Shown here: one piece after another, positions 1 to 64,000 of the stretch
Layout: every line of letters begins with the position of its first letter
Position numbering within the stretch: position 1 is the first letter of the stretch
NCBI GenBank assembly: GCA_963783385.1
Contig: CAWANJ010000001.1
Location: forward strand, 1-64,000
Length of the DNA stretch: 64,000 nt
Direction: 5' to 3'
Source: an uncultured Gemmatimonadales bacterium
Lineage (GTDB): Bacteria > Gemmatimonadota > Gemmatimonadetes > Palauibacterales > Palauibacteraceae
Notes under the pieces: generated by a model
The model's input: only the letters and a program-made list of their open reading frames with translations
What the model was told of the DNA's origin: nothing
Database searches by the model: none
Position numbers and translations under genes: made by a program

Positions 1-17
1 CCTCGGGGCCCCGCGCC

Positions 18-1503
18 TCACTCCCTCCGTGGCGCCGTCATCCCCCACGGCCCCGGATCCAGCGTGAGCCCGGTAACCTCGTCCCGGCTTCGCTCGAACC
101 GGACCACGTCGTGCGCCCGGCCCTCGACCAGGAAGAGCTCGTGCTCGGCCGGGGTGAGCCGGTAGCTCCCGCCGTCGCGGAAGTACATGCGCCCCTGGCC
201 GGCGAACCGGCCCACCAGGCCATGGGCATCGAGCGCCACCGTCAGCGTCCCGCCCCCGGGGAAGGTGTACGCGCCGGCGTAGCGCCCCAGCTCCTCCGGG
301 TCCGGCGGCGAGGCCAGCGGCTTCGGAAGCGCCGGCAGCTCCGGGACGGCGCTCAGCACGGCGTCCCAGGCCAGCTCGGTGGCGGCCACGCCCAGCTCGA
401 CCGAGCCGAGCGCGGGGTTGTCGACCTCACCCGTCGTCACCGCGTACAGCGCGTCCCCGTCCTCCTGGGTCGAGAAGGGCTGGATGGCGCGCGCCATGGA
501 GGTATGGACCTGCACCGCCAGCCGCTGCAGCTCCCAGTAGGGCATCTTCTGGTTGGTGACGACCAGGGTGATGGTCGTGTTGCCGGTGGGGCCGCCGGCG
601 GCGGAGTCGGCCGCGGCCCCCGCCTCCGCTCCCGTCCCCTCCCCCGCGGCTCCGAGCGCGCGGCTCCGCCGGGCCAGCATCTCCGCAATGGTCGGGCACG
701 GATCGCCGGTCTCGTTTCGCCGGCAGCGCACCGCCCTCCCCCGGCGATCCACGATCGTGCCGAGCGCGTTCACGACCGTGAACACGCCGATCCTGGTGGA
801 ACCGATCGTCCGGAAGGCGCCGCCCTCGCCCGAGTGGGGCCACGAGACCATCCCCTCCAGGCTGTCGGGCTCTGCGAAGTAGTAGCCCTGCATCGCGAAG
901 CGGCCGGCCCCGTGCGCCCCGAGCGGGAACCAGCCGGGCCGGGCGGAGCGGAGCGCGGCGCGGCCCAGGCTGTCGTCCGGCGTCACGCGGCTGAACCGGC
1001 GCCAGCCCACGTCGTAGATGATGGCCCCCATGACGCCGGCAATGTCGTCGTAGTCCCCCTTGGCGAGCCGGAGGTCCTTGATCTGGTTCGCGGCGCCGGT
1101 CGCCGCCGACAGGCCGTACCACGAGCCGCCCGAGAGCACGACCGCGCTCAGCCACCGGTCCTGGTAGCCCAGCCGGGCCGCGGGCACGTTCACGGTTCCC
1201 GGGGCGCCGCCCCGGACGTCCGCCGCCGCCATCACGCCCTCCGGGAAGTAGAACACCGTGGTCCCCGTGGGCCCCTCGTCGTACTCGGCCACCCCCACCC
1301 GCATGGCGGGGAAGTCGAAGTGGAGGACGCGGCCGCCGGCGTCGGCGCCCGTGACGACCCGGGCCGGTGTCCTGGTCGCCTGCCCGGCCGCGGGAGCGGC
1401 GGCCAGGAGGACGGCGGCGCCGGCGAGGAGGGCGCCGCTCGCCGTGCCCCGGACCACGAGACGGCGGGCTCCGGAGCGCGTTTCGAACGAGGTCATGGCC
1501 ATT
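18..1503 (-). CDS. P1/DmpA-family (S58) L-aminopeptidase/D-esterase with signal peptide and C-terminal extra domain
   Basis: Motifs DVRGGAPGT, LSGGS, GAGR, VVNALG, GNTTI (autocleavage/nucleophile) and DGD; SD-like GAGAGG before ATG near 1503. Confidence 0.85.
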
Positions 1504-1596
1504 CCTCTCACCTGGATGTGCGAGAGCCGCCCGGCACGGGGGCCGGGCGGCTCGGGTCTCGCCCGCGCACGCGGCGGGCCGGCGCCTCGCTGGAGC

Positions 1597-2007
1597 CTAC
1601 GCCTCGATCGCCCCCAGCTGCTGCATCATGCCCATGGCGTCCCAGTTCGTGATGTGCTCGACGATCTTCCTGTCCCGGAGATGACTGGTGTCCGTGCCGG
1701 TCATCTCGACGTGCTTGCCCGTGGGGGCCTGCCCCATCCACTCGCCCTGCTGCGTGCCACGGAAGGTCCAGCGGGCCATCACCGTGTCGCCCTCGCCGAT
1801 CATCTCGTCGACCGTGAACGCCCCGTCGGGAAAACCCTCGCGCAGGGCCCTGACGACGTCCGTCAGCTCCCCGATCCCGCTGGCGGGCGGGATCTGGTTC
1901 ACCCGGAACGTGATGTCGTCGTCGATGAACTCGTGCACGGACGACACGTCGCCGTCGTTCCACATCTGGTTCCAGCGCCGCGCGACGGCCTTGTTCTGCT
2001 CGGACAT
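1597..2007 (-). CDS. SnoaL-like ester cyclase
   Basis: NKAVARRW, FPD...IGEGDTV, GTQQGEWMGQAPTGK and WDAMGMMQQLG are typical of the family. Confidence 0.9.
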   Translation of the reverse strand: MSEQNKAVARRWNQMWNDGDVSSVHEFIDDDITFRVNQIPPASGIGELTDVVRALREGFPDGAFTVDEMIGEGDTVMARWTFRGTQQGEWMGQAPTGKHVEMTGTDTSHLRDRKIVEHITNWDAMGMMQQLGAIEA

Positions 2008-2107
2008 GGGGGTACCTTTGTGCTCGGGTGGATGGGCGGGGAGTTATGAAAGATAGCGCGGGAGCGGCTGGCTGAGCAATGGACTCCGACGTCGCCCGGC
2101 GCCCCCC

Positions 2108-2941
2108 TCAGGAGCCTTGCTTCGTCAGATACAGGCGGAGATTCCCGAGGATCGTCTTCGAGGTCAGCTGGATCAGGGTCCGGCTCGGGTCGTCGCGCAC
2201 GTAGACCTCCGAGTGCCTCTCCGGCGCGAACAGGTCCGATCCCGGGATCTCCACGGCCAGGTGGATGACCCGGAAGGTACCCGCCGGCGTCCGAAGCGTC
2301 GTCCGCTCCAGCACGTGAATCGAGATCGGGTTGTCGGCCGCCCGGAAGTACTGCGGGATCAGGTAGTCGACCCCGGTATCGAGCGGCAGGGACAGGGGCA
2401 GGAACAGCACGGCGAGCTCGTCCAGCGGGACGACCGGCATGGGCCCGCTCAGGGCCTTGTCGTCCGGCGCGTCGGCCGCGGCCGTCCCGGGCAGGGGCAG
2501 GGTGTGATAGAGCCCATCGGACCGGCTCAGGTCCAGGCGGTAGGCCATGCGGAGCGGTCCCTCGTGCAACCGCCGGTCCGAGCGGAGCGTGCGCAGGGGC
2601 CGGACCGCGAGCCAGCTCACCAGACTGTCGTCGAGGACCAGGAAGAGCGCGCCGCCGGTGATCTTCAGCGTCACGCGGTAGGCGGCGACGCCGCCGTCGG
2701 TGGACTGGCTGTCCTGCACGGCCAGGGTGGCATGGCCCGCGTGGATCGGACCCAGGGACAGGCCGTACTCGAGCTTCTCGCCGGCCGGGAGAGCGGGCGT
2801 CTCCCCGAGCACCGGGACGACCGCGACCGTCTGCGCCGTCAGACTCGCGCCCGCATGTCCGGGGGAGGGAGTCGGGAGGAGCGCCAGGGCTCCACCCAGC
2901 ACGATCACCACCCGGTGCGGAACGCGACCCAGGTCCCTCAT
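2108..2941 (-). CDS. DUF3108 domain secreted beta-rich protein (paralogue 1)
   Basis: GEKLEY, G.A.L, TPAGTF and terminal L.L motifs; N-terminal hydrophobic signal. Confidence 0.75.
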   Translation of the reverse strand: MRDLGRVPHRVVIVLGGALALLPTPSPGHAGASLTAQTVAVVPVLGETPALPAGEKLEYGLSLGPIHAGHATLAVQDSQSTDGGVAAYRVTLKITGGALFLVLDDSLVSWLAVRPLRTLRSDRRLHEGPLRMAYRLDLSRSDGLYHTLPLPGTAAADAPDDKALSGPMPVVPLDELAVLFLPLSLPLDTGVDYLIPQYFRAADNPISIHVLERTTLRTPAGTFRVIHLAVEIPGSDLFAPERHSEVYVRDDPSRTLIQLTSKTILGNLRLYLTKQGS

Positions 2942-3112
2942 CGTCCACCTCCCCGGTGGTCCACCGGCGAGATCCCGGCGCCCTGGCGGTCCTGCCCTGA
3001 CGCCGGCCGTGCCGATTCGTTCGCCATCCTACACGCCCGTCGTCGGAATGTCCCGGCCGGTCGCCGGACCCGGGCCCGGCCGCGGACCGTCTCGGCCGCC
3101 GTGCCGATCGGG

Positions 3113-3143
3113 TTGACACGCGACCGGTGCCTGCCGATAGCGT
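3113..3143 (+). promoter_or_regulatory. Possible sigma70-type promoter for the NUDIX gene (possibly leaderless)
   Basis: TTGACA at 3113-3118 and TAGCGT at 3138-3143 (19-nt spacer, non-optimal), 5 nt before ATG 3149. Confidence 0.3.
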
Positions 3144-3148
3144 GAGGC

Positions 3149-3547
3149 ATGCGTCACCGCCCGCCCCGGCCTGTCGTCCCTGTGGTGGCCGCCGTCATCC
3201 GCCGCGGCGACGCCGTCCTCCTCGGCCTTCGCCCCGCGGCCAAGCGGCACGGCCTGATGTGGGAGTTCCCGGGCGGTAAGGTCGTGGACGGAGAGTCGTT
3301 CGCCGAGGCTCTCTCCCGGGAGCTGCAGGAGGAGCTCCGGGTGTCCGTGATCGACGTGCGCGAGGCGCTGTTCGTGGCCCGCGACCCGGGCTCGCCGTTC
3401 GAGATCCACTTCGTGCCCGTCCGGATCGCGGGGACGCCCCGGGCGGTCGAGCACGAGGAGCTCCGCTGGGCCGATTCCACCGAGCTCGACTCCCTGCCCC
3501 TCGCCCCCGCGGATGCGCGCTTCGCCAACGAGGTGCTCGCCGGCTAG
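3149..3547 (+). CDS. NUDIX hydrolase, MutT/NudG-like
   Basis: Nudix box WEFPGGKVVDGESFAEALSRELQEEL. Confidence 0.9.
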   Translation: MRHRPPRPVVPVVAAVIRRGDAVLLGLRPAAKRHGLMWEFPGGKVVDGESFAEALSRELQEELRVSVIDVREALFVARDPGSPFEIHFVPVRIAGTPRAVEHEELRWADSTELDSLPLAPADARFANEVLAG

Positions 3548-3744
3548 TTCGCGCCCCCCGGCGCTCCTCGAGGCTCTGCCCCCGCTTCCCCCTCCCGCTT
3601 CCCCGCCCCATCGCCGGCCCCCACCCCACCCTCCTGAAACCGCCTCTCCGAATGCCTCGTAGGAAAGGACGCAGCAGGCTCGAAGACCGACGTGGACCTA
3701 CGGGTTGAAGTGGAAGGGGTGAAGTGTTGACGCGGTACAAAGCC

Positions 3745-6456
3745 ATGATGTTGTCGCTGGTGGGCCTCGTCGCCGCCCCCACCGCTTGCCTGCTGGCACC
3801 CTCCCCGATCCTGGCCCAGGCCCGCCGGGACTCCTCGCGGGCCCGGCCCACGGCCATCGCCGTCCGCCGCTCGGGCCCGATCCACGTGGACGGCCGGCTG
3901 GACGAGGCGGCCTGGAAGGAAGCCTCGCCGGCCGCGGGCTTCACCCAGCAGAGCCCCGACGAGGGGGCGGCCGCCTCCGGGCGCACGGACGTGCGCTTCC
4001 TGTACGACGACGACGCGCTCTACGTCGGCGCCCGCATGCACGACCCGAAGGCACCGGCGGGCATCACGGCCCGCCTGGCGCGCCGGGACGACGACCCGCA
4101 GTCGGACGAGCTCCAGATTCAGCTCGACCTCTACCACGACCGGCTCCACCACGTGACCTTCGCGGTGGACCCGGCGGGCTGGCGCGGCGACTGGAACGAC
4201 GGCGACGACTCCTGGGACCCGGTGTGGCAGGAGGCGACCAGCGTGGACTCGGGCGGCTGGACGGCGGAGATCCGCATCCCGTTCAGCCAGCTCCAGTTCT
4301 CGAGCGACTCGCTGCAGACGTGGGGGCTCGAGATCATCCGCGTCGTGCACCGCACCCAGGAGAAGGACATGTGGTCCTTCTACCGGCTCGACCAGGCCGG
4401 GGGGCCCTCCTTCTACGGGACGCTGGCGGGGATCCGGCTGGGGACCCAGCCGCTGCACGCCGAGGTCCTTCCCTACGTGACCACCCGGGCCCAGCGCCTG
4501 GGCACGGCCGACCCGTCGAGCCCGTTCTACGACCCGCACACGGCCAACCTCCGCTTCGGCGGGAGCTTCAAGTACCTGGTGAACTCGAGCTTCACGCTGT
4601 CGGGGACGGTGAATCCGGACTTCGGCCAGGTGGAGGTGGACCCGGCGGTCGTGAACCTGTCGGCCTACGAGACCTACTACAGCGAGAAGCGCCCCTTCTT
4701 CGTGCAGGGCGCGGGCGTGTTCGGCTTCGGGAGCCCGGGCTGCCACATCAACTGCCGCGGCATGTCCCTGTTCTACTCGCGCCGCATCGGCGCCGCGCCG
4801 CCGGGGGCGGGCCTGGCGGACTCCGAGGGGGCGTTCGCCAGCGTCCCCGACAACACCACGATCCTGGGCGCCACCAAGCTCACCGGCCGCACCAGGGGCG
4901 GCACGACCGTGGGCGTCCTCGATGCGATGACCGGCACCGAGACGGCCCGGGTGGCCCGCGCCGACAGCACCCTATTCAGCCAGCCGGTCGCGCCCCTCAC
5001 CAACGACTTCGTCGGCCGGGTGAAGCAGGACCTGGATGGTGGGAACCTGGTCCTGGGCGGAATCTTCACGTCGGTGGACCGCAAGCTCTCCAGCCCCGGC
5101 CTGCGGAGCCTCCTCCCCGCCTCGGCCCGGGTGGCGGGCGCGGACCTCGACTACTACTGGGACCAGCACAACTACTCATTCTACGCGGCGGTCGCCGCCT
5201 CGCGCGTCGCCGGGGACTCGGCCGCCATGCTCGGCGTCCAGCGGTCGAGCGCGCGCTACTTCCAGCGCCCCGACCGAACCACCACCGGCGACGGCCTGTT
5301 CTCGGCCGCCTACCGGCCCGGCGCCACCGCCCTGGACGGCTACTCGGTCCGCATGCGGCTCGACCGCGAGGGCGGGGGCTGGATCGGCGACATCAACGCC
5401 GCCGCCGTGAGTCCCGGCTTCGACGCCAACGACCTCGGCTTCCAGACGCGCTCCGACTACCTGTGGCTGAACGGCTCCGTGATCCGGCAGCTCACCACGC
5501 CCACCGGCTGGTACCGTTCCCTCCTGTTCGGCGGCGGCGTCGAGCGCTACTGGAACTACGACGGCGACATCACGACGACCGACGCGACCGGCGCCGTGAT
5601 CTGGCAGCTCCTGAACTACTGGCAGCTCAAGGTCATCTATCAGCACGACCTGCCCGCGCTCGACGACCGTGCCACGCGGGGCGGGCCGCTGGTGCGCACG
5701 CCCGGATCGAACTTCGAGTCGCTCGAGGTGACGAGCGACCCGCGCCAGGCGGTGACCGTGGACGCGACCGGCTCGCTCTCCCAGACGGACGCCGGCGGCT
5801 ATCAGCACCAGCTGCGGCTGTCGGCCACCTGGCGCCCCTCGCCCAACCTCTCGGTCAGCCTCGGTCCGAGCTTCAGCCACACGGTCCTCACCGACCAGTA
5901 CGTGACCACCGTCGCCGACCCGACGGCCGCCGCGTTCTACGGCCACCGCTACGTTTTCTCGCACCTGGACGAGAAGGAGCTCGCGATGGAGACGCGCGTG
6001 AACGTCACCTTCACACCGGACCTGTCTTTCGAGCTCTTCCTCCAGCCCCTGATCGCCAGCGGGCGGTTCTACGACTTCGAGGAATACGCCGCGCCGCGGC
6101 GCGAGAAGAAGCTCGTGTACGGACAGGACATCGGGACGATCGCGCCGATCTACGCGGACGGATCGGGCGCTGGCGCGTCGATGGTCACCGGCTACACGAT
6201 CGACCCGGACGGGTCGGGACCCGCGTCCAGCTTCCAGCTCACCAACCCCAACTTCGATCGCCGCTCGCTACGGGGCACCGCGGTCCTGCGCTGGGAGTGG
6301 CGCCCCGGCTCGACCGCCTATCTGGTGTGGACCCAGACCCGGGGCGGCCGGGCGGGCCTGGGCACCATGGCCCTGGGACGGGACCTGAGCGCGCTCGGGA
6401 ACCTTCCACCCGACAACACCTTCGAGCTCAAGATCACCTACTGGCTGCCGCTGTAG
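3745..6456 (+). CDS. DUF5916 / CBM9-like outer-membrane protein
   Basis: DGRLDEAAW, YDDDALYVG, WTAEIRIPFSQL, NPDFGQVEVD, EKRPFF, LFYSRRIG; ends ITYWLPL like a beta-barrel; start uncertain (3724-3748). Confidence 0.85.
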   Translation: MMLSLVGLVAAPTACLLAPSPILAQARRDSSRARPTAIAVRRSGPIHVDGRLDEAAWKEASPAAGFTQQSPDEGAAASGRTDVRFLYDDDALYVGARMHDPKAPAGITARLARRDDDPQSDELQIQLDLYHDRLHHVTFAVDPAGWRGDWNDGDDSWDPVWQEATSVDSGGWTAEIRIPFSQLQFSSDSLQTWGLEIIRVVHRTQEKDMWSFYRLDQAGGPSFYGTLAGIRLGTQPLHAEVLPYVTTRAQRLGTADPSSPFYDPHTANLRFGGSFKYLVNSSFTLSGTVNPDFGQVEVDPAVVNLSAYETYYSEKRPFFVQGAGVFGFGSPGCHINCRGMSLFYSRRIGAAPPGAGLADSEGAFASVPDNTTILGATKLTGRTRGGTTVGVLDAMTGTETARVARADSTLFSQPVAPLTNDFVGRVKQDLDGGNLVLGGIFTSVDRKLSSPGLRSLLPASARVAGADLDYYWDQHNYSFYAAVAASRVAGDSAAMLGVQRSSARYFQRPDRTTTGDGLFSAAYRPGATALDGYSVRMRLDREGGGWIGDINAAAVSPGFDANDLGFQTRSDYLWLNGSVIRQLTTPTGWYRSLLFGGGVERYWNYDGDITTTDATGAVIWQLLNYWQLKVIYQHDLPALDDRATRGGPLVRTPGSNFESLEVTSDPRQAVTVDATGSLSQTDAGGYQHQLRLSATWRPSPNLSVSLGPSFSHTVLTDQYVTTVADPTAAAFYGHRYVFSHLDEKELAMETRVNVTFTPDLSFELFLQPLIASGRFYDFEEYAAPRREKKLVYGQDIGTIAPIYADGSGAGASMVTGYTIDPDGSGPASSFQLTNPNFDRRSLRGTAVLRWEWRPGSTAYLVWTQTRGGRAGLGTMALGRDLSALGNLPPDNTFELKITYWLPL

Positions 6457-6540
6457 GCGGACCGCCGCCCCTGTCACGATCGGGGCCTCCGCTCCGTCTC
6501 CCGGGCCGAGGACTCCTTCGAGCACGGGGAAGAGCCAACC

Positions 6541-7725
6541 ATGAACATCGCCATCCAGGGCGCCGGCATCGGCGGTCCCACTCTCGCCTACTGGCTGCGC
6601 CGCGCCGGACACGAGCCCACGCTGATCGAGGAGGCGCCGCGCCTCCGCACCGGGGGCTACGTCATCGATTTCTGGGGCGTCGGCTACACGATCGCCGAGC
6701 GCATGGGCATCCTGCCCGAAGTGCTGGAGGCGGGATACAGCTTCGGCGAGCTCCGCCTCCTCGACGCCCGCGGCCGACGGGTGGGCGGCTTCTCGACGGA
6801 CGTCTTCCGGCGCATGACCGGCGGACGGTTCACCAGCCTGCCCCGCGGAGACCTCGCCGCCGCCATTTACCGCGCGGTCGAGGGGCGGGTCGAGACCCTG
6901 TTCGGCGAGTCGATCGCGTCGCTCGAGGAAGGCGACGGAGGCGTGCGAGTCACGCTCGACGGCGGCGCGACCCGCGACTTCGACCTCGTCGTGGGAGCCG
7001 ATGGCCTCCACTCCCGGGTTCGCCGCCTGGTGTTCGGGCCGGAGGAGCGGTTCGAGAAGCGGCTGGGCTACCGGGTGGCGACCTTCGAGGTCGAGGGATA
7101 CCGGCCGCGCGACGAGCTCGTGTACGTGGCCCACGCGGAGCCCGGCCGCCAGCTGGCCCGCATTGCTCTCCGCGGCGACCGCACCGTCTTCCTCCTCGTC
7201 TTCCGGGCGGACGTCATGCAGCGACCGGAGCCCACCGACCTCGAAGAGACCCGCGCTCTGCTCCGGGAGGTCTTCGGAGAGTCGGGCTGGGAGGCGCCGC
7301 GCATCCTGGACGCGATGGACGCCGCGCCGAGCCTCTATTACGACCGGGTGAGCCAGATCCGGATGCCCGCGTGGTCCAGGGGCCGGGTGATGCTCGTCGG
7401 CGACGCGGCGGCCGCCGTGTCCCTCCTCGCCGGCGAGGGGACCGGCCTGGCGATGACGGAGGCCTACGTGCTGGCCGGTGAGCTGGGGCTCGCGAAAGGC
7501 GATTTCCGCGCGGCCTTCCGGAGCCAGGAGGAGCGGCTCCGTCCCTTCGTCGAGGGGAAGCAGGAAGCGGCCGAGGGCTTCGCCTCCTCCTTCCTCCCCC
7601 GGACTCGCCTGGGCATTCGGTTCCGGAACCAGGTGACCCGGGTCATGGGCCTTCCCAAGGTGGCGGAGTTCACCGTGGGCCGGACCGTCGCCGACGACGT
7701 CGAGCTGCCGGAATACGCCCTGTGA
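6541..7725 (+). CDS. FAD-dependent monooxygenase/oxidoreductase
   Basis: GAGIGG, VGADG and LVGDAA flavin motifs. Confidence 0.9.
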   Translation: MNIAIQGAGIGGPTLAYWLRRAGHEPTLIEEAPRLRTGGYVIDFWGVGYTIAERMGILPEVLEAGYSFGELRLLDARGRRVGGFSTDVFRRMTGGRFTSLPRGDLAAAIYRAVEGRVETLFGESIASLEEGDGGVRVTLDGGATRDFDLVVGADGLHSRVRRLVFGPEERFEKRLGYRVATFEVEGYRPRDELVYVAHAEPGRQLARIALRGDRTVFLLVFRADVMQRPEPTDLEETRALLREVFGESGWEAPRILDAMDAAPSLYYDRVSQIRMPAWSRGRVMLVGDAAAAVSLLAGEGTGLAMTEAYVLAGELGLAKGDFRAAFRSQEERLRPFVEGKQEAAEGFASSFLPRTRLGIRFRNQVTRVMGLPKVAEFTVGRTVADDVELPEYAL

Positions 7726-7730
7726 GACGT

Positions 7731-7792
7731 CGGACCGGCCGTCGACGCGGCGGCACCGGACCGGCCGTCGACGCGGCGGCACCGGACCGGCC
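7731..7792. repeat. 26-bp tandem repeat, about 2.4 copies
   Basis: CGGACCGGCCGTCGACGCGGCGGCAC at 7731 and 7757, partial copy at 7783. Confidence 0.9.
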
Positions 7793-8091
7793 CCTGCACC
7801 GGCCGGACATTCAACTGGCCGGCAGGGTCTTGACAGCTTTCCGTTGACGGTCGGCGCGGGGGCCGGCCCCCCGTCTCGATCCGGCCTCCGGGCCCCTTGA
7901 GGCCCCCTCTCCCGCCCGTGCGCCCTTCTCTCCCCTTCGCTTCTCCTCCCACCCCGCGTTGATCCCGCAGCCGCCGCCTCCTGAGACCCAAAATTAGCCC
8001 TGTATATTGGTGGGCAAGGAGTTCCGGGCCTTCGCGGGTCGCGCGGCGGGGCCCCGGAAGGCCGCCACATGGGTCGGGATGGGAGGGGACG

Positions 8092-9855
8092 ATGGGAGCG
8101 ATGGGACTGGCGCTGGCCCTGCACGAAGTGGCCGGGATGGGTTACGGAGAGGAGCAAGGGCTCCGAACCCCGGGGATCGGGGGCCCGGCGGCGGGCCTGG
8201 GCGTCCCCGCCGAGACGCGACCCGGGTCGGACGTCCCCGCGGGGACGCGCCGGAAGCCGGGCGCGGCGGAGGAGGCCGCCGACCCGGACTCCCTCGACCG
8301 GCTCGGGGACCAGATCGCCACGCTGGCGGCGCACATTCACGCGGCCACCCACCGGCTTCTCAGCCTGATCGCCTGCTTCGACCGGCTGCGGGGCTGGGAG
8401 GCGGCCGGCCACCGGGGCTGCGCGGAGTGGCTGGCCTGGCGCACCGGCATGGACCCCCACACGGCCCGAGAGCACGTCCGGGTGGCGAGGGCCCTCGAGG
8501 CGCTGCCCGAGACGAGCGCGTCGATGAGCCGTGGCCGGCTCTCCTTCTCCAAGGTGCGGGCCCTGACCCGGGTGGCGGACCCGGAGAACGAAGCCGACCT
8601 CCTCGAGCTGGCCGAAGGGGTGACGGCGGCCCGGCTGGAGCGCGTGGTCCGGGCGTGGAAGCGAGGGAGCCGGCAGGACGAGGCCCGCCGAACCGAACAG
8701 CTCCACCGCCTGCGCCGACTGTCGGTCTTCCCCGACGAGGAGGGCATGTACGTGATCCGGGGTCGGCTCGAGCCCGAGGTCGGAGCCCTCCTCATGCGCG
8801 CCGTCGAGGCGGCCGCCGATGCGCTCTACCGGGAGGAGCGCAGGGCGGACGGCGAGGAGCGGACCCGGGCCCCGCAGCGGGCCCCGCAGCCGGAGTCCGA
8901 TCCGGACGTCCCCGCGGAGACGTCCGATCGCGTCCCCGCGGAGACGCCGACCCCCGGCGGAGCGGAGGCCCCGTGCACCTTCCGCGACACGAGCCGGGAG
9001 GCGGCCCGCCGGCGGGCCGACGCGCTCGGGCTGCTGGCCGAGCGGGCGCTGGCGGCCGGCTTCGGAGGCGCGGCCGGCTTCGGAGGCGCAGGCCTGGACG
9101 GGGACGAGAGTGCGGGCGGGGAGGAAGGCGACGCCTCCCCCTCCGACGCCCCGATCAGCGGCACGCGGGCCGAGCGCTACCAGGTCCTCCTGCACGTGGA
9201 CGCCGACACCCTGTCGGCCGGCCGCGAGCCCGGCCGCTCGGAGCTCGAGGACGGCACCCGCGTCTCCGCGGAGACGTCCCGCAGGCTGGCCTGCGACGCG
9301 GCCGTCGTCCGGGTCGAGCACGCGCCCGAGCAGGGCCCCCTCCTCTCGGTCGGCCGCCGCACCCGCACCATCCCGCCGGCGCTCCGCCGGGCGCTCGAGG
9401 TCCGGGACCGCGGCTGCCGGTTCCCGGGCTGCGGGCTCCGCTTCACCGACGCCCACCACGTCGAGCACTGGGCCGACGGCGGGGAAACCAGCCTGGACAA
9501 CTGCCTCCTCCTGTGCCGCTACCATCACCGGCTCGTCCACGAGGGCGGCTGGCGGCTGGAGTGGTGGGGGAAGGGCCGGGCCGTGTTCCGGGATCCGCGC
9601 GGCTTCGATCACTTCGACGAGACCCGCGAAGCCGGGGTCTGGGCCCGGAGCCGGACCCGGAGCCGGAGCTCGCAGCGAAGCTCGAGCCGGACGAGCCACG
9701 AGGGATCGCCGGACGCCCTCGTTCGCGCCAACCGGCTCCACGGCGCCGACCCGGGCCCCCTGGCCGCCTCGGCCCGCTGGAAGCGGGAGCGCGACATCCC
9801 CGACGACGTCTGGTTCCGAGCCATGGAGGCGGGGATGGAGCCGGCTTCAGGCTGA
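8092..9855 (+). CDS. DUF222 + HNH endonuclease (13E12/Rv1128c-like)
   Basis: N-terminal WLAWRTG...AREHVRVARAL...GRLSFSKVRALTRVA; C-terminal RDRGCRFPGC...HHVEHWADGGETSLDN...LCRYHHRLVH; SD GGGAGG upstream. Confidence 0.9.
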   Translation: MGAMGLALALHEVAGMGYGEEQGLRTPGIGGPAAGLGVPAETRPGSDVPAGTRRKPGAAEEAADPDSLDRLGDQIATLAAHIHAATHRLLSLIACFDRLRGWEAAGHRGCAEWLAWRTGMDPHTAREHVRVARALEALPETSASMSRGRLSFSKVRALTRVADPENEADLLELAEGVTAARLERVVRAWKRGSRQDEARRTEQLHRLRRLSVFPDEEGMYVIRGRLEPEVGALLMRAVEAAADALYREERRADGEERTRAPQRAPQPESDPDVPAETSDRVPAETPTPGGAEAPCTFRDTSREAARRRADALGLLAERALAAGFGGAAGFGGAGLDGDESAGGEEGDASPSDAPISGTRAERYQVLLHVDADTLSAGREPGRSELEDGTRVSAETSRRLACDAAVVRVEHAPEQGPLLSVGRRTRTIPPALRRALEVRDRGCRFPGCGLRFTDAHHVEHWADGGETSLDNCLLLCRYHHRLVHEGGWRLEWWGKGRAVFRDPRGFDHFDETREAGVWARSRTRSRSSQRSSSRTSHEGSPDALVRANRLHGADPGPLAASARWKRERDIPDDVWFRAMEAGMEPASG

Positions 9856-10012
9856 TTCCCGACACGGCGCGTCCCCGCGGGGACGTCTCCATCGAGCTCG
9901 CGCCGGCACCGATCCGGGGCGCACAGCTCGCGCCGCAGGGCCGCGGCGGGCCCGCGTCCGGAAACTCTCGCCTCGGGCATTGTTCGCGAAACCGCACGTC
10001 CCCGCGGGGACG
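8202..10012. repeat. Seven dispersed copies of the 16-bp palindrome CGTCYCCGCGGRGACG
   Basis: Copies start at 8202, 8232, 8907, 8931, 9261, 9870 and 9997; those at 8232, 9261, 9870 and 9997 are perfect palindromes. Confidence 0.9.
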
Positions 10013-10047
10013 TCACCGACGCCGGAGACCGCCCCTGCTCCGCCGCC

Positions 10048-10095
10048 CGACCGCCCCGCCGGGCCGTCCCTCGACCGCCCCGCCGGGCCGTCCCT
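10048..10095. repeat. 24-bp perfect tandem duplication
   Basis: CGACCGCCCCGCCGGGCCGTCCCT at 10048 and 10072. Confidence 0.9.
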
Positions 10096-10101
10096 CGCCC
10101 C

Positions 10102-10998
10102 CTACTCCCCCTCGCCCGTCAGGTACAGCCGCAGCTTGCCCAGCACCGTGTCGGCGGTGAGCTGCACGAGGGTGCGGGCGGGGTCGTCGGTCACGTACAC
10201 GCGGGCGTGGCGCTTCTCGGCGAACAGGCCCGTCTCGGGAATCACCACGTCGAGGCCCACGACCTGGAAACGGCCGGCCGGCGTGCGCATCTCCCGCCGC
10301 TCGGCCACGTGGATGTGCACGGGATTGCTGTTGGCGCGGAAGAAGCGCGGGATCACGTAGTCGGCGCCGGGATCGAGCGGCAGGGTGCGGGGCAGGAAGA
10401 GCACGGCCACGTCGTCCACCGCGTTCTGGGGGATCGGCCCGCTCTTCGGCCGGTCGGAGGCCGGCTCGTACTCGGCCCCGGGCAGCGGCACGATGCTGTA
10501 CTGCCCCTCCCCACCGTCCAGCTCCAGCCGGTAGGCCTCCTTGTGGGGACCCTCGTGCAGGTTGCGGTCCGAGCGCAGCGTCCGCAGCGGCGCGGCCGCG
10601 ATCCAGCTCACCAGGCTGTCGTCCAGGGTGAGGAACAGGGCCCCGCCCTCGATCTGCAGCGTCACGGGGAAGGCCTCGACCCCGCCCACCTCGCGCGCCT
10701 CCCCCACGGAGAGGGTGGCGTGCGCGGCGTGGATCGGCCCCAGCGACAGACCGTACTCGAGCCGCGTGCCCGAGGGCGGGAGGGCCGGAGCCGCCGCGGC
10801 TCCGGAGGGCGCCGCCGCGGCTCCCGAAGGCGTCGCCGCGGCCCCCGACGGCGTCGCGGCGGCGCCCGCCGAATCGCTCACCGCGGGCCCCCGCTCGGGC
10901 TCCGCGGACTGCGCGGCGGCGGCCGACGCGCTCCACAGCATTGCGAGCCCCCCGACGAGCGCCAGCGCGCTCGCCCGCGCTCTCCGGCTCCTCCTCAC
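10102..10998 (-). CDS. DUF3108 domain secreted protein (paralogue 2)
   Basis: Shares LEYGLSLGPIHA, DDSLVSW, LRTLRSDR.LHEGP and LRLYLT with 2108-2941; GTG start at 10998 after AGGAAGGAG; GAAA(T/A)PS linker repeats. Confidence 0.8.
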   Translation of the reverse strand: MRRSRRARASALALVGGLAMLWSASAAAAQSAEPERGPAVSDSAGAAATPSGAAATPSGAAAAPSGAAAAPALPPSGTRLEYGLSLGPIHAAHATLSVGEAREVGGVEAFPVTLQIEGGALFLTLDDSLVSWIAAAPLRTLRSDRNLHEGPHKEAYRLELDGGEGQYSIVPLPGAEYEPASDRPKSGPIPQNAVDDVAVLFLPRTLPLDPGADYVIPRFFRANSNPVHIHVAERREMRTPAGRFQVVGLDVVIPETGLFAEKRHARVYVTDDPARTLVQLTADTVLGKLRLYLTGEGE

Positions 10999-11017
10999 CG
11001 CGGCTCCTTCCTCATCG

Positions 11018-14000
11018 TCAAGGCTTCTCCTCCACCCGGAGCGCATCCAGCTCGGCCATGCCGGTGTGCAGATCCATGCGGCGAGCTGGACTCCCGGCCG
11101 CCGGCGGCAGGTGGAAGACCAGCCGCATGCCGGTGGGCCCGATCACGAACGTGGCCTCCCCGCGCCCGGCTCCGCCCAGGTACACGAGCGGAAGCGGGTG
11201 GGGTCCCATGGCCCGGGCCGTGAGCGTGTCTCCCTTCGCCACCACCTCCACGGCCTGGCCGTTCACCAGCCGGTAGGTGCCGGCCACGCGTCCGGCCAGC
11301 CCCGGGGGCAGCGCCGGCCCCTGCCCGGCCTGCCCGGCCTGCCCGGTCTTCCCGGCCTTCCCGGCCTGCCCCGCCCCGCCGCCCGCGCGGCCCGTCGCGC
11401 CGGCCGCGCCCGGCTCCGGCGCCCCGAGCGCGTAGCGCGCGATCTCCTCCAGCAGCCGGTCGGGGCTCACCGAGCTGCTGTTCGACAGCACCACCACCGT
11501 CAGACTGTCGTCCGGGAAGCGCGCCAGGCTGCTGAGGAAGCCGTTGATCCCGCCGTTGTGCCACACGTACCGGTGGCCGCCCAGGGCGCCCATGAACAGC
11601 CCGAAGCCGTAGTGCGTGCTGAGGCCGTCGGGGAGCGTGTCGGGCGTCGTCATTTGCCGGAACGAGGCGGGGCTCACCACCTTCCCGCCGTGCAGCAGCG
11701 CCGTCCACCGCACCAGGTCTCCGGCCGTCGAGCACAGCGCCCCGGCCGAGAAGGGCGGGCCCATGCTGAGCGGCGCCGCGTTGACCAGCACCCTGTGGTC
11801 CAGCTTCCCCTCCCCCCGCACGGAGTCGGTGGCCGCGTACCCCTCGGCGCGGCCGGGGACGAGGGGCTGCCGCCAGCAGTAGCTCGTGTGCCGGAGCCCG
11901 AGCGGCGCGGCCAGGCTGTCGTCCACCAGCTCGTCGTAGGGCCGGCCGGTCACCTTCTCCAGCACGAGGCCGAGCAGGTAGTAGCCCGTGTTGCTGTACG
12001 ACCAGCGCGTCTCGGGGGGGAAGTCGAGCGAGTCGCGCGTGCCCATGTCCAGGACGACGCTGTCCGGGAGGTCCAGCCGCTCCTCCTTCTCGAACCGGGG
12101 GCTCGCCGTGTAGTTGGGGACCCCGGAGGTGTGGTGCAGGAGCTCGCGCAGCGTCACGGTCTTCCCGTGCGTGTCGTAGTCGGGCACGTACTTCGACAGC
12201 GGGTCGTCCAGCGACACGCGCCCGGCCTCGACCTCGCGCATGAGGAGGGCGGCCGTGAACTGCTTGGTCAGCGACCCGATCCGGTACACGGTCCCCGGCC
12301 CGGCCGCCGCGCCCAGCTCCACGTTCGCCTTCCCCCAGCCGCCCAGGACGAGCGTGTCCGCGCCGCGCACGACGCCGATCGTGAGCCCCGCCCCGGGGCC
12401 GTCGGCCAGCGCGGCCCGGGCCAGGCTGTCGACGTGGGCGCGCACCGCGGCGTCCGTGGGCGTCGTGTCGGGGATCGCGGCCTTCGGTGCCCCGGCCGCG
12501 CCGATGGCCGCCGTCTCCGCGTCCGCCGAGATGGCCGCACCGGAGAACGCGCGGGAACCGGAGGCTCGCTCCCCTCCCTCTCCCGGCCGGTAGGTCCGCG
12601 CCGCGTGCGCCTGCACCTCGGCCAGGGTCCACCAGGCCGGCTTGAACATGCGGAGCGCATACAGCGGCGCCTGGTCGAAGAAGTGAGGCGACGCCGGGTC
12701 CGCGCTCTGCCCGAACACGGACACCGAGCGCGCCACGGGCTCGGCGCCGAAGTCGACCACCTGCAGGGTCGAGTTCCCCGCCGTCCCGTACTGGCGGCCG
12801 ACCGTCCACCGCTCGTGGGCGGGGTCGAACGACGGGTAGAACGCGAACACGGCCCCCGCCGCCCCGCCCACCGCCACGCTGGGGAGCGAGTCGCTCAGGA
12901 AGGCGGGATCGTCCTGCGGCGGGCGCTGCAGCCGGTTCACCTGGCCCCACGGCACCTCGAGCGTCCCCCAACGGGCCCGCAGCGCCTCCAGGGTCTCGGC
13001 CAGGTCGACCAGGCCGGTCCACGGACTCGACGGACCGACCGTCCCGTGCACCCCCGCCAGGAAGCTCTTGTCCACCGCCAGCTCGAACCAGGTGGTCTCG
13101 ACCGATTCTATCGTGGCCTCCCGGTCCCAGGCCGCCAGCCGCGGCATCGCCACCGCCAGGTCCGCGCGGCCCGGGCCCCCGGGCGCGAGCTGCGACGGGA
13201 GCGGTTTCCTGGAGCCCGATCCCGAGCCCGATCTCGCCCGGGCGCCCGCGGAGCCCTCCGACCGGAGCGCCTTCCAGGCCCGCTCCCACGCGGGCACCAG
13301 GCTGTCGGCCGCGGCCAGGTTCGTGTCCCATACGGCCCGCGCGAAGCGATCGAACGTCTCGCCGTGCATCGCCGCCAGTGCCCGCCGGCTGCTCTGCGAG
13401 CGCACGTTGTCGGGCTCGGGCCCGATCATGGTCGGGGGGAAGTCGCTCCGGGCGAACGGGCGCGGAACCGTGGCCACCATTGGGGCCGAGTTCGTGTTGA
13501 GGAGGAAGCCGGACTTCGGGTCGAGCACCTGGGGCAGCTCGGACAGGGCGTGGTAGCCGTGCCACTCGGTCCGCGGGTCCGAGCCGTCCACCGGCCGCCG
13601 CCAGTCGAAGGCCGTGTCCCGCCGCGGGACGGCCGAGTTGTACAGGTACCAGATGTGCCCGTCCGCGTCGGCGTACATGAGGTTCATGTACGGGATGTCG
13701 AGCCGCGAGACGGCCTTCCTGAACTCGGCCAGCGAGCGCGCGCGGATCATGGCGTCGAGCTGGTCGTCCCAGCCCCCCTCCCGCAGCTTCGCCAGCCGCG
13801 CGGCCAGCGGTCTTCCCGCCGAGTCCAGCCCCACCACCGGGCCGTGGTGCGTCTTCCAGAAGCGCAGGGTCCGCTCGGCGACGGCGCCGTCCCTCCCCTT
13901 CACCTTCACGGTCTCGGTCCAGGTCGTCGCCTGCCGGTGTCCGTCCCCGTAGCGGTAGGCGAGCGGGTGGCCCGGCTCGTCGAAGCGCTCCACGTACAGG

Positions 14001-15001
14001 TCGCCGATGTCCGCGTAGTTGTCGGTGAACGCCCACCCGAGCCGCGCGTTGTGGCCCATGTAGGGGAGCGCGAAGCCGAAGCGGGTGAGCCCGCTGAACG
14101 CCAGCCCCTGGTCGCTGTGGATGTGGATCTCGAAATAGCGCTGCACGCCGAAGAAGGACTGGTGCGGATTGACGAGGAGGTAGGCGTGCCCGTCCGCCGT
14201 GCGCGAGGGCGCCAGCGCCCACTCGTTCGAGCCCAGAATCCGCCCTCCGAGCGGACCCGGGTCGGACCCGGCGTAGCGGACGATCGTCCGTGAGGCGAGG
14301 AGCGACGAGGCGCCGGCCGGAGACGCCGCCGCGGAAGCGCGGCCCGGGAACGCGAGCCCCCCGGATCCACCCGACGCCCGACCACGACCCACCGCCGCGG
14401 CCCCCTTCCCCACCGGCCAGCCGCGCTCGAGCAGCCGCTCCCCCATGGGCTTCCGGAAGCCCGCGTAGCCCAGGAACTCCAGCTCGTCGTACTTGAAGCG
14501 CAGCAGCGCCAGCGCGTACCACGGCTCCACGCGGTCCAGCCAGCGCTTCCGGTCCGGGTGCGCGGCCAGCCACGCGTTGAAGCCGTCGGCGTACGCGTCC
14601 AGCAGCCCCCGCATGCGCGGCGACTCGCGCTCGTACTCCTCGCGGGCCAGGCGCGGAATCTCGAGCGCCCGGTCCAGGTAGTCGTCCCCCAGCGAGCCTT
14701 CCCCGAGGAACTCGGCGGCGCGGCCCAGGGCCCGGGTGAAGTTCTCGTCCACCAGCTTCCAGTCCGCGTCCGCCTGCGCCCAGGCGGAGGCGAACAGCAC
14801 GCTCCGGTCCGTGGGCCCGAAGATGTGGGGCACCCCGTAGCCGTCCACGTAGATGACGGCGCCGGTGTCGGCCGGCGGCGGTGACGGGGCCGGGGCTCGG
14901 GCCGCAGCGCCGGCCACCAGCCCCCCCGCCGCGACCGCCACGACCGCGGCGGCGGCGCGCAGGAAGCGCGTCCTCCTGTCAGAATGGATGCGAGCACGCA
15001 C
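11018..15001 (-). CDS. Fusion of penicillin acylase family Ntn hydrolase and beta-lactamase-family serine hydrolase
   Basis: DGYGVPHI, GSNEWA (nucleophile Ser) and NPH; then GSLTKQF (SxxK), LLHHTSG, YSN and HNG; GTG start at 15001 after GAGGAG. Confidence 0.85.
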   Translation of the reverse strand: MRARIHSDRRTRFLRAAAAVVAVAAGGLVAGAAARAPAPSPPPADTGAVIYVDGYGVPHIFGPTDRSVLFASAWAQADADWKLVDENFTRALGRAAEFLGEGSLGDDYLDRALEIPRLAREEYERESPRMRGLLDAYADGFNAWLAAHPDRKRWLDRVEPWYALALLRFKYDELEFLGYAGFRKPMGERLLERGWPVGKGAAAVGRGRASGGSGGLAFPGRASAAASPAGASSLLASRTIVRYAGSDPGPLGGRILGSNEWALAPSRTADGHAYLLVNPHQSFFGVQRYFEIHIHSDQGLAFSGLTRFGFALPYMGHNARLGWAFTDNYADIGDLYVERFDEPGHPLAYRYGDGHRQATTWTETVKVKGRDGAVAERTLRFWKTHHGPVVGLDSAGRPLAARLAKLREGGWDDQLDAMIRARSLAEFRKAVSRLDIPYMNLMYADADGHIWYLYNSAVPRRDTAFDWRRPVDGSDPRTEWHGYHALSELPQVLDPKSGFLLNTNSAPMVATVPRPFARSDFPPTMIGPEPDNVRSQSSRRALAAMHGETFDRFARAVWDTNLAAADSLVPAWERAWKALRSEGSAGARARSGSGSGSRKPLPSQLAPGGPGRADLAVAMPRLAAWDREATIESVETTWFELAVDKSFLAGVHGTVGPSSPWTGLVDLAETLEALRARWGTLEVPWGQVNRLQRPPQDDPAFLSDSLPSVAVGGAAGAVFAFYPSFDPAHERWTVGRQYGTAGNSTLQVVDFGAEPVARSVSVFGQSADPASPHFFDQAPLYALRMFKPAWWTLAEVQAHAARTYRPGEGGERASGSRAFSGAAISADAETAAIGAAGAPKAAIPDTTPTDAAVRAHVDSLARAALADGPGAGLTIGVVRGADTLVLGGWGKANVELGAAAGPGTVYRIGSLTKQFTAALLMREVEAGRVSLDDPLSKYVPDYDTHGKTVTLRELLHHTSGVPNYTASPRFEKEERLDLPDSVVLDMGTRDSLDFPPETRWSYSNTGYYLLGLVLEKVTGRPYDELVDDSLAAPLGLRHTSYCWRQPLVPGRAEGYAATDSVRGEGKLDHRVLVNAAPLSMGPPFSAGALCSTAGDLVRWTALLHGGKVVSPASFRQMTTPDTLPDGLSTHYGFGLFMGALGGHRYVWHNGGINGFLSSLARFPDDSLTVVVLSNSSSVSPDRLLEEIARYALGAPEPGAAGATGRAGGGAGQAGKAGKTGQAGQAGQGPALPPGLAGRVAGTYRLVNGQAVEVVAKGDTLTARAMGPHPLPLVYLGGAGRGEATFVIGPTGMRLVFHLPPAAGSPARRMDLHTGMAELDALRVEEKP

Positions 15002-15130
15002 GATGACTCCTCGACTCCTTTCCAACCTCCCGACCTCCCCTGGCGTCGAAACCGTGATCCGAGCGCGCCGCCTGACACTATCGGTCCGCGGGGCCCGTAG
15101 GGAAACGCGTACCCCTGAAAGGAGCCAGCC

Positions 15131-16021
15131 ATGAGAGCCATCCGGACCCCGGTCGCCTTCGCCGCCAGCGTCGGCGGCCTGCTGCTGCTCGGCGGATGCG
15201 ACGCGGCTCAGGCCGCCCTCCACCAGGCCCACCAGGCCGCGGCCACCGCCGCCTCGGAGGCGGCGTCCACCGCCATCAAGGCCGCCACCTCCGCCACCTC
15301 GACCTCGGCGCCGGAGAAGACGGCCACCTTCGACTGGAAGGGCCGCGTCGCCGCGGGCAAGACCCTCGAGATCCGCGGCGTCAACGGCGGCATCGAGGCG
15401 CGGCTCGCCGACGGACCGGACGCCACCGTGCACGCCACCCTCACCGGCCGCGACGACGACCCCTCCGACGTCCGCATCGAGGTCGTGCCGCACGACGGCA
15501 GCGTGACGCTGTGCGCCGTCTACCCGGGCCACGACAACGAATGCCAGCCGGGCGGCGGGCACGAGTCCGTGCACCGTAACGACGTCCGGGTCGAGTTCCA
15601 GGTCGCCATCCCGGCCGGCGTCGTGTTCACCCCGTCCACCGTCAACGGCGGCATCCGGGCCGAGGGACTCGAGGGCCCGGTCAGGGCGCGGACCGTGAAC
15701 GGCACGGTGAGGGTCGAGACCACGGGCTGGGCGGACGCCCACTCGGTCAACGGATCGCTCGACGTCCGCATGGGGAGCACGGCCGCCTCCGGCGGGCTCA
15801 GCTTCAAGACCGTGAACGGCTCGATCTCGGTCGAGTTGCCCTCCGGCGCGGCCTTCGACGTGGACGCCTCGACGGTGAGCGGTTCGATCTCGACCGACTT
15901 CCCGCTCACGGTCTCCGGCCGGTTCATCAACCACCACGCCTCCGGCACGATCGGCGGCGGCGGTCCCGAGCTCAGCCTCAAGACGGTGAACGGGTCGATC
16001 GGCCTCCAGAAGGGGAGCTGA
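15131..16021 (+). CDS. DUF4097 beta-strand repeat (adhesin-like) lipoprotein
   Basis: Lipobox LLGGC; repeated (T/S)VNG.(I/V) motifs. Confidence 0.85.
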   Translation: MRAIRTPVAFAASVGGLLLLGGCDAAQAALHQAHQAAATAASEAASTAIKAATSATSTSAPEKTATFDWKGRVAAGKTLEIRGVNGGIEARLADGPDATVHATLTGRDDDPSDVRIEVVPHDGSVTLCAVYPGHDNECQPGGGHESVHRNDVRVEFQVAIPAGVVFTPSTVNGGIRAEGLEGPVRARTVNGTVRVETTGWADAHSVNGSLDVRMGSTAASGGLSFKTVNGSISVELPSGAAFDVDASTVSGSISTDFPLTVSGRFINHHASGTIGGGGPELSLKTVNGSIGLQKGS

Positions 16022-16034
16022 GGCCCGAGCTTTC

Positions 16035-16068
16035 GGAGGACGGGGGCCCTCCCCGGCCCCCGTCCTCC
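16035..16068 (+). terminator. GC-rich hairpin after the DUF4097 gene
   Basis: Perfect 14-bp stem GGAGGACGGGGGCC/GGCCCCCGTCCTCC with a 6-nt loop; no U-tract. Confidence 0.55.
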
Positions 16069-16093
16069 CCCGGACAACCCTCCCCCGAACTCG

Positions 16094-16111
16094 CCTGTCC
16101 TACAGGTGTAG
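16094..16111. promoter_or_regulatory. Candidate GntR operator
   Basis: Overlapping palindromes CCTGT-cct-ACAGG and CTACA-gg-TGTAG directly upstream of tandem GntR genes; matches the GT-N-AC pattern of GntR sites. Confidence 0.35.
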
Positions 16112-16113
16112 TC

Positions 16114-17163
16114 ATGCCACCATGGAGGGGGACAGGATGGGTTGGACGGGGAGGGGATCTCTCGGAGTCGTTCGGCGCGCCCGACCGCCGGGAGCGGAGC
16201 GCGCTGCACCTGCACGCACCGCTGCTGGCGCGCATCCGCGCTTCCCTGAGACGCTGGCTCCAGGACGGCACGCTGGCGCCGGGCCAGAACCTGGACGAGC
16301 GCAAGCTGGCCCGCCGGCTCGAGGTGAGCCGCACGCCGGTGCGCGAGGCCATCCTCCTGCTGGCCGGCGAGGGCCTGGTGGTTCCGCGGCCCGACGGGGG
16401 CTACCGGGCGGCGCTCATGCGCGGCGACGAGGGCGCCGACCTCTTCCGACTCCTCGGAGAGATCGAGAGCCGGGCCCTGTTCCGCGCCGCCCCGTACGGG
16501 GCGCTCGGCCTCGCCCGGCTCGAGGAGCTGGACGCGGCCCGGGTAGCGGCCACGACTCCCGCCGAGCGCCTGGCCATGGACCGGCGCTGGCACCATCACC
16601 TCCTCCCCGCCCACCGCATCGGCCAGGTGTGCCGGGCGGAGCTGGACCGGCTCGAGGGCATGGCCGCCCGCTACCAGCTCGTGCTGCTGGCCGGCACCGA
16701 CGACGATCGCGTGCTGGTGGAGCCGGTGCTGGAGCACCGCGCCATGGTGGACGACCTCCTGGCCGACCGGGTGGCGCGCGCCGCCGTCCGCCTCGAGCGC
16801 CACTGGCTGACCGGCGCCGCCGCCGCGGGCGCGCTGGCCGACCTCCGGCCCGGGCGGCGGAGCGGGAACGGCCGCGGCCTGAAACGTGCCCCGGAGGTCG
16901 ACGCGCACGCTGGCGCACCGGGCGCGGCGGGCCCGGACCGAATGAAGATGAAGATGCGGATCATGCACGCGCTCACACACGGAGACGGTCACGATGGGAT
17001 ACACGCTGGGCGAACGGGACGAGGCGGAACGGCAGCAACGGGAACGGCGGCCACGGCGTCCTGCCGGGCGTGCAGCTCCACAAGACGCCGCTGCGCGAGC
17101 AGATCCGCAGCATCCTGCGCGGGTGGCTCGTGTTCGGCCGCATGGCCCCCGGCGAGGGCCTGA
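16114..17163 (+). CDS. GntR family regulator with FCD domain (paralogue 1)
   Basis: LAPGQNLDERKLARRLEVSRTPVREAI...EG and EHRAMV; both ends uncertain, and the real C-terminus may lie near 16880. Confidence 0.8.
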   Translation: MPPWRGTGWVGRGGDLSESFGAPDRRERSALHLHAPLLARIRASLRRWLQDGTLAPGQNLDERKLARRLEVSRTPVREAILLLAGEGLVVPRPDGGYRAALMRGDEGADLFRLLGEIESRALFRAAPYGALGLARLEELDAARVAATTPAERLAMDRRWHHHLLPAHRIGQVCRAELDRLEGMAARYQLVLLAGTDDDRVLVEPVLEHRAMVDDLLADRVARAAVRLERHWLTGAAAAGALADLRPGRRSGNGRGLKRAPEVDAHAGAPGAAGPDRMKMKMRIMHALTHGDGHDGIHAGRTGRGGTAATGTAATASCRACSSTRRRCASRSAASCAGGSCSAAWPPARA

Positions 17164-17726
17164 ACGAGCGTGAGCTCGGCGACCAGCTGGGCTCGAGCCG
17201 CACTCCCGTCCGCGAGGCGCTGCTCCTCCTGGCGGTGGAGGGCCTCGTCGCCGTCCACCCCCACGAGGGCTACTTCGTGGCGCCCGTGACCCGCGAGGAG
17301 GGCGAGGACCTGTTCGGGCTCCTCGGCCACGTCGAGCGCCGCGCGCTGGTCGCGGGCCGGGCTTCCGTCCGGGGCGGAGCTCAAGCGGCTGGAGGAGATC
17401 GACCGTGAGCGCCGCGACACCGGCGACGCGGTGCACCGCATGGAGCTGGACCACGAGTGGCACGACGCCTCCTTCCCGTCGAGCGGATCGGCGAGGTGTA
17501 CCGCGGCGAGATCGACCGCCTCGAGAACCGCGCGGCGCGCTACGAGCTCGCCTCCCTGCAGGACGAGGCCGACCAGGAGGGCGCCCTCGAGGAGCACGCG
17601 GCCATCGTGAAGGCGCTCCGCAACGGCCAGCTCGAGAAGGCGGCGAGCCTCCTGGAGGAGCACTGGCTCCGGGGCGCCACGTACGCCAGGAGCATGCCGG
17701 TCGAGGAGCAGCGCCGCACGGCCTGA
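16994..17726 (+). CDS. GntR family regulator (paralogue 2), frameshifted
   Basis: PLREQIRSIL...SRTPVREALLLL in one frame, continuing through frame changes near 17360 and 17465 to EEHAAIVKAL...LEEHWL. Confidence 0.8.
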
Positions 17727-17758
17727 AGTCGACCGCCCACCGGGGCCGCCCGCGCCGC

Positions 17759-18487
17759 TCAGCCTCCCTCGCGCAGCGCCCTCAGGATGCGCTTCGTCTC
17801 CTCCGGGAAGTCGGCGCGGAGCATCCAGTCCACGTAGTCCGGGTGCTCCGCCACCGGCTCGCCCGCGTGGCGGCCGAAGTCGAACACCACCGCCTCCGCC
17901 GTCCGGCGGAGCTTCCCGGCCCGGTCCACCTCCCAGGGAGGCGCGCTCAGCTCGAGGAGGTCGGAGTCGACCAGCCCGTGCTCGGCGCACAGCGCCTCGA
18001 GCAGGGCGGGCAGCACGGCCGTGTCCCCCTCCGAGGCGTGCGCATCCCGGTGGGGCCGGCCCAGGAAGCGCACCACGGCCGCGGCCAGCGTCATGCCGCC
18101 CGGCCAGCCGGCCGGCTCGAGCGCGGACCACACCCGGTACAGGTCGATCTCCAGCACCCCGGCCAGGTCGAGGCCCGGCTGGCCCACCCGCCTGAGCTCG
18201 GCGTCCAGGAGCGGCGTGTCGAAGCGCCGGATGTTGTAGCCGCACAGGACGCGCCCCTCGAACAGCCGCTGGAGCTCGGCCGCGGCCTCCTCGAAGCGGC
18301 GCTCGCCTCGCACGGCCTCGTCGGTGATCCCGTGCACGCGGGACGCCTCGAGCGGGATCGGCACGCCCGGGTCGAAGCGGCCCAGGTAGACGGGACGCGC
18401 CTCGGGCCCCTCCACGGCCGCCAGCTCGACGATGCGGGACGTGTCGGGATCGAGCCCCGTGGTCTCGAGGTCGTAGAACAGGATCAT
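17759..18487 (-). CDS. DEDDh 3'-5' exonuclease (DnaQ/ExoX-like)
   Basis: DLETTG, GYNIRRFD, HASEGD and C-terminal FGRHAG. Confidence 0.9.
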   Translation of the reverse strand: MILFYDLETTGLDPDTSRIVELAAVEGPEARPVYLGRFDPGVPIPLEASRVHGITDEAVRGERRFEEAAAELQRLFEGRVLCGYNIRRFDTPLLDAELRRVGQPGLDLAGVLEIDLYRVWSALEPAGWPGGMTLAAAVVRFLGRPHRDAHASEGDTAVLPALLEALCAEHGLVDSDLLELSAPPWEVDRAGKLRRTAEAVVFDFGRHAGEPVAEHPDYVDWMLRADFPEETKRILRALREGG

Positions 18488-18598
18488 GCCCCGAGCCTAG
18501 CGGGCCGGCGGAGGCTCGTCCAGGATCGAGGAGGATCCGGGCCGGCGCCGCACCCGGGACTGTCGCTCGCTCTCCCCGGGGGCTGTAACTTGTTGTGG

Positions 18599-19627
18599 AT
18601 GACATCCGACTCGACCACGCGACTCTCCGGGAGCCCGAGCCGCTCCGCTACCGAGACGTCCGCCAGGGACCTCCTGGAGGACCTCGGCCGCTTCGGCCCG
18701 ACGACGCTGGGGTGCTGCTGCTCCCTGGCCCTCGAGGCCAGCGAGCTGTGCGGCGACCGCCAGGTCCGGGTGGATCTCCCGGGGCCGGGATCGGGCGATC
18801 GTGCCGGAGCGCGGCCCATGCGACCGGGCGACGGTCGCGCACCGGGGTCGGACTCCGGCACCGTCTGGCTGGTGGTGCCCGGGCCGAATGCCGCCGGCAA
18901 GGTGGAGGTCCGGCTCTGGGTCGAGGCGGACGACGACGGCCCCCTGCCGTGCCGGGACGCCCTCGGACCCGTGGTCCGCTGCGCCGGCCTGCTGCTGGAG
19001 CGCCACCGGCTGGAGTCCGAGCTGCTCCAGGCTACCCGCGAGGCGGCCAGGGCCCGCGCCAGCCTGGCACACCGGCTCCGGGGTCACCTCAACTCGGCCC
19101 TCCTCCGGACCGAGTCGCTCCTCCGGTCGGGGGTCGACGCGGACCGGGCCCAGATGGAGAGCCGACCTCGGCGGGATCCACGATGCGGTGCTGGCCATGG
19201 CGGACAAGATCCGCGACGTCCTCGAGGACTCGGAGCCCGGCGCGGCGGCGCCGCCCGGCGCGCGGCAGGGCCGGAAGGATCTGGTGCGGTTGCAGGACCT
19301 CCTGGGCGTGGACGCCGACCTCCCGCCCGTTCGGGCCGACGGCCGCCGGTTGGAACCCGCCATGCGGGAGCTACTCGAGTTGACCCGACGCTGCGGGGGT
19401 AGCCCGGAGCTGCGGACGTCCGACCAGGGCCTCCGGATCACCCTGAGCCTCGAGGCACCACCTCCGGCGGGGACCGGAAACGAGGGAGCGCTGCCGGCGC
19501 CGGAGCCCGCCGCTTCACTCCGGGAGGTCGTGGCCGACCTCGGGGGCCGGATCTGGGTGGAGGCCGGGGGCCGCTCCGGCGTGGCGGTGAAGCTGGTCCT
19601 CCCGGCCGAGGGTCCGGGCCTGCGGAC

Positions 19628-19631
<4 letters not shown>
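18599..19631 (+). CDS. Degenerate histidine-kinase-like protein, frameshifted near 19160
   Basis: H-box-like LAHRLRGHLN; C-terminal ADGRRLE and LGGRIWVE...V.LVLP resemble HATPase, but the N and G2 boxes are missing. Confidence 0.5.
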
Positions 19632-23734
<4,103 letters not shown>

Positions 23735-24095
23735 CTCACACCGTTCTTGGCCGGGTCGAAGATGGGCCGACCGGACGCTTCTACACGTCCCAATCCACGT
23801 TAGAAATGCCACGCAGAGCCTCCCCGTGCAACGTCGCGGGCCCCTTTCACCGCGGGCGGCTGTGGCGGCGCCGCCACTCTCTTCCCCGCAGATTGTCGCG
23901 GACCGACCACTGTCTTGCGCTCGCCGCCGGCGCGCGGTCGGCGGCCCCATCACCCGTCATTGGCGTGGGCCGGAACAGGTTGCGGCCGCCGTTCCGTCCG
24001 ACTTCGCGCCGGCGCGGGACTTGCTCTCTGTTTGTGGTTAACCCGCGAGAGGGGTGGGGACTTCAGCGCCGGAGACCCGCCGGGGGGGATCCGTC

Positions 24096-25817
24096 ATGAT
24101 CGAGCCGACCGTCGCGCCGCCCCGAATCCTCATCGTCGAGGATGAGCCGGAGCTCAACGAAGACACGGCGCGAGCCCTGTCCGAGCTGAGCTACGAGGTC
24201 GTCGGTCAGGCCCTGACGGGTCAGGAGGGCATCGAGGCCGCCCGCCGGCTCCGCCCGGACCTGGTGCTCATGGACGTACGCCTCCCGGGCGCCATGGACG
24301 GCCGCGACGCGGCGCGGCTCATCGACCGGTTCTTCGGCATCCCGATCATCTTCGTGACCGGGATCAGCGCGCCCCAGGAGATGCGGCGCATCATGCTCAC
24401 GGCCCCGTACGGGTACGTGCTCAAGCCCTTCGGACACCGCGAGCTGTTGGCGGCCGTCGAGCTCGCGCTTCAGCGTTGGGGTTCGGAGCAGCTGCACCGC
24501 GAGCGCGAAGACTGGTTCGAGCGCATCCTGGAGCGCCAGCGCAACATCGTCGCCGTCCTGGACCGGTCCGGCATCGTGGACTACGTGAACCCGCCGGTGC
24601 AGGAGGTGCTGGGCTGGCCTCCGGAGATGGTCATCGGCCGGGACCTCCTGGAGCTGGCCCATGCCGAGGACCACGAGCGGCTGGGCGAGGCGATCGCGAG
24701 CGCTTTCGCCGAGCCCGAGGGGCTGCTCGAGGTGGAGGGACGCCTTCGGACGGAATCGGGCGAGTGGCGACGTCTGCGCTTCGGAGGGCACCGGGTCGAG
24801 AGGGGGATCGGGGACCGACGCAAAGGAAACCGGCGGACGAGTGTCCGACTGGTGGTCGACGCCCGCGAGGTCACCGAGCAGGCGAGCGGGCGAGCGGGCG
24901 CGAGCCGCGCCGAACAGGAGTGGTACCCGCGGCTGTTCGACGACATCGTGGCCGGAGCGTTCCGAGTTTCGGAGTTGGGGGAGATCCACGACGCGAACCA
25001 GGCGCTGGCCCGCATGCTGGGGTACGATTCGCGCCAGGCGCTGATGCGGCAGCCCGCTTCCCGGCTCCTCCCCGACCGTCGGACCCGAGCCCGACTGCTC
25101 GCGGCGCTACGCAGGGAGCGGTCCCTGACCAACGTGGAGATACGCCTGGCGTCCCGGGACGGCGACGACGTGTTCGGCCTCCTGGCAGCCCACCTGGTCC
25201 GTCCGCCGGGCGCGGCCGAGCCATTCGTGATCGGCACCATCATGGACATCAGCGAGCGCAAGCAGCTGGAGCACGAGCTCGAGCACCTCGCGTTCGAGGA
25301 CCCGCTCACCGACCTGGTGAATCGCCGCGCCGTCGGCCAGATCGCCGACCGATACCTGGCCCTGGCGCGACGACGAAGCAGCCTCGTGGGCCTGATCTAT
25401 CTGGACCTGACGCGGTTCAAGGAGATCAACGACCACCTGGGCCATGCCGCGGGCGACCAGGTGCTCAGGGAGGTGGCTCGCCGCCTGAAGCTCGGAGCCC
25501 GGGAGACGGACGTCGCCTGCCGCCTCGGCGGCGACGAGTTCCTGGTGCTTCTCCCCGACATCTCGACCGCGGACGACGCCGTGGAGATCGCGCGCCGCGT
25601 GGAGATCGAGCTCGACAGTCCCGTCCCGGTGGGCGTCTCCTGGATCAAGGTCTGTGCCGACATGGGCGTGGCGGTGTACCCGAATCACGGTCTCGACTTC
25701 GAGGAGCTGCTGAGAGCCTCCGACCACGCCATGTACCGGGCCAAGGCGAGCCGGCGCGCGGGTGTCGGGTGCCAGATCGCCGTCGCCGGCCACGGAGAAG
25801 CACCGCCGGTGACCTGA
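24096..25817 (+). CDS. REC-PAS-PAS-GGDEF diguanylate cyclase
   Basis: ILIVEDE, DLVLMD, KPF; DPLTDLVNRR; RETD I-site followed by RLGGDEF. Confidence 0.92.
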   Translation: MIEPTVAPPRILIVEDEPELNEDTARALSELSYEVVGQALTGQEGIEAARRLRPDLVLMDVRLPGAMDGRDAARLIDRFFGIPIIFVTGISAPQEMRRIMLTAPYGYVLKPFGHRELLAAVELALQRWGSEQLHREREDWFERILERQRNIVAVLDRSGIVDYVNPPVQEVLGWPPEMVIGRDLLELAHAEDHERLGEAIASAFAEPEGLLEVEGRLRTESGEWRRLRFGGHRVERGIGDRRKGNRRTSVRLVVDAREVTEQASGRAGASRAEQEWYPRLFDDIVAGAFRVSELGEIHDANQALARMLGYDSRQALMRQPASRLLPDRRTRARLLAALRRERSLTNVEIRLASRDGDDVFGLLAAHLVRPPGAAEPFVIGTIMDISERKQLEHELEHLAFEDPLTDLVNRRAVGQIADRYLALARRRSSLVGLIYLDLTRFKEINDHLGHAAGDQVLREVARRLKLGARETDVACRLGGDEFLVLLPDISTADDAVEIARRVEIELDSPVPVGVSWIKVCADMGVAVYPNHGLDFEELLRASDHAMYRAKASRRAGVGCQIAVAGHGEAPPVT

Positions 25818-25927
25818 CCGGGCGGGAGCGCGCCCGGCGCTCCCCGCGCCCGGCTTTCCCGCCACTCCCCCCCGTCGCATGTTGCTTCTCCGGTCGGTCC
25901 TTGCTCCGGTCCTCCAGGGGAGTCGCC

Positions 25928-28131
25928 ATGCACACGCTCGCCCGCGTCCTCGTGGTCACCACGGCCACCTTCGCGCTCGCGCCGGCGCCGGCCACCGCCC
26001 AAGCCGACGCCCGCCACCCCTCCGCGCAAGAGCTGGCCCGGTGGAAGCGGGAGGCGGCCGACGTCACCATCACCCGCGACGACTGGGGCATCGCCCACGT
26101 GCACGGCAAGACGGACGCGGACGCCGTGTTCGGCATGGAGTACGCCCAGGCCGAGGACGACTTCAACCGGGTCGAGACCAACTATATCAACGCCATGGGC
26201 CGCCTGGCCGAGACCGAGGGCGCCTCGCAGATGTGGCGCGACCTGCGCATGAAGCTGTTCATCGTCCCCGACTCGGCCAGGGCCCAGTACGCGCGCGAGC
26301 CCCGAGTGGCTCAGGACGCTCATGGACGCGTTCGCCGACGGCCTCAACTACTACCTGTACACGCACCCACGGGTGCACCCGCGCGTCATCGACCGCTTCG
26401 AGCCATGGATGGCCCTCACCTTCACCGAGGGCTCGATCGGGGGCGACATCGAGATGGGCGTGGACCTCCGGGATCTGGCGGCGTTCTACGGCGACCCCAC
26501 GGTCGCCATGGCGACGCCATCGTGGCGCCGGGAACCCTCGGGCTCCAACGGGATCGCCATCGCCCCGAAGAACACGCTGAACGGGCACGCGCTCCTCTAC
26601 ATCAACCCGCACACCTCCTTCTACTTCCGCTCCGAGCTCCAGATGTCCAGCGACTCGGGCTGGAACGCGTACGGCGCGGTGACCTGGGGCCAGTTCTTCA
26701 TCTACCAGGGCTTCGACCGCACGGCGGGCTGGATGCACACCTCCAGCGAGGTCGACAACATCGACCAGTTCCTGGAGACGGTCCGCAAGCGGGGCGGCGG
26801 CTGGCAGTACCTGTACGGCGGGAAGTGGTACCCGGTCAGGACCCGGACCATCACGGTGCCCTACCGCACCGACCACGGGATGAAGAGCCGCACGTTCACG
26901 GCCTACTACACGCGCCACGGGCCGGTCATCGCGCGCCAGGGCGACCGGTGGATCTCGATCAGCCTCATGCAGAAGCCGATCGAGGCCCTCATCCAGGACG
27001 TGACGCGCACCAAGGTGAAGGACCTGGCCGACTTCCGGAAGACGATGGAGCACCACACCAACTCCTCCAACAACACCGTGTTCGCCGACGCCGAGGGGCA
27101 CATCGCCTACTTCCACTCCAACTACATCCCGCGCCGCAACGACACGTTCGACTGGAGGAAGCCGGTGGACGGGAGCGACACGGCCACCGCCTACCACGGC
27201 GTCCTGTCCCTCGACCAGAGCCCCAACGCCATCGACCCGGCCGACGGGCTGGGTGTTCAACTCCAACAACTGGCCGTGGTCGGCCGCCGGCCCCGACAGC
27301 CCCAGGCGCGGGGACTACCCCACCTACGTGGACCGGGACCGCTACGAGAGCCCGCGCGGCCTGCACGCCCTCCGGCTCCTGGAGGGGAAGCCGCACCACT
27401 ACACCATCGAGTCGCTGACCGCGGCCGGCTTCGACAGCTACCAGCCCTGGCTGGCGGTCACGGTCCCCTCGCTGGTGAAGGCGTGGGACGCGCTGCCCGC
27501 CTCGGCCGCCCTCAAGACGAAGCTGGCCCGGCCGATCACGCTGCTCCGGAGCTGGGACTACCGGTGGGGGATCAACTCGGTGCAGACCTCGCTCGGGGTC
27601 TACTGGTACTACGCGCTGGCGCGGTCCATGTACGGGGGAGCGCGCCCCGACACCGTGGCCCCGCGCGACTGGGTGGCCCACGACGTGGCGCCCGACTCCC
27701 TGCTCGCCGCGCTGTCGACGGCCATGGACCGGCTCACCTCGGACTTCGGCACCTGGCAGATGCCGTGGGGCGACATCAACCGCTTCCAGCGGCTCGACGA
27801 CTCCATCCGGCCCCACTTCGACGACTCGAAGCCCTCCATCCCGGTCCCCTTCACCTCCTCGCGCACCGGCTCCCTGGCCTCGTTCGGGGCGCGCCAGTAC
27901 GACACGAAGAAGTGGTACGGAAACTCGGGGAACAGCTTCATCGCCGCGATCGAGTTCGGCGACAGCGTCCGGGCCCGCGGGATCACGGCAGGCGGCGAGA
28001 GCGGCGACCCCGAGTCGCCCCACTTCGTCGACGAGGCCGCCCGCTACGCCAGCGGCAACCTGCGGGTCATCTACTTCTACCCGGCCCAGCTCGAGGGCCA
28101 CACCGAGCGGGTGTACCACCCGGGGGAGTAG
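25928..28131 (+). CDS. Penicillin acylase family protein (GL-7-ACA/AHL acylase-like), two frameshifts
   Basis: RDDWGIAHV, YAQAEDDF, GSNGIA, INPH, NSSNN and GGESGDP; frame changes near 26295 and 27250. Confidence 0.88.
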
Positions 28132-28135
28132 TCCC

Positions 28136-29353
28136 TCAGATCGAGTCCGCCGGCAGCACCCGGTAGCGGGCCGACATCCCGCCCACCATGTGATCGGCGA
28201 AGTGGCAGTGCAGGATCCGAATGCCCGGGTTGTCGGCCACCATGTCGGCGGTCTGCATGAGCAGCGGGCCGCCCATGTCCAGCACGTCCTTCCGGTGCCC
28301 GCCCACCACCAGCGTGTTGCCGTGCCAGTGCGGCGTGTGGAAGTCGTCGAAGCCGGTCCCGGTGAACACGTACCAGCGCACGCGCTCCCCCTCCCGCATG
28401 GTCAGGGAGGCGAGGGGGAGGTTGCCGTACATGAGGCCGTTGATCGTCTGGTAATTCAGGTTGTAACGGGTCCTGAACAGGCGCGGGCCCTTCGGGCCCA
28501 CCCGGACCGTGTCCCCCGTGTAGCGCTTCAGGTTCTCGGCCGTGAAGTGCGTGGTGTTCTCGTCGAAGCTCGCCGAACATGGTGACGAACTCTCGGTCCA
28601 CGTCCTTCGGGGAACCGTCGGGACGCGCCATGCCGCGTCGGGTCACGAGGATCGGCCCGATGAGCCCGGAGTGCACGTCCTCGAGCTCCTGCGTGTGGGA
28701 GTGGTAGACCCACACGATCGAGCTCGGGTCCCCGGCGGCCGGGCCGGCCCGCTCCGGGATGGGCCACACGTAGCGGTGCGTGCCGCCGGGCGGCACCTGG
28801 TCGTCCTCCTTGGCGGCGCCGGACGTGCCGTCGCTGTACAGCGCGCCCTCGTTCGCCTTGTCGTAGAACACCCCGTGCGGGTGCATGCTGGCCGGGAAGT
28901 GCGTGTGGTTGCGGAACACGACCACGATCGTGTCGCCCACCGCCCCCCGCAGGGCCGGGCCCAGGATCCCCAGGTGCTTCCACCTGTCCGGCCGGGGCTC
29001 GAGCGCCGCGAAGGTCGAGTCCGTGTACTCGTGGTAGACGGCCTTGCGGAACACCTTCGCGATCAGGGGCGGAGCGTTGGCGATGCCGAGGTCCTCCTTC
29101 GGCAGCGGCCGCCCCATGGTGAGGTCGCTGTCGGCCGGCGCGTAGTCCCAGTCCACCTCGTCGGCGGCGACGTAGTACGTGCGGGTGACGCCGTGCGGGG
29201 CGGCTTCTCGGGAAACGGGGGCGCACGAACCGAGAACGGCGGTCGCGGCCAGGGCGAGGAGCGCGAGGGCCGGGGTGAGGAGCGTCGGGCCGACGAGGGT
29301 CGGACGCGGGAGGGACAGGACGCACCCGCGCGCGGGAGCGAGAGTCCCAGCAT
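28136..29353 (-). CDS. Two-domain multicopper oxidase, ceruloplasmin/hephaestin-like (copy 2), frameshifted
   Basis: RTYYVAADEVDWDYAP, HLGILGP, MHPHG, YHSH; then HTPHWH and HCHFADHMVGGM; frame change near 28570; lipobox VLGSC; start uncertain. Confidence 0.85.
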
Positions 29354-29436
29354 GGCGGACGCCTTTGGGAGAAGGGGGGGGGAGCGCCCCCGGTGGGGGC
29401 GGAAGTGCGCACAATGGACGCGATTTCCGGGCAGCG

Positions 29437-30809
29437 TCAAGGCCCGCGGGGCGGGGCGCGGCCGGACCCGCCGGTCGCCCGGCCGGCTCGAGGGCCGCGT
29501 GGCGCTCGCCGCCGAGTCTCCCTGCACCGCCAGGTCCCGAACCACCCCCGCCATCGGGTCGTCCGTCCTCGCCTTCGCCGTGTCCGCCGGCACCACGCCG
29601 TCCGCGGGCAGCACCCGGTAGCGGGCCGACATGCCGAGCGCGGCATGGAGGTCCATGTGACAGTGGTAGAGCCACGTGCCAATGTCGTCGGGCACCATGT
29701 CGGCCGTCACCATGGTGAGGGGACCGCCCAGGTCGACGACGTCCTTCCGTGTCCCGTGAACCAGGACCGTGTTGCCGTGCCAGTGGGGCGTGTGGCTGTC
29801 ATCGAAGCCGCTGGCCGCGAACACGTACCAGCGCACGTGCTCGCCCTTCTTCATGGTGAGGGAAGAGACGGGGAGGTTGCCGTACATGAGCCCGTTGATG
29901 GTCAGGAAGAGCTCCGCCGTCTGGCCGTGCCACCGGATGGGGCCCCTGGGCCCCGATCCCCGTCGTGTCCCCCGTGTAGCGCTTCATGTTCGCCCCGAAA
30001 TAGTGCGACATCGCGGGCCCGTCGTAGGGAGCTGGCCCCAGCGCCCGCGGCCCCTCCCACAGCGACGCGAACATGGTGACGAACTCGCGGTCCACGTCCC
30101 GGGGCGAGCCGTCCGCGCGCGCCATGCCCCGGCGGGTGATGATGAGCGGGCCGATGAGGCCCGCGTTCACGTCGGCGGGCTCGTCCACGTGCGAGTGGTA
30201 GACCCACAGGACCGAGCTCGGGTCGTCGGGCCCCGGGCCCGCCCGTTCCGGGACCGGCCACACGTAGCGAAACGTGCCGCCCGGCGGGACCGAGTCGTCC
30301 ACGTGGTTCGCCGTGCCCGTGCCGTCGTCGTACAGCGCCCCCTCGTTGTGCTTGTCGTAGAAGACACCGTGCGGGTGCACGCTGGCCGGGAAGTCCGTGT
30401 TGTTCTTGAACCATACGACGATCGTGTCGCCGACCGCGCCCCGGATGACCGGCCCCAGGATGCCCAGGTGCCTCCACTTCGCCGGTCGGGGCTTCAGCTT
30501 CGTGAAGGTCGAGTCCGTGTAGGCGCGGTAGATGGCCTTCAGCATCACCCGGGCCTGGGCGTGCACCTTCCCGGACGGGTCCACCATGGCGAAGTCCGAC
30601 TTCGCCAGCGGCTTGCCCATGCCGAGCGTCAGGTCCTTCCCGGTGGGCGCGTAGTCCCACAGCACCGGATCGGCCGCAATGTAGTAGGTCCGCCGGACTC
30701 CTTTCGGAGGGGGCGGGGCGCAGCGGGCCGTGGCGGCCAGGAGAACGGCGGCGGAGGCGAGAAGGCGGGCAGGGCGAGACGTCGAGCGCGGCGTCGGACG
30801 GGGCCTCAT
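29437..30809 (-). CDS. Two-domain multicopper oxidase, ceruloplasmin/hephaestin-like (copy 1), frameshifted
   Basis: RTYYIAADPVLWDYAP, VHPHG, YHSHVD, HTPHWH and HCHMDLHAALGM; frame change near 29950; 3' end uncertain. Confidence 0.85.
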
Positions 30810-30871
30810 GTTCCCTCCAGGGCGTGAAACCGGCCACGCGCCCGCTCCATAGGTCGGGATACGCGCGGCGA

Positions 30872-30900
30872 CCCAACGTGAAGTCTCGGTACACGTTGGG
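30872..30900. promoter_or_regulatory. Inverted repeat in a divergent intergenic region
   Basis: CCCAACGTG-N11-CACGTTGGG, about 60 bp upstream of the MCO start. Confidence 0.4.
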
Positions 30901-30957
30901 CAAGACCACGATCGTAGTCGGAGTCGTCGAGAGCTCCCTCGACCCGCAGAGATCGCC

Positions 30958-31777
30958 ATGCGCCCCGCCCCGCTCGCCGCCCTCGTCGGCCTCGCGCTCG
31001 TCCAGGCGCCGCCATCCCCCCGGCCCGCGGCCGCGTCCGACACGATCCTCGCCGGCACGTGGGCCGGCGGCAGCGAGGCCATCGAGCGGGCCTTCTACGC
31101 CCTGCCGGTCGGGTCCGACCGCTACCTGACCTCCGGCTCCGTGGTGCGCGCCCTGTCCCGGGACGAGATCCTCTCCCTGGAGCGGGACGCCGACGGCCGG
31201 GTCACGGGCGTGCGGCTGGAGAGCCCCGGGTTCGCGCCCCGCACGGCGCGCCGCCGGCCGGGGGCCGCGCAGCGGATCGCCCAGCGGACCGCACCCGGCC
31301 GTGGCCCTGGTGAGCGGCAGCGGCCCGGCCCGCACCGGCATGAGCGGACACAGCCAGGGGGGTTGGATCGTGCCGCTGGCCGCCGCCCTCCGGGCCCGAA
31401 AGGCGCCGTGGGGCGGGCTGGTGGCCCCCCTGTTCGTGCCGGACTCCCTGGCCTGGACGTTCATGCGCTCCCTGCGGGACTTCGATCCCATGGCCGCGCC
31501 CTCCCGGCTCCGGATGCCCACCCTGGTGGTGCTGGGAGACCGGGACGACGAGGAGCCGTGGAAGCGCAGCCGGGCCCTGTGGGAAGAGGCCTTCCGCGCC
31601 GCCGGGAACCGGGAGGGCCGCATCGTGGTCCTGCCCGGGGCGGCCCACTCGGAGGCCATCCGTCGCTGGCTGGCCGGGCTCCGGGTGATCCGCGCTCAGA
31701 CGCCGCCGAGCAGGCGCCCCAGCAGCAGCCCGATCACGGTGGCCACCAGCAGGCTGGTCAGGGTGCCGACCAGGTAG
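30958..31777 (+). pseudogene. Alpha/beta hydrolase remnant with internal deletions
   Basis: Signal peptide at 30958; in another frame GHSQGG nucleophile elbow, PTLVVLGDRD and PGAAH; far too short between motifs, and the 3' end overlaps the convergent gene. Confidence 0.55.
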
Positions 31778-32427
31778 TACTCGGCGAAGCGCCGCTCCTT
31801 GAGCTCCTCGAAGCGGGCGATCGACTTGGCCGTGAGGAGGAGGACGGCCGCGGCCCACTGCCCGTACAGGACGAGGAACAGCATCAGCGTGCGCTCCAGC
31901 ATCCCGATGAGCCGGCCCGCGCCCGGGTAACCGGACATCCGGTCCGGCGGCAACAGGTCCAGCACCCCCTCCACCACCGCGCTGCCGCCGGTGGCGTTGA
32001 ACGCGAACGCCGCGGCCAGCCCCACCACCGCCGTCCACGTCCCGAGCTGGGCCGGCGACAGCCACCGGAGGGCCGGGAGGGCGCCGGCACCGACCAGGAG
32101 GAGCCAGCCGCCCACCACCACGGCCACGTGCACCGCCTGGTCGAGGAGGAAGGCCGACAGCCGGGCGGGCCGCCCCCGGGTCACCACCATCTTGATCCGG
32201 TCCACCCCGACGTGGACCACTGCGATCCCGGCGGCCACGCCCGCCACCGGCAGCGACAGGAGCGGCAGGAGCGCCAGGAGGTGGGCGCCCAGCACCGCCA
32301 TCCCGTGGCCCGCGTAACCGATCCCGCGCCGCTTGGCCTCCACGGCCGCCCGGGTCTGGAACAGGAAGTCCGCCAGGAAGTGCCCCGCCAGGAGGAGGAC
32401 GAGGAGGTCGGCCGCCCGGGCGCTCAC
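31696..32427 (-). CDS. DUF3307 membrane protein
   Basis: GHFLADFLFQT, HVGVD, LLDQAVH, GRLIGMLER, KSIARF and EYYLVGTL; GTG start overlaps the satD stop. Confidence 0.85.
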   Translation of the reverse strand: MSARAADLLVLLLAGHFLADFLFQTRAAVEAKRRGIGYAGHGMAVLGAHLLALLPLLSLPVAGVAAGIAVVHVGVDRIKMVVTRGRPARLSAFLLDQAVHVAVVVGGWLLLVGAGALPALRWLSPAQLGTWTAVVGLAAAFAFNATGGSAVVEGVLDLLPPDRMSGYPGAGRLIGMLERTLMLFLVLYGQWAAAVLLLTAKSIARFEELKERRFAEYYLVGTLTSLLVATVIGLLLGRLLGGV

Positions 32428-33173
32428 GTGGTCCTCATGGAGGCGCGGGCCCGGGCGGCGGCCTGCCCCGCCGCTCCGCTCGCCGCTCCGCCCGCCGCGC
32501 CCCCTGCCGAACCCTTGGCCGCCGCCTTCCCGCCATACGCGGCCAGGAGGGCGCGGGCCGCCTCCTCGGCCTCGAGCACGTCGTGCACGTGGGCCCGGGA
32601 CAGGGTGCGGCTCACCGTCGTCTCGTCGCGGCCGAAGCGCTCCGCCACCTCGCGCTGCGTGGCGCCCCGGAGGGCGCGCACGTAGGCGAACTGGGTGTCC
32701 GTCCAGCCGGCGCGCAGGACGCCGAGCAGACGGAAGAGCCCCGACAGCACCCGGTCGTCCACCTCCGAGAAGCCCCGGACCCGGAGCCACACGCCCCCGT
32801 CCGCCGCCGCCTCCACGGCGGCCCGGGCGCGGTGGAAGCACGGCCCGTCCATCGCCGACACGTCGTCGGACCGGTCCGTGCTCACGGGGCCGCGCCCCAG
32901 GCCCCACGCCAGCCGCGCCGGGCGCAACGCGTCGGAGAGGCGCGTCACGAGGTCGACCGCCACGGCCGGGTCGGCGAGCAGCGCCTGGACCTCGTCGCCG
33001 GTGGTGAGCCGCAGCGCAGCGGCCAGGTCGTCTCCATGATCACGGTTGAAGTCGTCCACCGCCTCCAGCAGCCGGCGCTGTACCGCGGCCCGGTCCGGGA
33101 GGGACCGGGACTCCACGATGTCGCCGATCACAGCGATCGGATGGGTGGGGCCGCTGGCTCGTCCTCCCGGCAT
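32424..33173 (-). CDS. satD: SatD family protein (cyclase-like N-domain and C-terminal HTH)
   Basis: IGDIVESR, TTGDEVQ, DGPCFHRAR, WT..Q, TQREVAERFG...VSRTL. Confidence 0.85.
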   Translation of the reverse strand: MPGGRASGPTHPIAVIGDIVESRSLPDRAAVQRRLLEAVDDFNRDHGDDLAAALRLTTGDEVQALLADPAVAVDLVTRLSDALRPARLAWGLGRGPVSTDRSDDVSAMDGPCFHRARAAVEAAADGGVWLRVRGFSEVDDRVLSGLFRLLGVLRAGWTDTQFAYVRALRGATQREVAERFGRDETTVSRTLSRAHVHDVLEAEEAARALLAAYGGKAAAKGSAGGAAGGAASGAAGQAAARARASMRTT

Positions 33174-33191
33174 GAACGCCCCCCGTCGATC

Positions 33192-33292
33192 CGCATTGAA
33201 GAATACAAGTGAGCACTACTTGTACGAAATTGTACACCACGATCGGATGCACGTCAAGGTACATGACATGGCGAGTTGTATATATAAGTACA
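33192..33292. promoter_or_regulatory. Array of four TGYA-N8-TACA boxes with about 28-bp period
   Basis: CGCAttgaagaaTACA at 33192, TGTAcgaaattgTACA at 33221, TGCAcgtcaaggTACA at 33248, TGTAtatataagTACA at 33277. Confidence 0.7.
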
Positions 33293-33332
33293 ACTGGACT
33301 GTGGGGGAGGAGGGGGCTCTCTTTCGGGCCCA

Positions 33333-33392
33333 TGTCAAAGATTGTCAAAGAATGACAATCTCTGCCAAAGATGGACAAAGCTGGACATTCGG
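33333..33392. repeat. Six degenerate 10-bp tandem repeats
   Basis: TGTCAAAGAT TGTCAAAGAA TGACAATCTC TGCCAAAGAT GGACAAAGCT GGACATTCGG. Confidence 0.8.
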
Positions 33393-33531
33393 CGCCGAAG
33401 AGCCCTCCGCGCCCCCCGGCCCCTCCTCGACCGGAACGCCCCACCGTCCGGTACGCCCGCGCGCGGCGCCGGAGGGGCCGCACCGCGCCCCGCCGCGGAG
33501 CCGCGCTGCCGGGCTCGGGCGCTCGGCCTTT

Positions 33532-35567
33532 CTATCCCTCCCCGACCACCACCCTCTGCGCCTTCTTCACGGCCTCGGCGGGGCCGACCAGCACCACGTA
33601 GTCGCCGGCCTCGACCCTCGTGTCGCCGCGCGGGACCACGAAGTGGTCGCCCCGGATGACCGCGGCGACGACGCACTCGTTGGGGATGGCCATGTCGCGA
33701 ATGAGGGCTCCGGCGGCGGGCCCGTCCTCGGGGACCGGGACGCTGACCAGGCTGGCCACCCCCGAGCCGATCTCGAACAGCTCGGCCACGCCCGGGCGGT
33801 CCAGGTAGTTCTCGACCATGGCGGCCGTGGCCCACGGGGCGCTGATCGCCAGGATGCCCTCGTCCTCGAGGAGGGACATGTACTCGGGGTCCTGCACGAT
33901 GGCCATCACCCGACCCATGCCGAGCCGCTTGGCCTGCAGGGCCGAGATCACGTTCCGGCCGTCGTCCTCGGAGGCGGCGATGGTGACGTCCACGTTGTCG
34001 GGCCCCACCTGTTCCAGGAGCTCTCGCTTGGTGCCGTCGCCCTGGTAGATGGGAACGTTGTAGCGCTGCTCGAGCTCCCGGCAGCGCGCCTCGTCCTCCT
34101 CGACGAAGGTGATCTGGTGCTCGGCCGCCCGGAACACGAGCCGGTAGTCGTCGGCGGCCAGGAGCCGATCGGCGATGTTCCGGCCCTGCCGCCCTCCGCT
34201 GATGATGAGTACGCGCATGTGCTCCCTGCCCAGGCTACGGATCCACGAGGTAAGCCGGTCGCGGGCGGCCGGCAACGCCTCCGCCGCCCGCCGGCGGTTC
34301 TCCGGTCGGGTGAGATAGATGGCGGCCCCGGCCGCCGTGAGCGCCCCGCCCAGGGCGAAACTCCTCGCCTCCAGGAAGGGCACGAACATCCAGCACGACA
34401 CGATCCCCAGGAGCGGGACCCACGGATACAGGGGGACCGTGAACGGCCGCCGCAGGTTGGGCATGCGGCGATGGAGGGCGAAGACGGCGTAGTTCACGAC
34501 CCCGAGCCCCATGAGGTAGCCGAAGTCGCTCACCGACGCCACGAAGCGCACGATCCCGGTGGCCGCGAATCCCGCCACCACGGCCGCGCACGCGCCCAGC
34601 GCGATGTGGGGCGTGCGGAAGCGGGGGTGGAGACGCGCGAAGGCGGACGGGAAGTGGCCGTCCCGCCCCAGGGCGTACAGCACCCGAGCGCTGGCGCCGA
34701 GGGTGACGCTGAACGCCGACAGGCTGGCCATGATCGTGGCCACGATGGCCGCCCACTTGCCCCACCCGCCCAGGATGTTGCCGGCCATGAGGATGAAGGG
34801 GACGTCGCTTCCGGCCAGGTTCTCGTGCCGGGTCGTCCCCATCATGACGTACACTACGAACACGTAGATGCCCGTGGCGACGAACAGGGTGATGAGGATG
34901 GCGCGTGGGATCGTCTTCCCCGGGGCGATGATCTCCTCGGAGGCCACCGTGATGAGCTCGAAGCCCACGTAGGAGATGTAGACCAGCGCCATGGCCGGCA
35001 CGAAGCCGCCGTAGCCCACCGGCGCCAGGGGACGGAGGTTGGGGGCCTCCACGTGGGAGAGGCCGAGGCGCGGCCACGCCGATCAGCACGGCGAGCTCGA
35101 CCAGGTTCATGACCGTGATGATGCTGATCGCCTCGGAGCCCCCGAAGAGGTTCACGGCCGTGAAGACGAGCGGTGGTGGCCAGCGCGATGACGGCCAGGC
35201 TGGCGTGGGGCCAGAAGTAGCCCCGGATCGTGATCGCGAAGATCACGGCGTACATGGCGCACGCCAGCGTGTTGCCGATCCAGAAGAACCAGCCGGTCAG
35301 GAAGGCGAGGGGCCGAGGGAGCGTGCGGCTGGTGAAAGAGTAGCCGCCGCCGGCGATCGGGATGGCCGCGCCGAGCTCGCTGTAGGAGAGCGCGGTGAGG
35401 AGGGTGACGACGCCCACCAGCAGGTAGACCCCGATCCCCAGGGGGCCCACCAGCCTGGCCACCTCGCCGGGAAGGGCGAAGATGCCGGGGCCCATCATGG
35501 CCCCGATCCCGATCATGACGGCCCCGAACAGGCCAATGGTGCGCCGGAAGGAGAGGTCCTGGCTCAT
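33532..35567 (-). CDS. APC amino-acid permease fused to TrkA-N/TrkA-C (RCK) domains, frameshifted
   Basis: GAMMGPGIF, YSELGAAIP.AGG, YVGFE...SEE, RFRTP; then MRVLIISGG, GDGT, AAVIRG...VPRGDT; frame changes near 35170 and 35065. Confidence 0.85.
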
Positions 35568-35781
35568 CGAGGCCGAACGTAGCCGAACGGGGCCGATCGG
35601 GCGAATGCGATGAACGGAGCGGGGTTGCCGGCCGGGGTCCCGGCCGGCAGTTTGCGCCTCGTCCGTCACGAGGCGCGGCCGTGCCGTCCGCGAGAGCCAC
35701 GGTCCACGCGAGACCGCTTCCCTCACCCGGACCAACGCATGAGCATCGCCGAGAGGCGACGGGACGGAGAAGGAGCTCCCA

Positions 35782-36478
35782 ATGCGAGAAGCTCCACTCC
35801 GTGAGCAGGCACGCCAGGTCCTTCGCCGCTGGCTCATCGAGGGAGAGCTGCAGCCCGGCCAGGACCTCAACGAGCGCCTCATCGGCGACCGGCTCGGTGT
35901 GAGCCGGACTCCCGTCCGCGAGGCGCTCCTCCTCCTCACCCTCGAGGGCTTCGTGTCCATGAGCCCGTACGAGGGCTACTACGTGGCCCCCCTCACCCGC
36001 GAGGAGGGCGAGGACCTCTACCGGCTCATCGCGCTCATGGAGCACCAGGCCCTGGTGCGCTGCGAGCCCCCCGACCGCCGAGGAGCTCGTCCTTCTCGAC
36101 GAGCTCAGCGACCGCCGGCTGGCGGCCCCTAGCCACGACGAGAGCGTCGAGCTCGACCGCGAGTGGCACCGCACCCTCCTGGCCGGAGAGCGGGTGGGCC
36201 GTGTGTACCGCGAGGAGCTGACCCGGCTCCGCAACCGACTGGACCGGTACGAGCGGGCCCTCCTGCTGGACGCGCCCAGCCGGGCCTCGCTCGTCGGCGA
36301 GCACCGCGCCATCGTAGGGGCCCTGCGTCGCGGCGAGTGCGAGGAGGCCGGCCGGCTCCTGGAGGAGCACTGGCTGTGGCCCCTGTCGCGCGGGGTCCGC
36401 TGGCCGACCGACGGGGAGGAGGCCAACGGCGACGGCTCCGCGGACGACGAGGCGACCGGCGAGAAAGCGGCCTCCTGA
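35782..36478 (+). CDS. GntR family regulator (paralogue 3), frameshifted
   Basis: PLREQARQVL...SRTPVREALLLL; C-terminus EHRAIV...LEEHWL in another frame. Confidence 0.8.
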
Positions 36479-36523
36479 CCCGGCGCGCCTGACGGGCGAG
36501 CCGCCCGGCCGTAGCTTGGCCCC

Positions 36524-36901
36524 GTGCTGAACGAACACCAGCGGCGGCGGCTGTCGGTCCGCATGGGCCGGCTCGTGGAGGAGGGCGAGGCGCTCCTCGA
36601 CCAGCTCCGCGACTCACCCGACGCCTCTTCCGCCGCGCTGCGCACCGAGCTCGAGACGCTGCTCCACACGACCCGGACGGCCGCCGGTCGCCTGGACATC
36701 CGCCTGGACGGGCCCCCTCCCGACCTTCCCCACCGGGTGCTCGTGTGGTCCGCCGCCTGGTGGACCCGCATGATCGACTGCCAGCCCGAGCACCTGGGGG
36801 GACTGGGCGACGTGGCGCCGGAGGACGCGAAGCGGATCGCTCCCGCCGTGGAGGAGATCGCCGGCCACCTGGCGCGCCTCCAGCGGCTGGCGGGCGAGTG
36901 A
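36524..36901 (+). CDS. Hypothetical helical protein
   Basis: 125-aa ORF with GC3-biased codons; stop overlaps the start of the ABC ATPase (GTGA). Confidence 0.65.
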   Translation: MLNEHQRRRLSVRMGRLVEEGEALLDQLRDSPDASSAALRTELETLLHTTRTAAGRLDIRLDGPPPDLPHRVLVWSAAWWTRMIDCQPEHLGGLGDVAPEDAKRIAPAVEEIAGHLARLQRLAGE

Positions 36902-38388
36902 CCGGGCCTCCCCTCCTCGAGCTGCGTAGCGTCACCAGGCGATTCCCGGGCGTGACCGCGCTCGCCGGCGTGGACCTCGCCGTCCGGGCCGGAGAGGTGC
37001 ACGCCCTCATCGGCGAGAACGGCGCCGGAAAGTCGACCCTCCTCCGTGTCCTGGCCGGCGCCACGGCCCCCGACGAGGGCGAGATCCGCATGGACGGGGA
37101 GCCGGTCGTCTTCCGCGGCCCGCGCGACGCGCTCGCCCGGGGCGTGACCGTCATCTACCAGGAGCTCACGCTCGTCCCCCATCTCACGGTGGCCGACAAC
37201 ATCTTCCTGGGGATCGAGCCGGCGCGCTCGGGGGTCGTGGACCGGGTGGCGGCGCGCGCGGGGGCGACGGGCGCCCTCGGCGAGCTCGGCCTCGAGGTGG
37301 ACCCGGACGCGCCGGTCGCCCGCCTGTCGGTGGCGCAGCGGCAGATGGTCGAGATGGCGCGCGCCCTGGTGCGGAACGCGCGCGTCCTCGCCCTCGACGA
37401 GCCCACCGCCACCCTCACCCCCCACGAGGTCGACCGCCTGTTCGAGCGGGTGGACCGGCTGCGCGATGCCGGGACGGGGATCGTGTTCGTCTCCCACCGG
37501 CTGGACGAGGTGCGCCGGGTCGCCGACCGGGTCACCGTGCTGCGCGACGGTGAGCGGGTGTGGACCGGGGCCGCGGCGGAGCGGGACGACGCGGCCCTGG
37601 TGCGCGCCATGGTGGGCCGCGACGTGGAGTACCCGCGCCAGGCCGCGGCCGGGCCGCCGTCCGAGCCGCCGCTGCTCGAGGCGGAGGGCCTCACCCGCGA
37701 GCCCGCTTTCCGGGACGTGTCGCTGCGGCTGCGGCGCGGCGAGATCGTGGGGCTGGCCGGGCTGGTGGGGGCCGGCCGCACGGAGGTGGCCCGCGTCCTG
37801 GCCGGAGCCGATCGGCCGGACGCGGGCCGGGTGCTGCTGGACGGCGAGCCCTTCCGGCCGCGCTCTCCGGGCGACGCGCTCCGCCGGGGCGTCGTCTACT
37901 TCCCCGAGGACCGGAAGCGGGACGGCCTGGCGCCCCGCCTCACGGTGCGCGAGAACGTGACCCTCTCCGTGCTGCGCCGCTTCTCCCGCCTGGGGGTCGT
38001 GCGGCGCGGGGCGGAGGCGAGCGCGGCCCGGGCCGCGGTGCGGGAGGTGGACCTCCGCCCGCCCGAGATCGAGCGGCCGGCGCGCACCCTGTCGGGCGGC
38101 AACCAGCAGAAAGTCGTGGTGGCCCGGGGGCTGATGGCCCAGGCCCGCGTGCTCCTGTTCGACGAGCCCACCCGGGGCGTGGACATCGGGGCCAAGGCGG
38201 AGCTCCACCGCCAGATCCGGTTCCTGGCCGACGGGGGGCGAGCCGTGCTCGTCATCTCTTCCGAGCTCCCCGAGCTCCTCGCCCTCGCCGACCGGGTGGT
38301 GGTGGTGCGCGAGGGCCGCGTCACCGGGAGGGTGGCGGGCGATGCCATGACCGCCGAGCGCATCATGGCGCTGGCGGTGGCGGGGTGA
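36898..38388 (+). CDS. Sugar ABC transporter ATP-binding protein (RbsA-like)
   Basis: GENGAGKST, LDEPT, LSGGNQQK and DEPTRGVD. Confidence 0.95.
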   Translation: MTGPPLLELRSVTRRFPGVTALAGVDLAVRAGEVHALIGENGAGKSTLLRVLAGATAPDEGEIRMDGEPVVFRGPRDALARGVTVIYQELTLVPHLTVADNIFLGIEPARSGVVDRVAARAGATGALGELGLEVDPDAPVARLSVAQRQMVEMARALVRNARVLALDEPTATLTPHEVDRLFERVDRLRDAGTGIVFVSHRLDEVRRVADRVTVLRDGERVWTGAAAERDDAALVRAMVGRDVEYPRQAAAGPPSEPPLLEAEGLTREPAFRDVSLRLRRGEIVGLAGLVGAGRTEVARVLAGADRPDAGRVLLDGEPFRPRSPGDALRRGVVYFPEDRKRDGLAPRLTVRENVTLSVLRRFSRLGVVRRGAEASAARAAVREVDLRPPEIERPARTLSGGNQQKVVVARGLMAQARVLLFDEPTRGVDIGAKAELHRQIRFLADGGRAVLVISSELPELLALADRVVVVREGRVTGRVAGDAMTAERIMALAVAG

Positions 38389-38395
38389 GGCCCCG

Positions 38396-39430
38396 GTGAG
38401 CGGGACGCGCGGGGGCTGGCTCGAGCGCTACGGCGTGGGGCTCGCCCTGGTGGCGCTCGTCGTCCTCGCCTCGGTCGGCGTCCCGGGCTTCTTCTCGCGC
38501 GGCAACCTGACCACGGTCCTCCTGCACGTGTCGGTGAACGGCATCCTGGCCGTGGGCATGACCTTTGTCATCGTGACGGCCGGCATCGACCTGTCCGTGG
38601 GCTCGATCGTGGGGCTGGCCGGCGTCCTGGTGGCGGCCACCGTGACGGACGCCGGGCTCCTCTCCGCCCTCGGCCCGGGCGGCGCCACCGCCGTGGGGGT
38701 GGCGGTCGGAATCGCCGTGGGGGCCGGCGTCGGGCTCGTCAACGGCGCGGCGGTCGCCTACCTGGGCGTGAACCCGTTCATGGTCACGCTGGCCACCATG
38801 ACCATGGCGCGCGGGGCCGCCCGCCTGTTCACGGGCGGGGTGCCGATCGGCTTCCCGCCGCAGAGCGACCCGCGCTTCGATCTGAAGGTGGCGGGCCTGG
38901 ACGCCCTCCACGCCCTGGGCGGCGGGCGGGTCCCCGTCCCCGGCCTGCCGCGCGGCTTCCCGGTGCCGGCGCTGGTCATGCTGGCCCTGGTGGCCCTGGG
39001 GGGCTTCGTCCTCGCGCGCACCCGCTTCGGACGGCACGTGTACGCGGTGGGCGGGAATGAGGAGGCCTCCCGGCTGGCGGGCGTGCCGGTGCGGCGGGTC
39101 AAGCTCGGCGTGTACGCGATCTCGGGGGCGTGCGCGGGGCTGGCCGCCGTGCTCATGGTGGGGCAGCTGCGCTCGGGCGGCCCCGACGCCGGTCTCCTGT
39201 ACGAGCTCAACGCGATCGCGGCGGCCGTCATCGGCGGCGCGTCCCTGTTCGGGGGGCTCGGCACGGCGTGGGGCGCGCTGGTCGGCGCCCTGCTCATCGG
39301 CGTCCTCAACAACTCGCTCGACCTGCTGGGCGTGCAGGCGTTCTGGCAGGAGATCTCCAAGGGCGGCATCATCCTGGCCGCCGTGCTGTTCGACGTGTGG
39401 ACGAAGCGGGGGAGCGAAGGTGGTGGGTAG
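38396..39430 (+). CDS. Sugar ABC transporter permease (RbsC-like)
   Basis: GIDLSVG, GRHVYAVGGNEEASRLAGV and YELNAIAAAVIGG. Confidence 0.95.
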   Translation: MSGTRGGWLERYGVGLALVALVVLASVGVPGFFSRGNLTTVLLHVSVNGILAVGMTFVIVTAGIDLSVGSIVGLAGVLVAATVTDAGLLSALGPGGATAVGVAVGIAVGAGVGLVNGAAVAYLGVNPFMVTLATMTMARGAARLFTGGVPIGFPPQSDPRFDLKVAGLDALHALGGGRVPVPGLPRGFPVPALVMLALVALGGFVLARTRFGRHVYAVGGNEEASRLAGVPVRRVKLGVYAISGACAGLAAVLMVGQLRSGGPDAGLLYELNAIAAAVIGGASLFGGLGTAWGALVGALLIGVLNNSLDLLGVQAFWQEISKGGIILAAVLFDVWTKRGSEGGG

Positions 39431-42400
39431 GGACGAGAGGCAGGACGAGGACAGGGGCGGGCCGAGGGCAACTTCCGGGCGGGGGCGGGTCGCGGCGCGC
39501 ACCCCCGGGGTCGCGACCGCACTCGCCGCCGCCCTCGTCCTGGGTGCCGCGGCGACTGCGGCCATCCCGGTGCGGGCCGCCGCCCAGCAGCCGCAGGGCG
39601 CGCCGCCTCCGTCCCGCGACCTGGGCCAGCCCGTGTCCCGGTGGCTGGTCCGCATCCCGGTCCACGCCGACACGGGCCGGGCCGGGCTCCTGCGGGACTA
39701 TCTGGCGCCGTCGGAGTCGGAGGCGGCGGTCCTCCCCGAGCCCGGCGACCCGGAGACCGGCCCGTGGGTCGAGGTGCGAACGGACTCGACCGGGGCGGTC
39801 GACTTCAACCGGGAGTTCGAGGGCTCGACCGACCACACCGTCGCCTACGCCCACGTCTACCTCTCCTCTCCCGTGGACCGGGACCTCCGTCTCCTGGTGT
39901 CCAGCGACGACGACGTCGAGGCGCTCGTCAACGGCCAGCGCGTGTGGGCGCACGAGGTGGCGCGCGGCCTGGCCTCGGGCACGGACACGGTGGACGTCCG
40001 GCTGGCGAAGGGCTGGAACACGCTGATGTTCAAGGTGCGGAACCGGACCGGCGGGTTCGGGCTGCGCGTCTTCCTGGTGCACGCCCCCGGCGGGCCGGGG
40101 CTGGGCGGGCTCCGCACCTCGGTGGGGCCGCCGCCGGAGATGAGGGGCCACAGCTTCCCCGAGCGCGAGGTGGCGGTGGGGCCGGTCAGGGTACGCGGCG
40201 GCCTCGTGTGGCGGGGCGGCGCCCTGCTCGCGCCCGCCACCCTGCCGGTCACGGCGTGGGGGCCCGACACCCTGCGCCACGCGCGGGTCCGCGTCCGGCA
40301 GGACGGCCGCGACCTGGCGGCGGACAGCTTCCCGGTCCTCGTTCCCGGCCGGCCGGACAGCCTCCGGGTGGAGATCCCGTTCGCGCGGCTGCGGCGCTCG
40401 GCGCTGGGCGACGACCGCATCGAGGGCCGCTCCGACTGGCAGGGCGGCTCGAGCCGGGTGGACGTGGGGGTGAGCCCGGGGCGGCTCCTGCGGCTGGCCG
40501 GCGGGCGAGTGGACCTCGGCTTCGGGCCGATCGACGTCCATGGCCAGCGGGTGGACCGGTTCGCGACGCGGGTCGAGGTGCCGCCGGCGCTGGGCGGGCG
40601 CCCGGTGGAGATCCTGGCCCGGGGCCTCGGCCCGAAGGCCACGTACACCGTCGACGGGCGGGCGCGCGCGTGGTCGGACGGCACCGTGCCGCTGTGCTCT
40701 CCGTGCCGAACGGGCGACACGCTCGACATCACGCTCATCCCCGACCCGGACCGGCCCGTGTGGCTGGCCCCGCAGGTGCGGGTGGCCGAGCCGGGCTTCG
40801 CCGAGTACGAGGACGGTTACGGCTACGCCCGCAGGCTGACCGGCGAAGCCCCGCCCATCGACCGGCCCGACCCGGTCGCGTGGCTGCGGGCCCTGGGACG
40901 GGACGGCCACGACTACGCGGACCTGCTCCAGGAGTACGCCGACGCCTACGCGCCCCTGTCGCGGCGCATCCGGCAGGACACGCTCTTCCTGGTCGGCAAC
41001 TCCCACATCGACGCGGCGTGGCTGTGGCCGTGGACCGAGACCGAGGGGGTGATCCGTGACACGTGGCGCACCTCCCTCAAGCTGGCCGACATCTTTCCGG
41101 GCTACGTGTTCGCGGCCAGCGCGGCCGCCTACTACCGGGCCGTGGACCGGCTGGAGCCGACGCTGGGCGACTCGCTGCGCCGGGCCGTGAAGGAGGGGAG
41201 CTGGTCCATCGTGGGAGGCTGGTGGCTGGAGCCGGACGTGAACCTCCCCTCGGGCGAGTCGCTGGTCCGGCAGGGCCTGTACGGCCAGCGCTGGTTCGAG
41301 AAGCACTACGGCCGCCGGGCCACCGTGGCGTGGACGCCGGACTCGTTCGGCTATCCCTGGACCCTGCCCCAGATCCTGAAGGAGCAAGGCTTCGACGCCT
41401 TCGTGACCCAGAAGCTGCGCTGGAACGACTCCACCGAGTTCCCGCACGACGCCTTCTGGTGGAAGGGCCCGGACGGGACCCGCCTGTTCACCTACATCCC
41501 CTACGGCTACGACAGCCACCTGCGCCCGGACGCGCTCATCCAGAACCGGCTGGCCGACCGGAAGAAGACCGGGCTCCACGACCAGGTCGTGCTGTACGGG
41601 GTGGGGGACCACGGCGGCGGGCCGACCATCGACATGCTGGAGCGGGCCCAGGACCTCCGGCGCGTGCCGACCTTCCCGACCATGACCTACGCCAGGCCCG
41701 GGCCGGCGCTGGACCGGGTGCGCGCCGAGCAGCCCGACTCGGCCTTCCCGACGTGGCCGGACGAGCTCTACCTGGAGTACCACCGCGGCACCTACACCAC
41801 GCAGGCGTGGATGAAGCGGCGGAACCGCCGCGGCGAGGCCCGCCTGCAGACGGCCGAGGCGCTGGCCGCGGTGGACACGGCCGCCTACCCGCGGACCGCC
41901 CTCGAGGCGGCGTGGCACCAGGTGCTGTTCAACCAGTTCCACGACCTCCTGCCCGGCTCCGGGATCCACGAGATCTACGTGCACGCCATGGCGCGCTACG
42001 ACTCGGCGTGGGCCACCCTGGACTCGCTGCAGGCGCGCTCCCTGGCCGACCTCGGCGCGCGCCTGGACACGCGGGGGCGCGGGAGGGCCGTGGTGGTGTT
42101 CAACCCGCTCGGCTGGAGCCGGAGCGGCCGCGTGGCCGTGCCGCCCGCCCCGGGCTCGAAGGCCGACACCACCTGGATCACGGTGGACAGCGTGCCGGCG
42201 CTCGGAGCCCGGGTGGTGCACCTGCCCGCGGACACGATGTCCCGGTCCGACCGCGGCCTGCCGGAGCCCGCCGCCGGGCCCGACTGGATCTCCAACGGCC
42301 GCCTGAGGGTCCGGGTGGACACCACCGACGGAGAGATCACCTCGATCCGCGACCTGGCGACGGGGCGCGAGGTGCTGGCTCCGGGGGAGCGCGGCAACGT

Positions 42401-43322
42401 CCTGCAGCTGTTCGACGACCAGCCGGCCCGGTGGGACGCCTGGAACGTGGTCGACTGGAAGCGCGAGCGGGACGTGACGAAGCTGACGGCCCTCTCGGTC
42501 CACGCCGACGCTCGCGCGGCCGAGGTCCGGATGACGCGCACCTGGGGGAGCTCGACCTTCCGCCAGACCCTGATCCTGCGGCGCGGCTCCCCGGCGCTCG
42601 AGATGCGGAACGACGTCGACTGGCACGAGACGCACGAGCTCCTCAAGGTGGCGTTCGCGCTCGGGGTCACGGCCGACTCGGCCACCTACGAGATCCCGTA
42701 CGGCACCATCGGGCGCTCGGGCTCTCCGCGCACGCAGGCCGAGCGGGCCAAGTTCGAGGTGCCGGGGCAGCGCTGGGCCAATGTGTCGGGCGGCGGGTGG
42801 GGCGTCGCGCTCGTGGACCGCGACAAGTACGGCTTCGACTACCACGGGCACGTGCTGCGCATGAGCCTCCTGCGCTCACCGACCTGGCCCGACTCCCTGG
42901 CCGACCGGGGGCGGCAGCGCTTCCGGTTCGAGCTCTACCCGCACGAGGGCGACTGGAAGGCGGCCGCGGTCGAGCGCCGCGCGGCCGGCTACAACGTGCC
43001 GCTGGTGGCCGCGTCCGAGCCCTCGCACCCGGGCGCTCTGGGGCGGAGCTTCTCGCTGGCCTCGGCCGCGCCGGGGAACGTGCACATCGCGTGGCTCAAG
43101 AAGGCCGAGGCCTCGGACGCCTACGTGCTGCGTCTGGTCGAGTGGCACGGAGAGCCCGCGGATGCATCGGTCACACTGGGCTGCCCGATCGCCTCGGCGC
43201 GGAAGACGAACCTCCTGGAGGACCCGGGCGAGGCGGTGCCGTTCACGGGCCGCACGGCCCGGCTCCACCTTCGTCCCTACGAGATCGCGACCCTGCTCGT
43301 CTCCTGCGCGACGGGCCGCTGA
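39420..43322 (+). CDS. GH38 alpha-mannosidase with N-terminal accessory domains
   Basis: SHIDAAWLW, WTPDSFG, GVGDHGGG, ELYLEYHRGTYT and QFHDLLPGS; start uncertain. Confidence 0.92.
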   Translation: MVGRDERQDEDRGGPRATSGRGRVAARTPGVATALAAALVLGAAATAAIPVRAAAQQPQGAPPPSRDLGQPVSRWLVRIPVHADTGRAGLLRDYLAPSESEAAVLPEPGDPETGPWVEVRTDSTGAVDFNREFEGSTDHTVAYAHVYLSSPVDRDLRLLVSSDDDVEALVNGQRVWAHEVARGLASGTDTVDVRLAKGWNTLMFKVRNRTGGFGLRVFLVHAPGGPGLGGLRTSVGPPPEMRGHSFPEREVAVGPVRVRGGLVWRGGALLAPATLPVTAWGPDTLRHARVRVRQDGRDLAADSFPVLVPGRPDSLRVEIPFARLRRSALGDDRIEGRSDWQGGSSRVDVGVSPGRLLRLAGGRVDLGFGPIDVHGQRVDRFATRVEVPPALGGRPVEILARGLGPKATYTVDGRARAWSDGTVPLCSPCRTGDTLDITLIPDPDRPVWLAPQVRVAEPGFAEYEDGYGYARRLTGEAPPIDRPDPVAWLRALGRDGHDYADLLQEYADAYAPLSRRIRQDTLFLVGNSHIDAAWLWPWTETEGVIRDTWRTSLKLADIFPGYVFAASAAAYYRAVDRLEPTLGDSLRRAVKEGSWSIVGGWWLEPDVNLPSGESLVRQGLYGQRWFEKHYGRRATVAWTPDSFGYPWTLPQILKEQGFDAFVTQKLRWNDSTEFPHDAFWWKGPDGTRLFTYIPYGYDSHLRPDALIQNRLADRKKTGLHDQVVLYGVGDHGGGPTIDMLERAQDLRRVPTFPTMTYARPGPALDRVRAEQPDSAFPTWPDELYLEYHRGTYTTQAWMKRRNRRGEARLQTAEALAAVDTAAYPRTALEAAWHQVLFNQFHDLLPGSGIHEIYVHAMARYDSAWATLDSLQARSLADLGARLDTRGRGRAVVVFNPLGWSRSGRVAVPPAPGSKADTTWITVDSVPALGARVVHLPADTMSRSDRGLPEPAAGPDWISNGRLRVRVDTTDGEITSIRDLATGREVLAPGERGNVLQLFDDQPARWDAWNVVDWKRERDVTKLTALSVHADARAAEVRMTRTWGSSTFRQTLILRRGSPALEMRNDVDWHETHELLKVAFALGVTADSATYEIPYGTIGRSGSPRTQAERAKFEVPGQRWANVSGGGWGVALVDRDKYGFDYHGHVLRMSLLRSPTWPDSLADRGRQRFRFELYPHEGDWKAAAVERRAAGYNVPLVAASEPSHPGALGRSFSLASAAPGNVHIAWLKKAEASDAYVLRLVEWHGEPADASVTLGCPIASARKTNLLEDPGEAVPFTGRTARLHLRPYEIATLLVSCATGR

Positions 43323-44677
43323 GCTCCGGCGGCCTCCGGCCACCGGCCCTCTTCCGCCTCGGCGACCGGCTCCCCGGAGAAGCGCGCCAGGAGGACCGCG
43401 GCGGTCATGTCCCCGGTGACGTTGACCAGGGTCTTGAAGATGTCGGGGATGGTATCCACCGCGCGGAGGATGATCACCCCCTCGATCGGGATGCCGAGGG
43501 CCATGTAGGCGGGCAGCGAGGTGAGCCCCAGGTGGCTGGGAATTCCCGGCACCGCGACCGTCACCGGAAACAGGATGAGCACGAAGGTGAGGATCCCGGC
43601 GGGCCCGATCGGGATCCCGTACAGCCGGCCCAGGAACAGCGCCGTGAACAGCGTGGAGACCATCATGTTCACGCGGAACGTGGTCACGGCGAGCGGCAGC
43701 GCGAAGCCCGAGATCGAGGACGACATCCCGAGCCGCTCCTCCGCCCCCTCCATGAGCGCCGGCAGCGAGGCCAGGGAGGATCGGGTGCTCAGCCCGACGA
43801 CCTGGGCCGGGAGGAGCGCCCGGGCGAAGCGCCGCAGCGGGACGCGCGCCACCACGACCGCGATCCCATAGAACACCAGGGTGAACGCCAGCAGCAGCCC
43901 CGAGACGATCACGATGAAGTCGAGGAGCACCCGCGCCGCGCCCAGGCCCGACCCGGCGGCCATCTCGTAGGTGAGCACGAAAGCGCCCAGCGGCGTCAGG
44001 ACCAGGATCCAGTGGATGAGCACGAAGGTGGCGTCCGAGATCCCCCGGAACACGGCGTCCAGGGCGGCGCGGCGCTCGGCGGAGATGTGCCGGACGGCCA
44101 GGGCGAACAGGACGATGAACAGGATGAGCGGGAGCATCTTGCCGTCGGCGGCCGCCTCGAACACGTTCGAGGGCACCAGGCCCAGGAGCCAGTCCGCGGC
44201 TCCCGGCGAGCCCGCCTGCGCCTGGCGCGCCAGGTCGGAAGTGCCCGCCGCCACCTGGCGGAAGTGCTCCAGGGTGGCGGGCGGAAACGAGATGCGCGAC
44301 AGGATGGCGGGGCCGACGAGGGCCGTGAAGCCGGCGGCCGCCGCCAGGAGAAGCAGGAGGATCGCGCAGGCGCGCACGCCCAGCCGGCCGACGCCCGGGC
44401 CCGGCCGATCCGCCGTGATCGTCACGAACAGCTGGGAGACCACGAGCGGGATGACCGTCATGCGCAGCGCGTTGATCCACAGGCCCCCGATCGGCTCCAG
44501 GACGGGGACGGCGCCCAGCAGGAGCCCGCTCTGCAGCCGGAAGGCCAGCGTGCCGAGCCCCAGACCCGCGACCAGCCCGATGAGGGAGGCCGTGGTCAGG
44601 GACGGCATGTGGTACCGGCGCGACACTTTCGTGGGGGATTCGCGCATGCGCGGACGCTCCTCCTGCGGGTCGGACAC
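43277..44677 (-). CDS. Dicarboxylate/amino acid:cation symporter (DAACS)
   Basis: NALRMTVIPLV, STRSSLASLP, LPLAV and D...DIFKTLVNVTGD. Confidence 0.9.
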   Translation of the reverse strand: MSDPQEERPRMRESPTKVSRRYHMPSLTTASLIGLVAGLGLGTLAFRLQSGLLLGAVPVLEPIGGLWINALRMTVIPLVVSQLFVTITADRPGPGVGRLGVRACAILLLLLAAAAGFTALVGPAILSRISFPPATLEHFRQVAAGTSDLARQAQAGSPGAADWLLGLVPSNVFEAAADGKMLPLILFIVLFALAVRHISAERRAALDAVFRGISDATFVLIHWILVLTPLGAFVLTYEMAAGSGLGAARVLLDFIVIVSGLLLAFTLVFYGIAVVVARVPLRRFARALLPAQVVGLSTRSSLASLPALMEGAEERLGMSSSISGFALPLAVTTFRVNMMVSTLFTALFLGRLYGIPIGPAGILTFVLILFPVTVAVPGIPSHLGLTSLPAYMALGIPIEGVIILRAVDTIPDIFKTLVNVTGDMTAAVLLARFSGEPVAEAEEGRWPEAAGAQRPVAQETSRVAIS

Positions 44678-44847
44678 TCGTCGTAGGGGTGAAGCTACTT
44701 CATTGATCTATAAAGACATCCGCGGTAAGGCGCGAGGATCGATGCGGCTCGCGGAGCGTGGGCCGGGCCAACACGGGGACGGCCGACCACCGGCCGGAGA
44801 GGGGCAACCGACGTGCCGCAGGGCCGCGGAGCGGAAGGGATGGAGCC

Positions 44848-45837
44848 ATGGGTGAGTCGAGGATCGCTCGGACCGTGGTCGTCGCCGCGGCGGTGGCCGT
44901 GGCCGCGACGGTCGCCGGCTGTGCGGGGCGGGAGACGACGGGGCGTCCGCAGGTGGGGGTCACCCTCCTCACCCAGGCGCACGTGTTCTACCAGGACCTC
45001 CAGAAGGGCCTCGAGGCCCGGGCCGACAGCGACGGGATCGACCTGCACGTCGTGGCCGGCGAGTGGGACCTGTCCCGGCAGACGAGCCAGGTGGAGAACT
45101 TCATCACCCGCAACATGGACGCGATCGTGATCGCACCGGTCAACTCGAGCGGGATCGTGAGCGCCGTGCAGGAGGCCAACGAGGCCGGGATCCCGGTGTT
45201 CACGGTCGACATCGCGGCGGACGGGGGCCACGTGGTCTCCCACATCGCCAGCGACAACCGGCAGGGGGGCCGGCTCCTGGCCCGCTACCTGGGCCAGCGG
45301 CTGGGCGGCCACGGGTCCGTGGCCATCCTCGACCAGCCCACCGTGACCAGCGTGCAGGACCGGGTGGCGGGCTTCCGCGAGGGGCTCGCCGACTACCCCG
45401 ACATCCACGTGGTGGCCGACCCCGCCGTCGAGCGCGGCCTGCGGGACGTGGCCAAGGACAAGACCGACAACCTCCTGGCCACCGGCAAGAAGATCGACGC
45501 GATCTTCGGCTCCAACGACGACTGCGCGCTGGGTGCCCTCGCCTCCGTCGAGGCGTCCGGCCGAACCGGCATCCTCATCGTGGGCTTCGACGCCACGCCG
45601 GAGGCCAGGAGCGCCATCGCCCGCGGCACCGCGTTGGTGGCCGACGCCGTCCAGCACCCGGTCGACATCGGGCGCCGCGCCATCGACGTGATCGCCCGCC
45701 GGCTGCGGGGAGACAGCGTGCCGGCGCGGGTCGCCGTCCCGGTGGGCATCGTGACGCGCGACTCGCTGACGGCCCCGAGCGGAGCCGCGGACAGCGGCTC
45801 GGCGTCCGCGAGCGGACCGGCCGGAGGACGCCCGTGA
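44848..45837 (+). CDS. Sugar ABC transporter substrate-binding lipoprotein (RbsB-like)
   Basis: Lipobox VAGC; AGIPVFTVD, SDNRQGG, NDDCALGA and VGFDA. Confidence 0.92.
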   Translation: MGESRIARTVVVAAAVAVAATVAGCAGRETTGRPQVGVTLLTQAHVFYQDLQKGLEARADSDGIDLHVVAGEWDLSRQTSQVENFITRNMDAIVIAPVNSSGIVSAVQEANEAGIPVFTVDIAADGGHVVSHIASDNRQGGRLLARYLGQRLGGHGSVAILDQPTVTSVQDRVAGFREGLADYPDIHVVADPAVERGLRDVAKDKTDNLLATGKKIDAIFGSNDDCALGALASVEASGRTGILIVGFDATPEARSAIARGTALVADAVQHPVDIGRRAIDVIARRLRGDSVPARVAVPVGIVTRDSLTAPSGAADSGSASASGPAGGRP

Positions 45838-46541
45838 CGGCCCCCTCGGCCCCGGCCGGCCGCGCCGCCCTGCTCGACATGGACGGAGTCCTGGTGGCCA
45901 CCGAGGGGCTCAAGGAGCAGGCGCACCTCAGGACCCTGGCGTCGTTCGGGTTCGAGGGGACGCCGGGCCGCGCCTTTTACCGCTCCGTGATGGGGCAGCC
46001 CCAGGACGCGGTCGAGCGCGCCTACCTCGAGGAGGCGGGGCTCACCGGGCGGGTGGCGCCGACCCGCTACCGGGAGCGCTTCCGGCGCGACTACCAGGAG
46101 CTCCTGCACGAGCGCCTCGAGCTGGTGCCCGGCGCCCGGGCGCTGCTCGTCCGGCTGTCGGAGGAGGGCTGGAAGCTGGCCCTGGTGAGCTCGAGCCTGC
46201 GGTGGATGGTGGAGCTGGTCCTGGCCCGGGCCGGCCTGGCCTCCTTCTTCGACGCCGTGGTGACCGGGGACGACGTGGAGCGAGAGAAGCCCGCGCCCGA
46301 CCCCTACCGGGCCGCCTTCGAGGCGCTCGGGGGACCCGAGCACCTCCGCGCGGTCGTGCTCGAGGACACGGGCGCCGGGATCGCCTCGGGCCGGGCCGCC
46401 GGCTTTCCGGTGGTGGCCCTGCGACACGGGTGGAACGAGGAGCTCGACCTGTCGGGTGCCGGCACACTCCTCACCGGACTCGAGGACACCGGCGCCGTGG
46501 TCGGGGCGCTCGAGACGGCGCTGGAGGCGGGCGCGGCGTAG
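45834..46541 (+). CDS. HAD family phosphatase
   Basis: DMDGVL, SS, KPAPD and EDTGAG. Confidence 0.9.
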   Translation: MTAPSAPAGRAALLDMDGVLVATEGLKEQAHLRTLASFGFEGTPGRAFYRSVMGQPQDAVERAYLEEAGLTGRVAPTRYRERFRRDYQELLHERLELVPGARALLVRLSEEGWKLALVSSSLRWMVELVLARAGLASFFDAVVTGDDVEREKPAPDPYRAAFEALGGPEHLRAVVLEDTGAGIASGRAAGFPVVALRHGWNEELDLSGAGTLLTGLEDTGAVVGALETALEAGAA

Positions 46542-46578
46542 CCGCTCCCCCGGCGGCGGGCGGTCCCGGACCGGCCGC

Positions 46579-47850
46579 CTAGACCGCCGCCGCGGACCCG
46601 AGCCGGTCCTTCACCGCCCTTCCCTCCTTGAGGACCAGCTCGATGACGGCCGGGTCCGCCAGCCCTGCCGGGTCGGCGAGCGGGTCCACGCCCGTCACCA
46701 CCACATTGGCGCGCTTGCCGGGCTCGAGCGTTCCGATCTCGTCCTGGAGCCCCAGGCAGCGGGCCGCATCGCCCGTGGCCGCGACCAGGGCCTCCATCGG
46801 GGAGAGCCCGGCGAGCTCCACCATGAGACCGATCTCCCGCAGGTTCGTCCCGTGCGGAGCCACCCCGCAGTCGGTCCCCATGGCGATGCGAACCCCGGCC
46901 CGGTGCGCGCGCGCAATGCTCTCCCGGTGCGCTTCGACCACCTCGCGCGCCTTGCGCACCGCCCACTCGGGCACCGTGCCCTTCGTCTCGGCCGCCTCCA
47001 GGGCCCCGAGCGGGGCGACCAGGGTGGGCACCAGCCAGGTGCCGCGCTCGATCATGAGCTCGATGGCCTCGTCGTCCAGGAAGATTCCGTGCTCGATGGA
47101 GCGGATACCGGCGCGGACGGCGTTCTTGATCCCCTCGGAGCCCTGGGCGTGCGCCATGACCGGAATCTCCTTCCGGAACGATCCTTCCTGCACCATGACC
47201 TCGAGCTCCTCCTGCGTGAACTGGGTGAACAGGGGATGGTCGGTGGGACTCATGACCCCGCCCGTGGAGCACACCTTGATCCAGTCCGCGCCGGCCCGCA
47301 GCACCTCGCGCACCTTCTTCCGCACGCCGTCGATCCCGTCGCACACCGGGTCCGGCCGGCCCGGGTGGGCGCCGAACAGGGCCAGCTGCTGCCCGGAGGG
47401 GAGCCAGAAGTCGATGTGCCCGCCCGTGATCGTGAGAGCGGTGATGCTGATCTGCATGCGCGGGCCCTCCACCATCCCCGTCTCGACCGCCGTCTTCATC
47501 CCCAGGTCGGCCCCGCCCGCGTCGCGCACGGCGGTCACGCCCGCGTCCAGGGTCTTCCGCATGTAGCCGATGGCCTGGTAGAAGGGCAGCGAGAAGGGCG
47601 TCGCCAGGAGCCGCATCATGTCGTCCACCTCGACCGTGAGGTGGACGTGGCAGTCGATGAAGCCGGGGAGGATCCAGCCGCCCCCCGCCTCGATCTCGCG
47701 CACCGCCTCGCCCGAGGCCGAGGCCCGAACCCCGGCGGCCGGGCCGCACGCCACGATGCGGCCATCCTCGACCAGGAGGGCGGCCTCCGGCACCGGCTTC
47801 GCGCCGGTGCCGTCGATGAGCGTTCCGTCGTGGATCAGGGTGAGGGCCAT
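46579..47850 (-). CDS. Metal-dependent amidohydrolase (Xaa-Pro dipeptidase-like)
   Basis: PGFIDCHVH, KVCSTGG, AHAQ, IEHG and GTDCG. Confidence 0.92.
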   Translation of the reverse strand: MALTLIHDGTLIDGTGAKPVPEAALLVEDGRIVACGPAAGVRASASGEAVREIEAGGGWILPGFIDCHVHLTVEVDDMMRLLATPFSLPFYQAIGYMRKTLDAGVTAVRDAGGADLGMKTAVETGMVEGPRMQISITALTITGGHIDFWLPSGQQLALFGAHPGRPDPVCDGIDGVRKKVREVLRAGADWIKVCSTGGVMSPTDHPLFTQFTQEELEVMVQEGSFRKEIPVMAHAQGSEGIKNAVRAGIRSIEHGIFLDDEAIELMIERGTWLVPTLVAPLGALEAAETKGTVPEWAVRKAREVVEAHRESIARAHRAGVRIAMGTDCGVAPHGTNLREIGLMVELAGLSPMEALVAATGDAARCLGLQDEIGTLEPGKRANVVVTGVDPLADPAGLADPAVIELVLKEGRAVKDRLGSAAAV

Positions 47851-48031
47851 GGCTCGTCCGCCTCCGGTTCGGCTGTGGTTCGGATCCGTGCTCCGTGCGT
47901 CGACCGGGTGGAACGGTAGCCGCGCTGGAGGGGCCCGGAAAGGCGCCGCGGCCGGCGCGGCGCGATCTATCGGAGCTTCGTCGCCCGCCTTAGCTTGACC
48001 TGTCCCGATTCCACCCTCAGGAGCGACCGCC

Positions 48032-51000
48032 ATGCGTGCCAGCCGTTCCGCCTCCGTCCGTGCCCTGGCCGCGGCCCTCGCGGCCCTGGCGACCTTCGCC
48101 CTCGCGCGGCCCGCGCCCGCCACGGCCCAGGAGCTGAGCCGACAGGAGCTCTCCGGCCTCCGCTTCCGCTACATCGGCGTGGTCGGGAACCGGGTGGACG
48201 TGGCGGTGGGCGTACCGAGCCAGCCGCTGGTCTACTACGCCGGAGCGGCCGCGGGCGGCATCTGGAAGACCACGGACGGCGGGTCGCGGTGGCGGCCCGT
48301 GTTCGACAGCGCCGGGGTGCCCTCGGTGGGCGACCTGGCGGTGGCGCCCTCGGCCCCCAACGTGGTGTGGGCCGGCACCGGCGAGCCGTTCATACGCTCC
48401 AACATCTCGATCGGCGACGGGGCGTGGAAGTCCACCGACGGGGGCGAGACCTGGACGCACATGGGCCTCGACGCCACCGGCCGCATCTCGCGCATCGTCA
48501 TCGACCCGCAGGACCCGGACGTCGTGTACGTGGCCGCCCTGGGGAATACATACGTCCCGCAGGCGGAGCGCGGGATCTACCGGACGCGGGACGGCGGCCG
48601 GACCTGGCAGAAGGTGCTGTTCGTGAACGACTCGACCGGCGCCTCCGACCTCATCATGGACCCGCACAACCCGGACGTCCTGTTCGCCGGCACGTGGCAG
48701 ATCGAGGTCCACACCTGGGGGCGGGTGAGCGGCGGCGGCGGCAGCGGGATCTGGATGACCCGCGACGGAGGCGACCACTGGACCCGGCTGGAGGGACACG
48801 GCCTCCCGGACGGTCCCATCGGCAAGATCGGTCTGTGCAACACGCCCGCGAGCTCCGACCGCATCTACGCCCTCATCGAGACCTCCGACGGCGTCCCGTG
48901 GCGGGGGAAGACGAGCGAGGGCGAGCTGTGGCGCTCCGAGGACGGCGGGTACGACTGGACGCTGGTCAACCACGACCAGAACCTGGCCGGACGGCAAGCC
49001 TACTACACCCGCTGCGCGGTCACGCCCGACGATCCCGACGAGGCCTACTTCATCTCGGCCGACTGGGTTCAGACGCTGGACGGCGGCGAGCACGTCAAGA
49101 CGCTGGGCGGCCAGCGGGTGCCCAACTGGGACCACCACAACATGTGGATCGACCCCACGGACGGGGACCGCATGGTGGCGGCCGGCGACGGCGGCGTGTC
49201 GATCTCCCACGACCGCGGGAAGACCTGGTACAGGGTCCAGCTCCCGGTCGGCCAGCTCTACCACGTCACGGTCGACAACCAGGTCCCCTACTGGGTGTAC
49301 ACGAACCGCCAGGACGGCCCCTCGATGATGGGGCCCTCGAACAGCCGCCTCGGCGGCGGCGAGGAGGGCGGCGGCGGCATCCCGCGCGGGATGTGGCACG
49401 AGCTCGGCGGCGGCGAGAGCGGCTTCGCCACGCCCGACACGATGGCGCCCGGGATCGCGTGGTCCACGACCTCGGGCTACGGCCCCGTGGACGGGATCGT
49501 GGTTCGCTACGACGAGCAGGCGCGTCAGTACCGGAACGTCGAGGTATGGCCGATGAGCATCATCGGGCACCCCGCCGACGAGGCGAGGTACCGGTGGCAG
49601 TGGACCTTCCCGCTCGAGATCAGCCCCCACGACCACAACACCGTATACGTGGGGAGCCAGTACGTGATGCGGACCACGAACGGCGGGCAGAGCTGGGAGC
49701 GCATCAGCCCGGACCTCACCACCGACGACTCCACGAAGATGGGGATCTCGGGCGGCCTCACCCCCGACAACATCCAGGTCGAGACCTGCTGCGTGGTGTA
49801 CGCCATCGACGAGTCGCCCGTGGAGGCGGGAGTGATCTGGGCCGGGACCAACGACGGCCTCGTCCAGGTGACGCGCGACGGCGGCAAGTCGTGGACGAAC
49901 GTCACCCGGAACATCCCGGGCCTGCCTCCCCTGGGCGTGGTCCGGAACATCGACGCCTCGAGATACGACTCCGCCAGGGCGTACGTGACCATCGACCGCC
50001 ACCAGATGGGCGACTTCGCGCCCTACGTCTACAAGACGTCGGACTTCGGGCAGCACTGGACGAAGATCACCGCAGGCGTGCCTCAGAGCCCGCTGTCCTT
50101 CGCCCGCAACGTGCGCGAGGACCCCGTGCGCCGGGGGCTCCTGTACCTGGGCACGGAGAACCGGCTCTACTTCTCCATGGACGACGGCGGACACTGGCAG
50201 TCCCTGATGACCGACCTCCCCCCGGCGCCCATGTACTGGCTCACGGTGCAGCCGCACTTCCAGGACCTGGTGGTGGGGACCTACGGGCGCGGCATCTGGA
50301 TCCTGGACGACGTCACGCCGCTCCAGCAGCTCACCCCGAAGGTGGCGGCCGAGTCCGCTCACCTGTTCGCGCCGCGGGAGGCATGGCGGTTCCACGCCAT
50401 CACGGCGCCCAACGCCATGTTCGACGACCCCTCGGCGGGGGAGAACCCGCCCTACGGGGCGTCGATCTCCTACTGGCTGAAGAGCGCGCCGGCGGGGACC
50501 GACAGCGTGCGCCTCCTCATCACGGACGCGGCCGGGGACACGGTACGCACCCTGTCCGGCCCGGCGAAGGCGGGGATCAACCGGGTGTGGTGGGACCTGG
50601 AGACCGAGAAGACGATGGAGATCCGGCGGCGGGTGCCGCCCGAGAACGCGACGTGGATGGACCTGGGCAAGAAGGGCTGGTTCGCCATGCCGTGGGGCCG
50701 CCAGTTCTCGATCCTGTCGCCGCCGGGCACCTACACGGTCACGTTCGAGGCGGGCGGCAAGAGCTTCAGCCAGCCGCTCACGGTCAACAAGGATCCCCAC
50801 TCCGAGGGGAGCCTGAAGGACATCGATGCCCAGGTCACCATGCTCCGCTCCCTGTATGCGGACATGAACCGGGTGGCGAGCATGGCGAACCGGATCGAGT
50901 GGATGCGCCGCCAGCTCGCCGACCTGAGGCCGGTGCTGGAGAGCGCCGACGCCGACGACCTGATCGCGGCCGGCGACTCCCTGGAGTCGAGGCTCCGCGA

Positions 51001-51280
51001 CGTGGAGGGCGAGCTCATCCAGCTCAAGCTCACCGGCACGGGCCAGGACGACGTGCGCTGGCCCTCGCGCCTGGCGGGCCGGGTGGCGTGGCTGGCCGGG
51101 GAAGTGGCCTCCAACGACTTCCCGCCCACCGACCAGGCCCGGGAGGTCCAGGGAATCCTCGAGCAGAGGGTCGAGGGCATGAGCCAGGAGCTGGAGACAG
51201 CCCTGGCCCAGAACCTCCCGCCCTTCAACCAGGAGCTGGCCCGCCGCGGCCTGGGCGGGATCGTGAGCCAGCTACCGTAG
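48032..51280 (+). CDS. VPS10/BNR (Asp-box) repeat glycosyl-hydrolase-like secreted protein
   Basis: Multiple S/T-x-D-G-G-x-x-W boxes; signal peptide; helical C-terminus. Confidence 0.88.
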   Translation: MRASRSASVRALAAALAALATFALARPAPATAQELSRQELSGLRFRYIGVVGNRVDVAVGVPSQPLVYYAGAAAGGIWKTTDGGSRWRPVFDSAGVPSVGDLAVAPSAPNVVWAGTGEPFIRSNISIGDGAWKSTDGGETWTHMGLDATGRISRIVIDPQDPDVVYVAALGNTYVPQAERGIYRTRDGGRTWQKVLFVNDSTGASDLIMDPHNPDVLFAGTWQIEVHTWGRVSGGGGSGIWMTRDGGDHWTRLEGHGLPDGPIGKIGLCNTPASSDRIYALIETSDGVPWRGKTSEGELWRSEDGGYDWTLVNHDQNLAGRQAYYTRCAVTPDDPDEAYFISADWVQTLDGGEHVKTLGGQRVPNWDHHNMWIDPTDGDRMVAAGDGGVSISHDRGKTWYRVQLPVGQLYHVTVDNQVPYWVYTNRQDGPSMMGPSNSRLGGGEEGGGGIPRGMWHELGGGESGFATPDTMAPGIAWSTTSGYGPVDGIVVRYDEQARQYRNVEVWPMSIIGHPADEARYRWQWTFPLEISPHDHNTVYVGSQYVMRTTNGGQSWERISPDLTTDDSTKMGISGGLTPDNIQVETCCVVYAIDESPVEAGVIWAGTNDGLVQVTRDGGKSWTNVTRNIPGLPPLGVVRNIDASRYDSARAYVTIDRHQMGDFAPYVYKTSDFGQHWTKITAGVPQSPLSFARNVREDPVRRGLLYLGTENRLYFSMDDGGHWQSLMTDLPPAPMYWLTVQPHFQDLVVGTYGRGIWILDDVTPLQQLTPKVAAESAHLFAPREAWRFHAITAPNAMFDDPSAGENPPYGASISYWLKSAPAGTDSVRLLITDAAGDTVRTLSGPAKAGINRVWWDLETEKTMEIRRRVPPENATWMDLGKKGWFAMPWGRQFSILSPPGTYTVTFEAGGKSFSQPLTVNKDPHSEGSLKDIDAQVTMLRSLYADMNRVASMANRIEWMRRQLADLRPVLESADADDLIAAGDSLESRLRDVEGELIQLKLTGTGQDDVRWPSRLAGRVAWLAGEVASNDFPPTDQAREVQGILEQRVEGMSQELETALAQNLPPFNQELARRGLGGIVSQLP

Positions 51281-53675
51281 GGGGGACGCCGCGGGCGGCG
51301 TGACCAGGGGCGCGCCCGCGGCCAGGCGCGCCTCGACCTCGCCGGCCGGCATGGGCTTGGCCAACACGTAGCCCTGCACGAGGGCGCAGCCCGAGCGCCG
51401 CAGGTGCTCGAGCTGCGCCGTCGTGTCCACGCCCTCGGCCACCGACACCATCCCCAGGTTCCGCGACAGCTCGAGGACGGTGTCCAGGATCCTGGCTCCG
51501 TCCGAGCCCCAGGTGGCCGCCCGCACGAAGGTCGCGTCGATCTTGAGGACGTCCAGCGGATACTGTCCCAGGTAGGCCAGGGACGAGTACCCGGTGCCGA
51601 AGTCGTCGACGCACAATCGGACGCCCCGTGAGCGGAGCGCGTCCACGATGCCGATCGCGTCCTCCGTGCGGTGGAGGAGAGTGCGCTCGGTGATCTCCAG
51701 CACGAGGCTGCGCGGCTCGACCCCGCTGCGGGCCAGGATCCCCTCGATCCGCCCCAGGAGCTCCGGGTGGGCGAGCTCTTCCACCGACAGGTTGACGTGG
51801 ACGTTCAGCGTCGCGGACGCGGGGTGGCGCTCGCGCCACGCGGCCAGGCGGCCGAGGGCCGCCTCGAGGACCCACCAGCCGATCCGCGGCAGGATGCGCG
51901 CCTCGCGTGCCACGTTCAGGAAGGCGGCCGGAGCCAGGAGTCCGCGCCGGGGGTGGCGCCAGCGCAGCAAGGCCTCGAGGGCCACGACTTCGAGGTCCGC
52001 CACCCGGGAGATGGGCTGGTAGTGGAGCTCGAACTGACCATCGGCGAGCGCCCTCCGCAGGTCGCCGGCCATCTCGAGGGCGCTCACGGCGTGCTCCCGG
52101 ATGCCGGGGGCGAAGATCGTGATCCGCTCCCGCGTCTGTCCCTTGGCCCGGCTGGCGGCCGCCTGCGCGTCGCGCAGCAGCTCGGCCGGGTCGTCGTAAT
52201 CGGGGCGTGACACCGCGATCCCGACCGAGCCGCTCGGGAACACGGCCCGGTCCCGCAGGGTGAGCGGGGCTTCCAGCTCCGCCAGGATGCGCAGGGCCAC
52301 GTCGCGGGCCTCCCCCGCCCCCACCACCGGTTCCACGAGCACACCGAAGCGGTCGTCGTCGATGCGGGCCACCGTGTCGTCGTCGCGGACGGCCCGCCGC
52401 AGTCGGGTCGCGACGGCGGCGAGGAGCTGATCGCCCGCCTCGCGCCCGAACGCCTCGTTCACCCGGTGGAAGTCGTCCAGTTCCAGGCACAGCACGCCGA
52501 AGCGCTCTCCCGCGCGCTGCACCCGGGAGCCGGCCATCCGGATCCGGTCGAGGAGGAGCGCCCGGTTGGCCAGGCCGGTCACCTCGTCGTAGAAGGCACG
52601 GCGGGCCAGCTCCTCCTGCATCCGCCGCTGGAAGCGGATGTCCCGGGCCAGGAGGGCCGTGCCCACCCGGAAGCCGTTCCGGTCCCGTAGCTCGCACGCG
52701 GACAGGCTGACCGGGACGACCTCGCCGTCCCGGCCCCGCAGGTCCGCCTCCTCGTTGCCGATGCGGTCCCGTTCGAGGGCGTTGCCGAGGGTGATCTCCG
52801 AGATTTCCGAGGCGGCCAGCTCGGACGCCGGCCGCCCCACGAGCTCGTCGGGGCTCGCGCCGACCAGCGTGCACAGGGCCGGGTTGACGAAGCGGAGAAG
52901 GCCATCACGGTCGCACAGCGCCACCAGCTCCGAGGTCGTGCGCACGAGCTGCTCCGCGGCGAGCGCCGGCGAGAGGTCGGTCAGACGGTGACGCCAGAAT
53001 GGCCCAGGCCGCGATGAGCGCGAACGCCGCCACGGCCTCCCAGCCGGCCGGATGGACCGGGATGCCGTAGGCCGGAAGGAAGTCGACCAGCGCCAGGTCC
53101 CCCACCAGGAAGGCCACGAGGAACGCGCGTGCGCGGCGGCGTGCCGTCCCGGGCGGCGAGCTCCTCCAGGCCCGCCACAGCTCGACGGGCGTGAGCAGCA
53201 GCAGGGCCGCGAACGGGACCGTGAACAGGAGACTGCGGGAGCCCAGGATCGGATAGGGACCCCACGGCCACGCACGGATCCCCGTGAGGAAGAGCCCCGA
53301 CCCTACGAGGACCGACGCGCAGACCGCGAAGTACACCCACGCGGCCCGCACGACCGCGGAGCGGCGCTCCTCCAGCTCGAGGACGCGCACGGCGAACTGG
53401 TAGGTGGCCGGCGCCAGGAAGGGAATCCCGAGATTCGCGAGTCGTGCCCAGGCGAGCGCGGTGGCCGGGTCGGCCGCCATGAGCATCCAGGAGGAGGCGA
53501 ACATCCACCACGCCGCCACGACCGTGAACAGGCCGAAGGCGCGGCTCTCCCGCGAGCGGTGCTCGCGGACCAGCGTAAAGGTGCCGACGCCCAGGAGGAG
53601 GGCCGAAACCATGAACGTGGGAATGGCGGCGGGCCGGGCCACGTACGCGCCCGCCAGAAGCAGCGTGTCTGCCAT
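51272..53675 (-). CDS. 7TM sensor-PAS-GGDEF(degenerate)-EAL phosphodiesterase, frameshifted near 52990
   Basis: Hydrophobic N-terminal region; DEVTGLANR; GGDEF replaced by DDDRF; EALLRW, EITE, DDFGTGYSS and AEGVD. Confidence 0.88.
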
Positions 53676-53900
53676 CGAGCCTCCTCACACCTCGCCGCGC
53701 GCGTCCCGAGCGCCGGCGGCCCATCCCTCCCCCTCCCGGACCGAAGGCAAGCCCCGTACCCCGGGCGACCGGGATTCACGGGCCGTGCCAAGACCTGTCC
53801 CTGCATAGCGTTAGGACCAGCATTGTCACCCGGAGGCTGTGGCGCCCACCCCACGCCCCGTGGTGACTTCTGTTCAGGACGTTGAAACGATTTCCGGGCG

Positions 53901-53929
53901 TTGACCGGCGGCACCGGCCGCGGCAGTAT
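53901..53929 (+). promoter_or_regulatory. Possible sigma70-type promoter for the S9 peptidase
   Basis: TTGACC-17 nt-CAGTAT, about 40 bp before ATG 53971. Confidence 0.4.
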
Positions 53930-53970
53930 GGGCCCGTTCGACACACTCACCCCGGCACGGAGACCCGGCC

Positions 53971-56071
53971 ATGTCCAGCCGTCCAGTCCCGATCGTCGCG
54001 GCGCTGTGCGCAGTAGCCGCCCTCGCCCTCCCGACGCGGGCCCGTACCCAGGAGGTCGCCGGAGCCCCCAGCTTCCGGCACGTGCTCGGCCTGCGCTCGG
54101 TGGGAGCGGTGGCCATCGCGCCCGACGGGTCGACCGTCGCCTACGAGGTGCGGGGGGCCGACTGGGACGCGAACCGGTACGACACCGAGATCTGGCTCGT
54201 GCGGCCGGGCGCGGCGCCCTTCCAGCTCACCCGGACGGCGAAGGGGAGCTCCACGAGCCCGGCCTGGTCCCCCGACGGCAAGTGGATCGCTTTCCTCTCC
54301 TCCCGGGAGGAGGGGAAGACGCAGGTGTGGCTCATCCGCCCCGACGGGGGCGAGGCGCGGCCGCTGACCGACGTGGCCGAGGGCGTGCGCTCCTTCGCCT
54401 GGAGCCCGGACGGCGCGAGCCTGGCGGTCTCGATCCAGGAGACCGAGAGCGCCGCCATGAAGGCGCGGAAGAAGGACTACGGGGACTGGAGGGTCGAGAG
54501 TGAGACCGCGCCCCCCGTCCACCTGTGGGTGATGGACGTGTCGAAGGCGCTGGCCACCGAGGCCGGCGCGAAGCTGCCGGGTGACTCGGCGGGGACCGAC
54601 TCGGCAGCCTACATCCTCCGCGCGCGGCGCCGCTTTTCGGGCGCTGACCCCGGGCGCCGCCTACACGGTCGTCGGCTTCCGCTGGTCACCCGACGGGTCA
54701 CGGATCGCTTTCTCCCACCAGCCGGACGGCCGCGTGCCCTCGTTCACGCACCGGGACCTGTCGGTGGTCGACGTGGCCACGGACTCGATCCGAACGCTGG
54801 TGGACTGGCCGGGCGCGGACGCGGGGCCCGTGTGGTCCCCGGACGGCCGCTGGATCGCCTTCTCCACCGGCGCCGGGGACACCGCCTACTACACCACGGA
54901 CGAGATCGCGAAGGTCCGCGCCTCCGGCGGGAAGCCGGAGCTCCTCACCGGCTCCTACGACTCGAACGCCGACCCGGTGGCGTGGCTCCCGGACGGGCTC
55001 GTCGTGGCGGGGTGGCGGCAGGGGCAGACGGTGCTGTATCGCATGGATTCCGAATCGACGAAGATGACGGTGATCACCGACGCGCCGCGAGCCTTCCGCT
55101 CGGTGGACTACACGCCCGATGGGAAGTCGGCGGCCTTCGTGGGCGCCACCCCGACCGAGCTGTCGGAGGTCTACCTCACATCGGCCGGCGACTGGAGGCC
55201 GCGCAAGCTCACCGACATGACCGCCCAGGTGGCCGGCTGGCCCGTCGGCACCGAGCGCGACATCGCCTGGAAGAGCAAGGACGGGGCGGTCGTGCACGGC
55301 GTGCTCATCACGCCGCCGGGCTTCGACTCCACCCGCCGGCACCCGCTCGTGGTGCGCATCCACGGCGGTCCCACCGGCATCGACCTCCCCATCCTCTCGA
55401 GCCAGGTCGAATCGTACGTGTACCCGCTCACCCAGTGGCTCGCCCGCGGCGCCGTGGTGCTCATGCCCAACTACCGCGGCTCCCTCGGCTACGGACAGGG
55501 GTTCGAGAAGCTCAACGTCGGCAACCTGGGCGTGGGCGACGCGTGGGACGTGATGTCGGGCGTGCAGGCGCTCATCGACCGCGGGATGGTGGACCCCGAC
55601 AGCATGGTGGCCATGGGCTGGAGCGAGGGCGGCTACATCTCGGCCTTCCTCACCACCACCACCCACCGCTTCAAGGCCATCTCGGTGGGCGCCGGGATCT
55701 CCGACTGGATGACCTACTACGTGAACACGGACATCCACCCGTTCACGATCTCGTACCTGGGCGGCACCCCCTGGGACCTGCCGAAGGTGTACGCGAAGAC
55801 CTCGCCCATCACCTACCTCAAGCAGGCCTCGACCCCGACCCTCATCCAGCACGACGACGGCGACCCGCGGGTGCCCCCGCCCAACGGGTTCGAGCTCTAC
55901 CAGGGGCTCGAGGACGTGGGCGTGCCCGTGAAGTTCATCCTCTACCACGCCGACAGCCACGGCGTCCCGACTCCGAAGCAGCGCCTGGCCGCGACCTGGC
56001 ACAACTGGGCCTGGGTGGCGAAGTGGCTGTACGGGGAGGACGTGAAGCTGCCGTTTCCGGAAGGGGGCTGA
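53971..56071 (+). CDS. S9 prolyl oligopeptidase family peptidase with PD40 repeats, frameshifted near 54620
   Basis: WSPDG repeats, IHGGP, NYRGS, GWSEGG (Ser), DPRVP (Asp) and SHG (His). Confidence 0.9.
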
Positions 56072-56119
56072 CCACACGAAGACGGTGCGCTCCGGGGCTC
56101 AGGGGCGGAACGCAGGGCC

Positions 56120-56226
56120 ATGAGCGTGTTCATGGTGGACCGAAACCTCCCCGGCATCACACTCGACCCGCTGGCCGACGCGCACAAGCCAGCCATCGAC
56201 ACGAGCCGCCGCTTCACCGAGGCCGG
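56120..56226 (+). pseudogene. Truncated DUF4242-like protein remnant
   Basis: MSVFMVDRNLPGIT...AIDTSRRF resembles DUF4242 N-termini (from memory); similarity ends at the cyoE stop codon. Confidence 0.5.
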
Positions 56227-57165
56227 TCAGGACGACACGAGCCGTCCGACCGCGAGGAGACCCAGCACGAGGGGAAGATACGCGAGCGAGACCAGGAAGA
56301 GCCGGCGTGACCGGCGCGCGGTCACCCCGGCCAGGAGCGGCACGGCGGCCGCCAGGTAGAGGCTCCCGAGCAGGAGGGCACCGGCCAGGTAGAGCCCGCC
56401 CCCCAGGTCCAGAACGACCGGCAGCGCGCTCACCAGCAGGAGGAGAGCCGCCGATCCCGCCGCCTGCCACGCCGTCCACCGGCCCGTCGGGTCGGCCACG
56501 GCCACCGTGCGGTAGCCGCCCCTGCGGTAGTCTTCCCGGCACAGCCAGTCGAGCCCGGCGAAGTGCGGGATCTGCCACAGGAACACGAGCGCGAACAGCG
56601 CCCACGCGCCGGGGTCCAGCGAGCCGGTGGCCGCCGCCCACCCGCCCATCACGGGCAGGGCTCCCGGGGCGCTCCCCACCAGGACCGCCGCGGGGGAGAC
56701 TCGCTTCATCGGCGTGTACACGAATGCGTAGGCGACGAGCGTCAGGGCCGCCAGGGCGGCCGTGAGGATGTTGAGCACGGCTCCCAGCAGGCCGATCCCC
56801 GCCAGGGAGACGATCCCGACGAAGGCCGCGGCCCGCATCGGTGTCACCCGTCCCGAGGGGATCGGGCGGCCCCGCGTGCGCGTCATGCGCGCGTCCTGCT
56901 CGCGCTCCAGCAGCTGGTTCAGGCCGTTGGTGCCCGACGCGGCCAGGTAGGTCCCCAGGACGAGGGCCGCCAGCCGTAGCATCCCGGACCCCGGGGCGGT
57001 CGCCAGCCCCCCGCCGCCCCGGGCCGCTACGTAGCCCGCCGCCGCCGTCAGCGTGGCCAGCAGCGAGATCCCCGGCTTCCCCAGCTCGAGGTAGGCCCTG
57101 GCCGCCCCCGCGGACGGTGCGGACGGCCGCACGTGAGAGCCGGGTCGATTCCCTGGTGCTGGCAT
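56227..57165 (-). CDS. cyoE: Protoheme IX farnesyltransferase (heme O synthase)
   Basis: LGKPGI, NQLLEREQDARMTRTRGRPIPSG, YTPMKR and WQIPHF. Confidence 0.95.
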   Translation of the reverse strand: MPAPGNRPGSHVRPSAPSAGAARAYLELGKPGISLLATLTAAAGYVAARGGGGLATAPGSGMLRLAALVLGTYLAASGTNGLNQLLEREQDARMTRTRGRPIPSGRVTPMRAAAFVGIVSLAGIGLLGAVLNILTAALAALTLVAYAFVYTPMKRVSPAAVLVGSAPGALPVMGGWAAATGSLDPGAWALFALVFLWQIPHFAGLDWLCREDYRRGGYRTVAVADPTGRWTAWQAAGSAALLLLVSALPVVLDLGGGLYLAGALLLGSLYLAAAVPLLAGVTARRSRRLFLVSLAYLPLVLGLLAVGRLVSS

Positions 57166-57174
57166 GATCCCCCC

Positions 57175-57213
57175 TTGACGCCGTATACCTCATAACATCA
57201 TGATTTATTCATC
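57175..57213 (+). promoter_or_regulatory. AT-rich divergent promoter/operator between cyoE and the oxidase operon
   Basis: TTGACG at 57175; CATGAT 18 nt later; imperfect palindrome ATAACATCATGATTTAT. Confidence 0.45.
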
Positions 57214-57272
57214 TGCTCGCCGCAAGCCGGCGAGAACGACCCACTTCCGAGCCACCACCGCGGGAGGTCCGC

Positions 57273-57429
57273 GTGGACGATCCGCACGTGCAGTCCGAAG
57301 AGGTGCCATGGCAGCAGCGGGTGATGAACAGCATCTCGGATGCTGGCCCTGGCCGCCGTCGTGTTCTTCTTCCTCTCCTATGTGGTGTGGGGGCTCATCG
57401 ACCTCCTGAGCGTCCGCGCGGGAGGCTGA
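57273..57429 (+). CDS. Small single-TM protein, probable oxidase/NOR accessory subunit (one frameshift)
   Basis: GGAGG-GTG start; MDDPHVQSEEVPWQQRVMNSI / MLALAAVVFFFLSYVVWGLIDLLSVRAGG*; removing one base near 57336 joins the two halves; stop lies 1 nt before subunit II. Confidence 0.65.
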
Positions 57430-57430
57430 G

Positions 57431-57967
57431 ATGAGCTCTCCGCTGAAGTCCCCCGAGGGCGTGTGGTGGAACTGGACCGTGAGCCGCCAGGAACGGACCT
57501 GGCTCGGCATGGCCCTCCTCTGGTGCATCATCCTGTTCGGCTGGATGATCGGCTGGCGGGAGCTCGGCGCCCAGAACCCGGTCGGTCCGACCACGCGGAT
57601 CAGTCCCGATCGGTACCGGGCCGAGGTCCAGGCCTACGAGAAGGAGGCCCGGCACACCGACGAGGGCCTGGTGCCCGCCGGCGCGGACGTGTACGTCGAG
57701 GCGCAGCAGTGGACCTGGAACGGCCTCCCCGTCGTGCTCCAGGCCGGCAAACCGTACCGCCTGCACCTCAGCAGCTACGACGTCCAGCACGGCTTCGGGC
57801 TCCACCGCGAGGCCCGGATGATCGAGCAGTTCAACCTGCAGGTCCTGCCCGGATACGAGTGGGTCGTTCCCATCGAGTTCGAGCACCCCGGCACCTACGA
57901 TGTCCAGTGCAACGAGTTCTGTGGCGTGGGCCACCGGACCATGCACGGACAGATCATCGTCAAGTGA
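57431..57967 (+). CDS. Heme-copper oxidoreductase subunit II (CuA)
   Basis: One TM helix; DVQHGF and CNEFCGVGHRTM CuA motif. Confidence 0.92.
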   Translation: MSSPLKSPEGVWWNWTVSRQERTWLGMALLWCIILFGWMIGWRELGAQNPVGPTTRISPDRYRAEVQAYEKEARHTDEGLVPAGADVYVEAQQWTWNGLPVVLQAGKPYRLHLSSYDVQHGFGLHREARMIEQFNLQVLPGYEWVVPIEFEHPGTYDVQCNEFCGVGHRTMHGQIIVK

Positions 57968-57982
57968 GGGAGGGCTAGAAAC

Positions 57983-59689
57983 ATGGCGATCGGCCTCCTG
58001 GACGCACCGTACGGCGAGGACGGCTTCCGGACCTGCGAGGTGACGGGCCTTCGCATCCACCGCTCCGCCGAAGTGCCCGTCAAGATGTTCGGTCTCACGG
58101 CCGTCGTGGCCCTCATCGTGGGCGGGATCGCCGCTCTCCTCGTGGCGCTCACTCGCTGGGAGGCGGTGGGCATCCTGCAGCCCACGGCGTTTTACAAGTA
58201 CCTGAGCCTGCACGCCTGGAACCTCCTCATCTTCTGGATGGTGTTCATGGAGGTGGCCATCCTGTACGTGGGGGGACCCATGGTGCTGGGCCGGAAGCTT
58301 CCGGCGCCTCGCCTCGCGAAACTCGGCTGGGCGGTCATGGTCGCCTCGGCCGTGCTCATCGAGTACGCGATCTGGACGACCACCTACCCCAACCAGGAGC
58401 CGCTGCTCACCTCCTACGCGCCGCTCAAGTCCTCGGCGTTGTTCTACCTGGGGGTGGACACGTTCATCCTGGGAACCGTGGTCGCGGCCCTTCCCTTCTT
58501 CGCCTGCATTTGGCAGGAGAAGAGCGAGCACCCCGACCGCACCCTTCCCCTGGTCACCTTCGGCGCGTTCGTGACCGGCATCATCGCCGTCGAGGCCCTC
58601 CTGGGCGGCCTCATCACCTACGTGCCGACCTTCCTGTGGCGGATCGGGCTGGTGGGACACATTGACGCGGCCTGGTACCGGCAAATGTACTGGATCATCG
58701 GCCACGGCACCCAGCAGATCAACCTCGCCGCCATGGTCACGGTGTGGTACTTCATGACCCATCTCACCGCCGGGGCCGAGGTGGTGAGCGAGAAGGTCTC
58801 GCGGGGCGCCTTCATCCTCTACCTGTTCTTCATCAACATGGGCGCCGCCCACCACCTCATGGCGGATCCGGGCGTCTCGGCCAGCTGGAAGATGTGGAAC
58901 ACCTCCTACGCCATGTACGGCGCCGTGCTGGCCAGCCTCATCCACGCCTTCGCCATCCCGGCGGGCCTGGAGGCGGGTCGCCGCAAGCGCGGCCTGGGCG
59001 GGGACAGCTGGTTCGGCTGGCTGAAGACGGCCCCGTGGCACGACCCCGGCTTCTCGGCCACGGCGCTAAGCATCGTCCTGTTCGGCTTCCTGGGCGGCAT
59101 CACGGGCGTCCTCATGGGGCAGATGCAGCTCAACACCATGCGGCACAACACGCTGGCCGTACCCGGCCATTTCCACGGCACCGTGGCGGTGGGGACCACG
59201 CTGGCGTTCATGGGCCTCGTCTACTACGTGATCCGACTCATCTTCCGGAAGGAATGGGTGTTCGAGCGGTTGGCCCGGCTGCAGCCGTATCTGTACGGCT
59301 TCGCCATGAGCATCGCGGCCATGGCCATGATGGAGGCGGGCATCCTGTACGGCGTGCCCCGGAGAGACCCGATCACCACGTCCATTCCCGGCACGCACTT
59401 CAGCTTCTCGGCCGCCAGCCCCATGCTGGCCGTGCTCGGGATCGCAGCATCGGTGGCCGTGCTGGCCGGCGCGATCTTCGTGCTCGTGGCCGTGGGCTCT
59501 CTCCTGTTCGGGAAGGAGGCGCGTATGCGGGTGCCGGTGCCGCTATCCCTGACCGGGAGCGATGCCCCGGTGCACCGGTACTCGATGCGGGGCACGCTGG
59601 CCATGTGCGGATTCTTCCTGGCCGTGTTCGCCCTGTTCTACGGCATGGACTGGATGTGGCTGTCACGGCTGTGGATGTTCGGCGGATGA
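57983..59689 (+). CDS. Heme-copper oxidoreductase subunit I, B-family-derived, probable eNOR nitric oxide reductase
   Basis: His ligands LHAW, GHGTQQ, AHH and GHFH; H+4 is Gln instead of the cross-linked Tyr. Confidence 0.8.
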   Translation: MAIGLLDAPYGEDGFRTCEVTGLRIHRSAEVPVKMFGLTAVVALIVGGIAALLVALTRWEAVGILQPTAFYKYLSLHAWNLLIFWMVFMEVAILYVGGPMVLGRKLPAPRLAKLGWAVMVASAVLIEYAIWTTTYPNQEPLLTSYAPLKSSALFYLGVDTFILGTVVAALPFFACIWQEKSEHPDRTLPLVTFGAFVTGIIAVEALLGGLITYVPTFLWRIGLVGHIDAAWYRQMYWIIGHGTQQINLAAMVTVWYFMTHLTAGAEVVSEKVSRGAFILYLFFINMGAAHHLMADPGVSASWKMWNTSYAMYGAVLASLIHAFAIPAGLEAGRRKRGLGGDSWFGWLKTAPWHDPGFSATALSIVLFGFLGGITGVLMGQMQLNTMRHNTLAVPGHFHGTVAVGTTLAFMGLVYYVIRLIFRKEWVFERLARLQPYLYGFAMSIAAMAMMEAGILYGVPRRDPITTSIPGTHFSFSAASPMLAVLGIAASVAVLAGAIFVLVAVGSLLFGKEARMRVPVPLSLTGSDAPVHRYSMRGTLAMCGFFLAVFALFYGMDWMWLSRLWMFGG

Positions 59690-59788
59690 TCGGCGCGGCG
59701 GTGGGATCGCGGGAGGGACCGGCGACCCGGATTCGCCCCTGGAGCCGGAACGAAGCGCGGGCTCGAACGGTAGAGAGGAGGCGACTCG

Positions 59789-59956
59789 ATGTCCGATGAG
59801 GCGGGTGTCGCACGGAGCCCGGACGGCGGGGTCTCGAGCGACCCGAACGTCGAAGACAACGGCCCCTGGTTCGGCGTCTTCCTGTTCGTGGTCGTGACCC
59901 TGTTCGCGGCCGCAGCGGCCGCCGTCATACACTCTCTCGTGGCCACGTTCGGTTGA
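59789..59956 (+). CDS. 55-aa single-TM microprotein
   Basis: SD GAGAGGAGG; MSDEAGVARSPDGGVSSDPNVEDNGPWFGVFLFVVVTLFAAAAAAVIHSLVATFG*. Confidence 0.6.
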   Translation: MSDEAGVARSPDGGVSSDPNVEDNGPWFGVFLFVVVTLFAAAAAAVIHSLVATFG

Positions 59957-60018
59957 GGCCCCCGGGCCGGAATCTCCGGTCCCGCGCACCGCCGGGGCGT
60001 GGGAAGGGCGAGCGCAGG

Positions 60019-60432
60019 ATGCTGTCCCAGACCGCCGAATACGCCCTCCGGGCCGCCATCCGGCTCGCCTCCCGACCCGACGCGGACCCCGTCCGCGTCG
60101 AGGACCTGGCCGCGGAGCTCGACCTGCCTCGCAACTACCTCTCCAAGATTCTGCACACGCTGGCCCGGAAGGAGGTGCTGGAGTCCGTCAAGGGACCGGG
60201 CGGCGGATTCCGGCTGGCGGGACCACCCGCGGAGCTCACGCTGTTCGAGGTGGTAAGCCAGTTCGACGACCTCTCGCCCGGCCGAACCTGCGTCCTGGGA
60301 CGGCCGTGCTGCAGCGACACCGACCCCTGCCCGGTCCACGAGCGGTGGTTCCCGGTGTCCGAGAGGATCGCGCAGTTCTTCCGCGAGACCACCCTGGCGG
60401 ACGCCGCAGCCGGGGTGAGCGAAGTCCGGTAG
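60019..60432 (+). CDS. Rrf2 family transcriptional regulator
   Basis: MLSQTAEYALRA, YLSKIL, SVKGPGGGF and Cys cluster CVLGRPCCSDTDPCPVH. Confidence 0.93.
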   Translation: MLSQTAEYALRAAIRLASRPDADPVRVEDLAAELDLPRNYLSKILHTLARKEVLESVKGPGGGFRLAGPPAELTLFEVVSQFDDLSPGRTCVLGRPCCSDTDPCPVHERWFPVSERIAQFFRETTLADAAAGVSEVR

Positions 60433-60493
60433 CGCACCCCGGAGCGTCCGGGTCGGGCGCCCGGCCCGGTCGGCCGACCGACCCTGCCTCACC

Positions 60494-61483
60494 TCAGCCC
60501 AGGATCGCCTCCACTCCGGCGCATACGAACGCCCACTGGAGCCGCATCTGGTCGGCCACCGGGACGGGACGGAGCTCGTCGGCGTCGGCGTCGCGGGAGG
60601 CTCCCAGGAAGAGCGGCACCTCGGACACCAGCGTGAGGGGGTCGCCCCCCAGGGCGCGGATCGTCTCCATGGAGCTCGGCCGGAAGCGGGCGGCCGCCTC
60701 CGGGTCGCCGGCGGCCAGAAAGTGCTCGCGCATCGACACGTGGTTGGGCCGGGTGGCGAAGCCGGGCGCCAGCCGGTGGAAGCCCTTCTCCCCGGCCCGC
60801 TCCACGTCGTGCAGCGCGTAGCCGGAGTGCTCCGCCGACGCCCGACAGCGCTCCATGAGCCGGTCCAGCGCCGCCCGGCCGCGCCACCCGGGCTCGACCA
60901 GGTACCAGGCCCCGCCGGCCACCGACATCCCGTGCAGGGAGGCGTGCAGGGCGAAGGAGCCCGCCTCCCGCCACCAGGCCCACGCGGCACGGTTCTCCGG
61001 CCGCGCCCCGTCGTCCTCGTCCCGGAAGGGGAAGCCGAACTCAATGTCGTCTCCGGGGAGCTCCCGGACGACGTGAAGCCGGTAGAGCGCGGGGTCGTAG
61101 GCGTCCGGACCGTCGGCGAGCGCTCCCGGCCCGGTGGCGCCGGAAGACCGCTGCCACGCCGCGTTGGCGGCGTCTCCGTCCGGATTGAGGTGCGGGAGGA
61201 TCCACCACTCCGCCGCCGTGAGGAGCGGGTCCGCCGCCGGTAGCTCGGCCAGGTGCGCCGCGAGCCGCCGCAGGAGCCGGGGGCCCACGGGCTCGTCCGC
61301 GTGGCAGCCGGCCACGAGGCTCACGCGACGCGGTCCCTGGCCCATCCGGAAGGCACACACGGGGCGCCCCTCACGCGACCGACCGATGAGGTCGCCCTCG
61401 TCCGGGCCCACCGGCTCGCAGGCGAGGATCTCCTCGAAGCGGCCCTCGAGGGTGTCGTAGCCGGGCGGTCGCGGGCCGCTCAC
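60494..61483 (-). CDS. M14 family zinc carboxypeptidase-like protein
   Basis: GRSREGRP, GCHADEP (HxxE), NPDG and SLHG. Confidence 0.8.
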   Translation of the reverse strand: MSGPRPPGYDTLEGRFEEILACEPVGPDEGDLIGRSREGRPVCAFRMGQGPRRVSLVAGCHADEPVGPRLLRRLAAHLAELPAADPLLTAAEWWILPHLNPDGDAANAAWQRSSGATGPGALADGPDAYDPALYRLHVVRELPGDDIEFGFPFRDEDDGARPENRAAWAWWREAGSFALHASLHGMSVAGGAWYLVEPGWRGRAALDRLMERCRASAEHSGYALHDVERAGEKGFHRLAPGFATRPNHVSMREHFLAAGDPEAAARFRPSSMETIRALGGDPLTLVSEVPLFLGASRDADADELRPVPVADQMRLQWAFVCAGVEAILG

Positions 61484-64000
61484 CGCGGCCCGCCTCCGGC
61501 CCGCGCCGCGCCGGAGTCTCTCGTGCCGTCACCGCCGGTCGGCCCCGTGTCCTCCCCCTCCGGCAGCAGCTCCAGGCGTGCCACGGTCGCCGCCTGCACG
61601 TTCGCCTCCGACCAGGGGATCGGCACGCCCGTACCCTCCAGCCAGTGCCGCAGGAGGTCGTCGTAGTTCGGGGAAAAGGGGTTCCCCGACTGGCCCCCGG
61701 GGAGGCAGAAGCGCGCCTCCTCCCAGTCCCCCAGCGGAATGACGGCCCGCAGCGACGGGACGGCAGAAGCCGGGGCGAGCGGGTCGTCGGGGAGCGCGGC
61801 GCACTGGGCGACCGTGTGCGCATCGCCTCCGATGCGCAGCGGGCCCCGGTCGAACACCCGCCCCAGCGGACCCACCTGGCCCAGCGGGTGGCGGAGCCAC
61901 ACGGGCCGGATGTGTCCCCACGCCCACGCCGCCGGATCCGGGCCGAACTCCCGCCGGAGCCGGCCGACGGCGTCGCGCGCCGCCCCGGCCACCGCGTCCG
62001 CCCACGGCTCCTCGAGCCACCCCTCGGCCCGCTCCCCGAGGAGGCGGGTGAGGAGCGCGTGGCCCTTCCGGCCGAAGAAGCTGCGCGGCGTGAGCACGTG
62101 GAAGCCGCGGCCCAGGGCCCACGCCGAGGCGGCGGGCGCCCGGCCCCGGATCAACCGGCTCACGAGGCCGCCCAGGACGAGCTCGTACACCGTCGCGGCC
62201 GGCGAGTCGGCCGCGGCCCTCCCATCCCAGCCCCGCAGGAGCTCGAGCCCGAGGGCCAGGTCGGGGTCGCCGCCCTCCGGCGATGCCGAAGCCCCCGGGT
62301 CGCCATCCGACGCGGCCCGGCCCGCCAGCTCGAGGAGGTCCTCGCGCAGGTCGCGCCACGGCAGGCAGGCCACGTCGACCTGGAGCCGCAGGGTCGCCGC
62401 CACGTCCCAGTCGCGTACGCTCGCCGAGCACCTCCTCGATGCGCGCGGCGCGGTAGCCGTCGATCCAGTCGGCCCCGAGCCAGGGGACGCCCGGGCCGTC
62501 CTCGGCCGGCTTGTTGTTGGCCGAGACCAGGTAGCCGGTCTCCGGGTCCTCGCGCGCGGGCATGGCCTCGAACGGGACGTGCTCCTCCTCCCAGCCCGCG
62601 GCCGGATCCCACCCCGGCGCCGGTAGCGTGCCCCAACCCCGCCGCCGGACGGGGGCCTCGCCGACCAGGCGCCAGCCGATCGTCCCCGCGGTGTCCGCGG
62701 CCACCACGCTGAGCGACACGGTGGGCCAGTGACGGAAGAGCTCGCCGAGCTCCCCGACCGTTCGCGCCCGCTGGGCCAGCAGGAAGCCCTCGAGCGGCCG
62801 CGGCTCCAGCCACGTGGCACGCAGCGCGAGGGCCAGGCGGCCGCCCTCCGAGCCGAGCGACCCGGCCTCCGGTCCCGCACGAGCCCCCGGCTCTCCCGGC
62901 GCCGGGGACCCGCCACGCCCCAATCCCGCCGGCTCCGTCCCGCGCAGGGCCGCGCCGACCACGGGGCCGCGGGGCGTCTCGATCACCTCCTCCTCGACCG
63001 GATCGCCGCCCTTCACCCGGATGGTCTCCGTCCACCGTCGGCACGGCTCCCAACCGTCCCCGCGGCGCACCCGGTCGCCGTCGATCGCCTCGAGGAAGAA
63101 GTCCGTGTTGTCCACGAGCCCTGCCGTCACGCCCCAGGCCACGTGCCCGTTGTGGGCGGACAGGAAGGCCGGCATCCCCAGGAAGGCGGCGCCCGCCACC
63201 TCCCACTCGGGCGTGCGCACGTGCGCCAGGTGCCAGTGGGGCGGGAGTTGCGGCGCCAGAATGCGGATCGTTGGCCAGCAGCGTGCGGCCCGTGGCGGTC
63301 CGTGACGCCGACAGCGCCCAGGCGTTGGACGCCCCGCCCGTTCCGACCCGTTCCGCGAGCGCCTCCAGGTCCTCCTCCACGCGGTCCAGCACGGCGCGGA
63401 GCGGCGCCCGCCCCGTCTCCTGGAGAGGCAGCCAATCGGGATAGGGCCCCGAGAGGTCGCTCACGGCTTCCGGCCCGTCGTCCAGCAGCATGCGCAGGCG
63501 GACGAGCTCCGTGTCCCAGTTGGCGGGCAGGACGAAGCTCACCAGCCGGTGCATGGCGACGGCGTCGGCCGCCTCCCACGGGGTCGGGTCGATCCGGAGG
63601 AGAGCGTGCCCGTGGGGCCGGCGAGGAAGCCCCCGCTCGAACGCCGCCCCCACCCCCCGGCAGTAGGCCCGCAGGGCCGTTCGGACCTCCGGGCGCGAGG
63701 CTTCGAGCTGGGCCTCCGTCCCGCGCCGGAAGCCGATGCGGCGCGCCAGCCTGTCGATGGCCAGGCCCTCCTCGCCGATCGCCTCGGCGACGGTGCCCCG
63801 CACGGTGCGCAGCAGCAGCTCGAGCTGGAAGGGGCGGTCCTGGGCCTGTACGAAGCCGAGCGAGAAGGCGGCGTCCTCGTCGCACCCGGCCGTGATGTGG
63901 GGGATTCCGTAGCCGTCGCGCCGCACGGTCAGCGGCCCGTGCAGCCCCCGGACCCGCAGGGTCCCCGAGGTGCGCGGCAGGCGCCGGCCGAGCAGGAGAC
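61480..64000 (-). CDS. Penicillin acylase family protein (5' end outside the window; frameshifted)
   Basis: RRDGYGIPHI, AQDR, ASNAWA, LANDPH, HNGHVAWG, SANN and PGGQSGNP; frame changes near 63250 and 62420. Confidence 0.88.

Follow-up and report, generated by a model that had tools for sequence, protein, structure and literature searches.

In the window, i.e. the whole 64-kb stretch of DNA that was analysed, an ORF on the + strand at 8092..9855 encodes a DUF222-HNH protein of 587 aa, one of five paralogues in this genome. Pfam matches were found to DUF222 (PF02720, residues 74-439; 2e-18, 67.1 bits against a curated cut-off of 24.4) and to a C-terminal HNH domain (PF01844; 1e-5, 26.1 bits against a cut-off of 21.4), and no match for the protein was obtained in NCBIfam, in PADLOC or in a single-sequence search of PDB sequences. 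The HNH nuclease domain (residues 425-498, 9364..9585, + strand) also matched IscB (E 7.8e-5), and comparison of its model (Z about 7) designated the HNH domains of McrA and IscB as nearest solved relatives. A ParB/Noc/Spo0J-like helix-turn-helix DNA-binding domain was predicted at residues 78-195 (8323..8676, + strand; pLDDT 96-98). It is followed by residues 200-326 (8689..9069, + strand), where the interface of a symmetric homodimer was predicted (200-244 and 302-326) together with a variable linker containing two palindromes. Residues 1-60 are of low complexity and were modelled with pLDDT below 50.

The gene is preceded by a conserved 5' leader (7799..8091, + strand) sharing 74-78% identity with paralogues B, C and D. 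The left edge of this homology coincides with an inverted repeat, CCGGCC...GGCCGG, at 7799-7822. The leader also contains TTGACA at 7830-7835, a single promoter-like site with TATATT ending at 8008 (0.0 such sites expected) and, ahead of the ATG, a putative ribosome-binding site, GGGAGG. A terminator-like site was not found at the locus, and an Rfam scan of positions 7000-10600, with E values up to 1, gave no match.

The initial annotation had reported seven copies of a 16-bp palindrome between 8202 and 9997, and our examination bore this out: the interval 8202-10012 contains CGTCYCCGCGGRGACG six times exactly and once as a near copy, with none expected in the window. Exact matches to the degenerate pattern start at 8232, 8907, 8931, 9261, 9870 and 9997, and none occurred in 100 shuffles; the copy at 8202 differs by one mismatch, its centre being CGCC instead of CGCG. 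When up to two mismatches to CGTCCCCGCGGGGACG were allowed, seven matches were obtained, all within 8202-10012 (shuffles: mean 0.65, maximum 3), in agreement with the claim that the window holds no full copy elsewhere. The other descriptive statements, namely four perfect palindromes (8232, 9261, 9870 and 9997), two longer extensions (8903-8926 and 9996-10013), five copies in a single frame of the CDS and two past the stop codon, were likewise confirmed by sequence, coordinates and translations.

The copies inside the CDS start 111, 141, 816, 840 and 1170 nt into the ORF and are translated as VPAET, VPAGT, VPAET, VPAET and VSAET, respectively. The degenerate copy CGTCCCCGCCGAGACG (8202..8217), in a variable N-terminal stretch, is followed by the perfect palindrome CGTCCCCGCGGGGACG (8232..8247). 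CGTCCCCGCGGAGACG is present twice, at 8907..8922, inside the longer inverted repeat 8903-8926, and 24 nt further on, at 8931..8946. The former belongs to a 114-nt in-frame segment that a 92-97% identical orthologue (genome G003) does not have, and the position of the latter is occupied by a perfect copy in paralogues B, C and D. The perfect palindrome CGTCTCCGCGGAGACG (9261..9276), between DUF222 and HNH, is the internal site recovered family-wide in the comparison of homologues, and its peptide VSAET falls in a low-confidence linker of the model. The last two copies are located between the TGA codon (9853-9855) and a convergent ORF ending at 10102, and each is part of a non-coding module. The first module (9854..9885) begins within the stop codon and is composed of GATTCCCGACAC, 4 nt and the perfect palindrome 9870-9885; its extension is also present at other non-coding copies of the genome. 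The second (9982..10013) comprises GTTCGCGAAAC, 4 nt and the palindrome 9997-10012, which as a perfect palindrome extends to 18 nt (9996-10013). At site 9997, the orthologue in G003 displays CGTCTCCGCGGAGACG, a mirror-image double change in non-coding DNA.

Nucleotide-level conservation of the palindrome

A set of 48 non-redundant homologues from three phyla, with less than 80% amino-acid identity, was used for a codon alignment. The V-S-x-E-T motif was coded as a perfect 16-mer in 30 of them, against 0.87 expected when codons were resampled from each gene's own usage (maximum of 5 in 2000 resamplings), and the 6-bp arms were perfect in 38 (2.8 expected). Rare codons, GTT and GAA, are used at the motif: valine was GTT in 38 of 41 cases, whereas other conserved valine columns had GTT in 0-3 of about 42, and glutamate was GAA in 43 of 48, compared with 12 of 43 elsewhere. 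Threonine was ACG in 44 of 47 homologues. The commonest form of the palindrome was CGTTTCCGCGGAAACG, the type of variant predicted beforehand. Symmetry was apparent at positions 7/10 (C-G in 27, A-T in 16, other in 5 homologues) and 4/13 (T-A in 40, C-G in 4, other in 4), and spacing was fixed, since CGTTTC and GAAACG were separated by 4 nt in 69 instances and by 0-3 or 5-10 nt in none, over 449 kb.

Additional copies behaved similarly. Extra perfect-arm copies were found in 29 of 74 loci, and non-coding copies recur beside homologues, in line with the initial annotation. Of 18 extra copies, 14 (11 of 15 loci) had the same centre as the internal site, against about 0.38 expected, and the centres shared within a locus include the rare ATAT and GACG. 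A distant homologue on a phage-labelled contig has a 28-nt palindrome, including CGTTCCCGCGGGAACG, at the corresponding position of its gene. Departures from this pattern were also observed: the orthologue of genome G001 has lost the internal palindrome (LSAET, CCTCTCGGCGGAGACC) and kept the others, and at the position of the motif an Arthrobacter plasmid homologue has a non-palindromic sequence coding for MHPNT. Actinobacterial DNA was represented by five plasmid matches only, and in two further homologues from this group no recognisable motif was found. A tree-aware analysis of covariation retained three independent pairs on supported branches, all of them concordant (p 0.25).

Conservation at the nucleotide level, symmetry, fixed spacing and co-variation of copies within loci are thus shown in the homologues examined. 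Given that different phyla have kept the same rare synonymous codons and that the arms change symmetrically, these alignments indicate that the constraint acts on nucleotides and not on the protein, as had been proposed for DNA or RNA from the two copies past the stop codon. The related suggestion that VSAET is a by-product of the palindrome appears plausible. In V-S-A-E-T, complementarity holds among all first and second positions of the codons, the residue in the middle changes along with the centre of the palindrome, and the peptide is located in the poorly modelled linker mentioned above.

It could be argued that the palindromes have no function and reflect a conserved peptide encoded by GC-rich codons, together with paralogy and tandem duplication. 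The common GC-rich codons of this genome can indeed code V-S-A-E-T as a palindrome, copies 8202/8232 and 8907/8931 resemble in-frame tandem duplications, and 15 of the 21 genomic copies lie in paralogues. However, the excess of perfect 16-mers over expectation, the rare GTT and GAA of most relatives, and the identity of non-coding and solo copies with the coding copy do not fit this scenario. It is already contradicted by the codon, solo-copy, gene-site and within-locus evidence, and deserves hardly any credence.

Distribution of gene and site within and among genomes

Five dispersed DUF222-HNH loci were identified in the genome, two intact (A and C) and three frame-shifted (B, D and E), together with a sixth leader fragment, located at the end of contig C4. 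The initial annotation expected the palindrome to be enriched near such genes, and 15 of its 21 exact genomic matches were in, or at most 600 nt from, four of the five paralogues, a clustering that is explained in part by paralogy. Site variants differ among paralogues, with CGTCYC in A-D and CGTTTC in E, and each variant is common to the flanks of its own copy. In paralogue E, VSAET is coded by GTT TCA GCT GAA ACG, and the same 16-mer is present 276 nt before the start and over the stop codon. Copies bracket some genes (E, L052 and L038).

These data bear on the possibility that the palindromes are operators of a separate repressor controlling a damage-inducible nuclease, on the model of the mycobacterial LexA SOS boxes in 13E12/DUF222 genes. 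Repression by looping is well served by several operators, some of them intragenic, as with lac O2 and gal OI, and the conserved leader with its promoter-like site would be in line with such control. One report describes six LexA ChIP peaks at 13E12 genes, with some SOS boxes internal to coding sequences (PMC3381160). However, the region upstream of this genome's own lexA contains a different inverted repeat and not the palindrome, none of the 21 exact copies, all of which were accounted for, was seen before repair genes, and the sites are almost restricted to genomes bearing the gene. Moreover, paralogues of a single cell have different, flank-matched variants, for which one host repressor would be insufficient. 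A separate repressor is therefore considered unlikely.

RNA sites, i.e. 6-bp stem-loops in the mRNA and at its 3' end controlling stability, translation or processing, were also envisaged. A 6-bp stem with a 4-nt loop makes a stable hairpin, and the copy located 14 nt past the stop is in a possible position for a 3' stabiliser. Nevertheless, neither a terminator-like site nor an Rfam family was matched at the locus, E and other loci have copies upstream of the promoter-like site, solo copies occur in unrelated genes on either strand, and among imperfect copies C.A is as frequent as G.U on the sense strand. This explanation seems very improbable.

At the level of the phylum, PF02720 was detected in seven of 121 genomes, in which CGTTTC-N4-GAAACG was counted 5, 0, 4, 0, 10, 7 and 10 times, against 0-3 times, mostly 0 or 1, in the other 114; the tally includes one unpublished genome (G086), which adds one background match. 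Gene and site are thus linked across genomes. Two genomes with DUF222 (G087 and G127) had no CGTTTC-type site and may carry other variants. Gene-bearing genomes contain scattered solo copies, within unrelated genes and on either strand. Two such copies of the present genome, C7:166489 and C9:35257, may be due to chance; the first of them codes for a peptide, VP[AED]ET, that is ancestral, and it departs from relatives by no more than 3-4 bases. Two further cases, both in complete genomes of the same class, concern a molybdopterin-enzyme-like gene and a transporter gene. In the former, GVDAAVL has been replaced by GVSAETL with rare codons and no indel, and in the latter CGTTTCAGCTG is followed by AAACG instead of CGCCG, a 3-nt change with respect to a 91% identical orthologue.

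Mobility of the gene had been suggested, with a comparison of empty and filled loci in relatives as the way to check it; this found no confirmation. Locus A is syntenic in all three genomes of the same genus, so that no recent movement is seen, and the comparison of the flanks of A, C and E with these genomes did not provide a clean empty site. Two indel junctions abut palindromes. Separately, C7:28034-28202 could correspond to an 'empty' version of the upstream flank of C, although this resemblance is only suggestive.

A predicted ParB-like domain and its putative site

Foldseek comparison of modelled residues 78-195 gave top matches that were all ParB/Noc, with weak E values (0.08-0.3). In a structural comparison, the ten best matches had Z scores of 8.2-9.6 and rmsd of 2.2-2.9 over 93-103 aligned residues. 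The twelve best (Z 7.3-9.6, rmsd 2.2-3.6 Å) all belonged to the ParB/Noc/Spo0J family, including chains solved on parS and NBS, and KorB came next (Z 5.8). For a helical domain, Z scores of 8-9.6 are in the range where the tool warns of a possibly common arrangement, yet every top match was from one family, and the model thus places residues 78-195 among ParB-type DNA-binding domains. The protein is also predicted to act as a symmetric homodimer: the score was 0.55, against 0.00 for the best control, partner pLDDT was 63 or higher, and runs had 64% or more of their contacts in common. This mark was reached by 20 of 30 solved homo-pairs and one of 23 single chains.

The half-sites here, CGTTTCAG and CGTTTCCG, can be compared with those of parS, TGTTTCAC, and NBS, TATTTCCC, given in PMC7383237; agreement with parS extends to 6 of 8 bases. 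The true parB of this genome (C6:395395) is preceded, about 1 kb upstream, by a parS-like sequence, TGTTTAACGTGAAACA, and the DUF222-HNH gene is neither at the origin nor adjacent to parA. A literature search retrieved no paper linking DUF222/13E12 to ParB. When residues 100-165 of the helix-turn-helix were compared with site variants in the 48 proteins, no clean match of recognition-helix residues was obtained. A candidate specificity code (AEW, DPHT, REH) was rejected, as its changes mark one clade and paralogue E breaks the REH correlation.

The explanation that we regard as probable, with moderate confidence, is that the palindromes are parS-like duplex sites for the protein's own ParB-like domain, the protein being a three-part nuclease. 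Residues from about 78 to 195, the structured core of 'DUF222', would constitute the ParB/Noc-type helix-turn-helix, the middle region would dimerise and the C-terminus would supply the HNH nuclease domain. Each 16-bp site, with its two 6-bp arms exactly 4 bp apart (CGTTTC in most relatives, CGTCTC or CGTCCC here), would be read by one symmetric dimer, and the protein probably binds its own gene. Because the same protein would read both half-sites, a change in one arm would be acceptable only if the other arm changed in mirror image, which would produce the symmetric, 'compensatory' pattern without any hairpin. Perfect palindromes could also persist without selection through intrastrand template switching. 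The site at the DUF222/HNH junction would determine which codons, and probably in large part which residues, make up V-S-x-E-T. Further sites would be found in linkers that the protein can dispense with, 5' of the CDS and right after the stop, with a few solo copies across the genome. Two consequences of binding can be offered as best guesses. Occupancy of the 5', internal and 3' sites may repress or mark the gene, as KorB does, and it may also bring the HNH domain to nick or cut nearby, leading to recombination, gene conversion and indels.

A more far-reaching version, possible but rather doubtful, would make protein and site a self-perpetuating pair in which the DNA site came first. The conserved 'VSxET', in a family of very large size, would then be mainly the protein's own binding site in translated form, and the nuclease, acting at near-cognate sequences, would write exact copies into unrelated genes by short-patch repair. 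The molybdopterin-enzyme-like and transporter genes described above point toward this version. By the same action, the sites could become hot spots where adjacent DNA is inserted or lost.

DUF222-HNH genes (13E12 repeats) form a large, multi-copy family for which no mechanism was found in the literature searched. According to two reports, members from M. tuberculosis are damage-induced and located at inversion breakpoints (PMC3381160, PMC13157036). DUF222 as a putative ParB-type domain with a parS-like site in its own gene provides a concrete and cheaply testable hypothesis for the family. It would also represent an unusually clean natural case in which a putative DNA-binding site prevails, across phyla, over the choice of codons and probably over the sequence of the peptide, and a single genome would offer a set of orthogonal variants of site and protein.

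Comparison with known systems

ParB-parS, Noc-NBS and KorB-OB have the DNA-binding fold that is predicted for the present protein. Likeness extends to the 16-bp palindromic site and its parS-like half-site bases, to binding as a symmetric dimer, predicted here, and to several sites per replicon. A site in the gene of its own binder also has a precedent, since Lin and Grossman reportedly described, in 1998, a parS inside the spo0J gene of B. subtilis. In contrast with this family, the DUF222-HNH protein has a C-terminal HNH nuclease and no N-terminal CTPase domain (Pfam gave DUF222 and HNH and no ParB_N), and its gene is away from origin and parA and is multi-copy, each copy with its own site variant.

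REP/RAYT and IS200/IS605 systems resemble the present one in combining a nuclease gene with short palindromes, with scattered solo copies and bracketing of some genes. The initial annotation had proposed a hairpin element of this kind, in which the HNH protein would bind or cut hairpins or cruciforms in single-stranded DNA, thereby moving the gene or spreading the repeats. A palindrome alone fits a duplex site or a hairpin alike, and symmetric arm changes, maintenance of perfect palindromes, a multi-copy gene, copies bracketing E, L052 and L038, and a centre that does not need to pair, as in a 4-nt loop, would all suit a hairpin. However, DUF222 and HNH were the only Pfam matches of the protein, HUH/Y1 being absent, the DNA-binding domain is predicted to be of the duplex-reading ParB type, and the arms are parS-like. 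Loop length is constant at 4 nt, and the arm sequence itself, beyond its pairing, is conserved across phyla. Copy numbers are also low, 5-10 per genome and 21 here, most of them inside paralogues, with copies within the nuclease's own CDS and other genes, and neither defined ends nor empty sites were found in the comparison with the three congeneric genomes, in which locus A is syntenic. The hairpin mechanism was thus not upheld and appears improbable.

The duplex-site nuclease favoured here shares Pfam family and domain order with the mycobacterial REP13E12/13E12 proteins (DUF222, PF02720, mostly with HNH), as well as occurrence in multiple copies in one genome. A search of the literature found no published function or site pairing for the DUF222/13E12 family. 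Both have palindromic protein-binding sites in or near the genes, LexA SOS boxes in mycobacteria (PMC3381160) and putative ones here, and both are associated with rearrangement, 13E12 genes sitting at inversion breakpoints (PMC13157036) and two indel junctions abutting palindromes in our case. They differ in host phylum, the nearest public relatives here being Gemmatimonadota MAGs, and in the nature of the site, a parS-like palindrome that the lexA promoter does not contain, and not a LexA box. Finally, free-standing HNH homing endonucleases similarly associate HNH with a separate sequence-reading DNA-binding module and are encoded by selfish-looking, patchy and multi-copy genes. Their homing site, however, is destroyed or absent in the carrier, whereas here intact sites are found inside and beside the gene.

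Palindromes at the window gene and across its genome

Six exact copies of CGTCYCCGCGGRGACG were found in the 64-kb window (positions 8232, 8907, 8931, 9261, 9870 and 9997) and none in 100 dinucleotide-preserving shuffles of it. The initial annotation had listed seven copies; six are exact matches, but the one at 8202 differs by one mismatch (centre CGCC). Allowing up to two mismatches gave seven matches, all within 8202-10012, versus a shuffle mean of 0.65. The four perfect palindromes and two longer extensions were as originally described. So were the positions relative to the DUF222-HNH gene (paralogue A; 8092-9855, plus strand, 587 aa; Pfam DUF222 2e-18, HNH 1e-5): five copies lie within it in a single frame (VPAET, VPAGT, VPAET, VPAET, VSAET) and the remaining two 3' of its stop codon, in the gap ahead of a convergent ORF. 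A second, 18-nt perfect palindrome, CGGCCCGCCGGCGGGCCG (9002-9019), codes AARRRA and is kept in paralogues A-D. An 18-nt unit coding AGFGGA is duplicated in tandem and in frame at 9054-9089, a duplication absent from the orthologues of two congeners (G001 and G002).

The window is the beginning of contig C1 of a 3.54-Mb assembly with 71% G+C (G000), whose closest public relatives are Gemmatimonadota (Longimicrobiales) MAGs. Five DUF222-HNH paralogues were found in it: A and C (C7:12502-14178) are intact, while B (C1:677185-678868), D (C2:405191-406872) and E (C9:978642-980430) are frame-shifted. The proposed association between palindrome and gene held genome-wide, 15 of the 21 exact pattern copies being located in or beside paralogues A-D. 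These four share DNA homology from about 7799, through a 290-nt leader, to slightly beyond the first 3' palindrome. A 74-nt, 86% match to the leader start at a contig end (C4:30-103) may represent a sixth gene copy lost to an assembly break. Directly 5' of the leader, the 26-nt unit GGACCGGCCGTCGACGCGGCGGCACC is in tandem (7733-7790); it is single in the congener G003 and is replaced in G001 by three 62-nt repeats, each with one CCGGTTCCGCGGAACCGG palindrome.

Non-coding copies carry a common 5' extension, G[AG]TTC[CG]CG.C..., 4 nt ahead of the palindrome (window 9854-9885 and 9982-10012; C7:14292, C7:27629, C7:28202, C2:405060, C3:40078, C6:210837, C9:759726 and C9:978366), which may be an additional half-site. 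Two such modules, 570 nt apart, flank a small minus-strand gene within C7:27300-28500, and parts of the region have paralogous counterparts (73% and 88%) in the upstream flank of paralogue C. The exact copy at C9:35257, in a different frame of another HNH-like gene (peptide CFYCEG...VDHFVPW), may be due to chance. Upstream of paralogue E, a segment (L004:1346-2207) displays 73-80% identity to many G001 and G003 contigs and is therefore probably an insertion sequence or other multi-copy repeat.

At the level of the phylum, PF02720 was present in seven of 121 sampled genomes, in which CGTTTC-N4-GAAACG occurred 5, 0, 4, 0, 10, 7 and 10 times; the other 114 genomes had 0-3 occurrences, mostly 0 or 1 (including one background match in G086). 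Away from DUF222 genes, the complete genomes G093 and G107 contained seven and five solo copies of exact CGTTTCAGCTGAAACG, against about 3e-4 per genome expected from base composition (own arithmetic). A single CGTTTCACGTGAAACG in each of twelve DUF222-less genomes is a candidate chromosomal parS. The chromosomal parB of G000 is located elsewhere (C6:395395), and a parS-like TGTTTAACGTGAAACA (C6:394379) precedes it by about 1 kb.

Nucleotide constraint on the VSxET motif

The decisive observation, which places the constraint on nucleotides, came from paralogue E and 79 related loci. Paralogue E codes VSAET as GTT TCA GCT GAA ACG, a perfect 16-mer built from codons that are rare at this G+C content, and repeats it 276 nt 5' of its start and across its stop, the latter within a 30-nt perfect palindrome. 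The motif was located in 74 of the 79 loci, nearly all coding it by CGTTTC-NNNN-GAAACG; the most frequent forms were CGTTTCAGCTGAAACG and CGTTTCCGCGGAAACG, a variant foreseen by the initial annotation. Codons were counted in 48 homologues (less than 80% amino-acid identity) and compared with other conserved columns. Motif Val was GTT in 38/41 (0-3 of ~42 in the other columns), Glu was GAA in 43/48 (12/43) and Thr was ACG in 44/47 (18-26 of 39-45). When synonymous codons were redrawn 2000 times according to the codon usage of the gene concerned, 0.87 perfect 16-mers (maximum 5) and 2.8 pairs of perfect 6-bp arms were expected, against 30 and 38 observed. This excludes the possibility that the palindromes are a chance product of codon usage and, together with the rare codons, bears out the earlier suggestion of a constraint on DNA or RNA rather than protein. 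Of these two, an action of the sites in RNA has little support.

The first and second codon positions of V-S-A-E-T all pair with mirror partners, as would be the case for about 1/1000 random pentapeptides (own arithmetic). The middle residue follows the centre (ATAT, Tyr; GACG, Thr; GATG, Met). Positions 7/10 paired as C-G in 27 homologues and as A-T in 16, and did not pair in five; on a tree made without the motif columns this state changed at least eight times by parsimony. Supported branches provided only three independent pairs, all concordant (sign test p 0.25), so that tree-aware support for 7/10 covariation is weak.

Copies belonging to one locus tended to agree. Extra copies with perfect arms within ~3 kb were present in 29 of the 74 loci, and copies outside the ORF, 5' of the gene or 9-240 nt past the stop, in at least 10. 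Where both copies were of CGTTTC type, the centre was that of the internal site in 14/18 copies (11/15 loci) versus ~0.38 expected, the matching centres including the rare ATAT and GACG. One imperfect 16-mer has an exact repeat and one asymmetric 16-mer a reverse-complement repeat. Gene A and its 92-97% identical G003 orthologue have different forms of the non-coding site 9997, CGTCCC..GGGACG vs CGTCTC..GAGACG, a double change in mirror image; that orthologue lacks, in frame, the 114-nt linker that bears sites 8907 and 8931. The arm variants observed (CGTTTC, CGGTTC, CGTTCC, CGTCTC and CGTCCC) each differ by a single mirror pair. In one orthologue the internal site has been lost, and a CGTTCC-type palindrome occupies the same gene position in a distant homologue from a phage-labelled contig.

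Predicted DNA-binding domain and dimer

An AlphaFold model built from the 48-sequence alignment displayed a helical domain (residues 65-207, pLDDT 96-98), a low-confidence stretch containing VSAET (377-399) and the HNH domain (430-500, pLDDT ~82). The top Foldseek ranks against the PDB were solely ParB, Spo0J and Noc DNA-binding domains (probability ~1, but E-value no better than 0.08-0.3). With a second aligner (residues 78-195), the top 10 matches had Z 8.2-9.6 and rmsd 2.2-2.9 A over 93-103 residues, the matched chains being Noc, Spo0J and ParB DNA-binding domains, some solved on NBS and parS; the top 12 were all members of this family, at Z of 7.3 or more, with KorB next (Z 5.8). Z values of this size can also result from an arrangement common among helical domains, so the match is good evidence, but not proof, of a ParB-type DNA-binding fold. 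The HNH domain was closest to those of IscB (profile E-value 7.8e-5) and McrA (Z ~7).

Residues 60-510, modelled as a homodimer, scored 0.55 (best control 0.00), with partner pLDDT of at least 63 and at least 64% of contacts common to runs, a mark attained by 20/30 solved homo-pairs and 1/23 single chains. The predicted interface is symmetric (residues 200-244 and 302-326). This supports, but does not show, homodimer formation. No residue-to-base correspondence was found between protein and site variants.

Putative role of the sites and known systems

In the best reading, each palindrome would be bound as duplex DNA by the encoded protein itself, through a symmetric dimer of its ParB-like domain, one half-site per arm. 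Mirror-image covariation would then arise because the same protein reads both half-sites, and a hairpin would be unnecessary. The initial annotation had favoured hairpins of REP/RAYT or IS200 type, a model now weakened: Pfam gave DUF222 and HNH and no HUH domain, the predicted binding domain is of duplex type, the gene A locus is syntenic in three congeners, and arm spacing is invariant (in 449 kb, CGTTTC/GAAACG occurred 69 times at 4 nt and at no other spacing from 0 to 10 nt). The alternative that a distinct repressor protein, such as LexA, reads the sites finds a precedent in M. tuberculosis, as described in a passage of PMC3381160, but the G000 lexA promoter does not contain this palindrome and paralogues of one cell have different site variants.

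Under self-recognition by the protein dimer, binding at 5', internal and 3' sites might repress or mark the gene, or might position the HNH domain for a nearby nick or cut leading to recombination. The latter possibility fits two indel junctions between G000 and G003 that adjoin a palindrome. The first is a solo CGTTTCAGCTGAAACG (C9:941705 vs G003:C14) that borders a 2.4-kb insert in G003; the second is the end of the 30-nt 3' palindrome of paralogue E, at a 671-nt HigA-like cassette (L004:4316-4986). It would also agree with the reported position of mycobacterial 13E12 genes at inversion breakpoints (in a passage of PMC13157036) and with solo copies in unrelated genes, which, by sequence comparison, arose via clustered substitutions and not indels: L127 orthologues have GVDAAVL at the site and no indel, and L130 differs from a 91% identical orthologue in the right arm only. 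Exact 16-mers within unrelated coding sequences of G093 and G107 (L127, L130, L128, L123 and L126/L131) read VSAET or (A/T)FQLKR. The 2.4-kb insert holds 2-3 genes, without DUF222, and G003 has a second palindrome copy with identical right flank 1.6 kb beyond the first. The 671-nt segment, which G000 has and G003 replaces with 67 nt, carries the gene of a HigA-like XRE antitoxin, preceded by an AT-rich promoter-like stretch.

In the full-text literature searched, nothing connected DUF222/13E12 with ParB or with a binding site belonging to the family, and the passages retrieved term it only a repeat family or unknown domain. A passage of PMC7383237 gives the consensus half-site of parS as TGTTTCAC and that of NBS as TATTTCCC; the half-sites found here, CGTTTCAG and CGTTTCCG, are identical to the parS half-site at six of eight bases.
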